Positions 1 to 64,000 of a stretch of DNA of 64,000 nt are shown piece by piece (within the stretch, counting starts at the first letter, position 1; each line of letters begins with the position of its first letter). The notes under the pieces are model-generated. The model made no database searches and was not told the DNA's origin. It worked only from the letters and a program-made list of their open reading frames with translations. The stretch spans positions 32,001 to 96,000 of the forward strand of contig JBAXKC010000001.1 of NCBI GenBank assembly GCA_037137535.1, given 5' to 3'. Source of the stretch: a bacterium. GTDB lineage: Bacteria > Cyanobacteriota > Vampirovibrionia > Gastranaerophilales > JBAXKC01. The translations under genes were made by a program, and so were the position numbers.

Positions 1-2
1 TA

Positions 3-188
3 ACTCAAACACAAAACAATGCTTATCCTTATAATAATACGCCTTATGGAGCAATGAACGGACAACAACCTAAAGTAGAAACAGTTAAGTCTGAATCTGA
101 AATAGATTTAGCAGAAAAAAGTAAACTATATGACTTCACTCTTGGAGATAGAGCTGTGTCAACATCAACAGAAAAACCAGGTCAATAG
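3..188 (+). CDS. 3' end of a gene truncated by the window edge, possibly PilN-like
   Basis: Open frame TQTQNNAYPYNN...SKLYDFTLGDRAVSTSTEKPGQ* ending TAG at 188; lies directly upstream of the PilO-like gene. Function inferred from position only. Confidence 0.4.
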   Translation, partial: TQTQNNAYPYNNTPYGAMNGQQPKVETVKSESEIDLAEKSKLYDFTLGDRAVSTSTEKPGQ

Positions 189-232
189 ATGACAATCTTT
201 CAAAGTAGTCCGAGCAAATAAGGTAAAAACTA

Positions 233-973
233 ATGGATAAATTTAAACTTTTAAATAAAATAACTCTAATGTATTTATTTGGATTAATAATTATTACGGT
301 CTACGGCTATATCTATTTAATTGACCCTATTAAAAAGTCTATTGATGATAAGACCGTTGAACTTAGCACTTTAAAAGATAAAGTAGAATCAGTTAAATCT
401 CAAATTCCTGAAAAAATGGATAAAAATACCATAGACAGAGCTAAAAGTTTACCTACAACAATATTTGATCCCAGCGTACTTGGGTATGATTCAACAACAG
501 CAAATGCTTATATACTAGATGGGCTTTTAAAAAAAGTAAAATCCACAAAAAACAAAGTTTTAGAAATAGCCTTTGAAACGGAAGCTCCACAAGGAGAAGC
601 ACATCCAGCAGTAAATACTCCACCTGCGGCACCTAATGCTCCAACTATAAATCAACAGTTAACTTCACTCGCCTCAAACGGAACGTTAGCTACACCTCAA
701 GCTACAGCATCAGGAATGCCCTCAATTCCTCAACCGTTGCCAATTCAAAAAACAATAGTTAAAATTCAAATGCTCTCTACTTATGGATCTGTACAGAATT
801 TACTTGAAAAATTATATACATGGAAATATTTGGCAGGTATTAAAAAAATAAGTATTGATGATCAAAGTGAAGATGGTGGAATACTAAAAGCAATTATAGA
901 AGTTGAGCTCTATATTAAAACAGGAACCAATACTCCAATTATGCCTTCATCACCAATAGCTACAACCTTATAA
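233..973 (+). CDS. PilO/GspM-like type IV pilus alignment protein
   Basis: N-terminal TM segment, then coiled coil, then a C-terminal 'IQMLSTYGSVQNLLEKL...IKKISI' pattern resembling the PilO ferredoxin-like fold; Pro-rich insert. Confidence 0.55.
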   Translation: MDKFKLLNKITLMYLFGLIIITVYGYIYLIDPIKKSIDDKTVELSTLKDKVESVKSQIPEKMDKNTIDRAKSLPTTIFDPSVLGYDSTTANAYILDGLLKKVKSTKNKVLEIAFETEAPQGEAHPAVNTPPAAPNAPTINQQLTSLASNGTLATPQATASGMPSIPQPLPIQKTIVKIQMLSTYGSVQNLLEKLYTWKYLAGIKKISIDDQSEDGGILKAIIEVELYIKTGTNTPIMPSSPIATTL

Positions 974-1002
974 ATAAAATAATAATAATAATACTTTGTA
1001 TT

Positions 1003-1036
1003 AACCATATGGACGATTTAAATAGACCATATGGTT
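1003..1036. terminator. 34-bp near-perfect palindrome downstream of the PilO-like gene
   Basis: aaccatatggacgattt/aaatagaccatatggtt; no clear U-tract, so terminator or operator. Confidence 0.4.
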
Positions 1037-1157
1037 GTTACATAATCGGGGATTTATATTCATACTTATAGGTGAGGATGTGTAAAAATTACTGCACTTC
1101 AAACAGTATATAATTCTAATAAGTTGAAGTGAAAAGCACTTTTGGAGGTTGGTTAAA

Positions 1158-1502
1158 ATGATAGATAATGTTTACAACCGTAATGATTTATTAATTAATA
1201 ATAACGTTGTAAGACAAAATCAGGAAATGACAGGTGTAGACAGAAGACTAGTCCGTCAAAACCCTTATCAGACAAGTAAAGAATCTTTCGATGTTAAAGA
1301 TATTTCTGACGTTGCAAAACAACTTTATGATAAAGACAAAACTATACAAAAATACAAGCAAATGGTTACGGATATGAGCCAGACTGAAGCTGATACAAAG
1401 GTTAATGACTTAATCAGCAGCGGAAACTTACAAATTAATAATGATGACGTTGCGTCAAGCATGTTAGAAGACTCCGACTTGATAAGTATGCTTTTTAACT
1501 AA
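1158..1502 (+). CDS. FlgM-like anti-sigma-28 factor
   Basis: Short, low-complexity N-terminus, 'DVKDISDVAKQL' and C-terminal 'KVNDLISSGNLQINNDDVASSML' resemble the FlgM pattern; GGAGG at 1144-1148 favours the ATG at 1158. Confidence 0.55.
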   Translation: MIDNVYNRNDLLINNNVVRQNQEMTGVDRRLVRQNPYQTSKESFDVKDISDVAKQLYDKDKTIQKYKQMVTDMSQTEADTKVNDLISSGNLQINNDDVASSMLEDSDLISMLFN

Positions 1503-1529
1503 TATACATTTGCTATGGATTTAAAATAA

Positions 1530-2771
1530 ATGAATGAGCTTAGCCCGCAAAATGAGGATATATATCCTCGTGAAATAAGAGAAGAACACAGACAAGGGGT
1601 TATTTGCTTCAATGTGGGCGATTATAAAGAAGCTGAAAACGTTTTTAACCAATTACTACAAAAATATCCCAATATGTCAGAAGCTCACTTGAATTTAGGC
1701 AATGTCTATTTTAAGCAAAAACGTACAGAGGACGCAATTAAGGCTTGGAGAAAAGCATTAAGCATAGATTCAGCACAGGTTAATTGTTATATAAATCTTG
1801 GCAAAGCCTACTATTCAATGGAACAATATGACGAAGCCATCAATCATTGGATTATAGCAATTACAATGGCTCCTAATCATTCAAGTACAATAATGAATTT
1901 AGGTGCAGCTTATGAGAAACTTGGAGATTTATCTACCGCATATAAATATTATGAAGATTTTCTTGAAATGCAAGACTCTTCACTAATTAATGAATACCGA
2001 ACCGTTTATGTAAAAATTGCAAATATTAAAAAAATAGCTTTACATAATCTTAAAATGGGAATTAAATACCAAAAACAAGAAAATTTAAGAAATGCTATTC
2101 TTGCCTATAAAGAATCAATAAAAAGTTATCCAAACTTTCCTAAAGCCCATTTAAACATGGGCAGTATTTGTTATATGGCTGAAAAATACGAACATGCCAT
2201 TAAATACTGGCTAAATTCGATAAACTTAGACCCTGCTTATGCAAAAACCTACTGTAACGTAGCAGTTGCTTACGACAAAATACACAATTACAGCTATGCC
2301 TATTGTTACTACAAAAGATATGTAGAGATAGAAAAAACTCAAAGTCAGGAAATTGAAAATATTAAAAAGAGAATGGATGCACTTTTTAATCATTTTTCAA
2401 AAAAAACTGAACAAAAACAACAGCATTTAGATAAAGCTAAAGATTTTTATCGCAAAAAATTTTTTAAAGAAGCATTGATAGAATATGAAAATTATTCTTT
2501 TGTAAATCTGGACGGAAAGGCCGAAGTAGAAAGCCGAATTCAAGAGCTTAGATATAATCTGAATCCAAAACTTAAAGCCGCAACAACAGCCTATGAAATA
2601 GCAAATACATGCTACGCTCAGCAAAAGTTTGATAAAGCAATAGAAGCGTATAAACGATACTTGCAATTTGACCCTTGCGGTAAATATGCAGATGACGCAA
2701 AACTAAAAATGCTTGAATGTGGTAAACTTATGAGTAGAGCTCTAAAAGCTTTTATGGCGGTCAATTCATAA
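1530..2771 (+). CDS. Tetratricopeptide repeat protein
   Basis: Multiple TPR motifs (AHLNLGNVY, CYINLGKAY, AHLNMGSIC). Confidence 0.9.
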   Translation: MNELSPQNEDIYPREIREEHRQGVICFNVGDYKEAENVFNQLLQKYPNMSEAHLNLGNVYFKQKRTEDAIKAWRKALSIDSAQVNCYINLGKAYYSMEQYDEAINHWIIAITMAPNHSSTIMNLGAAYEKLGDLSTAYKYYEDFLEMQDSSLINEYRTVYVKIANIKKIALHNLKMGIKYQKQENLRNAILAYKESIKSYPNFPKAHLNMGSICYMAEKYEHAIKYWLNSINLDPAYAKTYCNVAVAYDKIHNYSYAYCYYKRYVEIEKTQSQEIENIKKRMDALFNHFSKKTEQKQQHLDKAKDFYRKKFFKEALIEYENYSFVNLDGKAEVESRIQELRYNLNPKLKAATTAYEIANTCYAQQKFDKAIEAYKRYLQFDPCGKYADDAKLKMLECGKLMSRALKAFMAVNS

Positions 2772-2791
2772 AATATACAGAAAAATTTGGA

Positions 2792-3280
2792 ATGAATATT
2801 AAATTAAAACTTCTGAATAAGCTGGAATCACTCCATTTTGAATTTAGAAAATTTTTTGCAAGTAACGTTCTCGGCAAAAAATATATTCGCACAGGAAAAT
2901 GTAAAGCATGTGGAAAATGTTGTGATGGAATTAATATAAAACGTGCAGGAAAAATGCTGTCTGACAGAGAAGAATTTGAAGAACTTAAAAAACAGCATTA
3001 TTTTTATAATTTCCTGAATGTAGTAGGCGAGTCTGATTTCGGACTGGTCTTTGAATGTAAAAAGCTCGATAAAGAAAAAGGAATCTGCACCGCCTACCAT
3101 CAAAGAGCTTTATTATGCAGAGAATATCCGAATGAAGCCATCTTCATGATGGGCGGAACAATTGGAAAGAACTGCGGCTTTGAATTTACGCCTATCAAAA
3201 CTTTTGACGAAGTTTTTTCTAGCATTAAGAAAAAGTCCGACAAGAAAAATTTCAAATTCATACTTGATGATGAGATGTAA
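2792..3280 (+). CDS. YkgJ-family cysteine-cluster (CxxCxxCC) protein
   Basis: CKACGKCC, CKKL...CTAY..R..LCREYP motifs. Confidence 0.85.
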   Translation: MNIKLKLLNKLESLHFEFRKFFASNVLGKKYIRTGKCKACGKCCDGINIKRAGKMLSDREEFEELKKQHYFYNFLNVVGESDFGLVFECKKLDKEKGICTAYHQRALLCREYPNEAIFMMGGTIGKNCGFEFTPIKTFDEVFSSIKKKSDKKNFKFILDDEM

Positions 3281-3286
3281 AAAAAT

Positions 3287-4396
3287 ATGTTTAAAAATAA
3301 AAAGATTGCAGCACTTTTAATTTTAATAGCATTAGTAATCTCTGCTTATATCTATTCTCAGAAAGATATAGTTACTACTTATATTGGAAAGACTAACGTA
3401 GATAGTGATATAAGAACAGCAATATTGTTAAATAACGGTAAAGTTTTTATTACATCTATTACAGAAAATAAAGCTTGTAAAACAACAGAAAGTTATTTTG
3501 ATCCAAATACAAATAAATTTACTAAAATAAATGAGCGAAATGTATGTGATGGTATAGATTCGATTACAGTGTTACCAAATGATAATATTTTATTTGCTGG
3601 AGGAAGGAGAGTTAATGATGCACTCTCAACCGCAAATATATACAATACCAAGATAAATAAATTTATACCGACAGACAACCTTAAAATAAATCGTATGGGT
3701 TCTCAAGCAATTTTAATCTCTAATGACAAAGTACTCATTTTAGGTGGTATAAAAACATATAGTAGCCAAAAGTTTGATTATACTGAGATATATGATATAA
3801 AATCGGGAACTTTCCACTTGAGTGTTAAAATGCCTAAAAACTTTGAAAGCTTTGGGGCTGAATTATTAAGGAATAATAAAGTATTTATTTTGGGAAGAAT
3901 TATCCCCAAAGACAAGTATAATTTTTCATATCTAACAAAACCAGATTCATTTATTTTATATGATATTAAATCAAAAAAATTTTTTCCTTGTGGAAAAATG
4001 AATGTTGCTCGTTATGGTTATTCAATGACAATGCTTAATAATGGAAATCTTCTTATAGCAGGTGGAGATAAAAAAGCAACGGCAGAAATATATGATTACA
4101 AGAAAAATAAATTTGTTATGACTGGTTCAATGATTGAATCACGTAGAGGACATACGGCAACCCTTTTGAGAAATGGGAAAATCCTAATTACGGGTGGTGC
4201 TTTTGGGCAAGCAGAAATGATAGATTACAGGGACACCTTGGAACTTTATGATCCAAAAACAGGAAAATTTAGTCTTGCTGGAAAAATGAGAGAAAAACAA
4301 GCACACCAAACTGCTATATTATTGAAAAATAATAAAGTTCTTATACTTGGTGGAAATTATGGAAATAAAATTTTAAATACCGTTGAATTGTACTAG
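3287..4396 (+). CDS. Kelch-repeat beta-propeller protein with N-terminal membrane anchor/signal
   Basis: Repeated 'ATLLRNGKILITGG...ELYDP' Kelch units; hydrophobic N-terminus. Confidence 0.85.
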   Translation: MFKNKKIAALLILIALVISAYIYSQKDIVTTYIGKTNVDSDIRTAILLNNGKVFITSITENKACKTTESYFDPNTNKFTKINERNVCDGIDSITVLPNDNILFAGGRRVNDALSTANIYNTKINKFIPTDNLKINRMGSQAILISNDKVLILGGIKTYSSQKFDYTEIYDIKSGTFHLSVKMPKNFESFGAELLRNNKVFILGRIIPKDKYNFSYLTKPDSFILYDIKSKKFFPCGKMNVARYGYSMTMLNNGNLLIAGGDKKATAEIYDYKKNKFVMTGSMIESRRGHTATLLRNGKILITGGAFGQAEMIDYRDTLELYDPKTGKFSLAGKMREKQAHQTAILLKNNKVLILGGNYGNKILNTVELY

Positions 4397-4479
4397 ATAT
4401 AGATAAAGAAATTTATTTCTAAAAATAGCACCTATTTATGCGTATTATTAATAAAACAGGCATTATGCTAAACAAAGAG

Positions 4480-7128
4480 TTAAAGCTCTTTTTTAATGCT
4501 TAATTTTAAGACTAAAAACTTATCCAGCTCAATCGCAATAATAACAGTTAAACCCATCATAACCGTCTGAAGCCAAGTAATAGAATCTAAGGCTTCCGTA
4601 TGAAAAATAAATTGAAGCGGTTTATAATGTAAAATAGCAATTTGAGCTGATAGTGAAAGAATAATACTTATAAATAAAAAAGAATTTGAAAAAGGATTTA
4701 TTTTAAAAATGGATTTCTCAAATGAACGAGAATTAAGTACATTAAAAAACTGAAAAAATACTATTGTATTTAACGCTGTACTTCTTGCATAGTTAATATC
4801 GGCACCATTACTTAACTTATAATGAAATAGATACAAAGAACCAACCGTCATAACTATTCCGACTATTATCAATCTTCTTAACATCATAGAATTGATTAAT
4901 TTTTCATTAGGGTTTATCGGAGGTTTTCTGGTGATGTTCTCTTCTCCCGGTTCATAGGCAAGAGCTACGTCTTGAAGAGCATTTGTAACAAGATTTACCC
5001 ATAAAACCTGTATAGCAAGCATAGGCAAAGGCCATTTTAACAGTAATGCAGTAATAACAATTAATGCAAAAGCTAAACCTGTACTAATCAAGAAAAATAT
5101 TACCTTTTGAATGTTATCAAAAATAATTCGCCCAATTTTTACTGCTTCAAATATCGTTTCATAATTATCATCTTTAAGAATAATGTCAGATGCCTCTTTT
5201 GCTGTGTCTGTTCCTGTTTTTCCCATTGCTATGCCGATAGACGCTTTTTTTAACGCAGGAGCATCATTAACACCGTCACCCGTGACTGCAACAATATGTC
5301 CTAAATTTTTAAGAGTTTCTACAATTTTATATTTTTGAGCAGGAGTTACTCTTGCAAAAACTTTAATTTTTTCAATATTCTGCTTTAAATCTTTTTCCTC
5401 CATTGTTTCAAACTCTTCGCCTGTTACAGCCAAATCACCTTCTTCAAAAATACCTATCTGTTTTGCAATAGCAATGGCTGTTTTTTTATGATCGCCTGTT
5501 ACCATCACCGTTGTAATCCCTGCCTGTTTTGTTAAGAGTATAGCCTCTTTTACCTCCTCTCGAGGAGGATCCATGATTGCTTGAAAACCTAAAAATTCGA
5601 GATTAGTTGTTGCTTCATTTTGAAAATTAAAATTTTGTGGAAAAGACGAAAAAATTTTCATACCAAAGGCCAAGACCCTAAATCCTGAATCTGTCATAGA
5701 AGTATAAACTTTTAACAATTCTTCATTATTTTTATTATTTGAAAATTCTAAAATCTGCTCAGGGCTGCCTTTTGCAAAAATATAGCCTTGATTATCTTTT
5801 TTATTCAATGTTGCCATATAATTTTTCTTTGAGCTGAAAGGAATTTCATCAATTTCTTTATACTGAAAAGTTATTTCCTCAATATCAATTCCAAATTTTG
5901 CCCCAGATACCAAAAGTGCGCCTTCTGTCGGGTCTCCATCAATTTTCCATTCACCATTTTCTTGAAAAAGAATGGAATTATTACAAATTACACCACATAA
6001 CAATAATTTATAAAGGTCCTCATCAATAGTTAATGTCAGATTATTCTGCAAAACTCCGCCATCAGGCTTATAACCACAACATTTAAACTCAAACTCTTTC
6101 AAGTTTGTATAAGCTTTTACAACGGTCATTCTATTTTCAGTAAGCGTTCCTGTTTTATCCGTACATATATAATCGCAACTGCCAAGAGTTTCAACAGCTA
6201 TGAGCTTTCTTACAATCGCATTTCTGTCAGCCATTCGTTTTATCCCGATAGTCATTGTAATAGTAACCACAATAAGCAAACCCTCGGGAATAATACCGAC
6301 TGTAACACTAAGAGTAAAAACAACCATTTCCATTATCGGATCGCCAAGAATAACCCCTAAAGCAAATACTAAAAAAGCTAAACTAATTGATAATAAGGCT
6401 ATTTTTTTGCTAAAATCATCCAATCTTTTCTGCAAAGGTGTTTTTTCTTTTTTTGTTTCTTTAACCTGAGAAGAAATTTTACCAAGTTCAGTATTGAGGC
6501 CTGTTGCTACAACAATAGCTTTTCCAGCCCCATGAGAAACAACAGTTCCCATAAATGCCATGTTTTGCTGGTCTGCTATTGAGATATTATATAAATTTAT
6601 CGGATTAGAATGTTTCAAAGAAGGTAACGACTCACCCGTAAAGGTAGATTCATTTATTTCAAGGTCTTTGACTTCAAAAATTCTAACATCCGCAGGAACT
6701 TTGTTTCCGGCAGTCAAAAGAACAATATCACCAATAACTATATCTTTAGAATCAATTTTTATTTCTTTGCTTTCCCTTATAACAGTTGCTTTTGGAGCTG
6801 CAAGCTCTTTAATGGAAAGCATAGCCTTTTCCGCTTTATACTCCTGTAAAAAACCAAACAATGCATTAACACCGACAATAGTCAAAATAACGCCCATATC
6901 AGTATAATGACCTATTAATAGGGTAATTAAAGCTGCTAGAAGAAGAATATAAATTAAAGGATCTGTAAATTGATGAAAAATCACTTTAAAAAGAAAAGCA
7001 TCTTTTTTCTCTTTAATAATATTCTGTCCATATTGTTGAAGTCTGCTTTTTGCTTCCAGCTTAGTTAATCCGCACTCTGTCGTATTAAGTTCTTTAAAAA
7101 TTTCATTAATCTGTTTTCTGTAAAACAT
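4480..7128 (-). CDS. P-type cation-transporting ATPase (P2A, Ca2+-type)
   Basis: TGES, IPEGL, DKTGTLT phosphorylation site, KGSPE, TGDGVNDAP, LWVNLVT. Confidence 0.93.
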   Translation of the reverse strand: MFYRKQINEIFKELNTTECGLTKLEAKSRLQQYGQNIIKEKKDAFLFKVIFHQFTDPLIYILLLAALITLLIGHYTDMGVILTIVGVNALFGFLQEYKAEKAMLSIKELAAPKATVIRESKEIKIDSKDIVIGDIVLLTAGNKVPADVRIFEVKDLEINESTFTGESLPSLKHSNPINLYNISIADQQNMAFMGTVVSHGAGKAIVVATGLNTELGKISSQVKETKKEKTPLQKRLDDFSKKIALLSISLAFLVFALGVILGDPIMEMVVFTLSVTVGIIPEGLLIVVTITMTIGIKRMADRNAIVRKLIAVETLGSCDYICTDKTGTLTENRMTVVKAYTNLKEFEFKCCGYKPDGGVLQNNLTLTIDEDLYKLLLCGVICNNSILFQENGEWKIDGDPTEGALLVSGAKFGIDIEEITFQYKEIDEIPFSSKKNYMATLNKKDNQGYIFAKGSPEQILEFSNNKNNEELLKVYTSMTDSGFRVLAFGMKIFSSFPQNFNFQNEATTNLEFLGFQAIMDPPREEVKEAILLTKQAGITTVMVTGDHKKTAIAIAKQIGIFEEGDLAVTGEEFETMEEKDLKQNIEKIKVFARVTPAQKYKIVETLKNLGHIVAVTGDGVNDAPALKKASIGIAMGKTGTDTAKEASDIILKDDNYETIFEAVKIGRIIFDNIQKVIFFLISTGLAFALIVITALLLKWPLPMLAIQVLWVNLVTNALQDVALAYEPGEENITRKPPINPNEKLINSMMLRRLIIVGIVMTVGSLYLFHYKLSNGADINYARSTALNTIVFFQFFNVLNSRSFEKSIFKINPFSNSFLFISIILSLSAQIAILHYKPLQFIFHTEALDSITWLQTVMMGLTVIIAIELDKFLVLKLSIKKEL

Positions 7129-7565
7129 TTAGATCTCCTGATATTTTCAAGAACTTAACAAGAAAACCAATATAGTGCTATTGTCATAATTTAATTCACT
7201 TTATCAAAGAAATCATTATGCTTTTATATAATTACTTCGGGTATATTTGCTAAAGATTAAAAAATTAAAAATCTTAATTTATGAAAACAAAAGCCATTTT
7301 AGAAGGATTATAAATGTTAACAATAATATGAAAAAGGGTCTTTATCCTTAATCGCCAAAAGCGTTGATACAAGTAAAAATATAGGGACTTGACACTTTAG
7401 CATTGTTTTTTAATTGTAAAGAAAATATAAATTTTAATTGTTTTTTGATTAATATAGCAAATTTTTTCTTTGACTTGTTTTATTATTATCACAACACCTA
7501 TGCGAATGTTTTTTAAAATAAATGAAAGTTAAGGCAAAAAATAAACCGGGAGGTTAGGTAACTAA

Positions 7566-8798
7566 ATGTCTAATGACACTACAACAACTCAAGAACAGAT
7601 TAACTCAATAGATTCCCTGTCAAATAAAAAGAACGTAGCAAAAGCAGACCTTCGAAGAATTGAAATAAGCGAAATTACAGGAAAATTACCAGACCTTAAA
7701 AATTCAAGAGCAACAAAAGATAACTTAATAGCCGGTTGGCTCACAAATTGGATTGATTCATCTTTATCATCAGGCAAAGTTGATAAAAATGACTTACTGC
7801 CAAAGAAAAACGTTCTTGCTAAATTTTTCGGAGTTAGCATCGGAACTGTTCAAACCGCTATAAGACTTATTGAAGACAAAGGTTATGTTGAGTCTAAACA
7901 AAGAATCGGCACTTTTATCAAAGACAGAGAAGAAAATGACTCAGAACTAAGAAAACAGACCTCAAAAAGAGATCAGGCTATTTTAGCAATTAAGCATTTA
8001 ATCACCAAAAATGAATATAAAATTGATGAACCGCTTCCTTCTTCAAGAGAACTTGCAAAAATTATCGGAAGCGCTCCTAATACTACCAGGCTTGCGCTGG
8101 AATTCCTTTCCGGAACAGGTGTTATTGAAGCAATGGGATGTCGTGGAAACAAAGCAAACTGGATTTTAAAACAAATTCCCGATATGCAAAACGAATCATC
8201 TGATATTGCTCTTGAAACCGATACACTTGTAGATCAAGTTGAAAGAGATTTAAAAGAATTTATTGATGCAAGATGCCAAGTAAATGACAAACTTCCTTCA
8301 CACTTTGAACTTGCTGATACTTTAAAAGTAAGTATTAAAACAGTTCATGATGCAATGAAAAGGCTTGTAGAGCAAGGTATTTTACGTTCAAAAAGAGGCA
8401 GATACGGCACATATATTATGAGAAAGCCTTTCTCTTCACCACTAGAACAAAGACCTGAACACTCAATGTTTGCTTCTGCTGAAGATGTAAGTTTCTATAA
8501 CTATGAAAAAATAGAAAAGCATTTAAGACAATTCATCAGCACTAATTACAAAGTAGGCGACAAACTTCCGTCAATGGGAACACTTGCGACAGAATTAAAA
8601 GTCAGCAGCAACACCATCAGAAAAGCACTTCAACAACTTGCTGATGATAAAATAGTAAGTTTTTCAAGAGGAAGATACGGAGGAACTTTTGTTGAAAAAT
8701 TACCTGAAGAAAATACAGAAAAGAAATCTGAAATCGGTTCCTTCACATGGTTATCAGTAAACAGCCCGAGTAGAGTTTATCAAACAAACGAATCATAA
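7566..8798 (+). CDS. DNA-binding protein with four tandem GntR-type winged-helix domains
   Basis: Four 'LPS..ELA...VS..T...A...L...G....R.GT' units. Confidence 0.8.
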   Translation: MSNDTTTTQEQINSIDSLSNKKNVAKADLRRIEISEITGKLPDLKNSRATKDNLIAGWLTNWIDSSLSSGKVDKNDLLPKKNVLAKFFGVSIGTVQTAIRLIEDKGYVESKQRIGTFIKDREENDSELRKQTSKRDQAILAIKHLITKNEYKIDEPLPSSRELAKIIGSAPNTTRLALEFLSGTGVIEAMGCRGNKANWILKQIPDMQNESSDIALETDTLVDQVERDLKEFIDARCQVNDKLPSHFELADTLKVSIKTVHDAMKRLVEQGILRSKRGRYGTYIMRKPFSSPLEQRPEHSMFASAEDVSFYNYEKIEKHLRQFISTNYKVGDKLPSMGTLATELKVSSNTIRKALQQLADDKIVSFSRGRYGGTFVEKLPEENTEKKSEIGSFTWLSVNSPSRVYQTNES

Positions 8799-8817
8799 GT
8801 AAAAAATAACTAAAAGC

Positions 8818-8860
8818 AAAAGAGAAGAATGTTAATTAATAACGTTCTTCTCTTTTTTTT
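8818..8860 (+). terminator. Intrinsic terminator after the 4xGntR gene
   Basis: aaaagagaagaatgtt...aacgttcttctctttttttt. Confidence 0.75.
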
Positions 8861-8935
8861 GGCAATTTCTCGGCTTTATTTGTTTTTATATAAATAAGAA
8901 CGATTTTGCTTTTGACATGACGAAAAGGGGATACC

Positions 8936-9133
8936 ATGTTTAGCCCACAATTTATGAACTACATTATTGATCCGACAAGCGAAGAAGAAAACTCCTCAAA
9001 AACACTTCACATCGAAAATGATGAAAAAATAACAAATGAAGTAGACCTGCTTAAAAATCAGGCAGGTGATTTTATTAATCAGGTTAGTCTAGCTTTAAAA
9101 GGAATAAAAAATAAACTTACAAATAAAGCATAA
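8936..9133 (+). CDS. Small hypothetical protein
   Basis: 65 aa ORF with an AAAGGGG RBS-like sequence; fills the intergenic gap. Confidence 0.55.
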   Translation: MFSPQFMNYIIDPTSEEENSSKTLHIENDEKITNEVDLLKNQAGDFINQVSLALKGIKNKLTNKA

Positions 9134-9137
9134 ACAA

Positions 9138-10322
9138 TTAAACTTGATTGGATTGCTCAAATAAAGGTGTTTCTTCGGAAAGACCCAATCGTTCAACAGG
9201 AATTATTAAATTAAAGGTTGAACCTTTTCCTAGTTCACTTTCAACCCAAATAATACCCTGCATTTCAGCAAGAATTTTTCTTGTGATAGCTAATCCTAAA
9301 CCTGTTCCACCGAACTTTTTGGAGATGGATTTATCAAGTTGTCTGTACTCATCAAAAATATTATTTAGTTCTTCCTCAGGAATACCCATACCAGTATCGG
9401 TTACTGAAACCATTAGATATGACTTATCAGTAAAGCTCTTTGGAACGTCTATTCCTTGATATCTGACAAAATGCAGATCAGGATGAGCAACTTTGATATG
9501 AACTGAACCACTTTCAGTAAATTTAACAGCATTTGAAACAAGATTAATTAAAACCTGTCTAACTAAGTTCTCATCAGAATAAATATTTCTTTTGACTATA
9601 TCGGATAAATCCATTGAAAAATCAAGTTTTTTCTCTTTAATAAACGGATTTACAGCCTCAACAACAGAGTTTGTAAGTTGAACTATGTCAAAATTTCTAT
9701 AATTAAACTCCATTTTACCTGCTTCAATCCTTGAAATATCAAGAATACTATTTAGCAACGCTAAAAGGCTATTTGCATTTCTGCTGATAATGTTTACATA
9801 TTTATTTTGTTTTTCATTCAATTCTCCGCCGAGTCCGTCAACTAATGCTTGAGAAAATCCGATTACGGAGTGCATTGGTGTTCTTAACTCATGAGAAAAA
9901 TTTGCGATAAAAGTACTTTTATTTTTACTGATATTTTGCATATTTTCATATTCAAGTAAAAGTTTTTCAATTATTTTTTGATTTTTAGTCACATCTCTAA
10001 CTGAAATAATTACTTCATCTTTGTTTTCAACGTTAGAACAAGTGATCTCAACAAATAATTCCTTATCACCTTTAGTTCTTGCGGTTAATACCGTACTTTT
10101 ATTTTCAACAAGATTTTGATAAATTTTATCAATTTCTTCATTAAAAATCACACCGATATTTTTACCGAGAACATCTCTTGATGCAAAATCAAACATTTTT
10201 TGGGATCTTTTATTCCAAAAAACAATATTTTTCTTATAATCAATAATAATTACAGCATCCGGGTGCTGATTATAAGTTTCGTAATTATAAAATCCTTTAA
10301 AAAGAGATTTAATATTCATCAT
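9138..10322 (-). CDS. Cytoplasmic PAS-domain sensor histidine kinase
   Basis: PAS (PDAVIIID...WN), H-box SHELRTP, N-box NLVSNAVKFT, G-boxes DTGMGI and GGTGLGL. Confidence 0.92.
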   Translation of the reverse strand: MMNIKSLFKGFYNYETYNQHPDAVIIIDYKKNIVFWNKRSQKMFDFASRDVLGKNIGVIFNEEIDKIYQNLVENKSTVLTARTKGDKELFVEITCSNVENKDEVIISVRDVTKNQKIIEKLLLEYENMQNISKNKSTFIANFSHELRTPMHSVIGFSQALVDGLGGELNEKQNKYVNIISRNANSLLALLNSILDISRIEAGKMEFNYRNFDIVQLTNSVVEAVNPFIKEKKLDFSMDLSDIVKRNIYSDENLVRQVLINLVSNAVKFTESGSVHIKVAHPDLHFVRYQGIDVPKSFTDKSYLMVSVTDTGMGIPEEELNNIFDEYRQLDKSISKKFGGTGLGLAITRKILAEMQGIIWVESELGKGSTFNLIIPVERLGLSEETPLFEQSNQV

Positions 10323-10517
10323 TTACCTTAGAATAATCCTAAATTATGTAAATATTATCATGAAATTTTACAAAATTAAACAATTGTAAAAAATACTAAT
10401 ACATTGGTATTAGTGGCGCAATCAATCGTATAGTTTTCAAGTTAATTGATTATACGATTTGTTTAATAATTTTAAATCATTGTTTTAGTGTAGATTATTT
10501 TTTAATCTCTAAAACAA

Positions 10518-11336
10518 TTATAAATCTTTAATCAGATTATAAACCTGACTTTTAGATATATTCTCAAGAATAGAAATTATTTTACTTATATCTTTAGTAG
10601 AAAAACCTTCTTTTTTAAGTTTTTTTGCCTTTTCTAATATTATTGAATCTTCAAGAGAAAATAATTCATCCTTCCCTTCAATAATAAGAACTATTTCCCC
10701 TTTTACGCCTTTGCTCTCGTAATAATCAATAAGATTTTGAGCCGTATCCTTACGCACTTCCTCATAGAACTTAGTAAGTTCCCTTGCCACAACAACGTTA
10801 GGATTATCAAGGATTTGATCTATTGTTTTTAAAGTAGCTATAAGCCTTGAAGGAGCTTCATAAATAATCAGATTTGTCGTTTTATATTTTAAAAGGAGTT
10901 CTTCAATTTCTTTATCTTTTTTAGGTAAAAAACCTGCGAACATAAAACCGTTTTTCTCAAGATAAACAGAGGACACAGCAACTGTTAAGGCACATGCCCC
11001 CGCTAACGAAACAATATTAATATTTTCCTCTGCCAGTACTTTTAAAAGCTCCGACCCCGGATCACTGATAACAGGAGTTCCTGCATCTGAAACAAGAGCG
11101 ATATTTTTTCCCTCTTTAAGTAGCTCTGAAAGATATGAAGATTTTTGTTTTTCGCTGAATTTATGATAACTAATTGTTTTCGTATTAATTTCATAATGAT
11201 TAAGCAGCTTTTGAGTAACTCTAGTATCCTCACAAGCGATAATATCAACTTCTTTTAATATTCTTAACGCTCTTAAAGTTATATCCTCTAAGTTGCCGAT
11301 AGGAGTGGGGCATATATACAACGTACCATTAGACAT
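10518..11336 (-). CDS. rsmI: 16S rRNA C1402 2'-O-methyltransferase
   Basis: LYICPTPIGNLEDIT, CEDTR, SDAGTP.ISDPG, RELTK. Confidence 0.95.
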   Translation of the reverse strand: MSNGTLYICPTPIGNLEDITLRALRILKEVDIIACEDTRVTQKLLNHYEINTKTISYHKFSEKQKSSYLSELLKEGKNIALVSDAGTPVISDPGSELLKVLAEENINIVSLAGACALTVAVSSVYLEKNGFMFAGFLPKKDKEIEELLLKYKTTNLIIYEAPSRLIATLKTIDQILDNPNVVVARELTKFYEEVRKDTAQNLIDYYESKGVKGEIVLIIEGKDELFSLEDSIILEKAKKLKKEGFSTKDISKIISILENISKSQVYNLIKDL

Positions 11337-11337
11337 A

Positions 11338-12096
11338 CTATTTAATAAACTCTCTTACAACATAACTTGACATCATATAACCTGCAACAGGCGGAACAAA
11401 CGGTGAACTTCCAGGAGTGAATTTTTTCAAATCAATCTGCTCTCCATGCCCGTTTTTAAAATGCTGCACATTTTGACGTTTTTCTACTTTTATTGGTTTT
11501 TCTTCACTTACAACTACAGGTAAACCTTCTGTTATTCCAAGCTTTCTAAGTTTATAAATCATACTTGCACTGAAAGGACAGCTTTTTTTAGCTTTAACCT
11601 CACTAATATCAGAAATATAAAGTTTTTCTGGACAAAGTCTATTCCCTGCACCCATAGAGCTAATTACAGGAACATTATTATCAAAACAACTTTTTATAAG
11701 GTCAACTTTGAATTTCATACTATCAATAGCATCAATTACAAAATCAACTTTTTCATTAAAAATATCTTCATTTAAAGTTAACGTATAAAAATCTTTAAAT
11801 GTTTTTATTTCAATATCTGGATTAATATCTTTTATTCTTTGGGCCATAAGTTCAGTTTTAGGCAGCTCAACAGTAGATTGAAGTGCAATAAGCTGGCGAT
11901 TAATATTAGAAAGGGCAACTTTATCAAAATCTATAAGTGAAAGTTTTCCCACTCCACTTCTGGCAAGAGCTTCAGCAGCAAAAGAACCGACTCCGCCAAT
12001 ACCAAAGACAGCCACATGTTTTTCAAACAGTTTTCTTTGAGCCTCTTCGCCCCAAAGAAGAATATTTCTTTCATACAACTCTATACTGTTCTGCAT
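11338..12096 (-). CDS. tcdA: tRNA threonylcarbamoyladenosine dehydratase (ThiF family)
   Basis: GIGGVGS, SNINRQ, DAID, SSMGAG, FVPPVAG. Confidence 0.85.
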   Translation of the reverse strand: MQNSIELYERNILLWGEEAQRKLFEKHVAVFGIGGVGSFAAEALARSGVGKLSLIDFDKVALSNINRQLIALQSTVELPKTELMAQRIKDINPDIEIKTFKDFYTLTLNEDIFNEKVDFVIDAIDSMKFKVDLIKSCFDNNVPVISSMGAGNRLCPEKLYISDISEVKAKKSCPFSASMIYKLRKLGITEGLPVVVSEEKPIKVEKRQNVQHFKNGHGEQIDLKKFTPGSSPFVPPVAGYMMSSYVVREFIK

Positions 12097-12098
12097 TT

Positions 12099-13130
12099 TT
12101 AATGATGTTTCCTAATTTCTGCAAGTTTTTTATACAAATCTTTTTCTTCTTGAGTAATATGCTCTGGAATAATTATTTTAATTTTTGCGATATGAGCGCC
12201 AAAACCGCCATCTTTTTTAGGTAAACCAAGATCTTTAAGCCTTAATGATTTTCCGGCTTGAGTATTTGGCGGAATAGTAACCTTTACAGGTCCATGTAGG
12301 GTTTTAACTTCTACATTTATCCCAAAAACAGCATCTTGCGGATAGATTTCTATATCTGAAGTTATATCACTGCCACTCATTTTAAAGTCTTTACTGTCTT
12401 TAAATTTTATTATGAGATATAAATCACCTTTTTGTCCATAAGAATCTGTTTTTCCCTCGCCTGAAAGACGAATTTTTGCTCCTTCTTTAACTCCTTTAGG
12501 GATTTTTACAAAAAGATTTTTTGAAATAGTTAAAAAACCTGTCCCCCCACAAGTATGACAATGAGTTCCTCTTGTTCCACAAGAAGTACATTTTTCCATA
12601 TATGAGAATTTTACATTTTTTTTATCATCATTCATCAAATCTTCAGGAATAAGAAAATAATCTTTGGTAATATCAAGATTTTCTTTTTCTTTAGGTGATT
12701 CCTGTGAAAAACCTCTTGATCTTCCTCCTCTAGAAGATCTTCCATGAGCTTGAGAACTCATAGCATCTCCAAAAATGGAACTAAAGAAATCAGAGAAACC
12801 ACCTTCACCGAAAGAACCGCCCATTCCTCCCATACCGCCAAAGCCACCGAATCCGCCTTGACCAAAGTTCATGTTTTCAAATCCAGGAGGAGGAGTAAAA
12901 TCCATTCCCTGACTCCAATTAGAGCCAAGACTATCATATCTTTGTCTTTTTTCCGAATCAGACAAGACTTCATAGGCTTCATTTATATCTTTAAACTTCT
13001 GTGAAGCCTCTGAGGCTTTATTAACATCGGGATGATATTTTCTGGCAAGTTTTCTGAAGGCTGCTTTAATTTCAGCTTCACCAGCTGTTTTTTGCACTCC
13101 TAAAACTTCATAATAATCTTTATATTTCAT
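12099..13130 (-). CDS. DnaJ/CbpA-like co-chaperone
   Basis: J domain with HPD, G/F-rich region, short Cys motif, DnaJ C-terminal domains. Confidence 0.9.
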
Positions 13131-13273
13131 AATTCATCACTTTTATTTATTTTATATAACATTTGCTATTACCATTTTAATACAGATAAACAGTAAGTCT
13201 TTATAACTTAAAGATTTTTTTATATTTTTGAGATAATGTTAATAATATCGGCTATATCGGGAAAGGCAAAACA

Positions 13274-14038
13274 ATGGAAGATAAAATTCAACAAGCATTA
13301 GAACACATTGAAAAAGAAGAATATAATAGTGCAATTAATATTTTTGAAGAATTAATAGAAGATGATGCTGAAAATGCATATTTATACAATAATTTAGCAA
13401 CAATACACTACAAAAAAGGAAACTATGATAAAGCGATTGAACTATTTCAAAAGGCAATCGAATTAGATATAGACAATCAAGGAATTTATCAGAATTTAGC
13501 CGACGTTTACATGGCTGCTGAAAATATTGAATATGCACTTACAACGCTTCAGGAATGTGTTTCGATTAATCGCTCAAACCCTGGGCCGCTCTATCATTTA
13601 TCAAGAATATTAATACTTGACCACCAGCTTTACAGCGCTATTGAATATCTTGAAAAAGTCGTTGAATACGCACCAAACAATACTGATGCAAGATATGACC
13701 TTGCAAGAAGTTATTATGAAATTGGCGAATATGAAAACGCAATTGAGCAATATGAAACCATTCAAGTTGAATTACCTAAAAGCCCAGATATTTTATTCCA
13801 CTTAGGCTGTGCATATCTTGAACAATACAGATTAAATGATGCTATAAATATTTTTAACGAAGTTATTAAAGAAAGCCCTAATTATCTTCCTGTTTATAAA
13901 AAACTTGGAATGTTATATCTTACTCAAGATAATCATAAAGAAGCAAAAAAATATTTTGAAGCATATAAAAAGAATATTGTGGATGAAGAAGAAATTAAAT
14001 ATATTGAAAATATTATTTGCAAACTTAAAACTGATTAA
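13274..14038 (+). CDS. Tetratricopeptide repeat protein
   Basis: Multiple TPR motifs. Confidence 0.88.
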   Translation: MEDKIQQALEHIEKEEYNSAINIFEELIEDDAENAYLYNNLATIHYKKGNYDKAIELFQKAIELDIDNQGIYQNLADVYMAAENIEYALTTLQECVSINRSNPGPLYHLSRILILDHQLYSAIEYLEKVVEYAPNNTDARYDLARSYYEIGEYENAIEQYETIQVELPKSPDILFHLGCAYLEQYRLNDAINIFNEVIKESPNYLPVYKKLGMLYLTQDNHKEAKKYFEAYKKNIVDEEEIKYIENIICKLKTD

Positions 14039-14222
14039 ATTCTTTCATCACAAGAAAATTTCGATATCTAAATCTATCGACTTCCTTTTTATGTTTCAAA
14101 AAACAAAAAGGAACAAACACAAAAACATAGCAGTTATTGACCGTTACTGGCTTCTTTTCCTATGCTTTGAGTTTTTTACACAAAATACAAAATAATTTTC
14201 GAGAAAAGAAGCAAACCGCTCG
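14036..14222. repeat. Dispersed structured repeat, copy 1 (copy 2 at 48636-48810)
   Basis: Shares taaattctttcatcacaa...tcgat..atcgac..ccttttt..aaaagg..gaccg.tactggcttcttttc..gagaaaagaagcaaaccgctcg with copy 2. Confidence 0.85.
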
Positions 14223-14260
14223 AGTAGTGAACTTTTAAAATTTCTCATAATTAGATTAGT

Positions 14261-15037
14261 CTAACTATGAGGAATTTTAGTTTTATCTTTTAATTTTTCA
14301 ATCATTAATCTTGCAGGGGTATAAGCGTTGTTGATATCTAAACATTGACCAAACATATTTATTGCTTCATCAATAGAGCCTAAATTATAACTGTATTGAC
14401 CTAGAAAATAATATATTTCGGGGTCATTTGGTATGACTTTCTGACTTTTTAATAAAAAATCAGCGGCAATATTATTAAACCCGTTTGTCATTAAGGCTTT
14501 GCCGATAAATTTATAAGATTCGGGATTTACTTCAACGAGAATATCAGCACAATTTATAAGATTTTCGGCATAATCAACCCTGTCAGCCTGAATTAAATAA
14601 TTCAAATCAGACTCTAAATGATTACGAATTTGTAAAAGAGAAGGAACTTTAGGGTTGCTGATATTATCATCAATTAACATTAAAAAACTTTTTCCCCATT
14701 TTACAGGTTCTGAATCAGGTATTTTATCCCAAACTTTTTTAGCTACAAGAGGGCTACCCATCAAAATCTCACAAAACCCCGCCTGATAAAGTTCATTGAT
14801 CTGATAATAGATTTTTGCAGCTAAATCATAGTTTTTATTTTCAAAATGAGCAAACGCAAGAGTATTATAAAAAAATAAAGCATTATCCTTAAAAGATAAA
14901 GCATTATTCTTTAACTCAGGTTCAATTTCTTCAAGAAGATTTATTCCTCTTTCATACTTATTAAAAACAAGTATTTCTTTTCTAGCCTGAACTATAATAT
15001 TTTTAAAATGGAGAGATAACTCTTCAATTGGATGCAT
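14261..15037 (-). CDS. Tetratricopeptide repeat protein
   Basis: C-terminal TPRs (ESYKFIGKAL, EIYYFLGQY); directly downstream of csrA. Confidence 0.8.
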   Translation of the reverse strand: MHPIEELSLHFKNIIVQARKEILVFNKYERGINLLEEIEPELKNNALSFKDNALFFYNTLAFAHFENKNYDLAAKIYYQINELYQAGFCEILMGSPLVAKKVWDKIPDSEPVKWGKSFLMLIDDNISNPKVPSLLQIRNHLESDLNYLIQADRVDYAENLINCADILVEVNPESYKFIGKALMTNGFNNIAADFLLKSQKVIPNDPEIYYFLGQYSYNLGSIDEAINMFGQCLDINNAYTPARLMIEKLKDKTKIPHS

Positions 15038-15045
15038 AAACTTTG

Positions 15046-15339
15046 CTATTTTTCCGGATTATTTGATAATTTTTTAATCTTGTCTAAATAATTAGCATTA
15101 CTAAGATTTTGAGAATCAAACATATTTAAAACACTATTAAGGTCATTAACCTGAACATTTTTGCTTGCTTGTGCATTAGCTTTTTTAATTTCTTCGTAAA
15201 TTTCTTCACGATAAATAGTTACGTTTTTCGGAGCTTTTATCCCTATTTTTACGGACTCCCCCTTAGTTTCAAGAATAACAACTTCGATATTCTCATTGAT
15301 TATTAATTTTTGACCTAGTTTTCTTGTTAAAACTAACAT
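15046..15339 (-). CDS. csrA: Carbon storage regulator CsrA with C-terminal extension
   Basis: MLVLTRK, VKIGIKAPK, IYREEIY. Confidence 0.95.
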   Translation of the reverse strand: MLVLTRKLGQKLIINENIEVVILETKGESVKIGIKAPKNVTIYREEIYEEIKKANAQASKNVQVNDLNSVLNMFDSQNLSNANYLDKIKKLSNNPEK

Positions 15340-15371
15340 AATATATTAACCTTCATACTTTTCAAATAACA

Positions 15372-15815
15372 TTAAGATTGAGCTTTTGGTCCGGGAAATA
15401 GTCGTTGTTTAGCAGAAAAACTACTATTGATAAGAACCACTTGCATAGCCTTTTTGTTATCCATGTTGATAACAAGTGGGCCAAGAAGGTTAATCGTTGC
15501 GTTTTCAGGATGCCCTGACGGAATACAGACAATATTTAATGTTAATAAATTTTCAGCATTTGTTAATTCTAGTTTTTTTACTTCATCCTCGGGCATTATA
15601 AATTCATAATCAAGTCCAAAAAATCCTGCACAAGTTACCGGAAAAGCAATTTTCTCATCTTCTAAGGACTGAAGCCACTTAAAAGGAGATTCAGGCATAT
15701 GGTCAACAAGTGCAAATTTGTTTAAATGTTCATATCCAATGATAGGAGCAATGAATTCGAATGTAAGATTTTCGTTAATCTCAATTTCCCCAAATTTCTC
15801 AGTATTTATTTTCAT
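15372..15815 (-). CDS. fliW: Flagellar assembly factor FliW
   Basis: T.KFGEIEI, FKWLQS, ATINLLGPLVIN; adjacent to csrA. Confidence 0.93.
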   Translation of the reverse strand: MKINTEKFGEIEINENLTFEFIAPIIGYEHLNKFALVDHMPESPFKWLQSLEDEKIAFPVTCAGFFGLDYEFIMPEDEVKKLELTNAENLLTLNIVCIPSGHPENATINLLGPLVINMDNKKAMQVVLINSSFSAKQRLFPGPKAQS

Positions 15816-15978
15816 TTTCTATTCCAAACCGTAAAATCATTTAACTAAAAAAAGTGAATTACTGAGGTGCTACTGGATTTCAGCAATACTTCCACCTAAT
15901 GAAATTAAATCATAAATTTTAATGATAATCTATAAAATACTAAATTATTACTGTATTTGACTTAGTTTAACAAACTAA

Positions 15979-16854
15979 TTATTCAGTAATTTTAAGTTTA
16001 ATAAGAGTGTTTGTCCCTTGCTCTGTAACATAAAGGTTTCCACTATTATCAAGATATAAATAATATGGATTTTTAACAGAAGTAAGAACATTTTCAAATC
16101 TACCGTCATAAGTCATTTTTACGACCTGATTAGACTTATAATTTGCAATATAAATGTTATCCTGAGCATCAGCAACTAAACCGATAGGGCCATTAATAAA
16201 ATCAGGACGTTTAATTATAATCCTTTGACCTACAACAGGGATTTTAGTAATAGAATTTGAGACATAATTAGCAATATACAAATTGCCCTTACTGTCTTTG
16301 GTAATACCCGTAGGGCCGTTAAAACCCGGAATAACTGTTTTACTTGCAGAAAGTCTTTGAGCTTCAATTTTTTTTCTTAGTTCCGCAAGTTTAAGCTGTG
16401 ACTTAGAGATTAAAGATTTACTGTCTTTATATTCAATACTATCAGGATCAATTTTATTCAAGTGAGCTATTGCTTTGTTATAATTACCTTTTTTAAAGTA
16501 CAACTGCCCTAACTTCAATCTTATTTCATTATCTTCAGGTGTTTTTAATAATAAGGTCTCAAATAAGTCTATAGCCTTATCATTTTTATTAATATACTCA
16601 TATAAAGCCCCTGCATTATAGTAAGCATCAACAAAATCAGGATCAATTAAAATAGCCTTATTAAATTGATCTAACGCTTCCTTAAAATATCCTTTTTTAC
16701 TTAGTTCAACACCCTTATCATAAGTATTTATAGCCTCTTCTGTATAAGAATAAGCCGGAAGGTTATATAAAAAGAGGAAAGATAAAGTTAATATTACAAA
16801 AAGTTTATTTTTAAAATTCATGGAGAAATACCTCTGTTTGATGGCTATCGCCAA
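15979..16854 (-). CDS. Exported TPR + NHL-repeat protein
   Basis: Signal-like N-terminus, TPRs, then 'FNGPTGITKDSKGNLYIAN' NHL repeats; true start may be the ATG at 16821. Confidence 0.8.
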   Translation of the reverse strand: MAIAIKQRYFSMNFKNKLFVILTLSFLFLYNLPAYSYTEEAINTYDKGVELSKKGYFKEALDQFNKAILIDPDFVDAYYNAGALYEYINKNDKAIDLFETLLLKTPEDNEIRLKLGQLYFKKGNYNKAIAHLNKIDPDSIEYKDSKSLISKSQLKLAELRKKIEAQRLSASKTVIPGFNGPTGITKDSKGNLYIANYVSNSITKIPVVGQRIIIKRPDFINGPIGLVADAQDNIYIANYKSNQVVKMTYDGRFENVLTSVKNPYYLYLDNSGNLYVTEQGTNTLIKLKITE

Positions 16855-16887
16855 ATCTATATATTCTAATTATATACAAATAATGAT

Positions 16888-17457
16888 TTATTCTACAGCT
16901 CTAATTGGATTTCTAGTATTATTATCCGCAGGCACCACTGAATCAGCCATAATAATGAGTTGATATTGGTCTTGAAATTCATTTTTATCATGATAATAAC
17001 TATTCCCTTGAACATTAGGGCCTTTATTACCGTTTACATCTACAAGAACCTGACAATCTGCGCCACCACCGGCTGTTATACTTGAAGAAGTACCACATGG
17101 AGAAGCTGTATTTTTTGCAAAGAAATATGAAACGCCATCAGGAGTAGTAAATTTTCTTACATTGTCCCAGGACAGAACAGGAATAGATATTGCAAAATAT
17201 TTAGCAATATTAGAAGCACCGACATCACCAAATATTGAACATCCACTGCAAGTAGCAGGGCTAATATTTAATCGGCTAACATTAGTATCTAAAGCTTCAT
17301 TTAAAATTCTTACTGATTTTTTAAGTTTAAGCCTATATTGATTTGTATCAAAGCTAGAAACAAAAGAAGGTATAGTTAAAGCCATTACTATTCCAAGTAG
17401 CACCATTGAAACTAAAGCCTCAGAGAGAGTAAATGCTTTTCTTTCTTTTGATTTCAT
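16888..17457 (-). CDS. Type IV pilin-like protein (paralog 1)
   Basis: Prepilin-like KAFTLSE plus hydrophobic helix; DVNG motif and Cys pairs in the head. Confidence 0.85.
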   Translation of the reverse strand: MKSKERKAFTLSEALVSMVLLGIVMALTIPSFVSSFDTNQYRLKLKKSVRILNEALDTNVSRLNISPATCSGCSIFGDVGASNIAKYFAISIPVLSWDNVRKFTTPDGVSYFFAKNTASPCGTSSSITAGGGADCQVLVDVNGNKGPNVQGNSYYHDKNEFQDQYQLIIMADSVVPADNNTRNPIRAVE

Positions 17458-17554
17458 AGCTAAATCCCTCTATTATTTACAATTCAATTATAAGTGATTT
17501 TTAGATTAAAATCTATTAATTTAAACTAATCTTAATTATATACAAATAAATCAT

Positions 17555-18142
17555 TTATTCTAAAGCGGCAACCGCATTATTATTAAACTCCGAAGAAGGT
17601 TCTAACGAGTCACTTGTTAGCACAAATTGATAAATATCGCTAAATTGCTTATTCCCATCACCGTATTTTATAATACCATTTATAGGATCGGACGGAGGAG
17701 CACTTCCATTCACATCAATAGCTACATTACAATCAGAATCAACATAGGATTTAGTGGTTGATGTTCCACAGGCGGAGCTTGTATTTTTATTAAATACATA
17801 AATAGTTCCATCAGTCGTTACAAGATAAGGACATGAGGCTGATGAGATACCTCTGGAAATAACCGGTAAAGATTTTGCCATAAAATCAGCAAGCGCCATC
17901 TTCCCCGTAGCATAGGAAACACTACAACCCGGACAAGTTGCAGCATTTTGACCATATCTACTTATGTTATAATCCAAAGCCTCATTAAAGACCCTTACTG
18001 ATTTTTTAAGTTTAAGCCTATATTGATTTGTATCAAAGCTAGAAATAAAAGAAGGTATAGTTAAAGCCATTACTATTCCAAGTAACACCATTGAAACTAA
18101 AGTCTCAGAGAGAGTAAATGCTTTTCTTTCTTTAGATGTCAT
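17555..18142 (-). CDS. Type IV pilin-like protein (paralog 2)
   Basis: KAFTLSE leader; N-terminal ~57 aa nearly identical to paralog 1. Confidence 0.85.
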   Translation of the reverse strand: MTSKERKAFTLSETLVSMVLLGIVMALTIPSFISSFDTNQYRLKLKKSVRVFNEALDYNISRYGQNAATCPGCSVSYATGKMALADFMAKSLPVISRGISSASCPYLVTTDGTIYVFNKNTSSACGTSTTKSYVDSDCNVAIDVNGSAPPSDPINGIIKYGDGNKQFSDIYQFVLTSDSLEPSSEFNNNAVAALE

Positions 18143-18222
18143 AGCAAATCCATTTATTATTTATAATTCAATTATAAGTGATTATAGATTAAAATCTATT
18201 AATAAAAAGAAAGAATACAAAG

Positions 18223-19389
18223 TTATCTTCTAGCTGCGGAATATAGTCCTGTATCTAAAGAAGCAGGAGCAACCTCAGGTTTTTTGGCAAATAAATCCAT
18301 AAAAAAGTTTTTTATATTCGCACTAATACTTGAGAAGAAATTAGTGATAGGATTTCTTTTTTCAGAGAATTCGACAGCAGCTAGTCCATGATGAGGAGAA
18401 GTAAGTGGAATTGAACCATCCCTTGTGGCATAAATTTCTGCAACTTTTTTGTCTAATTCTTCAGGACTTATATCATATAAACTTTTTGCATAATCCATCT
18501 CAGGATCTTTTACACCATTGCTATAAGCAGACCAAAACTCTACTGACTTACGATAAGCCTCTTGCTCCTCTTGAATAGAGGTTAAAGCATCCCTATCAAG
18601 TGAATGTATTACTTCATGAACAAGATATGCCGTAATTACTTCAGGAGCAGCATAAACATATTTATTTGTAACAACAATTCTTCTATTAGCATTTTCATAC
18701 TGAGCAATGTTCTGATGACCGCCTAGTGAATCTGTTTCGTCAAAACAGAAAGTAATATCCTCTAACTGATTTGTAATTTCAGGAGGATAAAATTTTTGCA
18801 GTAAAACTAAAGATTTACGCATATTTTCAGCAGCATAAGCTGATCTGTTTAAATCAGCTGAAGCAGGATCGACTTCATGTTGTTTAAGATATTGAATTTC
18901 TTTTAATTGCCTGGCCGCAAAATCAAGTTTAGGATCAATTGATACCGCTCTCTTTAAAGTTTTTTCAGCTTTAACATATTGTTTTTTTTCTTTATAACAC
19001 TCGCCAAGATTTGTTAAAACTTCCGCATCAATGGGATCAATTTTGAGATATTTTTCATAGTTAATAATAGCTTTATCATAATCTCCTACATTTTTAAAAG
19101 TTTTAGCGAGATTATAATATGCATCTGAATACTCAGGATTATCATTAATAGCCTTTTGATATAAGTTAATCGCTTTTTGGGGATTATTAATTTTAATGAA
19201 CTCATTTCCAGCTTTTTTAAGTAATTCAGCTTTTTTCTTATTCCAAGAAAAATCAGACAATGAATAACTATCACCAGCTGGATTATTCAATGACAATTGA
19301 CCAAAGTTTATTTGCTTCTGCTCGATATTTTTTATATTTTTGTTATATAAGCCTCTTGAGCTAAAATCAGATAAATTTCTAACAGTCAT
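18223..19389 (-). CDS. TPR protein with C-terminal HEXXH (putative zinc-metallopeptidase) domain
   Basis: TPRs followed by AYLVHEVIH and a downstream EEQEAY. Confidence 0.7.
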   Translation of the reverse strand: MTVRNLSDFSSRGLYNKNIKNIEQKQINFGQLSLNNPAGDSYSLSDFSWNKKKAELLKKAGNEFIKINNPQKAINLYQKAINDNPEYSDAYYNLAKTFKNVGDYDKAIINYEKYLKIDPIDAEVLTNLGECYKEKKQYVKAEKTLKRAVSIDPKLDFAARQLKEIQYLKQHEVDPASADLNRSAYAAENMRKSLVLLQKFYPPEITNQLEDITFCFDETDSLGGHQNIAQYENANRRIVVTNKYVYAAPEVITAYLVHEVIHSLDRDALTSIQEEQEAYRKSVEFWSAYSNGVKDPEMDYAKSLYDISPEELDKKVAEIYATRDGSIPLTSPHHGLAAVEFSEKRNPITNFFSSISANIKNFFMDLFAKKPEVAPASLDTGLYSAARR

Positions 19390-19546
19390 TTAGATTTCTT
19401 TCATTTGAGCAGACAACTATACATGTATATAAAAGCGATTTAAACAAATAATTTGCTATGTTATTTTTAGCATAAAAAAAATAAAGCGCAAAAACAAATA
19501 ATAACCATCACATGAGAATTGTAAATAAGTATTAAGTTGCTATAAA

Positions 19547-19975
19547 TTAATTTACAAGAGAAATATTATCAACAATGAGGTTCTCACTCGATAAGGTTTT
19601 ATGAACTGGGCATTTTTCAGCAATTTCAAGAAGTCTGTCTTTTTGTTCCTCTGATAAATCACCTTTTATTTCAATATTTCTAGTTATCTTATCCAATCGA
19701 CCGGTTTTAGTTTCACAAGTTTCACAATCTTTAGCATAAATTTTTTCATGAGTAAGATTAACCTTTATATCTTGAATTTCCCAGTTCTTTCTTCTTGCAT
19801 ACATTTGAATAGTCATCGAGGTACAAGCGCCAAGAGCAGCCAGCATCATATCATAAGGACTTGGTCCTTCATTGTCGCCGCCTGCAGAAACTGGTTCATC
19901 CATAATAAAAGTAAAATCACCTATTTTACATTCATGTTTTAAGTTTTTAATAAACTTAACTTCAACGTCAGCCAT
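19547..19975 (-). CDS. OsmC/Ohr family protein
   Basis: DEP..GG...GPSPYD..LAALGACT and KCPVHKTL. Confidence 0.9.
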   Translation of the reverse strand: MADVEVKFIKNLKHECKIGDFTFIMDEPVSAGGDNEGPSPYDMMLAALGACTSMTIQMYARRKNWEIQDIKVNLTHEKIYAKDCETCETKTGRLDKITRNIEIKGDLSEEQKDRLLEIAEKCPVHKTLSSENLIVDNISLVN

Positions 19976-20045
19976 ATAAATACCCTCATTAATTGTTTAC
20001 AAACCTCTACTTTATATTTAAACTAAAAATCAACTGTTTTAACAT

Positions 20046-21311
20046 ATGCCAACGAGGGATATTTTGGCAGGGGAGCAAAAAATGAGCCTATTTGATGAAT
20101 TTGAAAACAAAAATAAACAAATTCCACTAGCAGATATTTTAAGACCAAAAACACTCGAAGAATATTTGGGTCAAAATGACATAACAAACGAAAACTCTTC
20201 ATTGATAAATTTATTAAAGTCGGGCAGACTTTTTTCATTGATATTATGGGGGCCTCCTGGCTGTGGTAAAACGACTTTAGCTAAAATAATAGCAGAAGAA
20301 AGTAACAGTATTTTAAAAGAATTAAGTGCAGTAAACTCAGGAATAAAAGACATAAGAGAAATTGTTGAAAATGCAAAAAGAGAGCTTCAGTACACAGGAA
20401 GAAAAACATTAGTATTTATAGATGAAATTCATAGATATACTAAAACACAACAAGATGCACTACTTCCACAATTAGAAAATGGTACATTATACTTACTCGG
20501 AGCAACTACTGAAAACCCGTCTTTTCAAGTAATACCTGCGCTTCTGTCAAGAACACATGTATTAATGCTCAAATCAATTGATAGAGAAAATATTTTAACC
20601 ATAGTACGAAAAGGTTTTAAATATTTAATTGAAAAATATGGAAAAATAACGATTCAACCTGAAATAGGCGAATTTATAGTAAATTATGCCAATGGCGATG
20701 CAAGAACAGCCTTAAACATGGTAGAAAGCGGCTATTTTTGTGCAAAAGGCGGAGGCTTAAACAAATTAACAGTTGATGTATTAGAAAATTTAATGCAAAA
20801 AAGGTATTCAGGATTAAGTGATCAGGACTACTATGATTTAATTTCTGCTTTTCAAAAAAGCTTACGTGGCTCAAGTGCAGATGCAGCAGTTTATTGGCTT
20901 GCAAGAATGCTTACTTTAGGGCAAGACCCACGATATATTGCAAGAAGGCTTATAGTTACAGCAAGTGAGGACATAGGAAACGCTGATCCAATGGCACTAA
21001 ACATTGCTATTAATGCCTATAAAGCATGTGAAATACTGGGAATGCCAGAAGTAAGAATCGTATTGTCTCAAGCCGCAATATATCTTGCAAACGCAAAAAA
21101 ATCAAATATGAGCATAACTGCAATAGACAGCGCATTACATGATATACAAAAAAATGGTAAAATTTATCCTGTTCCAAACCACTTAAAAGACACCCACTAT
21201 AAAGATTCCAACAGATATGGCTTTGGTGAAGGGTACATATATACGCATGAAAATCCCGAAATTAAACAAAACTTTATGCCGGAAGAAATAAAAGATAAAA
21301 AATACACATAA
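20046..21311 (+). CDS. rarA: Replication-associated recombination protein A (RarA/MgsA)
   Basis: PLADILRP, WGPPGCGKTT, DEIHR, GATTENP, ASEDIGNADP; start may be the ATG at 20082. Confidence 0.92.
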   Translation: MPTRDILAGEQKMSLFDEFENKNKQIPLADILRPKTLEEYLGQNDITNENSSLINLLKSGRLFSLILWGPPGCGKTTLAKIIAEESNSILKELSAVNSGIKDIREIVENAKRELQYTGRKTLVFIDEIHRYTKTQQDALLPQLENGTLYLLGATTENPSFQVIPALLSRTHVLMLKSIDRENILTIVRKGFKYLIEKYGKITIQPEIGEFIVNYANGDARTALNMVESGYFCAKGGGLNKLTVDVLENLMQKRYSGLSDQDYYDLISAFQKSLRGSSADAAVYWLARMLTLGQDPRYIARRLIVTASEDIGNADPMALNIAINAYKACEILGMPEVRIVLSQAAIYLANAKKSNMSITAIDSALHDIQKNGKIYPVPNHLKDTHYKDSNRYGFGEGYIYTHENPEIKQNFMPEEIKDKKYT

Positions 21312-21341
21312 AAAAACTCCCTTATAATAAGGGAGTTTTTT
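21311..21341. terminator. Bidirectional terminator between rarA and rpsI
   Basis: aaaaaactccctta-taa-taagggagtttttt. Confidence 0.85.
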
Positions 21342-21357
21342 ATATAAAAGAATATGA

Positions 21358-21753
21358 TTATCTTTTTGAGAACTGGAATCTTTTTCTAGCTCTTTTTCTA
21401 CCATATTTTTTACGTTCTTTTACTCTGGAATCTCTTGTTAAGAGACCTTCAGGACGTAAAATTGACTTGTTTTCTTCATTCACAAGCAAAAGAGCTCTTG
21501 AAATTCCGTGTCTGATAGCAGAAGCTTGACCGCTTATACCACCACCAACAACTTTAATATGAACATCAAAGCTATTTTCATTTTGTGTTAAAACCAGCGG
21601 TTGATAAATCATCATTTCAAGTGCAGGTCTATTACCGATATAATCTTTAATAGTTCTGTTATTGATGAAAACTCTACCTTTTCCAGCAACTAATTTAACA
21701 CTGGCAATAGCGCATTTTCTGCGACCTGTTCCGCGTTGTCCGGTTAATGCCAT
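21358..21753 (-). CDS. rpsI: 30S ribosomal protein S9
   Basis: GTGRRK...GGGISGQ...RFQFSKR. Confidence 0.98.
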   Translation of the reverse strand: MALTGQRGTGRRKCAIASVKLVAGKGRVFINNRTIKDYIGNRPALEMMIYQPLVLTQNENSFDVHIKVVGGGISGQASAIRHGISRALLLVNEENKSILRPEGLLTRDSRVKERKKYGRKRARKRFQFSKR

Positions 21754-22196
21754 TATTTGTTACCCTCCGATAGGTTGTATTCGATTGGTGACTGAGCTTG
21801 ATGCGGATGCTCAGGACCAGCATAGACTTTAAGTTTTTTAAGTTGATTAGCACCAAGTGTATTATGCTGAAGCATACCTTTAACAGCTTTCATTATCGGT
21901 CTGGTAGGGTGCTTTTGCATTAAAGCTTGGAAACTGATTGCTCTTAAACCTGACGGATGTCCTGTGTGATGATAGTAAATTTTATCAGTAGCTTTTTTAC
22001 CTGTAACTCTGATTTTTTCAGCGTTGATAACTATGACAAAATCTCCGGTATCTTCGTGAGGTGTATATTCAGGCTTGTGCTTACCACGTAAAATATTTGA
22101 TATTAAAGAAGCTAAACGTCCAAGAGTTTGTCCTTCAGCATCAATAACATACCATTTAGTTTCTACTTCACGAGGCTTCGCAGAATAAGTTTTCAT
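21753..22196 (-). CDS. rplM: 50S ribosomal protein L13
   Basis: WYVIDA...LGRLAS...RGKHKP.YTPH.DTGD. Confidence 0.98.
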
Positions 22197-22995
22197 AATT
22201 TATAGCCTCCTTATTTAATAAATTAAGAGTATTATATTTCTCTTCGTATCCAACATACATAAGAGTTAAACCATCAGCTAGCGCAGTAGGCCCAGCTGCT
22301 TTCCTATCCTGTTTATTTAAAATATCCAGAATACTTTCAGGCGGATTAACCCCTTTACCGATAGGAAGCAAAGTTCCTACGATAATTCTTATCATATTAT
22401 ATAAAAACCTGTTTGCAGCAAGGTCAATAATAATTAGATTATTTTCCCTTTTGCATTCAGCTTTATACATATTGCACACTCTTGCCGGGTTACTGCTGCT
22501 AGAACCTTTAAAACTATTAAAGTCGTGTTCTCCAACTATATATGCAAGAGCTTGATTCATTAAATTTAGATTTAATGGAGTCGATATATTCAATGATTCG
22601 TTCAACCAAACTGATCTCTGTGAACCATTATTTATAATATATCTGTACCATCTAAATTTCGCACTTTTTTGGCTGTGAAAATGTTCATCTGTTTCATTAA
22701 TTTCAGGAACCGACATATCTAATGGTAGCAATGAATTTAATGAATAATTAAATCGGTGTAGATCAATCATATTCTCGCTGTCAAAGTGCACTATTTGTCC
22801 TTTTGAGTGAACTCCCTTATCAGTTCTTCCAGAAAACACCGTTTTTACATTATTTTTCAATAAAATATTTAACGCATTTTCTAATTCCGATTGGACTGTT
22901 CTCAATTCGGGCTGTTTTTGGCTCCCCGCAAAGTTTTTGCCATTATACTCGACTACTAGAGCATATCTATATGGTTTTGAAATCAAACTTTGCAT
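22168..22995 (-). CDS. truA: tRNA pseudouridine(38-40) synthase
   Basis: [20 protein letters not shown]. Confidence 0.95.
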
Positions 22996-23002
22996 AATAC
23001 AA

Positions 23003-23449
23003 CTAGGAAAGTTGAATTAAAGCCATTTCGGTATTATCACCACGTCTTGGTGGCATTCTGTATACTCTGGTGTAACCGCCCTGTCTTTCTTGAGCGTTTT
23101 TAGCAACAACAGAGAATAATTTTCTTAGAACGGTAGCTTCAACTAATTTTCCGCCACATTCACATTTTGCTTCTTCTACTGATTGCTCATTATATGTATT
23201 GCAAGCAACACATACTGATCCAGCTACGCTATTATCATAAATAAAGTTAACAGCTTGTCTTCTAGCGTGAACATCGCCTCTTTTAGCAAGGGTAACGATT
23301 TTATCAGCATAGATTCTAAGTGCTTTAGCTTTTGCCATTGTAGTTTGGATTTCATCATATGTAAACAATGCAGTAGCCAAAGATCTTAAGAGAGCATCTC
23401 TTTGATCTTTTGGTCTTCCTAACAAATGTCTTTTACATTGGTGTCTCAT
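23003..23449 (-). CDS. rplQ: 50S ribosomal protein L17 with internal Cys-rich insertion
   Basis: MRH...LGR, TT.AKAK, GGYTR, RRGD; follows rpoA. Confidence 0.96.
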   Translation of the reverse strand: MRHQCKRHLLGRPKDQRDALLRSLATALFTYDEIQTTMAKAKALRIYADKIVTLAKRGDVHARRQAVNFIYDNSVAGSVCVACNTYNEQSVEEAKCECGGKLVEATVLRKLFSVVAKNAQERQGGYTRVYRMPPRRGDNTEMALIQLS

Positions 23450-23481
23450 TTTTATTAACCCTTATATATAATTTCTTTATA

Positions 23482-24459
23482 TTAAGACTGTAGTTCTTCT
23501 TCAATGATTGGATTTGGAGCTAAATTAAGACCAAACTGATGTAATTTTTCAATTACTTCATCTGAAGATTTTTTACCGAAGTTTTTAATGTTTAAAAGGT
23601 CATGTTCGGATTTAATCAACAGTTCTTGTAATGAATTAATGCTTGCTCTTTTTAAACAATTATAAGCTCTAACGGATAATTCAAGCTCTTCAATTCCAAT
23701 AGTTGGTGCTTGTTGTTCTTGTTTAGGTTCTTCAACAGGAGCAGCTACAGGAACAATAGTAGTTTGACCGGTTAATTGAGCAATTGGTAAGAAATGTTCA
23801 ATCAGAAGATTAGCTGAATGGCTAAGAGCTGAATTAACATCTACGCTACCATTTGTCCAAATTTCAAGAATGAGCTTATCAAAGTCAGTAATTTGTCCAA
23901 CACGTGTATTTTCAACAGTATAACTAACTCTTCTCACAGGCATAAATGCAGCATCAATAGGCAACATATCAATAGCCATTGAACCGCCTTTAGCTTCTTT
24001 TTGAGCTTCAACTGTCATATAACCTTTTCCTGTTTCTACAACGATGTCTGCATGAATGCTTCCACCTTCAGCAACAGTACATATTACCCAATCAGGATTT
24101 ATAACTTTAACGCCTGCAGGTAATTGTAAGTCAGCGGCTAAAACAGGTCCAGGTGAATCCACATCTAATCTTAAAGTTTGAATTTCGTTACTATCAGTTT
24201 TTACGACAAGTCCTTTAAGATTAAGGATGATGTCGATAACGTCTTCAACGATACCAGGAATTGAAGTATATTCGTGAGTAATCCCTTCAATTCTAACTGC
24301 TGTTATAGCAGCTCCTTCAAGGCTAGAAAGTAAAACTCTTCTTAAAGAGTTTCCAATTGTTGTTCCATAACCTCTTTCTAAAGGCTCAATCACGAATTTA
24401 CCGTATATTGAACCATCAGAATCAGTTGTAGTGTTAACACACTTAATTTTTAAATCCAT
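23482..24459 (-). CDS. rpoA: RNA polymerase alpha subunit
   Basis: EPLERGYGTTIGNSLRRVLLSS, LSVRAYNCLK. Confidence 0.98.
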   Translation of the reverse strand: MDLKIKCVNTTTDSDGSIYGKFVIEPLERGYGTTIGNSLRRVLLSSLEGAAITAVRIEGITHEYTSIPGIVEDVIDIILNLKGLVVKTDSNEIQTLRLDVDSPGPVLAADLQLPAGVKVINPDWVICTVAEGGSIHADIVVETGKGYMTVEAQKEAKGGSMAIDMLPIDAAFMPVRRVSYTVENTRVGQITDFDKLILEIWTNGSVDVNSALSHSANLLIEHFLPIAQLTGQTTIVPVAAPVEEPKQEQQAPTIGIEELELSVRAYNCLKRASINSLQELLIKSEHDLLNIKNFGKKSSDEVIEKLHQFGLNLAPNPIIEEELQS

Positions 24460-24483
24460 AATGGTACTTACAACCTCCCAAGA

Positions 24484-25104
24484 TTACTTAGAATAGTATT
24501 CAATAATCAGCTGTTCCTTAACATTAGGATCAAGCTGTTCTCTTTCAGGAAGAGAAACAAGTTTAACTGTTAATTTATCTTGGTCAACTGTAAGCCAAGC
24601 TGGTGGAGCAGCAACTGAAACTTGCTCGGTAATTCCTTTAATAAGGCTAACGCTTTTTTCTTTAACGCCAATCTCATCGCCTGGTTTTACTCTATATGAT
24701 GGAATATTAACGGTTCTTCCATTAACGGTAAAATGTTTATGTCTGATAAGTTGTCTTGAATGTTTACGTCCTTGAGTAAATCCGGTTCTAGCAAGAACGC
24801 TATCAAGTCTTGACTCCAGCATTTGAAGAAGGATTGTTCCGGTAACACCTTTTTTTCTTGCAGCTTCTGCGAAGTATCTGGAGAATTGTTTTTCAAGTAC
24901 TAAATATGTATGACGTACTTTTTGTTTTTCATGGAGGTGGATTGCGTATTCAGAAAGTTTCTTTCTAGCTTTACCATGTTGGCCTGAGCCATAAGGTCTT
25001 TTTTCAACAGCGCATTTATTTGAATAACAACGCTCACCTTTTAAGAATAATTTTTGCCCTTTATTTCTGCATAACTTGCAAACGGGTCCTGTATATCTAG
25101 CCAA
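24484..25104 (-). CDS. rpsD: 30S ribosomal protein S4 (Cys-containing zinc form, TTG start)
   Basis: ARYTGPVCKLCR, LESRLD, IIEYYSK. Confidence 0.97.
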   Translation of the reverse strand: MARYTGPVCKLCRNKGQKLFLKGERCYSNKCAVEKRPYGSGQHGKARKKLSEYAIHLHEKQKVRHTYLVLEKQFSRYFAEAARKKGVTGTILLQMLESRLDSVLARTGFTQGRKHSRQLIRHKHFTVNGRTVNIPSYRVKPGDEIGVKEKSVSLIKGITEQVSVAAPPAWLTVDQDKLTVKLVSLPEREQLDPNVKEQLIIEYYSK

Positions 25105-25134
25105 TTTGAGTGACTCCTTCGCCGATTGTTATTA

Positions 25135-25524
25135 TTACACTCTTCTTTTCTTTGGAGGACGGCAACCGTTATGTGGAATTGGAGTTACATCTTTAATAAG
25201 TGTAATTTCAAGTCCAGCAGATTGAATTGCTCTGATCGCTGTCTCTCTTCCAGATCCTGGTCCGTTAACAAAAACTTCAACAGTTTTCATTCCTTGTTCC
25301 ATGGATTTTTTTGCTACTGACTCAGCCGCTGACTGTGCTGCAAAAGGTGTTCCTTTTCTAGCGCCTTTAAATCCGCTTGTTCCGGCACTAGACCACGCAA
25401 TTGCGTTACCCATCATATCAGTAGAAGTAACGATTGTATTATTAAATGTTGACTGGATATGAACTCTACCCTGAACAACATTCTTTTTCTCTTTCTTTTT
25501 AACTTTGGTTTTAACTTTAGCCAT
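25135..25524 (-). CDS. rpsK: 30S ribosomal protein S11
   Basis: [21 protein letters not shown]. Confidence 0.98.
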
Positions 25525-25545
25525 TATATTAATCCTCTCAGGTTA

Positions 25546-25911
25546 TTATTTCTTCTTAGATACAGGTCCTGATTTCTTTCCGCGTCTTGTTCTAGCGTTT
25601 GTTTTAGTTCTTTGACCGCGAAGAGGAAGACCACGACGGTGACGAATACCTCTGTAAGAATTAATTTCCATAAGTCTTTTAATATCAAGTCCGATTTTTC
25701 TTCTTAAGTCACCTTCAACTTGATGCTTGTCAATTTGTTCTCTTAATTTGTTGATATCATCTTCGGTCAGATTATCAGATCTTAAATCTTCAGAAATACC
25801 ACTAGCTTCGAGGATTTGTTTTGACAAAGCCGGCCCTATTCCAAATATGTATGTTAGAGCAATTACCATTTTTTTGTTTCTTGGCAAATCAACTCCAGCA
25901 ATTCGTGCCAT
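25546..25911 (-). CDS. rpsM: 30S ribosomal protein S13
   Basis: [22 protein letters not shown]. Confidence 0.98.
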
Positions 25912-25999
25912 TTAACGCTCCTTTATCATTACAATTTATGTGATTAACTTAACATTTTATTTTTATATAACAAGAAAACTGCTTAACGTTACGGATAAA

Positions 26000-26113
26000 T
26001 TATCCTTGTCTTTGTTTGTGCTTAGGATTTTCACAAATAACTGCGACTCTGCCTTTTCTTCTGATAACTTTACATTTATCGCAAATTTTCTTTACTGATG
26101 CTCTTACTTTCAT
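26000..26113 (-). CDS. rpmJ: 50S ribosomal protein L36 (not in ORF track)
   Basis: Manual translation: [37 protein letters not shown]. Confidence 0.97.
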
Positions 26114-26127
26114 CGCTATTTATCCTT

Positions 26128-26352
26128 TTATCCTTTCAACCTGTAAGTTATTCGTCCTCTTGTTAAATCATATGGTGTTAATTCAACTTTAACCTTGTCA
26201 CCGGGTAAAATTCTGATGAAATTTTTTCTAATTTTTCCCGAAATATGAGCAAGCACCATATGCCCGTTCTCAAGCTCTACCTTGAACATGGCATTTGGCA
26301 GAGATTCTATGATTGTTCCTTCAAATTCTATAACGTCTTTAGACATTAACAC
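26128..26352 (-). CDS. infA: Translation initiation factor IF-1
   Basis: LPNAMF.V.LENG...AHISGK...YDLTRGRI. Confidence 0.97.
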
Positions 26353-26593
26353 CTCTTGTTTTAGTGAATTATTTTATATACTTACAACTAAAAATTAATC
26401 TATATATATCAATTCTAAAATGAACATGATTAATTACAAGGATTTTATTCACTTCCAAGCAATTATACGGTCATGATTGTAAATAAATTGCAACAAATTC
26501 ACTGCTATATCAATTTATTATAGACAAACCCTTGCTATAAAAGCGTTAAAGCCTGTCAACTGCCTGATGGTATAAGACTTTGATGTGCAACTC

Positions 26594-27346
26594 TTATTTT
26601 AGTAAAGTCAAAATATCAGGTCCGTCATCACTTACATGTACTGTATGTTCAAAATGTGCCGAAAATTTTCCGTCATTAGTCACAACTGTCCACTGATCGG
26701 AAAGGGTATGAACTTCTCCGGTTCCTAGATTAAACATAGGCTCAATAGCTAAAACCATACCAGGCTTTAACTCTGCACCCGGAGTTCCAGTACGATAATT
26801 AAAAACAAATGGGTCTTCATGCATTTTTTTACCAATGCCATGTCCACCATACTGTTTTACAATACCTAAACCGTGCATGTTTCCTCTGTCTTCAATAGCT
26901 CCGGATATATCTTGAAGGCAGTTACCAGATATCATTTTTTCAATCGCATCATATAGAGCTTGATTAGTAATCTCTAAAAGCTGCTTTGTTTCATCGCTTA
27001 TTGTGCCAATAGCAACGGTGATGGCAGAATCGCCGACAAGTCCTTTATAAGTTGCTCCAACATCAATACTTATAATGTCTCCGTCTTTAAGAATAACATC
27101 AGGAGATGGTATTCCATGTACAACTTGCTCATTAACAGAGGCGCATATTGATGCAGGGTATCCAAAATAACCTTTAAAGGACGGAATAGCATTGTTTTTT
27201 TTGATTATTTTTTCTGCTATTTCGTCAAGTTCTGCTGTAGATATGCCAGGGCGCGCAGCTTCTCTCATCGTTTGCAACGCTTCAGCGACGATGGAGCCTG
27301 CTGTTCTCATAAGTGATATTTCATATCTGGATTTTTTTGTAATCAT
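26594..27346 (-). CDS. map: Methionine aminopeptidase type I
   Basis: SVNEQVVHGIP, GHGIG, AIEPM, SAHFEHT. Confidence 0.96.
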   Translation of the reverse strand: MITKKSRYEISLMRTAGSIVAEALQTMREAARPGISTAELDEIAEKIIKKNNAIPSFKGYFGYPASICASVNEQVVHGIPSPDVILKDGDIISIDVGATYKGLVGDSAITVAIGTISDETKQLLEITNQALYDAIEKMISGNCLQDISGAIEDRGNMHGLGIVKQYGGHGIGKKMHEDPFVFNYRTGTPGAELKPGMVLAIEPMFNLGTGEVHTLSDQWTVVTNDGKFSAHFEHTVHVSDDGPDILTLLK

Positions 27347-27347
27347 T

Positions 27348-27998
27348 TTATAGACCCAATTCTTTCTTCATATCGGCATATATAAGATCTATTGCTCTAT
27401 CTCCATCAATGTTTTTGATTACACCTCTATTAGTATAATAATTAATCAATGGTTCAGTTTCTCTTTTATATGTGTCAATTCTTCTGACTGCATTTTCTTT
27501 TGAATCGTCAGATCTTTGGGTTAAATCACCACCACACTTATCGCAAAGATTTTCATCTTTAGGCGGATGGAATTTTAAATTATATTTTTCACCACAGTTG
27601 GCGCAAGTTTTTCTATATGCCATTCTATCAACAAGAATATCTTCAGGAATTTCAATGTTTATAACGGCATTAATTTCCTTTGAAATTTCTTTTAAAATAA
27701 CATCAAGACCTTCTGCCTGTTCTGTGCTTCTTGGAAAACCATCAAGGATAAAGCCCTTATCGCAATCAGATTTTAACAATCTTTCTTTAATAAGTCCAAT
27801 TACTATATCAGCTGGAACAAGCTGTCCATTTTCCATAAATGTTTTTGCAATTTTCCCGAGTTCCGTACCTTCTGATACAGCAGCTCTTAAAATGCTACCT
27901 GTATCAACATGAGGTAAGTTTAATTCTTGAGAAAGAATGCTGGCTTGTGTACCTTTACCTGATCCTGGAGCACCAAGAAATATTACTTGTAACTTCAT
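27348..27998 (-). CDS. adk: Adenylate kinase (zinc-LID type)
   Basis: GAPGSGKGT, DGFPR, CANCG...CDKCG. Confidence 0.96.
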   Translation of the reverse strand: MKLQVIFLGAPGSGKGTQASILSQELNLPHVDTGSILRAAVSEGTELGKIAKTFMENGQLVPADIVIGLIKERLLKSDCDKGFILDGFPRSTEQAEGLDVILKEISKEINAVINIEIPEDILVDRMAYRKTCANCGEKYNLKFHPPKDENLCDKCGGDLTQRSDDSKENAVRRIDTYKRETEPLINYYTNRGVIKNIDGDRAIDLIYADMKKELGL

Positions 27999-29332
27999 TG
28001 TTTTAAGAATCCTTCATATTGTCTTGCAAGCAAATGAACTTTAATCTGATTGATAAAGTCTAAACCAACACCAACCATGATTATCAAAGCTGTTGCCCCA
28101 AGCCCTTGTAATGTTGTTATTTGAGTAAAATATGTCGCAAGGTTAGGAACTAAAGCAATGACACCAAGTCCTACCGCACCGATAAAGGTTGTTCTTGATA
28201 ATATTTTATCTATAACATCAGCTGTCGGCTTACCAGGTTTAATACCAGGAATTGAACTGCCGTATTTTTTTAGGTTATTTGCAATTTCTTTTGGTTGCAT
28301 GCTAGGAACAATTGAAGCGTAAAAGAAAGTCAACACAACGATAAGGGTAAAATAAATTATGTAATAATAAATACCGTTTGGATCAAGCAAAGTATTATTA
28401 ATAAAACTTGCTATATTGCCGACAACGGAATGCCCCAATTGTGGAGACTTACTAATTGCTTCAAAAACAGTTCTTGGGAATATCATAATTGCAACTGTGA
28501 AAATGATTGGCATAACACCACCCGGATTAAGCTTGAAAGGAATAAAAGTATTTACCCCTCCATAGACTTTATTTCCGACTTGTCTTTTTGCATTTATGAT
28601 AATAACTTTTCTTATCGCTTCCTGCATAATGACAATTAAGAAAATTGTAGCTATATAAATAGCAAGAAGAACTAATAATCCTATTATTTTACCTGGGTCA
28701 TGTGAAACCTGAGTCCAAGTTGTACTTGAATAATAAGGAATTCTGGACAATATTCCGACAAATATCAATAAAGAAGCGCCATTTCCAATACCACGTTCGG
28801 TTATCAGTTCGGCAATCCACATAATCAGCATAGAACCAGCAGTCATAGCGAGTGCTGATTCTACGATAAATAATGGTCTTGAAACAGTTGAAATCAATAA
28901 TCCATGTTGATTAGAAAGAAACAACATAAAAACAGTTGACTGGAAAAAAGCTAACACAACGCTGAAAACTCTTGTATATTGAGCCAATTTGCGTCTGCCT
29001 GCTTCCCCTTCCTGTTTTTGAAGATTTTCAAAATGTGGAACTATTGAGGATAACAACTGCATGATAATTGAGGAAGTAATATATGGTCCAATTCCCAAAG
29101 CAAATATAGAAACTTTGCTCAAGGCACCACCTGAAAACAGATCAAGGAAACCTAATAAATTTTGATTACCTACATGTTCTAATGCTGCATGATTAATTCC
29201 AAAAATAGGAAGGTGTGTTCCGAGACGGAACACAGCAATCATTAAAAATGTAAATATCAATTTTTCTTTTAAGCCTGATGCTTGCCACATTCCTGCAATT
29301 TCTGCGGGTGTTGGCACCTTAGCTTTAGCCAT
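27995..29332 (-). CDS. secY: Preprotein translocase SecY
   Basis: SIFALGIGPYITSSII, GIGNGASL, IPGIKPG. Confidence 0.97.
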   Translation of the reverse strand: MAKAKVPTPAEIAGMWQASGLKEKLIFTFLMIAVFRLGTHLPIFGINHAALEHVGNQNLLGFLDLFSGGALSKVSIFALGIGPYITSSIIMQLLSSIVPHFENLQKQEGEAGRRKLAQYTRVFSVVLAFFQSTVFMLFLSNQHGLLISTVSRPLFIVESALAMTAGSMLIMWIAELITERGIGNGASLLIFVGILSRIPYYSSTTWTQVSHDPGKIIGLLVLLAIYIATIFLIVIMQEAIRKVIIINAKRQVGNKVYGGVNTFIPFKLNPGGVMPIIFTVAIMIFPRTVFEAISKSPQLGHSVVGNIASFINNTLLDPNGIYYYIIYFTLIVVLTFFYASIVPSMQPKEIANNLKKYGSSIPGIKPGKPTADVIDKILSRTTFIGAVGLGVIALVPNLATYFTQITTLQGLGATALIIMVGVGLDFINQIKVHLLARQYEGFLKQ

Positions 29333-29334
29333 TT

Positions 29335-29799
29335 TTATACTACCTCTGCTTTACCGCCTGCTGCTTCAATTTTTGCTTTTGCGGATGCTGTGAAATAAGC
29401 TGCTTTAACTGATACAGCTTTTGTTACTTCACCGTTGCCAAGTACTCTTAATGCTTCATATTTTTTTGTAAATAAACCTTTTTGCTTAAGAACAGTAAGA
29501 TTAATTTCAGCATCATCAAATTTATTCAAATCGCTTACGTTAATTTCAGCAAAAATAATTGGGTTTACAATTGTCATACCTTTTAATTTAGGAAGTCTTC
29601 TGTAAGCAGGCATTTGTCCGCCTTCGAAGCCTCTTTTAGCGCTTTGTCCTGATCTTTGACCTTCACCGTTATGACCGCGGCAACATGTTTTACCATGACC
29701 TGAACTACGTCCTCTACCTTTTCTTTTTACTCTATGGGTAGCACCGTCAGCTGGTCTTAAATCTGTTAATTCAATTCTGTTATCCATTATTATAGTCAC
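29335..29799 (-). CDS. rplO: 50S ribosomal protein L15
   Basis: GRG.SSGHGKT, GFEGGQMP, KIEAAGG; true start may be a downstream ATG (MDNRI). Confidence 0.96.
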   Translation of the reverse strand: MTIIMDNRIELTDLRPADGATHRVKRKGRGRSSGHGKTCCRGHNGEGQRSGQSAKRGFEGGQMPAYRRLPKLKGMTIVNPIIFAEINVSDLNKFDDAEINLTVLKQKGLFTKKYEALRVLGNGEVTKAVSVKAAYFTASAKAKIEAAGGKAEVV

Positions 29800-29809
29800 C
29801 TTGTTATAT

Positions 29810-29989
29810 TTATTCTACAGTTACTAAGTGGCTTACTTTATTAATCATTCCTCTAATAACAGGAGTATCTTTATGAACTACTGTTTGGTTTGTTTTAGAC
29901 ATTCCAAGTGCAGCAGCATTTTTTCTTTGTTTTTCGGAACGACCAATTAAACTTTTCTTTAAAGTAACTTTTATTTCTTTTTCAGACAT
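29810..29989 (-). CDS. rpmD: 50S ribosomal protein L30 (not in ORF track)
   Basis: Manual translation: [59 protein letters not shown]; lies between rpsE and rplO. Confidence 0.95.
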
Positions 29990-30018
29990 TTTTATATTCC
30001 TTTAATCCTATCTATTGC

Positions 30019-30573
30019 CTATGACAACATTTCTTTAAGTGTTAGACCTCTTGAAGCAGCAACATCTGCGAATGGTCTTAACATTTGAAGTGCATCCATA
30101 GTAGCTCTAGCAGCATTAAGCGGTGATTTTGATCCTAATGACTTACAAAGGATGTTTTCAACACCAGCAAGCTCAAGAACAGCTCTTGCAGAGCCACCAG
30201 CGTTAACTCCAGTACCTTCACTTGCAGGTCTAAGTATGATTTTACCAGCCCCTGATCTACCAACAGCAGGGTGAGGAATGGATTTTTTAAACATAGGAAC
30301 TTTAATTAAGCTCTTTTTAGCATCAGCAACACCCTTTTGGATAGCACCGATAACTTCGCTGGATTTACCAACTCCGACACCAACTTGTCCATTAGCGTTT
30401 CCAACAACTACAACAGCTCTAAAGCTAAGTTTTTTTCCGCCTTTAACAACTTTTGTAACTCTTCTGATTTGAATTACTTTTTCTTTCCATTCAGAAGCAG
30501 CTCTTCCTTGTTCGGACTCGTCTTTTTTATTCTCGTCTCTATTTCTACGGCCTCTTTTTACTTGTTCTTCCAC
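30019..30573 (-). CDS. rpsE: 30S ribosomal protein S5 (GTG start)
   Basis: [16 protein letters not shown]. Confidence 0.97.
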
Positions 30574-30763
30574 TTTATTACCTCTCGTTTGTATACTAGT
30601 TTAATTTACTAAATAATAAAAACAAACTACACAATGCCAACTTGAACAAGTTAACATGATTATGCAATTCTTTTTTTTAATAAAGCTGAGGATGGGTTAA
30701 TCCATGACTTTATTATAAAGGGGTTGGCTTTCTGATATTCAATCAATATCATGGACATGAAAG

Positions 30764-31135
30764 CTAATCAAGGGGTGCATCATCAAATTCTTCGGGAGTA
30801 TCAAAATTCTCCTTAATGATTTTCGCTATATCCCTTGCTACGCCTACCCTTGTCTCCTCTGGGCAACTTTCTAACATGTGTATAGCAGTTCTTAATGTTT
30901 TATCGATGTCGTACCATCTTGTTTGGCCTTTATCTTCCTTGCCAAGCTCAACGGCAGAAATTAAATCATCGACAGTATTATAAGAATTGTTAATTATATT
31001 ATGTTCAATAATTACTTTAATCAGGTTAATAGCAATTTGAATTTGAATGTTATCATCAGAAGTTTCTAATATTCTCATCGCCTTAGATAAAATGGGGTCT
31101 TTGTCATACCATCTGCGATAATTATCTTTATCCAT
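30764..31135 (-). CDS. Hypothetical protein with two RWYD repeats
   Basis: ATG at 31135 with AAGGAGG RBS; RRWYDKDPILSKAMRILE and TRWYDIDKTLRTAIHMLE. Confidence 0.75.
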   Translation of the reverse strand: MDKDNYRRWYDKDPILSKAMRILETSDDNIQIQIAINLIKVIIEHNIINNSYNTVDDLISAVELGKEDKGQTRWYDIDKTLRTAIHMLESCPEETRVGVARDIAKIIKENFDTPEEFDDAPLD

Positions 31136-31149
31136 CGTCGCCTCCTTAT

Positions 31150-31455
31150 TTATCCACACTTAAAAGTAACGCCGCAACCTGCTGTCGGGTAGTCCCACTC
31201 AAGTTTACCACTTGAGCAGGCAATTCTGCATGCTCCGCACTCTAAACAATTTTCAAAACCAACTAACAATTTATCCTGTTCTTCATCCCATGAATATACA
31301 TTCGCAGGACAAATACAAGTGCAACATTTATCATCACAGACTTTACAAGCTTCCTGATCAGGTTTTAAATGCGACTTATCATCTGACTTATATTTAACTG
31401 TAAAAAGCTTATCATCTATATGCTTAGGAATTTTATTCGATAAATCATCTGTCAT
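31150..31455 (-). CDS. fixX: FixX-like ferredoxin
   Basis: CTCICPANVY, CLECGACRIAC, W.YP..G.GV; overlaps the fixC stop. Confidence 0.88.
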   Translation of the reverse strand: MTDDLSNKIPKHIDDKLFTVKYKSDDKSHLKPDQEACKVCDDKCCTCICPANVYSWDEEQDKLLVGFENCLECGACRIACSSGKLEWDYPTAGCGVTFKCG

Positions 31456-32765
31456 TTTATCAATATACCTCCTGCTAATTTTGCAAATTTTAAGAAATCT
31501 ACGGCTAACTTACTAATTGGTCTATCTTTTATAAATTTCTTCATAAAAGCAATATATTTATCTCTTTTTGGAACACTATCAACAGTAATAAAACCATTTA
31601 AAAATTCATTTACTTTTGATGGATAAAGTCCCATAAATGCTTTAGAATTATGCTCTGCAAATCCCATAATATCTTTATAAGTTTTCATATCTTTCATAAT
31701 AAAGCTTTCATCAAGCTTTTTCTTATATAAAGCTAATGTATTAGAAGTGAAATCATTTTTTTCTATTGCATCAACAGCCGTTTCAGCAGCAAGTTTTCCA
31801 CTAATCATAGCAAGGTTTGTACCTTCCCAATGAATATTATTGACTAACATCGCAGCATCGCCAGCAATCATTAATCCATCCATACATAACTTCGGTATTG
31901 AATTATATCCACCTTCAGGAATTAAGTGAGCCGAATACTCTCCAAGCTCTCCACCTTTGATTAAAGGGCGAATAACAGGATGATCCTTTAATTGGTTCAA
32001 TAATTCATAAGGTTTTAATTTTCTTTTCTTTAATTCATTAAGAGAAACGCCAAGACCAACAACAACAGAGTCAATATTTGTATAAATAAAGCCAAGCCCG
32101 AGCATTTCCTGCATTGGTCCGCCAATTATCGTATAAATAACTCCACTATCGCCTTCTAAGTTAAATCTATCTTCGATTACTTGTCTTGGGAGAGCGATTA
32201 CTTCTTTTATACCTAAAGCAACTTCTTCAGGTTTTATTTCATCATGAAGTCCGACTTTTTTAGCTAATAAAGAGTTTACTCCATCAGCAAGAATTACGAT
32301 TTTTGCATAAAATTCTTCCTGCTCAGTTTTCACTCCAACAACTCTACCGTCTTCAACAATTACGTCAGTTACTAAAGTTTGAGGAACTATAAAAGCTCCT
32401 GCTTCTTCAGCTTGCTCTGCGCACCATTTGTCCCATTTAGCTCTCATCACAGTAAAACTGTTATAATGTCCTTCTTGTCCATGAGCTGAGTTTTTATAAC
32501 CAACAACAGTACCGTCATTATTGCCTAAAAGACCAAATCTATGTTCTGTGTTAAATCTTTCAACCGGAGCTTCTTCCCAGAAGTTCGGATAAATTTCCGC
32601 TGTCGGCTGAGCATAGATTGCACCGCCAAAAACATTTTTACTACCGGGGAAGTCCCCTCTTTCAAGAACAACAACCTCTTTGCCGGCTTTTGCAAGTGTT
32701 ATTGCCGCAGCAATACCGGCAGGACCGGCACCTACTATGACAACATCAACAACTTCTCTCTCCAC
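31452..32765 (-). CDS. fixC: FixC-like FAD-dependent ETF-quinone oxidoreductase
   Basis: GAGPAG, ERG..PGSKN.FGG, EYSAHLIPEGG, GDAA. Confidence 0.88.
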   Translation of the reverse strand: MEREVVDVVIVGAGPAGIAAAITLAKAGKEVVVLERGDFPGSKNVFGGAIYAQPTAEIYPNFWEEAPVERFNTEHRFGLLGNNDGTVVGYKNSAHGQEGHYNSFTVMRAKWDKWCAEQAEEAGAFIVPQTLVTDVIVEDGRVVGVKTEQEEFYAKIVILADGVNSLLAKKVGLHDEIKPEEVALGIKEVIALPRQVIEDRFNLEGDSGVIYTIIGGPMQEMLGLGFIYTNIDSVVVGLGVSLNELKKRKLKPYELLNQLKDHPVIRPLIKGGELGEYSAHLIPEGGYNSIPKLCMDGLMIAGDAAMLVNNIHWEGTNLAMISGKLAAETAVDAIEKNDFTSNTLALYKKKLDESFIMKDMKTYKDIMGFAEHNSKAFMGLYPSKVNEFLNGFITVDSVPKRDKYIAFMKKFIKDRPISKLAVDFLKFAKLAGGILIK

Positions 32766-32881
32766 CTTGTTCTCCTTTCATAAACTGTATATAATTTATT
32801 AAAAGTTTAATATACATAAGTATAAATATTTATTTATTTAACCACAGTCAAAATAAATATAAAATAATAAAGGATAACATT

Positions 32882-32986
32882 ATGGAAAAATTGCAAATTA
32901 TAATTTTCCCCGCAGTAACTTTTGCTGTTTTATGCGCAGGAGTCATTTTATATGAATTATGCTCATATCTGGCAAAACTCATATAA
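32882..32986 (+). CDS. Putative 34-aa single-TM small protein (not in ORF track)
   Basis: MEKLQIIIFPAVTFAVLCAGVILYELCSYLAKLI*, preceded by AAGGA. Confidence 0.45.
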   Translation: MEKLQIIIFPAVTFAVLCAGVILYELCSYLAKLI

Positions 32987-33092
32987 TTAGCCGATTAAGC
33001 CTCTTCTCTCAAGAAAATTTCTATGTCTAAAACCATCGGCTAACTTTTTGACAATTGCCTTAATATAAAAATAATTTTACCAATTAGAAAAC

Positions 33093-34379
33093 TTACTTTT
33101 CTCTAGTTGCAGCAGGCTTGTGTTTCTCAAGAATACCTGTAAACAGATTTACTTTATCCGTTAAATATTTATCAATTACAGTTTTAAACTTAGGATTAGC
33201 TTCGATAGCTTTTAATTCGCTGTCAAACTCAGCTTCCATTTCCTTTTTCTCTTGCGGAGGCAAGAAAGCCGCATTTATACCGTTTTTAACAAGAGTTTTA
33301 ATATCTTGCAATGTAGTAATTATTCCATGTTCATATAACCTTCTGAACTCTTCTGAGAGGTCTGTATTAAACATGGATTGATCATCTGTACAGACTGCAA
33401 CTTTTATATTTTCGTCAATCATTCTTTTTAAATGTTTTTGATCCCATGTTGTAACACCTGTTGCAACATTTGAAGAAGGACAATTTTCAATAACAATATT
33501 TTTATCTTTTACCTGTTGTATAAGGTTTTTATCATTAAATAAAGCCAGTCCGTGGCCTATTCTTTCCGTTCCGTAAGCAATTGCTCTCATCATAGACTGA
33601 GTAGGGGTTAAATCTTCGGAGTGAGGAGTTTCCCCTGCATGAATAGTCAAATGCAGACCATTTTCTTTTGCATATTTTAAAGTTTCAGAGTGTTTATCAA
33701 TTGAGTGATTTAGTTCATCACCTGCAAGATCGAGAGCTACAACAGAAGAATTAGGCTCTTTTGACCACTTAACGGCAAGTTTTGCATCTTCCATAGACGT
33801 TTCAGGAGATTCATGCCTTTCAGTAGTAACCATTAATTTTACAACCTGATGAAATCCTGTTTTTTGAAGTTCATTTTTAGCCTGTTCAATACCATCGTTT
33901 ATTGCATGATACATTGTATCTTTAGCCTTTAGACGGGCATCAGTCTCTTTTAATTTTTCAGGATTTAATTCTTGAGACGAAATCTTTAATTCTATATATT
34001 TAACGTTTTCTTTTGCAGCATTCATACAAATAGAATAAGTAACAGCTTTTAATTCTTCGGCGGTTTTTACAGACTTTGACAAATTTGTATAAACATTAAC
34101 AAAATCTGTAAGATTATCATATTTTTCTTTGGTATAAGTCGCCTTAAAAACATCAGCTTCAGGCATACCTTTTATTTTTAGCTGATTTCTGACGAAATCA
34201 AGCGGATAAGATCCTGCTAAATGTGCATGTAATTCTGCTTTAGGAATAACGGAAAAAAATTCATTTAACTCTGCCGGCATCTCTTTTAATTTGTCAGTAT
34301 TATTTTTATTAATCGGCACATTAACCTCATTTATTTTACTTTTATCAATATTTATTGAATTGAATGCAGATAAAATCAT
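33093..34379 (-). CDS. Adenosine/adenine deaminase family protein with terminal extensions
   Basis: PKAELHAHL.GS, HAGE, RIGHG, CPSSN, TDD. Confidence 0.88.
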   Translation of the reverse strand: MILSAFNSINIDKSKINEVNVPINKNNTDKLKEMPAELNEFFSVIPKAELHAHLAGSYPLDFVRNQLKIKGMPEADVFKATYTKEKYDNLTDFVNVYTNLSKSVKTAEELKAVTYSICMNAAKENVKYIELKISSQELNPEKLKETDARLKAKDTMYHAINDGIEQAKNELQKTGFHQVVKLMVTTERHESPETSMEDAKLAVKWSKEPNSSVVALDLAGDELNHSIDKHSETLKYAKENGLHLTIHAGETPHSEDLTPTQSMMRAIAYGTERIGHGLALFNDKNLIQQVKDKNIVIENCPSSNVATGVTTWDQKHLKRMIDENIKVAVCTDDQSMFNTDLSEEFRRLYEHGIITTLQDIKTLVKNGINAAFLPPQEKKEMEAEFDSELKAIEANPKFKTVIDKYLTDKVNLFTGILEKHKPAATREK

Positions 34380-34482
34380 TAAAGCACCTCTTAATTAAAC
34401 ATGCCGTAGTGATTAAATAAAAACAACTCAAAAAACAAATTAACAACATGATTGTTAAATCTTTACACAAATTTAACAATCT

Positions 34483-35172
34483 TTATTTTTTATTTAAAAG
34501 AATTTTTTCAGCAATTTCAAAATCTTCTTGAGTATCAATATCAACTTGCCATTCAACAGGATAAATTGCAGGATTTTCCCCAATGAAATCATTGTGCTTT
34601 TCAAAGGCCTCACGCTTAATTGCGTAAACTGCACCATTTTCACAATAAATATTGCCTCTTTGCTCAACATCTTGCCTTCTTGGTCTTAAATGATAATCAT
34701 ATAAGGATTTTACAGTTCCATCATCAAACTTTTGCCAGTAAGGCATAGCCTGTGAATGCCAAAATACAGTAAAAACAGAATCGTTATCGGAGTTTAACAG
34801 CTGTTTGACAACACCATCTATTATAATCTCATCTCTCAAAGGACATGTGGGTTGTAATAATACAATCACATCAGGAGAATATCCCTGTATTTCAAGCTCT
34901 TTAACAGCATGAATAAGGACTGGAGCAGTCTTAGTTTCATCTTGAGCTAATTCTAAAGGGCGATTTATAATTTCTGCACCGAAACTTTCAGCAACTTGAG
35001 CAATTTCAGAATCTTCTGTTGATAAAACGACTTTATCAATAAATTTAGACTTTTGTGCCGCAATAATTGTATGTGCAATGAGAGGCTTACCTGCCAAAGG
35101 TTTTATATTTTTTCTCGGAATGCCTTTAGATCCACCCCTTGCAGGAATAATTCCCAAAATTTTCATAAACAT
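34483..35172 (-). CDS. Acylneuraminate (nonulosonic acid) cytidylyltransferase, NeuA/PseF family
   Basis: IPARGGSKGIPRKNI, LQPTCPLR, ENGAVY, DIDT.EDF. Confidence 0.9.
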   Translation of the reverse strand: MFMKILGIIPARGGSKGIPRKNIKPLAGKPLIAHTIIAAQKSKFIDKVVLSTEDSEIAQVAESFGAEIINRPLELAQDETKTAPVLIHAVKELEIQGYSPDVIVLLQPTCPLRDEIIIDGVVKQLLNSDNDSVFTVFWHSQAMPYWQKFDDGTVKSLYDYHLRPRRQDVEQRGNIYCENGAVYAIKREAFEKHNDFIGENPAIYPVEWQVDIDTQEDFEIAEKILLNKK

Positions 35173-35231
35173 TTCCTTAATTACTCACATTTATATAATA
35201 TTAAAATATTATACAGTTTTATGAAAATTTA

Positions 35232-36695
35232 TTAAATATTTTCTTCTTTTACGATTAAACCGTTACTGACATAAGCTCCACCTTTTACAAGAGGACTGTT
35301 TACAATTCTATTCTTAATGACCATTTGGGTAGAAGTACCGCCATCAAGGTTCATTGCAAAATAACATCCATATTTTTGCATAACTTTGGCAAGTTCATAT
35401 AAACTTAGTCCCGAAGAGTTTTCCTGCCTACCGTCAACTGTAATAATAACTACCACATTGTCTTTGGTATAACCTATTGCTGTTCTAGGGTTAAGCCCAC
35501 TTATTGAATGAAGCTTTTGTTCGTTTGCATCAACAAATAAATGACCGTCTTTAATAAGATATGGCCCGCCTCCTATTGCCTCGGAAACATCTGACCAATC
35601 GGGTGACGACGTAATTTTAACAGTTGTTTTTTCCCCAACTTCAAGATTATCTAATAATTTTTTAGAACCTGAAACAACAACGCTATTTTCATCAAGAGGA
35701 ATTGGATTAGCTGATATTGACTTAACTTCATTATTTTTTATTAATATGTTAACTCCGTATTTTGGAGCAACAGGAGAAACCCAGCCCCATTTTGAGGAAT
35801 AAAGAATTGTTTTTGTGGCAAGCATTCTAGGTTGATTATAAGAATCAATTTTAATAACTCTCCCATCACCTAAAATAACCTTACCATCAAGTTCAACTCT
35901 TGCCATTTTGAAACCGTCTTGAGTTATTCCCATCGCAACTCTGTCATAAACAGGGCCGGATAAGATTTCACCTTCTTTAATCATTAATCCGAGCGGAACA
36001 CCGTTGGTTTGCTTAAAGAAAGAAGCATTCACACCTGCAATTGCATTATTAGCTCGAACCATAGCAGCAACATTTTTTTTACCCGATAATTTAGAAGTAG
36101 CAAAAGCAGGAATTAATTTTAAATTAGGATTAACATTTCTATTAACTTCAATAATATTAATATTTACAGGTCTTCTGTTTATGTACTTTTTAATTTTAAT
36201 ATGAGCAACACCTTTAGAAACAATTGAAACCCCTGCGCCATAGTATTTTTTCGCAAGAGCAAGCTTCCATGCGTTATCATTAAATAACACAGGATTTAAA
36301 GGTTCTTCGGATTTTATCACAGGTGTATTAATAAAATGCTCGGGGATATTAATTGAGGCTTGAGATAAGAGTTTACTGTCTTTTGTCAAATACGAAACAA
36401 GCAAGTTTACAGATTCCTTTTGGGAAATACGCAAACTTGCCTGATTTACATTTTCTTCATTAGAGCTAATTTGTCCGTTATAATCCGGAAGATTATAATC
36501 AAAATTGAAGCTCGGCCTATCACTTATAAAGGATCCACCGCTATTCGACTTTAATACTTGCGCTCGAAAAAGTTCTTGAGCCACAACAGAGTATGACATC
36601 GAATATAGAATAGTAAATGCGATAAAAATTCGCCAAAATGACTCCGTATTAGGGTAAAACCTAAACATAATCTTTACCTTCTCTTTTTTTTGCAC
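35232..36695 (-). CDS. Phosphodiester glycosidase (NAGPA/DUF2233) family exported protein
   Basis: NASFF, GGGP.L, NPRTAIG, VDGR, NLDGG.S. Confidence 0.85.
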   Translation of the reverse strand: MQKKEKVKIMFRFYPNTESFWRIFIAFTILYSMSYSVVAQELFRAQVLKSNSGGSFISDRPSFNFDYNLPDYNGQISSNEENVNQASLRISQKESVNLLVSYLTKDSKLLSQASINIPEHFINTPVIKSEEPLNPVLFNDNAWKLALAKKYYGAGVSIVSKGVAHIKIKKYINRRPVNINIIEVNRNVNPNLKLIPAFATSKLSGKKNVAAMVRANNAIAGVNASFFKQTNGVPLGLMIKEGEILSGPVYDRVAMGITQDGFKMARVELDGKVILGDGRVIKIDSYNQPRMLATKTILYSSKWGWVSPVAPKYGVNILIKNNEVKSISANPIPLDENSVVVSGSKKLLDNLEVGEKTTVKITSSPDWSDVSEAIGGGPYLIKDGHLFVDANEQKLHSISGLNPRTAIGYTKDNVVVIITVDGRQENSSGLSLYELAKVMQKYGCYFAMNLDGGTSTQMVIKNRIVNSPLVKGGAYVSNGLIVKEENI

Positions 36696-36903
36696 CTTAA
36701 CCCTCTTATAATTTATTATATCAGATTTTAATTACGATTTTAACTAGTATTTATAAAGAAAAATGGAGACAAAATACATGCATTTCAACAATGAATGTTC
36801 AATAGGGTTTTCACAATCGCCATTTTTACACTTGTAGTATTTTCATTTTAACATTTGTACACATTTATCGACAAGCAAAAAAACCTTGTATTTGCATTTT
36901 TAT

Positions 36904-36933
36904 TTAGTGTAATTTTCATAAAAATTACACTAA
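36904..36933. promoter_or_regulatory. Perfect 13-bp inverted repeat upstream of ssb
   Basis: ttagtgtaatttt-cata-aaaattacactaa. Confidence 0.5.
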
Positions 36934-37030
36934 TTTCTAAAGACCAACCGAGAAAATTTTCAATATTTTAAATTTTTTGGTAATATAATTTTAGAGAATT
37001 TTTAATAAATAATAAATTAAAGAGGATGCT

Positions 37031-37375
37031 ATGATTAATTCAGTTGTAATCGTTGGAAGAGCAGGGAAAGACCCTGAAATAAAATATTTTGAATCAGGCA
37101 AAGTAAAAACAAGTTTTTCACTTGCCGTTAATATTTGGAATTCAGCAACAAAAAAAGAAGAAGCTCATTGGTTCAATATTGATCTTTGGGATAAACAGGC
37201 AGAAAGAGCCAGTGAATACATAAAAAAAGGAATGCTTATCAGTATTGAAGGCAGATTAAGCGGAAGAAAATGGAAAGATGAAACAGGAGCAACCAGAGAA
37301 ATCTTTTCAATAGTAGCTTCCAATTATCAAATATTAAGCTTCAAGCGTGATGCTCAACAACAAAATAGCTTTTAA
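37031..37375 (+). CDS. ssb: Single-stranded DNA-binding protein (short form)
   Basis: MINSVVIVGRAGKDPE, FSLAV, W.KQAE, IEGRL. Confidence 0.92.
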   Translation: MINSVVIVGRAGKDPEIKYFESGKVKTSFSLAVNIWNSATKKEEAHWFNIDLWDKQAERASEYIKKGMLISIEGRLSGRKWKDETGATREIFSIVASNYQILSFKRDAQQQNSF

Positions 37376-37377
37376 CC

Positions 37378-38688
37378 ATGGCTAATACTATCGGAATAAT
37401 TGCTGATGATTTAACAGGGGCAAATGATACGGCCTTACAGTTTCATTTAAAAGGTTGTAATACTCAAATACTTTTTGATTACGATCTGATTCCCGAAGGT
37501 CAAGTAAACACGAAAGCATGGGCAATAAGCACTCAAACAAGAAATATTGATGCAAAAACCGCTTATAACAAGGTATATAAAACCGCTAAGACCTTAATGG
37601 GCAATCTTAAAATTGATTATCTGTATAAAAAGATTGATTCAACTTTAAGAGGAAACATAGGCCCTGAATGTCTTGCGGTTCTTGATGCTTTAGATTGGGA
37701 TGCGGCAATAATTGTTCCTGCTTTTCCAAACGAAGGCAGAATAACAGTAGGCGGCTATCATTTATTAAAAGGCGTTCCTCTTGAAAGAACGGAAGTCGCT
37801 AGAGACCCCGGCTCTCCTATTTATGAATCACATATCCCTTCTTTAATTTCAAGGCAGGTTGAAACTTCTGACATAGTAGCTCATATTCAGCTTATGACAG
37901 TTATGAAAGGAGCAGGCCCGATACTTCTTGAAATTCAAAACCTCGTTAAAAAAGGTAAAAGACTTATTATTGTTGACGCTGTATCAACGACTGATTTAGA
38001 ACAAATATCTCTGGCAACTGAAAAATGCAGCTATGACTTACTTCCTGTCGGCTCGGCAGGTCTAGCCCAAGCATTGACAAAAACATGGCTATCAGACACA
38101 AAACATCAGAATTTATCAAATACTATTCCATCAATTCCTGTTCTAGTAGTGGCAGGCAGTGCGACAAATCTGACAAGAGTGCAAATTAAAAGAATTAAAG
38201 AATCAGATGAAATCGAACCATATATAATGGAGCTAAAACCTGAAGAAGTCTTATCAATTGAGCCGACAAAAGACAAAATAGATAAAATTGCGCAACAACT
38301 TAAATCAACAGGTTGTGTAATTGTTCACTCTATTCCTCTTGAAGGAGATATAAGTCAAACTCTTGAATTTGCAAAACAAGAAGGATTAAATCTTGATAAT
38401 CTTCATGGAAGAGTAAGCGATTATTTAGCAAAATTAACTTCTTTAGTTAATCAGGAACAAAACTTTATACTGGTTGTAATAGGCGGAGAAACTTCTTATA
38501 AATGTTGTAACTCAATAGGCAGCAGGCAGCTGCAACTTATTGATGAAGTAGATTCTGCTATTCCTCTGTGCCTTGATCTTAATGCACAATGGATTGTTAC
38601 TAAATCAGGTAACCTTGGAACACCAAACACTTTAATAAATATTTTAAAGTACTTCCAAAAACATCAATCACAGAAGATAATAAAATAA
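37378..38688 (+). CDS. Four-carbon acid sugar kinase family (DUF1537, DtnK/OtnK-like)
   Basis: IADDLTGAND, YKKIDSTLRGN, PAFP..GR, GSAGLA, GGET, TKSG. Confidence 0.9.
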   Translation: MANTIGIIADDLTGANDTALQFHLKGCNTQILFDYDLIPEGQVNTKAWAISTQTRNIDAKTAYNKVYKTAKTLMGNLKIDYLYKKIDSTLRGNIGPECLAVLDALDWDAAIIVPAFPNEGRITVGGYHLLKGVPLERTEVARDPGSPIYESHIPSLISRQVETSDIVAHIQLMTVMKGAGPILLEIQNLVKKGKRLIIVDAVSTTDLEQISLATEKCSYDLLPVGSAGLAQALTKTWLSDTKHQNLSNTIPSIPVLVVAGSATNLTRVQIKRIKESDEIEPYIMELKPEEVLSIEPTKDKIDKIAQQLKSTGCVIVHSIPLEGDISQTLEFAKQEGLNLDNLHGRVSDYLAKLTSLVNQEQNFILVVIGGETSYKCCNSIGSRQLQLIDEVDSAIPLCLDLNAQWIVTKSGNLGTPNTLINILKYFQKHQSQKIIK

Positions 38689-38727
38689 GAAAGACACTTT
38701 TTTGCAGACGTTCGTCTTATATAAATT

Positions 38728-39765
38728 ATGGACAAACTTAATAATCGGTCAAAAGAAATGAAAAATTCTAAAAAAATTGCAATAACTATGGGCGATCCGT
38801 CAGGGGTCGGGCCGGAAATTATTTTAAAAGCGTTAAATTCAAATGAAATTGATAAAGACAACTTAATTTTAATAGGAAATAAAGATGTATTTATTAAATT
38901 TGCGAAAAAACATCATATTAATGCCGATTTTAACCTTGAATTTATAGAAGTAGAATGTGACTTATCAAAACTAAAAATGGGTATTCCAACTGAAGAGTCG
39001 GGAAGATCTGCATTTTTAGCTTTAGAAAAAGCTTGTGAACTTGCAAATGAAAATTCAATTAGTGCCATAGCAACAGCTCCTCTTTCAAAAAAAGCTATAA
39101 ACCTTGCAGGATATTGCTATTCAGGGCAAACAGAAGTATTAAAAACACATATCAAAAGTTTAACTAAACATAATCAGCCAGAAATGCTTTTTGTAGCTAA
39201 TGATTTTAAAGTGATGCTGCTTACAAGACACGTTGAGCTTTCTAATCTTTGTGAACTGATAACGCAAGATAAAATAATAAACTCTGTTTTAAATCTGAAT
39301 AAATCACTAATAAATGATTTCGGAATAGAATCACCAAAAATTGCAATCTGCGGACTGAATCCACATGCTGGAGAAGACGGGCTTTTAGGACGAGAAGAAG
39401 TTGAAATTTTCATTCCAGCAATTCAAAAACTTAAAGAAATTTATAAAATAAATATTTCAGGACCTTTTCCCGGCGACACCATTTGGGTAAACGCAGGAAG
39501 AGCCTTTTTAAAGCAGGAAAAACTACCGTTTGATGCCTATATTTCTTCTTATCACGATCAAGGGCTAATCCCTATAAAACTACTGGCTATGGACGAATGT
39601 ATAAACACAACAATAAACCTTCCAATAATAAGGACCTCTCCAAGCCATGGAACTGCTTATGACATTGCAGGCAAAAACATAGCGAATCCCCAAAGCATGA
39701 TTGAATCAATTAAACTTGCAAATATGATAAATTCAAATAGAGGAAACCTTTTATCTAAAAAATAA
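38728..39765 (+). CDS. pdxA: 4-hydroxythreonine-4-phosphate / 4-phospho-tetronate dehydrogenase (PdxA family)
   Basis: TMGDPSGVGPE, GLNPHAGE, YHDQGLIP, RTSPSHGTAYDIAG. Confidence 0.9.
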   Translation: MDKLNNRSKEMKNSKKIAITMGDPSGVGPEIILKALNSNEIDKDNLILIGNKDVFIKFAKKHHINADFNLEFIEVECDLSKLKMGIPTEESGRSAFLALEKACELANENSISAIATAPLSKKAINLAGYCYSGQTEVLKTHIKSLTKHNQPEMLFVANDFKVMLLTRHVELSNLCELITQDKIINSVLNLNKSLINDFGIESPKIAICGLNPHAGEDGLLGREEVEIFIPAIQKLKEIYKINISGPFPGDTIWVNAGRAFLKQEKLPFDAYISSYHDQGLIPIKLLAMDECINTTINLPIIRTSPSHGTAYDIAGKNIANPQSMIESIKLANMINSNRGNLLSKK

Positions 39766-39976
39766 CTTATATTTATAGTTGTATTTACATTATTAATAAA
39801 AAACGAATAAGCAAATAAAGCCTTGTATATTACGATACAGGGCTTTTAAAACGCTGAAATATTAATGAAGAATACTGTCCCTATTAATTATTGTTTTATA
39901 AAATCATTTTTTATCTTATAATCAAAATAATTATAGTTAGTATTAAGAATTCACAAAAGAAAGAGGTTTTTTATCT

Positions 39977-41404
39977 ATGGAAACAATGGAAAAGGTTGTA
40001 GCTGAAACAACCGAACAAGTTGAAACAAAGAAATTACCGTCATATTCAAACCTTCAACTTTTAAATTTCTGTTTAGGATTTTTCGGACTTCAATTTGCAT
40101 GGCAAATGAGAATTATTCTTTCAGGTCCTGTTACAGAAGGTCTTGGAGCTTCACCGTTAATTTTTGGATTGATTTGGCTTGCAGGTCCTTTCACAGGTAT
40201 GATTGTTCAACCGATTATCGGAACAATCAGTGATAATTTAAATTCAAAATTCGGAAAAAGAAGACCATTTCTTTTAGTAGGAGCTTTACTTGCAAGTTTA
40301 GCTTTGTGGGCCTTTCCTAATTCTGCAAAAATTACAAACTTTTTCGCAGGTTCAATCCACCAATCACTACCTGTTTGGTCAGCATTACTTCTTGCAGCAG
40401 TTATGATTTGGGCAATTGATGCAAGCGTTAACGCAGCTCAAGGTCCTTACAGAGCAATGATTCCTGATAATATTCCTCAAGAACAACATTCACTTGCAAA
40501 TTCTTACTTAAGTTTTGCTATCGGTTTAGGTTCAGTCATATCAGCAGGGACAGCACCATTTTTAAACGCTGTATTCCATTATCAAATGAGCACAACAGCA
40601 CAATTCGTAATGGCTAGTATTGCTTTTTCAACAGCAATGTTATGGACTTGCTTTACAACAAAAGAACAAACTGCTGTTACCGTCAACAAAGAAGATAAAA
40701 CAATAGAAGAAACACAAAAAGAAAACTTAATCACTCCTTTAGTTAAATTCTTTAAAACTTCACCTGATGTTTCAAAAATCTGCGTAATGCAATTATTTAC
40801 ATGGATTGGTGTAATGAGTATGTTTATCTTCTTTACACAATTCACAATCCACAATGTTTACGCTGTTCCTGATTTAACAAACGCAACAGCTGATATTAAA
40901 GCACACTTTATAAATGCTACAAATGCAGGAACAAACCTTTCATCAATATGCTTTGCGGCATTTAACCTCGTTTGCTTCTTAGTATCACTTCCTATGGGAA
41001 TGATTTCATCAAAATTAGGCAACAAAAAAATACTTGGAGGTTCTTTATTTACAATGGCTATTGCTTTCTTAGCAATGACCTTTACAAAAGATTCAAAGCT
41101 TGTTATAGCTTGTATGTCATTAGCTGGTATCGGTTGGGCTGCAATCCTTTCCTTACCATTCGCTATGCTTACAAAATACATTAAAAAAGGAACTGAAGGT
41201 TCAATCATGGGCTTATTCAATATCTTTATCGCAGGACCGCAAGTTTTAGTTTGCACACTTCTTGCATGGTTCATTAACCAATGTCCGACTGCTACTCATA
41301 ATAACTTCCATTGGGAATACGCTTTCATCATCGGAGCAGTTTCCTTAGCAGTTGGAGCTTTATTAGCTTTATCAGTTGATGAGAATGCTAAAGTAGCAGA
41401 ATAG
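39977..41404 (+). CDS. MFS sugar transporter, sucrose/maltose (SLC45-like) family
   Basis: FFGLQFAW, WLAGP.TG.IVQP.IG..SD, GKRRPF, D.S.N..QGP.RA. Confidence 0.85.
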   Translation: METMEKVVAETTEQVETKKLPSYSNLQLLNFCLGFFGLQFAWQMRIILSGPVTEGLGASPLIFGLIWLAGPFTGMIVQPIIGTISDNLNSKFGKRRPFLLVGALLASLALWAFPNSAKITNFFAGSIHQSLPVWSALLLAAVMIWAIDASVNAAQGPYRAMIPDNIPQEQHSLANSYLSFAIGLGSVISAGTAPFLNAVFHYQMSTTAQFVMASIAFSTAMLWTCFTTKEQTAVTVNKEDKTIEETQKENLITPLVKFFKTSPDVSKICVMQLFTWIGVMSMFIFFTQFTIHNVYAVPDLTNATADIKAHFINATNAGTNLSSICFAAFNLVCFLVSLPMGMISSKLGNKKILGGSLFTMAIAFLAMTFTKDSKLVIACMSLAGIGWAAILSLPFAMLTKYIKKGTEGSIMGLFNIFIAGPQVLVCTLLAWFINQCPTATHNNFHWEYAFIIGAVSLAVGALLALSVDENAKVAE

Positions 41405-41420
41405 TTAAAATACATTTTTT

Positions 41421-41451
41421 AAAATCCCTCTTTTCGCAAGAGGGATTTTTT
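41421..41451 (+). terminator. Intrinsic terminator
   Basis: aaaatccctctt-ttcgc-aagagggattttt. Confidence 0.85.
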
Positions 41452-41559
41452 ATTGAGCGATAACTGTAACAATTAATTAACCCTTAAAGTAAACACTATT
41501 ATTTAGCTACTATTAATATGGTACAAATATAATGAATGTAAAATCTATTAGAGAAGGAC

Positions 41560-42279
41560 ATGACAAAAATGATAACACTTAATAAAATACCAGTTAAGAT
41601 AACAAACGGTTTTCAATTAGGCTTTCAAGGGAAAGAAAATTGGGAGAAACCTTCTAAATATTTTAAAAAGGCCGAAATAACATCAGTAAACGACGATTAT
41701 ATTAAACATTCATGCATAAAAAAAGAAATCGTTCTTGTTGGAGCAATGATTGATCTTTCTATAGATAATGGTATTTATAACAAAAATCAAATCAAAACCC
41801 AAAAACTTCCTGCCTTTAAAGAAGCATCAACAGGCGAACAATTTTTCAGAGCAAGATTGAACTTACAAAAAGATTTGAAAGAAAAAGGTCTGGTTCTTGA
41901 TGCAACAAAAGAAAGAACAGATGAATTACATGTTAGTGAAGAATGCTCAAGAGATTCTTTCAGTTGCTCTACAAATTACTGGAAAGGCTTATTTGCGGCA
42001 AGCAAAGGTAAAGAACCATCAACAGATATGCAACCGCACAAACTTCACGAGCATATTAAATCAATATATTCTGGAGAATTAAATAGACCTACAAATAAAG
42101 ATCAATCGCCCTTAAACAATATTCCATACTACAATGGTGATGATGATGGTTTTAATAATGATGATTTTGACATATTTAACTACGAGCCTAAACAAAAGAA
42201 ACGCATAAATGCAGAGCAACAGGAATATTCTGCAAATAACCTCAATAATGAAGAAACACTCACTGAAGATGGTGAATAA
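41560..42279 (+). CDS. Hypothetical protein with acidic C-terminus
   Basis: 239 aa ORF with RBS; no recognised domain. Confidence 0.65.
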   Translation: MTKMITLNKIPVKITNGFQLGFQGKENWEKPSKYFKKAEITSVNDDYIKHSCIKKEIVLVGAMIDLSIDNGIYNKNQIKTQKLPAFKEASTGEQFFRARLNLQKDLKEKGLVLDATKERTDELHVSEECSRDSFSCSTNYWKGLFAASKGKEPSTDMQPHKLHEHIKSIYSGELNRPTNKDQSPLNNIPYYNGDDDGFNNDDFDIFNYEPKQKKRINAEQQEYSANNLNNEETLTEDGE

Positions 42280-42328
42280 TTAGATATATTAAATTTACAT
42301 CCTAAAAACAAAAATAATCCCAAAACAA

Positions 42329-42356
42329 ATAAGAGCTGTTTAATAACAGCTCTTAT
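42329..42356. terminator. Hairpin between convergent genes
   Basis: ataagagctgtt-taat-aacagctcttat. Confidence 0.75.
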
Positions 42357-42383
42357 CTATTAATAAATCTTGATTTTTAACTC

Positions 42384-44018
42384 TTAAACAGAAGCAGTTT
42401 CTTTTGATTTAGGTTGTGCAACCTCTGATTTCAAATTAACATAGCTGGCATTATAAACACCTTCTATTTCTCTAACTTGTTTAAGAATAGTTTCACTAAT
42501 AGCTTCATCAGTATTTAAAATCATAGTTGACTTACCACCAACTGCCTTATCTTTTCTTGCTACTTGCATCATGCTGATATTGATATTGTTATCACCAAGA
42601 ACAGAAGCTACTTTAGCAATCATACGAGGCTGATCTAAGTGAGGAGCAATTAAAATATGCTCAGCAGGTTCGATATTAGTGTTATATCCGTCAATATTAA
42701 CGATTCTTGGTGTATTTTCAGCAATTAAAGCACCGATAGCCAAACTTTCTCCTTTTTCGGCAAGAACTTTTACGCTTATTGAAGCATCAAAGCTGGAAGG
42801 ATTAGCATTTTTTGTTTCTGTAACTTCAATTCCTCTATTTTTAGCAATAATCGGAGCATTTACATAATTAACAGCTTCAAGAGTATTTGAGAAAACACCT
42901 TTTAAAATAGCCACTTTAAGCGGGGATATTGTTTTATTTGCCAATGAACCTTTTACGGTTATTTCAACTTTTTTAACAGCACCTTGAGCTAATTGACCAA
43001 CCAAAGAACCGAGATTTTCAGCTAAACTCATATATTCTTTAACAGGTTCTAGCATTTCCGCTTTTAAAGAAGGAATATTAACAGCACTTCTTGCTGATTT
43101 GCCCATTAATACATCTCTAATTTGCTCAGCAACATCAAAAGCTACGTTAACTTGAGCTTCTTCTGTACTTGCGCCTAAGTGAGGAGTTAAGATAATATCG
43201 CCTTTGCAATGTAAAAGAGGATTTTCAGCAATCATAGGCTCTTGTTCAAATACATCAATAGCCGCTGAAGCAACATGTCCTGCTTCAATTGCATCTTTTA
43301 AATCTTGCTCGTTGATAATTCCGCCTCTAGCGCAATTAACCATTCTAACGCCTTTTTTCATTTTAGCGATAGTTTCTTTATTTATAAGGTTTAAGGTATC
43401 TTTTGTTTTTGGAACATGAACAGTTATAAAATCACAAACAGGCCAGAATTCTTCTAAAGTAGAAACATAGGATGCACCCATTTCTTCAACTCTTTCTCTT
43501 GTCGTGAAAGGATCAAAGACAACTACTTTCATTCCTAAACCAAGAGCAGCAGTAGCAACTCTCATTCCAATTTTACCAAGTCCAATAATACCAAGTGTTT
43601 TATTGAAAACTTCTATGCCGGTAAATTTAGCTCTTTCCCATTTACCTTCTTTTGTAGAACAAGCAGCAGCAGGTATATGTCTTGCCATAGCAAGTATAAG
43701 AGCCACTGTGTGTTCAGCAGCGGCAGTTGTATTTCCATCAGGTGAATTTACAACAATAACGCCTCTTTGTGTAGATTCTTCAACGTCAATATTATCAACA
43801 CCAACGCCTGCTCTTCCGATAATTTTCATTTTTGTTGCAGCCGCTAAAACAGCTTTGGTTACTTTTGTCTGACTTCTAACCATAAAAGCATCGTATTCAC
43901 CGATTACTTCACAAAGTTTGTCCTCAGGAAGAGTTTCCATATATGTTACATCTGCAACATCAGCAAGAATATCTCCTGCCGCTTTATTAATTTTATCGGT
44001 AATTAAAACCTTAAACAT
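42384..44018 (-). CDS. serA: D-3-phosphoglycerate dehydrogenase (with ASB and ACT domains)
   Basis: RAGVGVDNID, GLGKIG, NCARGG, TPHLGAST. Confidence 0.96.
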   Translation of the reverse strand: MFKVLITDKINKAAGDILADVADVTYMETLPEDKLCEVIGEYDAFMVRSQTKVTKAVLAAATKMKIIGRAGVGVDNIDVEESTQRGVIVVNSPDGNTTAAAEHTVALILAMARHIPAAACSTKEGKWERAKFTGIEVFNKTLGIIGLGKIGMRVATAALGLGMKVVVFDPFTTRERVEEMGASYVSTLEEFWPVCDFITVHVPKTKDTLNLINKETIAKMKKGVRMVNCARGGIINEQDLKDAIEAGHVASAAIDVFEQEPMIAENPLLHCKGDIILTPHLGASTEEAQVNVAFDVAEQIRDVLMGKSARSAVNIPSLKAEMLEPVKEYMSLAENLGSLVGQLAQGAVKKVEITVKGSLANKTISPLKVAILKGVFSNTLEAVNYVNAPIIAKNRGIEVTETKNANPSSFDASISVKVLAEKGESLAIGALIAENTPRIVNIDGYNTNIEPAEHILIAPHLDQPRMIAKVASVLGDNNINISMMQVARKDKAVGGKSTMILNTDEAISETILKQVREIEGVYNASYVNLKSEVAQPKSKETASV

Positions 44019-45186
44019 TCGCTGTCTCCTTTTTCATTGAGTTCATTGTTTCAATGAGAGCTCTAACGCCTGCACCTTTTTCAAATTTATATCCAAGTGA
44101 ATCTAATGACATTTCTAATGCGCCAACGCAACCAATAATATCACGTTCGCTAACATAACCAAGATGTCCCATTCTAAAGATATTGCCTTTTAATTTATCT
44201 TGTCCGTCAGCAACTACAATGTCAAAATTATTTTTCAATGCTTTTCTGATATCACCAACGCTTATTCCTTCAGGAGGAAGTATTGATGTTATTGCATTAC
44301 TAGCTATTGAATCATCTTCAACAAATAATTTCAAACCAATTGCTCTAATTGCAGCTCTTAAACCTTTTGCAAGTCTTTCATGACGAGCATACATGTTTTC
44401 TAAACCTTCAGACTTCATCATTTTAAGTGTTTCAGCTAATGAAATAATCAATGAAACTGCTGCTGTATAAGGAGTTGAATCATCCGCAACCGCTTTTTTA
44501 TGAGCACCAAAGTTAAAGTAAAAACTTGTATATTCACATTTTTCATAGACAGCCCAAGCTTTTTTGCTGCAAGTTAAGAAAGCAAGCCCTGGAGGAATCA
44601 TGAAGCCTTTTTGACTTCCTGAAACAAGAACATCAACGCCCCATTCATCCATAGGAAGATTAATAGCACCAACGCTTGTAATACCGTCAACGATTGAAAG
44701 AGCGCCATGCTCAGCTATTATTTTAGCGATAGTTTTAACATCATTTGTAACGCCTGTTGAGGTTTCGTTGTGAGTTAAAGTTACGAATTTAATCTCTTTA
44801 TTTACATCTTCTGCAAGTCTTTTTCTAAGAACTTCAGGATCAATAGCTGTTCCCCATTCAAAATCAATGGTTTCAACATTTGCCCCTCTGGACTTAGATA
44901 TTTTTGCCCAACGAGAACCAAAATTCCCGATAGATAGACATAATACTTTATCACCAGGATTAACAAGATTAAAAATAGCTGCTTCCATTGCACCTGTACC
45001 ACTAGCTGCAAAAATAAAAACATCCTGTTCAGTCTGGAAAGCCCATCTTAAATCAGAATATACTTCTTTTAAAAGATTAGAAAACTCTTGGCTTCTGTGA
45101 CCTATCGGATGCTTTGCTAGTGCTAAAAGTGCGCTTTCAGGAACCGGTGTTGGTCCTGGGATCATTAGAAACTGCTTATCTTTCAT
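44011..45186 (-). CDS. Class V PLP aminotransferase (serine-pyruvate/alanine-glyoxylate type), probable phosphoserine aminotransferase
   Basis: LMIPGPTPV, SGTGAMEA, HNETSTGV, GSQKG; overlaps serA. Confidence 0.88.
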   Translation of the reverse strand: MKDKQFLMIPGPTPVPESALLALAKHPIGHRSQEFSNLLKEVYSDLRWAFQTEQDVFIFAASGTGAMEAAIFNLVNPGDKVLCLSIGNFGSRWAKISKSRGANVETIDFEWGTAIDPEVLRKRLAEDVNKEIKFVTLTHNETSTGVTNDVKTIAKIIAEHGALSIVDGITSVGAINLPMDEWGVDVLVSGSQKGFMIPPGLAFLTCSKKAWAVYEKCEYTSFYFNFGAHKKAVADDSTPYTAAVSLIISLAETLKMMKSEGLENMYARHERLAKGLRAAIRAIGLKLFVEDDSIASNAITSILPPEGISVGDIRKALKNNFDIVVADGQDKLKGNIFRMGHLGYVSERDIIGCVGALEMSLDSLGYKFEKGAGVRALIETMNSMKKETANV

Positions 45187-46471
45187 TCTCTTCTTCTCCT
45201 ATGTCGTCTTTATAATATTCGAACGCAAATTGTCCTAATTTCACAGTATCACCATCTTGAATACCACTTTGAGCTAAGGCATCCATAACTCCCATTGCTT
45301 TTAATATATTCTGAAGCCTTAAAACAGCCGTATGGTTTTCCAAATCAGTAACTGACGCAAGTCTTTCAACTTTTCCGCCAACAACCGTAAATGTGCCATA
45401 ATCTTCAACGATAGTAAAACCGCTGTCATCGTGGTTAGAGGCAATATCATCTTCTTCAACCTGAATATTGAAATCAGGTAGAGGAATTTCTTCTACTTTT
45501 TTAGTTATAAAATAAACAAGCTCTTTTGTTCCATTACCCGTTGCGGCAGACATTACGAAAACATCCTGTCCGTTATCAACGAAATATTTTTTAACAGTTT
45601 CAATTTTTTCTTCATCATAAACCGCATCTATTTTGTTTAATGCGACAATCTGAGGAATATCAGACAATCTACTGCCAAATTTTGCAAGCTCATTATTAAT
45701 AATATTGTAATTATTAATCGGATCTTCTTCTGTCATATCTAAAATATGAACCAAAATCCTTGTCCGCTCAACGTGTCTTAAAAACTCGTGACCTAAGCCT
45801 AAACCTTCACTTGCTCCCTCGATTAACCCGGGAATATCAGCAACAAGATAGCCATCGCCACTTGGTTTTCTAACCACACCGAGATTTGGAATAAGAGTAG
45901 TAAAAGGATAATCGGCAATTTTAGGCTTTGCCGCACTAATTACACTTATAAATGTTGACTTACCTGCATTTGGCATTCCCAAAAGCCCAACATCTGCAAT
46001 TAACTTTAATTCTAATTCTAATTCTCTTTCAATACCCGATTCACCAGGTTCACAGAATTGAGGGGCTCTTCTAGTCGAAGAAGTAAATCTTGAATTTCCT
46101 CTTCCGCCTCTGCCACCGGTCGCAACAACCATTGATTGACCATCATTCACAAGATCACCAATAATTTTTCCTGTTGCAACATCTCTAATAATTGTTCCGC
46201 AAGGCACTTTTAAAACAAGGTCTTTTGCATTAGCACCATGCATATTTTTTTGTCCGCCTTGTTCGCCATTTTTAGCAACAAAAAGCGACTTGTATTTGTA
46301 ATCTATAAGAGTAGTCATATTGCGTTCTGCAATAATAACAATACTTCCGCCATGACCACCATCACCGCCGGCAGGTCCGCCTTTCGGGACGTGTTTCTCT
46401 TTACGCCATGCAACAATACCATTGCCACCTGAACCAGAGATAATATTAATTTTTACTTTATCCATAAACAT
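45176..46471 (-). CDS. obg: GTPase Obg/CgtA
   Basis: GGPAGGDGG, GMPNAGKST, DYPFTTL, DIPGL, NKID. Confidence 0.96.
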   Translation of the reverse strand: MFMDKVKINIISGSGGNGIVAWRKEKHVPKGGPAGGDGGHGGSIVIIAERNMTTLIDYKYKSLFVAKNGEQGGQKNMHGANAKDLVLKVPCGTIIRDVATGKIIGDLVNDGQSMVVATGGRGGRGNSRFTSSTRRAPQFCEPGESGIERELELELKLIADVGLLGMPNAGKSTFISVISAAKPKIADYPFTTLIPNLGVVRKPSGDGYLVADIPGLIEGASEGLGLGHEFLRHVERTRILVHILDMTEEDPINNYNIINNELAKFGSRLSDIPQIVALNKIDAVYDEEKIETVKKYFVDNGQDVFVMSAATGNGTKELVYFITKKVEEIPLPDFNIQVEEDDIASNHDDSGFTIVEDYGTFTVVGGKVERLASVTDLENHTAVLRLQNILKAMGVMDALAQSGIQDGDTVKLGQFAFEYYKDDIGEEENER

Positions 46472-46512
46472 AAAACTATCTTATCAGAAACCTAAATAAT
46501 TCAAAAGCTTTT

Positions 46513-46528
46513 TGTGATAAATTTCACA
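46513..46528. promoter_or_regulatory. CRP/FNR-family-like box TGTGA-N6-TCACA upstream of obg
   Basis: tgtga-taaatt-tcaca. Confidence 0.45.
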
Positions 46529-46550
46529 AAATAATTTTTTTTTTAGATTA

Positions 46551-47549
46551 TTAAGACACAAAACATGAAAATAATTCTTCAAGAGCAGGTTGTAATGAAG
46601 CATATCCCTTTATCTCAAATTTTGTTCGCTCTGTTTTTATTACCCAATTATGAAGAAGTTTAATTTTCGAACTGTCATTACAATTACTTCTAACTATTTG
46701 CCTAAAGAAATGTAAAAGCCCGTCAAAAAGCTCGTCAAGGGAATAATGCCCCTCTTTAAGTTCTGTATTTACAGTTTCCGCTAATTCTAAAGCTTCACCA
46801 TAAGAACCTACGGGCAATTTGGACACCAAATCAACAATCCTTTGAGAATAAACCCAACCAGCTTCTTTAGATGCAACATTTAAAACACAACACCTTGAAA
46901 CAATTGTTTCGATTACATCTTCTTTATCCTGTGCCAAAAAGAAAAACGTAATATTAGCACCAGGCTCTTCAATAGTTTTCAAAAGAGAATTAGCGGTATC
47001 TTCACGCAAGACATTACGGCTCAATGTTTGAGGAATCCAGGTATTTCTTATTTCATCAGCATTATCCGCCAAAGATTTAGGAGCATATAAACGTTCGCTA
47101 AAACTTTTCCATTCATTTTCAGCACGATTAGCATATTCTGTCCCCTCAACTGCACCTGTAAAAATAACTACCCTATGAAAATCAGAAGTAGTAGAAAGCA
47201 AGTTTTTCAAATACCTCGCCTGTTCTATCTTTATATTATCTGATTTTTTATCCACCCAATAGCCGTTTTCGTTATACTTAAAATCAGCTGGGGAAACAGT
47301 AATAACGGCAGGATGCCTGTTTTGAGAAATCCATCTTCCGTCCTGACAATTACATAATTCTAAATTCTTTCCACACTTACAGTTCAAAGCTCTTGCCGTT
47401 TCAAGTGCTATATAATAGCTCATCATTATATTTGAACCTGTTAATAAATAAGCATTAGCAAGTTTTGGAGGATTCACCGAAAAAAGTGATTCAAAGTATT
47501 CAGTAATAAAAGGCTGTTGCTGTTTTAAAAAATCCGAAAATAACATCAT
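46551..47549 (-). CDS. holB: Divergent DNA polymerase III delta' subunit
   Basis: AYLLTG, HP, IKIEQAR, ANSLLKTIEEP, TIVSRC; adjacent to holA. Confidence 0.75.
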   Translation of the reverse strand: MMLFSDFLKQQQPFITEYFESLFSVNPPKLANAYLLTGSNIMMSYYIALETARALNCKCGKNLELCNCQDGRWISQNRHPAVITVSPADFKYNENGYWVDKKSDNIKIEQARYLKNLLSTTSDFHRVVIFTGAVEGTEYANRAENEWKSFSERLYAPKSLADNADEIRNTWIPQTLSRNVLREDTANSLLKTIEEPGANITFFFLAQDKEDVIETIVSRCCVLNVASKEAGWVYSQRIVDLVSKLPVGSYGEALELAETVNTELKEGHYSLDELFDGLLHFFRQIVRSNCNDSSKIKLLHNWVIKTERTKFEIKGYASLQPALEELFSCFVS

Positions 47550-48541
47550 AATAAAAGTAAAACCTCCAAAGCCGTTTCAGCCTGCATTTTTCCCGATTTA
47601 ATACTTACTTCTGTTTCATAAAGATTTTTTTTCATTTTTATAAGAGCTTCGGGAGTTATTTTTAAAATATTTTTCAAATCCCGCTCTACAAAATTAGGCG
47701 GAATCCCCATTGCTTTTGATATATCAAATTTATTTTGAGTTTTAGAAGAAATTTGTTTTAATTTTATCCATTTTCTTACAGTACTTGTCAAAGTAGCAAT
47801 GACCATAAGCGGATGCGAATCCTCCAAAACCTTTGAAAGCTCTTTCATAGAGTCTGTTTTTTTACCAGTAAGCCATAAATCAGCAAGTTTAAAAATATCT
47901 TCTTTTTCATCATTAATTATTTCAATGTGTTTTGCTTCAATTTTTTTTGACGGATGAATATACAATTTCAGCTTTTCCAGTTCCATATCCAAACGTCTAA
48001 GGTCAGTTCCCATTTTATTGAAAAGAATTGTTGCCGCCTCTTTAGAAATTGAAATTTCTCTTAATTTTGCATTATCTGACATCCACGAAACAACTTTTTC
48101 CCCTTCCCAATACTGAAAAGGCTTAAATTCTTCAATTTTTCCGATAGTTTGAATATGTTTTACTATTTTAGAGGCAGAATTAATTTTTCGTTTGCTATTT
48201 CTCGGTACAATACACTTGAAAAGCACATATACATTAGGATTTATGTTTGACAACGTATCCAGAAATTTCTTAATATCAGCATCATGAAATTTAGACTTTT
48301 CTTCTGTTTCGTCGCCAGAACTGCTTCTCATAAATAATTTTGTAGAATGAACCTCAATAAGCACATTCCCAAAAGCCATGGGCAAATTCATCAAAACTTC
48401 TGTTAAATTTCTTACAGACAGCTCATTTAAAATCTTATGATTAAGCACAGCCCAATCAGGGTCAAGTATTTTCTCTTTTAAAGAATTTACCGACTTTTCC
48501 AAGTTAAAATCTTCTTCACCCCAATAAAGTAAAACAGGCAT
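47546..48541 (-). CDS. holA: DNA polymerase III delta subunit
   Basis: LYWGEE.F, G.DLRRL..ELEKL.LY, IF.L.D, IKSG. Confidence 0.88.
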   Translation of the reverse strand: MPVLLYWGEEDFNLEKSVNSLKEKILDPDWAVLNHKILNELSVRNLTEVLMNLPMAFGNVLIEVHSTKLFMRSSSGDETEEKSKFHDADIKKFLDTLSNINPNVYVLFKCIVPRNSKRKINSASKIVKHIQTIGKIEEFKPFQYWEGEKVVSWMSDNAKLREISISKEAATILFNKMGTDLRRLDMELEKLKLYIHPSKKIEAKHIEIINDEKEDIFKLADLWLTGKKTDSMKELSKVLEDSHPLMVIATLTSTVRKWIKLKQISSKTQNKFDISKAMGIPPNFVERDLKNILKITPEALIKMKKNLYETEVSIKSGKMQAETALEVLLLL

Positions 48542-48635
48542 TAGTTGAGTCCTTTTAATCTTTTATATCTTGATTTTTCATAGATTTATTATAACACACC
48601 GATATGTAGCACTCTGAAGTTATTTTTATCTTTAC

Positions 48636-48810
48636 TAAATTCTTTCATCACAAAGAAATTTCGATGCCTGAAGCCATCGACTCCCTTTTTATTTTAAAAA
48701 AAATAAAAAGGAAACAAAAACTTTGCAGCTCTGACCGCTACTGGCTTCTTTTCTTACTCTTTGAGTTGTTTTGCACAAAATGATTTTTGAGAAAAGAAGC
48801 AAACCGCTCG
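48636..48810. repeat. Dispersed structured repeat, copy 2
   Basis: Homologous to 14036-14222, same orientation. Confidence 0.85.
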
Positions 48811-48851
48811 TTTGTGCCCGTTCTTAATTCAATCTTTTACAAAATGACCAA

Positions 48852-48888
48852 TAAAAAATAAGCCCACTCTATAATGAGTGAGCTTATT
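48852..48888 (-). terminator. Intrinsic terminator after nrdJ
   Basis: aataagcccactc-tataat-gagtgagcttatt, with a T-run on the minus strand. Confidence 0.7.
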
Positions 48889-48925
48889 AATCTTATTAAT
48901 AATAGAACTAAATATATTCTTATTA

Positions 48926-51307
48926 CTAACTACACTTAGAATAACCACAATTCTTGCAAAGAACGCAACCTTCACCGAATTCAAGCATTTGTCCGCATTC
49001 TGGGCATTCAGGACAATGTCCCGCATCTGCTTTAGAAGAATTAAGCGGAGTACAAGCTTTTTCAGCTCCTGTAATACATTCTTGAGTGTTAATTCCAAGC
49101 CCGTTGAGTTTTTCAAGGTTTCTTTCAAGAACTTTTGCAATAGCATCAGAACAAGAAAGAACCATTCCACCTTTAGCCATAGCAGGGGACGGACATCTGA
49201 TACCTGTCAGCTGGCTGATTATCGCATCAACTTCAACACCGGCTCTTAATGATAATGAAATCATTCTTCCTGTCGCTTCCGCCTGACTTGTCGCACAACC
49301 GCCCGATTTACCCATTCTTGCAAAGACTTCGCAAAGCCCTTCATCATCAACATTAATTGTTACATATAAAGGACCGCAACCTGTTTGAATCTTATCGGTG
49401 ACTCCATAAGTAACAACAGGTCTTTCTCTAGGAGTTACAACACCATGAGAAGTTGTTGCAGAAGCCTCAGCGGTTCTTGTGTCAGTAGCTTTAATAATCA
49501 TAGCCTGACCAAAACGGCTGTTGTTTCTATAAACGGTTGTTCCTTTTAATTTCGAATTAAAAGCAAGCATGTAAGTTTCTGCAATTTGCTCTCTTGTCGC
49601 ATCTTCGCAGAAGTTTACTGTTTTTGATACGGCATTATCAGTGTGAAGCTGGAAAGCAGCTTGCATTTTAACGTGCCAAGCAGGTGAAATATCGTGAGAA
49701 GTAACATAAACTTGCTGAACTTCCTCAGGAACTCCATCAACTCCAACAACTGAACCATGATATGAAATTTGCTTCATAACTTCTTCAGAATAAAAGTCTT
49801 TTTCTCTTGCAATTTTTTCAAGATACGGATTAACTTCTAAAAGCTCTGCTCCATCCATGATGTTTCTGATGAATGCAAGGGCGAAAATAGGCTCAACACC
49901 ACCTGAAGCGCCTGCAATCATGCTTATTGTTCCTGTCGGAGCAATACATGTTGTAGTTGCGTTTCTGATTCCGTATGTTTTAATATCTTCATCAAGATTT
50001 TTCCATTGCTCATCGGAAATAATACCTGCAGAAGTACCGTTATATTTTTCGTATAAGAAATTTTTATTATCATAGATAGAACCTTTGAAGTTTTTGAAAC
50101 TTCCTCTTTGTTTTGCAAGTTCAATTGATTCGACCTTAGAGTGATAATCAATAAATTCCATCATTTGAGCCGCTAACTTAACACCTTCTTCTGAATTATA
50201 AGGAATATTCATAATCATAAGAAGATCAGCCCATCCCATTACTCCAAGACCGATTTTTCTGTTAGCATCTACCATTTCGGTAATTTCAGGAAGCGGATAA
50301 TTATTAACAACAATTACGTTATCAAGGAAGTGTGAAGCAAGCTTAGTTGTATAAGCAAGTTTGTCCCAATCAATTTCAAGCTGTCCGTTTTCATTGGATT
50401 TGACCATCATACTAAGGTTAATTGAGCCAAGGTTACAAGCTTCATAAGGAAGTAAAGGAACTTCTCCGCAAGGATTTGTAGACTCAATGTCTCCAACATG
50501 AGGAGTAGGATTGTATCTGTTTACTTCGTCAATAAATACGATTCCCGGTTCGCCATTTCTCCAAGCATGATCGACAATAATGTCATATACTTCTTTAGCA
50601 CGCATTTTAGCAACAACTTTTTTAGTTTTAGGATGGAAAAGTTCATACTCTTGATCATTGATAACCGCTTTCATAAATACATCGGTTATTGCAACTGAAA
50701 TATTAAAGTTATTAAGTCTGTCACCATCAAATTTTGCATTGATAAAATCAAGAATATCTGGATGATCAACTCTTAAAATACCCATGTTAGCACCACGTCT
50801 TGTTCCACCTTGCTTAACAGCTTCAGTTGCAGCATTAAACACTTCCATAAAGGAAACAGGACCTGACGATACGCCCATAGTTGTTTTAACTATGTCGTTT
50901 TTAGGTCTTAATCTTGAGAAAGAAAAACCTGTACCGCCACCACTTTTGTGGATAATAGCAGTATTTTTAATGGTTTCAAAAATAGCTTCGAGTGAATCTT
51001 CGATTGGAAGAACAAAACACGCTGAAAGCTGTCCTAATTCTCTTCCTGCATTCATTAATGTAGGACTGTTTGGCATAAAGCAACGATTAGCCATAAATCT
51101 GTAAAATTCTTCAGCTAATGTTTGAACTTTTTCTTCATTTAAACCGAAAGACTTATCGCCGTCAGCAATGGTTGAAGCAACCCTCCAAAAAAGGTCTTCA
51201 GCTGTTTCAACAGGTTGACCGTTTTCATCTTTTCTAAGATAGCGTTTTGCTAAAACCGTTCTGGCATTTTCAGTTAGATCCATTTGTTCTTTTAAAAAAG
51301 GTGTCAC
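48926..51307 (-). CDS. nrdJ: Adenosylcobalamin-dependent (class II) ribonucleotide reductase with TSCPD-type domain and C-terminal zinc ribbon
   Basis: PNSPTLMNAG, QLSACFVL, TNPCGE, IAPTGTIS, SCSDAIA, CPECG...CKNCGYSKC. Confidence 0.93.
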   Translation of the reverse strand: MTPFLKEQMDLTENARTVLAKRYLRKDENGQPVETAEDLFWRVASTIADGDKSFGLNEEKVQTLAEEFYRFMANRCFMPNSPTLMNAGRELGQLSACFVLPIEDSLEAIFETIKNTAIIHKSGGGTGFSFSRLRPKNDIVKTTMGVSSGPVSFMEVFNAATEAVKQGGTRRGANMGILRVDHPDILDFINAKFDGDRLNNFNISVAITDVFMKAVINDQEYELFHPKTKKVVAKMRAKEVYDIIVDHAWRNGEPGIVFIDEVNRYNPTPHVGDIESTNPCGEVPLLPYEACNLGSINLSMMVKSNENGQLEIDWDKLAYTTKLASHFLDNVIVVNNYPLPEITEMVDANRKIGLGVMGWADLLMIMNIPYNSEEGVKLAAQMMEFIDYHSKVESIELAKQRGSFKNFKGSIYDNKNFLYEKYNGTSAGIISDEQWKNLDEDIKTYGIRNATTTCIAPTGTISMIAGASGGVEPIFALAFIRNIMDGAELLEVNPYLEKIAREKDFYSEEVMKQISYHGSVVGVDGVPEEVQQVYVTSHDISPAWHVKMQAAFQLHTDNAVSKTVNFCEDATREQIAETYMLAFNSKLKGTTVYRNNSRFGQAMIIKATDTRTAEASATTSHGVVTPRERPVVTYGVTDKIQTGCGPLYVTINVDDEGLCEVFARMGKSGGCATSQAEATGRMISLSLRAGVEVDAIISQLTGIRCPSPAMAKGGMVLSCSDAIAKVLERNLEKLNGLGINTQECITGAEKACTPLNSSKADAGHCPECPECGQMLEFGEGCVLCKNCGYSKCS

Positions 51308-51613
51308 TCTTATATCTCCATCAACAATGTATTATAGCATTTTGGGCAGATAGCCGTTTTACAGAAATAAGTCTTTTTCAATTTTATACAATCAGTAAAA
51401 CTATAACGTCATGTTATATTGAACGAAACATGATTTTTTGAAAAGCCATGCTATCACCATGTTTTTATAAGGTTAAGGGAAATTTAAAACAAACTCACTG
51501 ATATAAACCACATGAAAAACTGTCTAGTGTTTTTAACATAATTTTACGAAAATTTAAAAGTTAAAGACTTGATTCAACTTTCCACAATAATTTATAAAAT
51601 AATTTATAGCAAC

Positions 51614-51649
51614 AACAAAAGATATCGATAGATGAACAAAAGATATCGA
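51614..51649. promoter_or_regulatory. Tandem 15-bp direct repeat, candidate NrdR boxes
   Basis: aacaaaagatatcga at 51614 and 51635 (21-bp period), upstream of nrdJ. Confidence 0.5.
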
Positions 51650-51999
51650 CAACTTAATATTTGTTAACCATGAAGAATAAATTCAGCCGACAATAGGGAC
51701 ATGGGCAAAACTCATGGCTGACAAGGATTTTAGGAGAATTTATTAAACTAATTCATGAGGTTTGTTAACAAGCGTTAAGAAGAGTTTAAATTTCTTTTAT
51801 CCCTTTGTATCAGTGTTTTTCAACATGACAAACCTGCTTTATCCTAAAAAACAAGTGCCTTACAGGTTATATTAAATCTCATTCGCTTTGCATGGATTGA
51901 ATTGCACATGAGTAGCATTACAATTGTATTAGGTTGCCTTAAATTGTTTTTAGGTATGATATATAAACATCTCACGAGTTAATTTGGGGTATACGGGGA

Positions 52000-52605
52000 A
52001 TGAACAGGGATATATTGAATACACAGCATTTACTAAAAGAGCGTAAGCAAAAAAAGATTTTTAATATAAAAGTTGAAAAATTAGTCAGAGAAGCAAGCGA
52101 CACTTTTATTTACTTCAAAGACTATGAAGCAGCACTTAATTTAATTGAAGAATCTCTTTTCATTGAGCCGACACATTGCAAAGCATTGATTTTAAAAGGT
52201 CATATAATGCTATGCAATGGTAAAGAAGAAGCAGCTATAAGATATTTTGATCAGGCGATTGAATCAGAACCATTTTCAGCAGAAGCATACGGAGCAATGG
52301 CGGGAACTCTTTATGTATTAGGAAGACAAGAAGAAGCTTTTTATTACAACGAAAAAGCCTTTGAATTTCTTACTCCTAAAGATAAAAACATGCTTCCATC
52401 TCTTTATGAGCAAAAGATTTCAATGTTAATTCAAATGAAAAAATTTGAAGAAGCAAACTATATGCTTCAAAAAAGTGGTAAATACCTTGCAAATGATGAT
52501 ATTTGTCAACTTTTCTCATCCTATCAGGAAACAATTAAAAACTATTTCAAACAAAGAAAAATTAAAAAACAAAAATTAGCACAAATGGCATTAAAAATAG
52601 TTTAA
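52000..52605 (+). CDS. Tetratricopeptide repeat protein
   Basis: TPR motifs (ALILKGHIM, AYGAMAGTL). Confidence 0.8.
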   Translation: MNRDILNTQHLLKERKQKKIFNIKVEKLVREASDTFIYFKDYEAALNLIEESLFIEPTHCKALILKGHIMLCNGKEEAAIRYFDQAIESEPFSAEAYGAMAGTLYVLGRQEEAFYYNEKAFEFLTPKDKNMLPSLYEQKISMLIQMKKFEEANYMLQKSGKYLANDDICQLFSSYQETIKNYFKQRKIKKQKLAQMALKIV

Positions 52606-52629
52606 AATATAATCACACATAAACAAAAC

Positions 52630-52654
52630 AAGCTTCTCAAACGAGAGGCTTTTT
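52630..52654 (+). terminator. Intrinsic terminator
   Basis: aagcttctc-aaac-gagaggctttttt. Confidence 0.7.
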
Positions 52655-52726
52655 CTTTATAAAGAGATTAATTTAAACGATAACGGGGAATAATTGAGAA
52701 TAAGTAATAAACTCGGAAATTTTAAA

Positions 52727-53026
52727 ATGATAAACGGAATAAACAGTTCCATTAACAGTTCAGTAATATCAAATATTTATGATTCAAAACAGCAAACTAA
52801 AACTCCTGAAGTTTCTTCACTAACAAATTTTGATATAGAAGATAAAGCAATAATAAGTGCTGAAGCAAAAATGCTTAATGAATCTGATAAATACAATTCG
52901 GGACAAGGAAACGAAATTGATCTTGCCATAAGTCAAATAGAAGCCAAAACTCAAACAGCAGCCGAAGTAAACGTTATAAATACTAAAAAAGAAATGATTG
53001 ATAGTGTTTTAGAGATAGGCAAATAA
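52727..53026 (+). CDS. Small protein with FlgM-like N-terminus and flagellar rod/hook C-terminal-like helix
   Basis: MINGINSSINSS...DKAIISAEAK; C-terminal 'AAEVNVINTKKEMIDSVLEI' resembles the Flg_bbr_C motif (AN.KVI.T.DEM...LL.I). Confidence 0.55.
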   Translation: MINGINSSINSSVISNIYDSKQQTKTPEVSSLTNFDIEDKAIISAEAKMLNESDKYNSGQGNEIDLAISQIEAKTQTAAEVNVINTKKEMIDSVLEIGK

Positions 53027-53104
53027 TAAATATTATATTTGTAATATAAATAATTTTGTCATAAACTTCAACTATTAATAAAAATCTATAAAATTAAAAA
53101 TTTG

Positions 53105-53130
53105 AAAGAAGATTAGATTTAATCTTCTTT
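53105..53130. terminator. Inverted repeat between the small flagellar-like gene and the permease
   Basis: aaagaagatta-gatt-taatcttcttt. Confidence 0.5.
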
Positions 53131-53288
53131 ATTAATTTTTAATATGAAGTATTGTTAAGAATGAGAGATTAAAAGTTCTTATATCTGTTTTTCTTATAGT
53201 ATCTTTATTAAATATGGTAAAATCAAGCATAATTCATTTATTCCGACGTTTACGTTAAAAATTACATATAAATCGGAGAGAGATCAGT

Positions 53289-54818
53289 ATGGAACAGAAG
53301 CTGGAAAAGACTCAGGGAGCTGGTGGCTTTGCTCGAATCTTCAGAAAAAAAAGTCCTGAAGAAATTATCGGCACTACAAAAAAAGCAGGTTTAGCTAAAA
53401 CCTTAGGTGCTTTTGACTTAACAGTATTAGGGATAGGAGCAATTATAGGCTCTGGAATCTTCACACTAGCAGGAACAGCTGCACTTGGAACACCTGGAAA
53501 CCCTGGAGCAGGACCTGGATTAATGATATCCTTTATATTTGCAGCTATTGCTTGCGGATTTGCAGCACTTTGCTATGCAGAATTTGCTACAATGATTCCT
53601 GCGGCAGGCAGCACTTATACTTATACATTTGCAACGCTTGGTGAATTAGCAGCATGGCTAATTGGTTGGATATTAATGCTTGAATACGCAATAGGAAACA
53701 TAACAGTCGCATGCGGATGGACGGGTTATGTTTTTGAGTTTTTAAAAGGCTTTACGCATGTCCTTCCAGCTTTTGTAACTGATGATAAATACTGGATTTA
53801 TCAATTAGACATACCATCACTACATCATACTTTATTTTTAAACATTCCGGCTATCTTTATTATGCTGCTGGTAACAGCCATTTTATATAAAGGTGTACAG
53901 GAAAGTACAAAAATGGCAGGAATCATGGTTGCGGTAAAAATCGTAGTAATTGCATTATTCGTAGGAATAGGTGCATTCTATGTAAAGCCTGCAAACTGGC
54001 ATCCATTTGTTCCAAACGGATTTAACAGTTTAATAGGTGGAGCAGCGGTTATATTCTTTGCTTATATAGGCTTTGACGCAGTTTCAACAGCTGCGGAAGA
54101 AACAAAAGACCCTCAAAAAAACTTACCAATCGGTATCATTTCCTCATTAGTAATTTGCACATTAATTTATATTATCGTTGCAGCAGTTTTAACAGGTATT
54201 ATTCCATATAAACAAATAAATGCGGAAGCTCCTGTAGCGGCAGCTATGAGATTAATAGGGCATGGAAACGTAGCAGGGTTTATCTCTTTCGGAGCAGTAG
54301 CAGGATTAACCTCCGTTCTTTTAGTATTACAATACGGTGCTATAAGAATTTTATATGCAATGTCCAGAGATGGCTTATTACCTAAAGTATTTTCAAAAGT
54401 TCACCCTAAATTCAAAACACCTCATATTATAACCATTATTGCAGGTATATTTGTTGCACTCGGAACAGTTGTTTTAAACCTTGATGAAGCAGCAAGGCTT
54501 TGCAACATAGGAACTTTAACAGCATTTATGGTAGTTTGCGCAAGCGTTATTATTTTAAGAATTAAAGACCCACATAGAGAAAGACCTTTTAAAGTTCCTT
54601 TTTCTCCTTTACTTCCATTGTTAGGAATCGGCTCATGCTTCTGGCTAATAACAGGCTTACCATTAAAAACAATCGTCTTATTTGGTTTATGGATTGTAGC
54701 AGGAATAGCAATATATTTTGCTTATGCCTACAGAAGACCCGAAGAACCTCTTTATGTACATGAAGAAGTTCCCGTAATCGAAGAAACAACAAAAGAATCT
54801 CAACCTGTATCACAATAA
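53289..54818 (+). CDS. APC-family amino acid permease
   Basis: GIGAIIGSGIF, CYAEFA, GS.Y.Y, FFAYIGFD, SRDGLLP. Confidence 0.93.
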   Translation: MEQKLEKTQGAGGFARIFRKKSPEEIIGTTKKAGLAKTLGAFDLTVLGIGAIIGSGIFTLAGTAALGTPGNPGAGPGLMISFIFAAIACGFAALCYAEFATMIPAAGSTYTYTFATLGELAAWLIGWILMLEYAIGNITVACGWTGYVFEFLKGFTHVLPAFVTDDKYWIYQLDIPSLHHTLFLNIPAIFIMLLVTAILYKGVQESTKMAGIMVAVKIVVIALFVGIGAFYVKPANWHPFVPNGFNSLIGGAAVIFFAYIGFDAVSTAAEETKDPQKNLPIGIISSLVICTLIYIIVAAVLTGIIPYKQINAEAPVAAAMRLIGHGNVAGFISFGAVAGLTSVLLVLQYGAIRILYAMSRDGLLPKVFSKVHPKFKTPHIITIIAGIFVALGTVVLNLDEAARLCNIGTLTAFMVVCASVIILRIKDPHRERPFKVPFSPLLPLLGIGSCFWLITGLPLKTIVLFGLWIVAGIAIYFAYAYRRPEEPLYVHEEVPVIEETTKESQPVSQ

Positions 54819-54839
54819 CCGATACAACCGACTAAAAAT

Positions 54840-54871
54840 AAAACTCCTAATCTCGTAAGATTAGGAGTTTT
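54840..54871. terminator. Bidirectional terminator
   Basis: aaaactcctaatct-cgta-agattaggagtttt. Confidence 0.85.
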
Positions 54872-54874
54872 TAT

Positions 54875-56881
54875 TTATTCTAAAACTAAAGACCATCGCT
54901 CAAGTATGTTCTCGGGAAGATCTTCTACAAACCTTGAAGGCTTTGACAAAACCATTCCTGCTGTATAATCAAACATATCAACAGGATAAGTGACATAAAG
55001 TTGACTTTTTGCCCTTGTAGCAGCAACATACATCAATCTTCTTTCTTCTTCGAGGTCCTCTTCTGAATTATAGGAATAAACAGAAGGAAACCTACCATCA
55101 ACAGCTCCTGAAATGAACACAGCTTTCCATTCAAGCCCCTTTGCGGAGTGAATAGTAGAAAGAGTAACATATTCATCTTTTATCGTGCCTGCTTCAACTT
55201 CAGAAATACTGCTATCAGGTGGATCAAGCGCTAAATCACTCAAAAAGTCCTCTAATGAAGTATAACCTTGGACAAGAGCTAAAAAATTCTCGAGATCTTT
55301 TTCACGTTTATTAAAATCATCATATTTTTCAGCAAGTAATGGATGATAATATGAAATTACTTTCTCAACAGTATCAAAAATTGTCATTTTAGAATTTTTT
55401 ATCGAATCAAAAGTACCTATAAGTTTAAATACAGCGTCTTTTGAAGTTGACTTCAACCGAACATTGCTAATATCAGGATTATCGCCTGTGATAAACATAG
55501 GAATTAATTTATTGCTAGTTGTACTGCCTATTCCGTTTAAAAGAAGTAAGATTCTGTTCCAGCTGATTACATCTTCAGGATTCATCAATACCCTTAGATG
55601 AGCTATAATGTCCTTAATATGAGCTGTTTCAACAAACTTATAGCCGCCAAACTTTTTAAACGGCAATCCCTTTTTGTTTAGCTCTATTTCAATTTTATAA
55701 GTACTTCTGGCACTTCTGGCAAGTATTGCTATATCATTTAAAGCAATACCCTCTTCTGAAAGCTCTAATATCCTCTGAGTTATAAATTCCGCCTCTGTTT
55801 GCTGATCAGGAGCACATATAACAGCAGGAAGTTCACCTGTTTTACCGTAAGAATATAAATTTTTATCATATTTTTGTATTGCATGAGAAATTATTTGATT
55901 TGATAAATTTAAAATTTCTTGAGTGCTTCTATAATTTTCTTCAAGTTTTATAATTTTTGCCCCTTCAAAAATACTTGGAAAATCCATTATATTTTGAAAG
56001 TTAGCTCCTCTAAAAGAATAAATACTCTGAGCATCATCTCCTACAGCCATTACGTTATTATGCGTATAGGCTAAAAGCCTTGCAATGTCAGCTTGTAGAT
56101 AATTAGTATCCTGATACTCATCTATCATTATGTATTTATATTTATCCGAGAGTTTTCTTCTAACCTCTTCGTTAGACTCTAAAAGTAATTTGAGGTAAAT
56201 AAGCAAATCATCATAATCAAGCAAAGAATTTTCACGCTTATATTCGCAATATTCTTTACAAATCAGCTTAATAGTTTCGGTACAATTAATAAAATGAGAA
56301 TATTCAGAGGCAATAATCTGATCTGCCGTAGAATTTTTATTTACCGATTTAGAATAAATATCGCAAATAGTAGATTTACGAGGAAAACGTTTCTCCTTTA
56401 CTTCAGGAAATCTTCCTCTGACAAGATCAATAATATCTTCAGCATCACTACGATCTAAAATTGTAAAAGAATTTTTCAAACCTAATAAACTTGAATGTTT
56501 TCTGAGAATCAAATTTGCAAAAGAATGAAAAGTTCCTCCTGAAACCCCTTCACATCTTGAATCAAGAACAATAGAAGCTCTATCTGTCATTTCTTTAGCC
56601 GCTTTTCTCGTAAAGGAAAGCAACAGTATATTTTCAGGATCAATCCCTTTTTCAACAAGCCTTGCAACTCTATAAATAAGTGTTCTTGTTTTACCCGTAC
56701 CTGCACCGGCAATAACCAAAACAGGGCCATCTGTAGAAGATACTGCTTCATATTGGCTTGTGTTTAATTCAGTCCTATAACTTATTTTAAAATTTTCTTC
56801 TACATTAAGAGCTCGTTTTAAAACATACTGCTTAGGTTTTATCTGATTATTTTTTGAAATATCAATAATATTTTTATCCAT
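54875..56881 (-). CDS. UvrD/PcrA/Rep-family SF1 DNA helicase
   Basis: AGAGTGKT, DEYQDTN, GDDAQSIY.FRGA, LEENYRS, TIHSAKGLE, YVAATRA. Confidence 0.93.
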   Translation of the reverse strand: MDKNIIDISKNNQIKPKQYVLKRALNVEENFKISYRTELNTSQYEAVSSTDGPVLVIAGAGTGKTRTLIYRVARLVEKGIDPENILLLSFTRKAAKEMTDRASIVLDSRCEGVSGGTFHSFANLILRKHSSLLGLKNSFTILDRSDAEDIIDLVRGRFPEVKEKRFPRKSTICDIYSKSVNKNSTADQIIASEYSHFINCTETIKLICKEYCEYKRENSLLDYDDLLIYLKLLLESNEEVRRKLSDKYKYIMIDEYQDTNYLQADIARLLAYTHNNVMAVGDDAQSIYSFRGANFQNIMDFPSIFEGAKIIKLEENYRSTQEILNLSNQIISHAIQKYDKNLYSYGKTGELPAVICAPDQQTEAEFITQRILELSEEGIALNDIAILARSARSTYKIEIELNKKGLPFKKFGGYKFVETAHIKDIIAHLRVLMNPEDVISWNRILLLLNGIGSTTSNKLIPMFITGDNPDISNVRLKSTSKDAVFKLIGTFDSIKNSKMTIFDTVEKVISYYHPLLAEKYDDFNKREKDLENFLALVQGYTSLEDFLSDLALDPPDSSISEVEAGTIKDEYVTLSTIHSAKGLEWKAVFISGAVDGRFPSVYSYNSEEDLEEERRLMYVAATRAKSQLYVTYPVDMFDYTAGMVLSKPSRFVEDLPENILERWSLVLE

Positions 56882-57111
56882 AAATATATTATACGGTTTT
56901 AAAAATAAATTAAAAACTAAATTTTAATTCCCTCAAATAAATAAAACTCATCATCTTGTAGTTTGATTTATTAAAATTATTTGAAATTTATAATAAAAAT
57001 CGGTCAAAATAAAGTTATAGAGTTAATCAATTTATGTTTTTGATATAATTACCACATATTTTGAAATTAGCTTAGGATTATTCCTTTTACGGGTATAAAG
57101 GTGGAATATAA

Positions 57112-58362
57112 ATGCGTGAACCTAGAAACAGAAACTTAAAGAAAACTAAAAAAATCAATTCAAATGACAAATTTACAGCCTTATGGAGTCTTTCCGCAAT
57201 AGGAATAAGTTTATTAATAAGTTTAGCCATATTATTATGCACTCATCCGTCATGGCTACCAGGACTGGCCTCTAAATTACCTGCTGGGCCAAGTCTACCA
57301 TTTCTTGATAATAAACAGAATATCTTACTTCTCGGTGTTGATTCAAACGGAAAAAATTCAGACCCTTTTGATCATACAAGAAGCGATTCTATTATTGTTT
57401 TAAGCATTGATCCTTTTGGAAAAACAGTTAATGCCCTTTCAATTCCAAGAGACAGTAAAGTTCAAATTGCAGACAACAATGGGATTGATAAAATTAATGC
57501 AGCTCACGCATTTGGAGGTCCACAATTAACAATAAAAACAATACAACAAACTTTCGGAATAAAAATAGACCATTATATAGCTGTAAACTATGATGCAATA
57601 AGAGAACTAGTAACTATACTGGGCGGTGTACCTATAAATGTAGAAAAAAGAATGAGATACAGGGATAGAACCGCTAAACTTAATATAGATCTATATCCTG
57701 GTCGTCAGGTACTGAATGCTGAACAAGCAGAAGGTTATTTAAGATTCAGACACGATGCAATCGGTGATATCGGACGTATGCAAAGACAACAATGGTTTGT
57801 TAGAGGTTTAGTAGAAAAACTGCAATCACCTGAAATAGTAACTAAAATCCCGCAACTTATTGATGCTCTTTCAAAATATGTAAGAACAGATATGAATATA
57901 TTTGACCTCACAAAACTTGCAGGATATGCAAAACAAGTTGATTTTTCTAAAGTACAATCAGCAACTTTACCGGGAAAACCTTCTAACAGAGGACATATAA
58001 GCTATTGGATACTGGATGCTGAAAAAACACAAGAAATAATTGACAGGTTAATCTACAAGACAGATGCTCAAATTACTCATCCGTTAACGGTTAGTATTGT
58101 ATATGCAGCCGATAAAGCAAATGAAGCAGCACTTGCTAAAACAGCTGTTGAAAAAGCAGGCTTTACAGTAGGATGCACAAATCAAAATAATTTCCCCCAT
58201 ACACAAATAATGTCACACTCGGCAGAAGCCTCTCTTAAGCTGGCTACAACCTTTAAAAAGCAAATCCCATCACTTGAAAAAGCACAATTTATAATATCTC
58301 CAAATAATTATTTATGCGGAAAAACAGATTACACTATAGTACTTTCAAGCCAAGATAGGTAA
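57112..58362 (+). CDS. LCP (LytR-CpsA-Psr) family protein
   Basis: NILLLGVD, RSDSI, SIPRD, KINAAH, RFRHD..GD.GR..RQQ. Confidence 0.92.
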   Translation: MREPRNRNLKKTKKINSNDKFTALWSLSAIGISLLISLAILLCTHPSWLPGLASKLPAGPSLPFLDNKQNILLLGVDSNGKNSDPFDHTRSDSIIVLSIDPFGKTVNALSIPRDSKVQIADNNGIDKINAAHAFGGPQLTIKTIQQTFGIKIDHYIAVNYDAIRELVTILGGVPINVEKRMRYRDRTAKLNIDLYPGRQVLNAEQAEGYLRFRHDAIGDIGRMQRQQWFVRGLVEKLQSPEIVTKIPQLIDALSKYVRTDMNIFDLTKLAGYAKQVDFSKVQSATLPGKPSNRGHISYWILDAEKTQEIIDRLIYKTDAQITHPLTVSIVYAADKANEAALAKTAVEKAGFTVGCTNQNNFPHTQIMSHSAEASLKLATTFKKQIPSLEKAQFIISPNNYLCGKTDYTIVLSSQDR

Positions 58363-58365
58363 CAA

Positions 58366-59001
58366 ATGATTAAAAAAAATTGTTTAACTTTCAGCTTATT
58401 GCTAATGATGTTACATTTGCCTGCGATTGCGGATGAATCAATCCAATCACCTTTTAAGCAAGGATTAACAGCTCCAAAACAGGAACAGACACAATCAGTT
58501 CAATCAGAAACAACAATTGAACCACCAAAAACTCAAGTTCAAGTAAATAATCCTCTGAATAATCCTCTAAATAAACTGGGAGTTGTTTGGGCTCAAAATG
58601 CAATAATAAAAGCGGATGATTTGCTTAAAAAGAAAAAAACAATAGAAGCAAAAGCGATTATAAAACCTCTTGAAACATGGTTGATTGATGCAACAGAAGC
58701 TCATACAGAGCTTTATAAGACGCTAAGAGGAATTGAAACAGCAAAAGTACAAGCAGAGCTTGAAAGAGAACTTGCTTTAAGTTTTGCAATCCTAAGAGAT
58801 AAAGCAGAGCTTGAATTAGGATTAATCAATATAGAAGAAAAACAATATGATAAAGCAGTCGAAGAGCTTGTAAGTGTTGTGAAATCACAACCAAAAACCG
58901 CTTTAGGAATGCAGGCCTATGATGCGCTAAAAGAAATAGGCTTTACTTATGAAGCAAAATTATCTGAAGAACAAAAAACACAGGAAATTAAACCTTTCTA
59001 A
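58366..59001 (+). CDS. Exported hypothetical helical (TPR-like) protein
   Basis: Signal peptide (…HLPAIA); helical C-terminal region. Confidence 0.7.
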   Translation: MIKKNCLTFSLLLMMLHLPAIADESIQSPFKQGLTAPKQEQTQSVQSETTIEPPKTQVQVNNPLNNPLNKLGVVWAQNAIIKADDLLKKKKTIEAKAIIKPLETWLIDATEAHTELYKTLRGIETAKVQAELERELALSFAILRDKAELELGLINIEEKQYDKAVEELVSVVKSQPKTALGMQAYDALKEIGFTYEAKLSEEQKTQEIKPF

Positions 59002-59016
59002 ATGTATTTACGCTAA

Positions 59017-59679
59017 TTGGAGAACAATATGAAGCTTTTAGACATAAAAGAAAGACACAGCGTAAGAAATTTTTCAGACAAAGCTGTTCCTGATGAAATA
59101 ATTGAAAATATACTTGAAGCGGGAAGATTAGCTCCATCATGGGTAAATGTTCAGCCATGGCACTTTATTGCGATCAGAGATAAAGAAACTAAAGAGTTAT
59201 TAAAAGAACTCTCCAGCGGGCAACCTCATTTAGTAACAGCGGATACAGTCATCATTTGCTGTGGAAATAAAATGGCCTGGGAATACAACAATTATAAAGC
59301 TGTTATTACCTCCAAGCCTGGAATACCGCAAGAAAAAATAGACAGACTGCTTTCTTATCCAAACTTTAACCAAGAAGGGCAAGAAGCAGTAAAATTAAGA
59401 TGTGTGGAAGAAGTTACCTATGCCGTAGCATATATGACTCTTGAAGCTCACAAAAACGGTTTAGGCTGCTGTATAATAGGTGCTTTTGGGAATGAATTGA
59501 CAGAAACAAACCCTGAAGTCTATGAAAAAGTCAGAGAAAGATTAAATTTACCTGAAGAATTAATGATAATAACTTTATTACCCATAGGTTATTCCGCAGA
59601 GAAAAATATCGCTCCTAAAAAAAGAAAACAAAAAGAAGATGTTGTTTCTTATGAAAAATTTGGTAATAAAACCAAATAG
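59017..59679 (+). CDS. Nitroreductase family protein
   Basis: RHSVRNF, APS.VN.QPW.F, GLGCC.IG. Confidence 0.9.
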   Translation: MENNMKLLDIKERHSVRNFSDKAVPDEIIENILEAGRLAPSWVNVQPWHFIAIRDKETKELLKELSSGQPHLVTADTVIICCGNKMAWEYNNYKAVITSKPGIPQEKIDRLLSYPNFNQEGQEAVKLRCVEEVTYAVAYMTLEAHKNGLGCCIIGAFGNELTETNPEVYEKVRERLNLPEELMIITLLPIGYSAEKNIAPKKRKQKEDVVSYEKFGNKTK

Positions 59680-59753
59680 CAACATTTGATAATTGATTAA
59701 TTTAAAAATAAAATATTTTAATCTTTTGAGGATTAGTTATTATAAGAGAATAA

Positions 59754-59978
59754 TTAATCCTCGAAATAAATTTCCCACATTTTTATAGTTCCGCAATATT
59801 CACAACAAGCATGACCATTCATAAAATCGATATCAGGAACAAAAGTATAGCCATCAACGTTAAGTACAATCTGATCATTATTATTTATAGACTGCTTAAT
59901 TTCCCCTTTGCCTTTATAATTGGGGCTAAGCATTAAAGTAAATTTATCAGAACTATTACAATTTTTACATCTAAACAT
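59754..59978 (-). CDS. Small putative zinc-ribbon protein
   Basis: CKNC near the N-terminus and CEYC near the C-terminus. Confidence 0.65.
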   Translation of the reverse strand: MFRCKNCNSSDKFTLMLSPNYKGKGEIKQSINNNDQIVLNVDGYTFVPDIDFMNGHACCEYCGTIKMWEIYFED

Positions 59979-59981
59979 TCG

Positions 59982-60956
59982 TTATTTTTTCTTCTTTTTT
60001 CCACTTACTTTAGAATTAAAAGACTGATAAAGTAAAGTAAAACACACACTACCAAAGGGCAATAATAAAGTACCCATAACAAAATTTATGATTAAAGCAA
60101 CTATACTCTTTGGAGCTTCTAAAGTAATTTGAGATAAAATTACTTTATCAACTACAAAGAAATTAATTATTGATTTTATATAATATTGTACCCCATTATT
60201 TAAAATTTTAACCAAAAATGAATTCACTCCCAAAAAAGACAGTAAATAACTAAACGATGAAGAAATTAAAATTGAGATAATAGAGAAAAGAATTATAAAT
60301 CCACAAATTTTTCCAAAGTTATTATTAACAATCTGCCAGCTTTTTTTCAAATAACCAAACGAAGAATATTTTTCAAAAGCAAAGACTTGATTTGACAGAG
60401 ATATAAAAATTGAAATAATACCAAGAGAAATAAAAGAAATAAAGCTTAAAAATACAAGTCCAAAAATGGCAAAAGGAATGGGTAATCCGACTAAAGTCAA
60501 AGAACCGAACAGTATGGCAGGTCCCAACAGACAAATTAGCCATAAAACAGAAACTAAAAGAAGTAAATAAATATACTCCTTACTTTTAAGTTTGACAGCT
60601 GAAGAGTATTCTTGTAATTTTTTTAATTTAGTTCCTTTAATAACATCTTCAGATAATAAAATTGTAGAAATTATAGCAATCAGCAACTCCCAAAAGGCTT
60701 TCATAAAAAGCAAAAAGCCCGGGGCAAGGACAAGAAGAAGCCCTAAAATCAACAGCGGCATAAACCTAATTAAAGTTTGCTGTGGAAAATGAGACAAATA
60801 ACCCGTTTCTATATAGTAACAGCCACAAAAAATCCAAGAAATACCGATAATATGACCAATTATAGGGAAAAGCATTATTCTGGAAAAAGGGAAAATATTT
60901 TTAAAATAAAGCTTAATACTTTTAAAAATAATACTGAATATCCCTTTATTCTGCAT
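59982..60956 (-). CDS. Polytopic membrane protein of unknown function
   Basis: Multiple TM segments; 'LKKSWQIV..N' resembles GDPD-membrane-domain-like families. Confidence 0.7.
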   Translation of the reverse strand: MQNKGIFSIIFKSIKLYFKNIFPFSRIMLFPIIGHIIGISWIFCGCYYIETGYLSHFPQQTLIRFMPLLILGLLLVLAPGFLLFMKAFWELLIAIISTILLSEDVIKGTKLKKLQEYSSAVKLKSKEYIYLLLLVSVLWLICLLGPAILFGSLTLVGLPIPFAIFGLVFLSFISFISLGIISIFISLSNQVFAFEKYSSFGYLKKSWQIVNNNFGKICGFIILFSIISILISSSFSYLLSFLGVNSFLVKILNNGVQYYIKSIINFFVVDKVILSQITLEAPKSIVALIINFVMGTLLLPFGSVCFTLLYQSFNSKVSGKKKKK

Positions 60957-61066
60957 AAAAAATAATTTCCTTATTTGCCTTATAATATTTATTCTATGAC
61001 AAGCTATAATATACTAAATACGATTAACTTGTATCCGATAATTAAATTAAATTGCGTGAAAAATAA

Positions 61067-61717
61067 ATGAATAATGATTTTACAAAAATATTAAGTTCCT
61101 TATCAGAAAATGATTATTATGAAAATGCCAATTTCCATATACATTCAACTTGCTCTGATGGGCTTCTTTCTCCTGAAGCTATTATTAAAAATGCAGTAAA
61201 ATTAAACTTAAAATATATTTCAATTACAGATCATAATACACTTGATGCTTATAAGTCATTTGATTGTTTTAATCAAGCTAACCTTCAAGTAATAACGGGG
61301 GTTGAATTTGACTGCTGGCATAAAGGAACACTATTACATATTTTAGGATATGGGGTTGATATAAATAACAAAGAACTAAACAGTCTATGCGGGAAAAAAA
61401 ATATTGAAAAAAGAGCAGATGTTGTTAGATTTTTCAATCAAAGAGGTGCAAAACAAGTAATTGATTTTATAAAAAAAGCAGGTGGAACAGCAATTTTAGC
61501 TCATCCGGGATGTACGTTAAGAATAGGATTTAAACATTTTGTAAAAGAACTGAAATCATATGGTCTTGACGGATTAGAAGTTTATTACCCTTATAAAAAC
61601 TACAAAAAACTTATAAATATTCATAATAGAAAAAAACTTCTTGAACTATGCAAAGGATTAGATCTTTACGCCAGCGGCGGAAGTGATTGCCATGGTATTG
61701 ATTTAAGGTTAAGATAA
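61067..61717 (+). CDS. PHP-domain phosphoesterase (TrpH/YciV-like)
   Basis: HIHS.CSDG, ITDHN, GVE, HILGY, AHP, GGSDCH. Confidence 0.9.
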   Translation: MNNDFTKILSSLSENDYYENANFHIHSTCSDGLLSPEAIIKNAVKLNLKYISITDHNTLDAYKSFDCFNQANLQVITGVEFDCWHKGTLLHILGYGVDINNKELNSLCGKKNIEKRADVVRFFNQRGAKQVIDFIKKAGGTAILAHPGCTLRIGFKHFVKELKSYGLDGLEVYYPYKNYKKLINIHNRKKLLELCKGLDLYASGGSDCHGIDLRLR

Positions 61718-61721
61718 CAAT

Positions 61722-61756
61722 TTAAAGCGGTGAAGAATAACTCTTCACCACTTTAA
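61722..61756. terminator. Hairpin between convergent genes
   Basis: ttaaagcggtgaaga-ataac-tcttcaccactttaa. Confidence 0.7.
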
Positions 61757-61774
61757 GTTTATAAAAGAATATTT

Positions 61775-62812
61775 CTATTTCCAAATATTGTCTTCAGACA
61801 TATATTCTTGCTTCCAGCCAGCACTGCCAAGTCGTGTTTTTGCCCACATATTATTGCCTAAGTAGTCTTGAACAATATTACGTTCACTTAGCAAGAAATG
61901 ACCGTCAGGCTGTTTATAAATCACTTCTGCGGTTAAGATACGATAAGTAATTATACCGTACTCATTACGATGTATTGTCCAGTCACTATCAATAAGGATA
62001 ACTCTTTTAACAATACCCTCATATGCCATCAAAGCTTTTATTTCAGCTTCCAGCTTAGGATTTTTTTGTCCTGCTTTGTCTGGAATTACAGCGTTATATT
62101 CAGATTTATTAATCAAACTTGCCAGATTCTGCCATTTTGCAAAATTCTGACCGCTTAAATCCCACTTAATACTGGTTGAAGCAACTTCATCAATATTTCC
62201 ATACTCATAATAAACTTCAAATTTTACAGTATAAACTTTAGGGGCTAGCTTATAATAAGTATCTTCTTTTATCGCAAAAACTCTGTTTCTTAAATTAACT
62301 GTTTCTTCCCAAGGCTCTATAGTTTTATCGGTAGGGTCAACCCAAATTCTAAATGAGGTTTCCTTTTCTTTAGCTACATCTTTAACATATTCATCAGAAT
62401 CGCCCAGTTTTTTATCGCCATCATAAATAGCAACATTTACACGAATTTTCTGCATATCAGCAGGCTTATCGGTTGTATTAAAAGCCTGTTCAAAGGTTTT
62501 ATTATTTTTTGCATAAACAGCTAAAGAAACCGACATCCCCGGTGTAAATGAATTTATAAGAGCCTTGGACTTTGTGTCAAAAACTTCAATTTCACCACCG
62601 CTAAGTTTTTTAGCCACATTTTTTATGACTTCATTATGAGTATAATTAGATGGTGAAGTATACGTAGATGGTGATGTCATTTGACTTGCTTGATTTACCG
62701 CATCTTTTGCCTTGTTAAGAAAGGATTGAGGATCAAAAGCAAATGAAGTTGAACACATTGTTGAAAATAACAATAAAGATGAAATAATGATAGAGGATAT
62801 GTTTTTTTTCAT
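61775..62812 (-). CDS. Secreted hypothetical protein
   Basis: Sec-type signal (…STSFA|F); no recognised domain. Confidence 0.7.
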   Translation of the reverse strand: MKKNISSIIISSLLLFSTMCSTSFAFDPQSFLNKAKDAVNQASQMTSPSTYTSPSNYTHNEVIKNVAKKLSGGEIEVFDTKSKALINSFTPGMSVSLAVYAKNNKTFEQAFNTTDKPADMQKIRVNVAIYDGDKKLGDSDEYVKDVAKEKETSFRIWVDPTDKTIEPWEETVNLRNRVFAIKEDTYYKLAPKVYTVKFEVYYEYGNIDEVASTSIKWDLSGQNFAKWQNLASLINKSEYNAVIPDKAGQKNPKLEAEIKALMAYEGIVKRVILIDSDWTIHRNEYGIITYRILTAEVIYKQPDGHFLLSERNIVQDYLGNNMWAKTRLGSAGWKQEYMSEDNIWK

Positions 62813-62849
62813 AAAAATCTAAAATCCTTATTTTAATAACCTTTATAAT

Positions 62850-62890
62850 AAAAAATGCGAGACAAATTTTAAATTGACACCGCATTTTTT
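62850..62890 (-). terminator. Terminator after atpG
   Basis: aaaaaatgcg...cgcatttttt. Confidence 0.65.
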
Positions 62891-62905
62891 AAATTTTTAT
62901 ATTAA

Positions 62906-63814
62906 CTAACCTTTTAAAGCATTTGCTCCGCTTACTACTTCAAGAAGTTCCTGAGTAATACTAGATTGCCTTGCTTTATTGTAAATGAGTGAAAGTTTAT
63001 GAATCATCTCTGAAGCGTTTTTGGTTGCAGCTGCCATCGCTGTCATTCTTGCAGCCAATTCACTTGCAGCAGACTCTAATAAAGACTGATACACTCTGTT
63101 TGAAAGGTAAAGAGGAACTATTTTACTCAATACATCTTCAGGAGAAGGTTCAAATAACATTTCTTCCTGAATAATATTTTCTTTTTTCTCTTGAGAGACC
63201 TCAACAGGAAGTAATTGAAAATTTTGAACTTCAAAAGACATCAATGACTTAAACTTAGTAGTAATAACTTCAATTTTATCAATTTCAGCTTTTACATACG
63301 CTTCCGCAATATCCTCAACAATAACGCTTCCATTGCTTACCGTTGGAATAGCAGGCAACTTTACATAATTATTGATGATTTCATTATCGGTATTCTTTAA
63401 GGCATTTAATCCTTTTTGACCTACTACAAATAATTTAACCTGTAATCCTGACTGTTTAAGTTCTTTAATCCTTGAAACAGCCCTTCTTACGATATTAGCA
63501 TTATATGCACCTGCCAAGCCTTTATCGGAAGTAATTACAAGTAATCCAACCGTTTTAATATCACGCTGAGAAAGTAAAGCAGGATAATTATCTATAGCCA
63601 GTCGAGTTTTCATCTCCTTATTACCAATAACAGGATTAGTTTCCATAACTCTGGTAAAAGCCTTGATAAGCTCTTCAGAATAAGGTTTTGAGGCTTTAAC
63701 AGCATTTTCTGCTTTTTTAACTTTTGCAGCCGCAACCATTCTCATTGCCTGAGTGATTTTTTGGGTATTCTGAACGCTTTTTATTCTTCTTTTGATTTCT
63801 CTTAAATTAGCCAT
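62906..63814 (-). CDS. atpG: ATP synthase F1 gamma subunit
   Basis: QKITQAMRMVAAAK, SDKGLAGAYN, ASELAARM.AM..A..NA, RQ..ITQEL. Confidence 0.97.
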   Translation of the reverse strand: MANLREIKRRIKSVQNTQKITQAMRMVAAAKVKKAENAVKASKPYSEELIKAFTRVMETNPVIGNKEMKTRLAIDNYPALLSQRDIKTVGLLVITSDKGLAGAYNANIVRRAVSRIKELKQSGLQVKLFVVGQKGLNALKNTDNEIINNYVKLPAIPTVSNGSVIVEDIAEAYVKAEIDKIEVITTKFKSLMSFEVQNFQLLPVEVSQEKKENIIQEEMLFEPSPEDVLSKIVPLYLSNRVYQSLLESAASELAARMTAMAAATKNASEMIHKLSLIYNKARQSSITQELLEVVSGANALKG

Positions 63815-63823
63815 TATAACCCC

Positions 63824-64000
63824 TTAGCATGCAGTTAAAGCAAATAAATTATCTCTAAATTTAGAAAATTCGTCAGATAAAAGCTTTTGATTTTCTTCAC
63901 TAACTTTTGCTCCGGTATTAAATACTTTTTCAAGATCTTTAAGCTGAGTTGACAGATAACCGAACCAACTTTCTTTTAATTTAGCAATATCGTCATTCTC
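63824..64000 (-). CDS. atpA: ATP synthase F1 alpha subunit, 3' end (truncated by window)
   Basis: Open frame ENDDIAKLKESWFGYL...FRDNLFALTAC* immediately upstream of atpG; called mainly from position. Confidence 0.75.
   Translation of the reverse strand, partial: ENDDIAKLKESWFGYLSTQLKDLEKVFNTGAKVSEENQKLLSDEFSKFRDNLFALTAC

Follow-up and report, generated by a model that had tools for sequence, protein, structure and literature searches.

A gene-less mosaic repeat with a predicted triplex hairpin in a Gastranaerophilales genome

The window analysed in this report, a 64,000-nucleotide stretch of contig JBAXKC010000001.1 (positions 32,001 to 96,000), belongs to a Gastranaerophilales assembly (GCA_037137535.1, here G000) of 2.95 Mb, 31% GC and 81 contigs. 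It holds two stretches, at 14036-14222 and 48636-48810, that the original prediction had singled out as copies of one structured repeat of ~180 bp. Both are present, aligning with each other over 188 nt at 80% identity (E 2e-42), and a third copy, partial and decayed, had been overlooked (Table 1). Copy 1, as had been claimed, overlaps the TAA stop of a TPR gene and is faced on its other side by a TPR-like gene; copy 2 is approached by a ribonucleotide reductase gene with a terminator of its own. A longer exaptation of copy 1 into the TPR gene was considered and rejected (387/2000 shuffles). The ends of the repeat, described as sharp, did not hold, since a full-length profile lengthens both copies and the taaattc end is typical of one subfamily only. 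Elsewhere in the window, two adjacent genes (16888-18183; 189 and 195 aa) share 193 nt at 90% identity and a further 38 nt upstream at 92%, and are in all probability a recent tandem duplication.

Table 1. Coordinates of the repeat copies, their parts and the neighbouring genes in the window
Feature	Position	Strand	Remarks
TPR gene	13274-14038	+	stop codon and last 2-3 codons inside copy 1
Copy 1, mosaic repeat, TIR-type subfamily	14029-14263	-	right TIR lost, triplex module damaged; nhmmer full-length profile 14246-14029, E 5e-47; TIR relic out to 14263
Copy 1, hairpin PD (originally stem 1)	14061-14080	-	REP-like; tag overlaps 3' strand of PC basal stem
Copy 1, hairpin PC (originally stem 2)	14081-14114	-	duplex of predicted class IV triplex; 5-bp basal stem
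Copy 1, pyrimidine third strand	14115-14125	-	decayed
Copy 1, small hairpin PB (originally stem 4)	14131-14149	-	GTAG-like REP
Copy 1, hairpin PA (originally stem 3)	14150-14212	-	likely degenerate second triplex-type hairpin, third strand cut to TTT; arms compared with other loci
Copy 1, probable relic of left TATA-ended TIR	14250-14263	-	10/13; 41 nt from core, against 38-40 in several intact copies
TPR-like gene	14261-15037	-	reads into copy 1 from CGAG end
Third copy, partial and decayed	32998-33121	-	PD and right flank; full-length profile, E 1.3e-8
Copy 2	48616-48838	-	triplex broken; full-length profile, E 8e-55
Copy 2, hairpin PD	48661-48680	-	
Copy 2, hairpin PC	48681-48714	-	
Copy 2, hairpin PB	48726-48743	-	
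Copy 2, hairpin PA	48744-48800	-	
Ribonucleotide reductase gene	48926-51307	-	reads towards copy 2 from CGAG end; own terminator 48857-48888

The first finding of this study is that the flagged stretches are damaged copies of a gene-less mosaic repeat with about 60 decayed copies. The suspicion that the repeat is multicopy was borne out, since the whole assembly holds not two copies only but 63 matches at E<=0.01, 51 of them at E<=1e-8, against a best E of 0.023 in a reversed-genome control; ten matches sit at contig ends. Mean identity among 32 near-full copies is 77.5%, the tree has a star shape (end branches with a median of 0.22; 2/24 inner branches starred), and the family looks decayed. 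Nor is it a known Rfam family: the window gave 0 matches at gathering score, and at E<=5 nothing credible fell on the repeat in six loci. At ~230-310 bp the repeat is longer than first flagged, and it is modular, the order on the minus strand being an optional TATA-ended terminal inverted repeat (TIR), a left flank, PA, PB, a T-rich third strand, PC, PD, a spacer, a CGTC-like hairpin and an optional second TIR. Full copies measure ~280-310 bp, and several shorter ones are internally deleted. The three hairpins claimed at the outset are all there (PD, PC and PA). In loci of Bacteroidales and Oscillospiraceae the PA arms recur together with a complete third strand; the basal stem of PC holds a hypervariable, covarying dinucleotide and is, in other copies, also the target of an IS110 element. 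A GTAG tag is present in the PB consensus, and the PD tags of 37 copies follow G-N-N-A-G and are mostly not GTAG (GTTAG 8, GGAAG 7, GGGAG 4, GTAAG 1). CGTC-like hairpins of this genome adjoin the repeat in 8/9 and 6/6 cases, the ninth being itself a deleted copy. Some copies are rearranged internally: one has the PA interior inverted (L011:4931-5089, contig C45), and two have the PA palindrome shortened and perfected, as from template switching (C50:8257 and C60:6214).

The statement that there are no terminal inverted repeats has to be revised. Nine of the 63 matches, all of them dispersed copies, carry 13-bp TATA-ended TIRs at both ends (<=3 mismatches), one pair is perfect over 13 bp, and some internally deleted derivatives retain both ends; copy 1 keeps a 10/13 match (14251-14263) at the expected distance, which is not significant in a local-alignment shuffle (1035/2000). 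These ends could mean that the family is a MITE of the ERIC/Correia/RUP type whose TIRs are acted on by an IS630-like DDE transposase and whose hairpins only travel along, and TA termini are indeed typical of such elements as described in PMC2229807. We consider this improbable, however: copies with both TIRs are absent from the eight contigs in which the repeat is densest; no DDE_3 gene was found in G000, where collapsed elements could hide one; and none of the roughly ten clusters of multicopy IS termini that break the assembly at contig ends, their bodies absent, resembles the TIR of the repeat.

Within this repeat family, real covariation is confined to the PC hairpin. At the base of PC, two positions show strong covariation over 37 copies (0/5000 shuffles each), and a whole-structure pair count agrees (0/500 shuffles). 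Stems PD and PA decay uncompensated and without strand bias (G-T versus A-C, 7:6 and 19:17), and the compensatory change in PD that had been put forward as support is a singleton found in 1/41 copies (shuffle p=0.10). Between lineages, PC and PD both covary (10/20 pairs, 0/500 shuffles) in a set of 15 rows partly chosen by motif pattern. The hint that the minus strand is the one that folds was right: it folds better than the plus strand on average (mean z -3.3 vs -2.7) and in 24/32 copies, and the triplex order exists on this strand only. RNAalifold returned almost no consensus fold for the repeat copies. The PC dinucleotide was also tried as a subfamily marker and rejected, requiring 17 changes on the poorly resolved tree against 11-17 when shuffled.

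The second finding is that PC and the strand upstream of it are predicted to fold as an intrastrand triple helix on the minus strand. The T-rich strand is parallel-compatible with the purine arm of PC at 11/11 positions in 20/37 copies, and in 21/23 copies with intact flanks it has a G opposite the single T of that arm; because this is G and not A, the third strand is not a plain mirror copy. A G opposite T-A is the rule for pyrimidine triplexes of DNA. On the other side, a linker of a single base that has to span 5-7 bp would fit the A-form geometry of RNA more readily than that of DNA. Across 14 motif types, 117/126 triples and 19/20 non-A positions match, a result reached in 0/20,000 trials of each of two controls (letter permutation and strand swapping); this test allowed two registers, dropped 3/17 rows (G018, G176 and L085) and included kin. 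With a single fixed register the match falls to 7/21 non-A positions, so that the register is not constant across the motif; an earlier automatic register test with a faulty anchor gave 4/33. In relatives, third-strand C tracks purine-arm G, and run lengths change together. Viral contigs gave 15 loci for the mirror pattern and 0 each for a direct-repeat decoy and for 3-nt spacing; the basal stem, left unspecified in the pattern, is present in 10/16 matches. A 7-nt spacing gave 13 loci, six of them with a 6-of-7 stem, which rules out a constant 5-bp basal stem and puts its length at 5-7 bp. Metagenome and viral scans for the triplex form of G000 itself gave 0 matches. The order third strand, pyrimidine, purine, with an 11-nt stem, is that of PIT class IV (stems of 6-15 nt); Holder et al. 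give the order Hoogsteen-pyrimidine-purine as class IV, with 4% of their matches, in the part of PMC4666352 consulted. The triplex is damaged in both window copies, and in copy 2 it is broken because a short deletion takes half of the third strand and the linker. Evidence of this kind for a triple helix in nature, with covariation across three strands, is seldom seen.

The hairpin is not peculiar to G000; distant bacteria and phages have it in their repeats as well. A PC-PD model, whose training included G016 and G023, found the module in multiple copies in G016 (15), G023 (6), G018 (4), G186 (25) and G201 (6) and matched 10/39 and 10/151 genomes; in the phylum sample all matching genomes belong to the order. 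Loci of Bacteroidales, Oscillospiraceae and Clostridiaceae with a third strand also came up with a pattern that was silent on that strand. Several relatives (Prevotella loci, L197, L199 and L204; by eye) add a pseudoknot stem from the upstream flank to the loop, which is absent from the G000 family. Other searches gave few or no matches: the full-core model R1 matches G000 only among 151 class genomes, the PC pattern was found in 1/301 order genomes, BLAST against 30 relatives gave one credible partial match, and metagenome and viral scans for the PD module gave 0; no relative of the same family as G000 was among the genomes searched. In two genomes (L175 and L176, in G192 and G172) the triplex hairpin abuts, by eye, the 3' end of apparent tRNA genes on the opposite strand. 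In Bacteroidales loci L029-L094 the triplex-pseudoknot motif marks a gap in conjugative elements where differing cargo genes sit, bordered by what we take to be a lysozyme-like tra gene and a PcfJ-like gene.

The triplex module could be a transcript-level element—a 3'-UTR stabiliser, a roadblock or a terminator—akin to those H-type pseudoknots that contain a triple helix in the major groove, a reading that we regard as unlikely, though the orientation of the dispersed copies speaks for it. Of these copies, 21/26 have a neighbouring gene that runs into them at the CGAG end, so the folded strand would be transcribed, against 14/25 at the other end and a background of 456/1186 for a gene reading into the side of a gap; the pseudoknot stem of the relatives and three terminator-like sites in copy 2 point the same way. 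However, the dense region shows no such bias (15/33), copy 1 has no terminator-like site, neither window copy has kept its triplex intact, and the G opposite T-A follows the DNA rule. RNA contigs from the same sample do not pile up on the repeat, with a summed depth of ~0.5 vs ~4 on the neighbouring gene, although contigs alone make this a weak test; DNA depth on the repeat is about tenfold that of its flanks. Promoter scans of the window copies gave chance-level results. The idea of a stand-alone multicopy ncRNA is not supported: most stems decay uncompensated, and the (weak) RNA contig data offer no pile-up in its favour.

IS110 targeting of repeats is well known. In this family, an IS110 element has inserted in PC at a CT core, with left junctions in C40, C45 and C80, right junctions in C45 and C47 and a probable third right junction seen in reads. 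Only the two ends of the element are assembled, its full gene and donor loop being absent from the assembly; its 42-aa C-terminus is 63% identical to P0001, an IS110 recombinase that carries PF01548 and PF02371 and passes NF033542. The left end, as read from its sequence, matches the left target directly and also holds the complement of the core plus a T-run, a guide layout as in IS621 where PMC11208160 describes it. The perfect 9-base left target occurs in three repeat copies, and 3/3 are occupied by the element; six intact copies are one base off, and two perfect sites outside the family are empty. By itself the 94-nt left end has no significant fold (z -0.16), and metagenome and viral scans for it gave 0. 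The guide spans the hypervariable dinucleotide, whose variability may point to escape from the IS110 guide. Like IS621, ISPpu9 and ISPpu10 as far as covered in PMC11208160, PMC12288879 and 10.64898/2026.03.19.712850, the element has a CT core and a long left end that carries guides for the left and right targets, and its insertions fall on a single site within a host repeat; unlike in those systems, the target is a triplex hairpin and the guide covers the hypervariable dinucleotide of the repeat. In one TIR copy (C37:5912-6127), the core is replaced by a 36-nt IS110 guide-loop piece with a different left guide.

Copies of the repeat are unevenly distributed. Eight contigs, chosen after the counts were seen, hold 36 copies in 100,844 bp, compared with 23 in the other 2.84 Mb, and a copy lies in 25/37 gaps of at least 200 bp in this dense region vs 24/556 elsewhere. 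C50 is joined to C60, and C57 to C47, through IS ends that lie inside copies, which suggests that the dense contigs may be one island. Such density, the filled gaps, these joints and the many dense-region genes with no Pfam family would suit a cassette island whose accessory genes are shuffled at the repeat by single-strand recombination, in the manner of a superintegron with no linked integrase. We nevertheless find this very improbable, as repeats and genes lie in mixed orientation, unlike an integron attC array; the four tyrosine recombinases look, from sequence and neighbours, like XerC, XerD and two phage-type integrases, with no integron integrase; and no repeat-to-repeat joint is among those listed for four runs against C45, in contigs, which drop rare variants. 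A C45 joint (4862-18085) that could have been a 13-kb excision was read instead as another IS701-like insertion beside an IS110 end. On the same contig, DNA contig depth over L011:5026-18099 is ~42 vs ~30 on the left part (run X1), which may be partial amplification or noise. Also on C45, between two copies in the same orientation, a divergent HTH_36/DnaD-like replication-type gene and a 186-aa unknown (L011:7656-9488) look like a plasmid-like cassette, and on C60 a chloramphenicol acetyltransferase-family gene (PF00302; L014:4740-5390) adjoins a dense-region copy. Contigs C19 and C74-C76 carry a phage-type integrase and Bacteroidetes-looking proteins on small contigs, giving the impression of possible bin contamination.

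What might have moved the repeat has to be judged from its hairpins and its relatives. Searches of the G000 assembly with PF01797, NF047646, PF13358, PF00078 and PF04986, the last of which matched no control genome either, found no Y1/RAYT, IS630, reverse transcriptase or Y2 gene; PF01541 found one UvrC-sized frame of 612 aa and no small GIY-YIG gene. These blanks weigh little, because multicopy elements have collapsed out of the assembly. No empty site was seen in sequencing runs X1-X5, of which X5, with its small share, did not count as evidence. The PC-PD model matched only 1/22 loci around Y1 or GIY-YIG genes of relatives, and no common neighbour gene of the motif emerged among 35 proteins. 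The RAYT genes (NF047646) of relatives G201 and G023 are flanked by PD-like hairpins, and PD of G186 shares its tag and stem with the hairpins flanking the G201 gene. Small GIY-YIG genes of relatives are flanked by inverted CGTC-like hairpins in 6/8 cases (by eye), an arrangement known from the Ssn system of PMC11893778; the published SRM pattern has two matches genome-wide in G000, 0 of them within 250 nt of a repeat copy. The tag G-N-N-A-G doubles as the 3' strand of the basal stem of PC, where its AG pairs with a CT, and according to PMC8266576 the tag of TnpA-REP chooses a CT cut site by pairing. REP dimers of Anabaena lie inside TATA-ended long palindromes in the part of PMC3733652 consulted.

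Given the pairing of the tag with CT in the PC basal stem, a single-strand origin of REP type is the best reading that we can offer, and the proposal of a non-autonomous REP/HUH-type element moved in trans survives in this form. We think it likely, by a modest measure, that this gene-less mosaic with its predicted triplex hairpin spread as single-stranded DNA through a REP-type nuclease acting in trans. The repeat would have been copied as single-stranded DNA by a nuclease supplied in trans, of the Y1/RAYT or possibly Ssn type and not found in this assembly; PB and PD would be RAYT-type recognition hairpins, the tag overlapping the PC basal stem would act as guide, the triplex would form on the minus strand, and spreading appears to have stopped. 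A bolder version, which we hold to be distinctly unlikely, takes the triplex hairpin to be what makes a whole class of single-strand mobile repeats work, a class so far undescribed and spread over several phyla, with the REP guide tag held fast in the triplex basal stem. In this lineage, the two tag-stem positions would have been recoded repeatedly on both strands to escape the RNA-guided IS110 element, the guide of which reads just these two positions, in an arms race of repeat against bridge RNA around a 100-kb accessory-gene island.

Comparison with known systems places the repeat closest to familiar ground in several respects. Like REP/BIME elements with a RAYT, as presented in the consulted parts of PMC8266576 and PMC3733652, it is intergenic, multicopy, built of a tag and a small hairpin, targeted by IS110 elements and a mosaic of GTAG-like and CGTC-like units; unlike them, its tags are variable (G-N-N-A-G) and form part of the paired stem of a triplex hairpin, its units stand in tandem on one strand and not as an inverted pair around a linker, and no cognate RAYT gene was found in the G000 assembly. 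The terminal GTCAT-tagged hairpins recall the NTS/SRM of Ssn (PMC11893778, in part), and such hairpins of relatives flank GIY-YIG genes of 88-134 aa, although no copy fits the SRM pattern and the search of G000 turned up no small GIY-YIG gene. With the ERIC/Correia/RUP elements of PMC2229807, as far as described there, one subfamily shares TA-ended TIRs, internal deletions and fusion to a gene end, whereas most copies have no TIRs, lengths reach ~310 bp and no cognate transposase was found. BoxC/PIT/TMECO repeats, in the sections of PMC4666352 consulted, are likewise dispersed with a double fold-back triplex and, in class IV, the same order; the present repeat is an A/T-rich pyrimidine motif, which sets it outside BoxC/TMECO, and differs by an extra basal duplex of 5-7 bp, by the G that stands opposite T-A and by the covariation of all three strands from one lineage to another. 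Extended TwoAYGGAY, in the available text of 10.64898/2026.09.22.753630, is also multicopy, multi-hairpin and intergenic, with a 3' pseudoknot and downstream REPs; that text uses the word "triplex" 0 times and describes no triple helix, and the present repeat, unlike TwoAYGGAY, has no RF01731 match. No published description of the triplex module was found in the literature searched, of which supplementary motif lists may hold one, and the repeat is a BIME-like mosaic whose class IV triplex module is apparently unpublished. This module lends itself to cheap oligonucleotide tests of whether the structure forms in DNA or RNA and of what moves it. Otherwise of a familiar kind, the family adds to these systems a triplex that has a short loop and lacks the pseudoknot stem, the G that faces T-A, a structural tie to REP tags and an IS110 element whose guide falls on the one variable spot.
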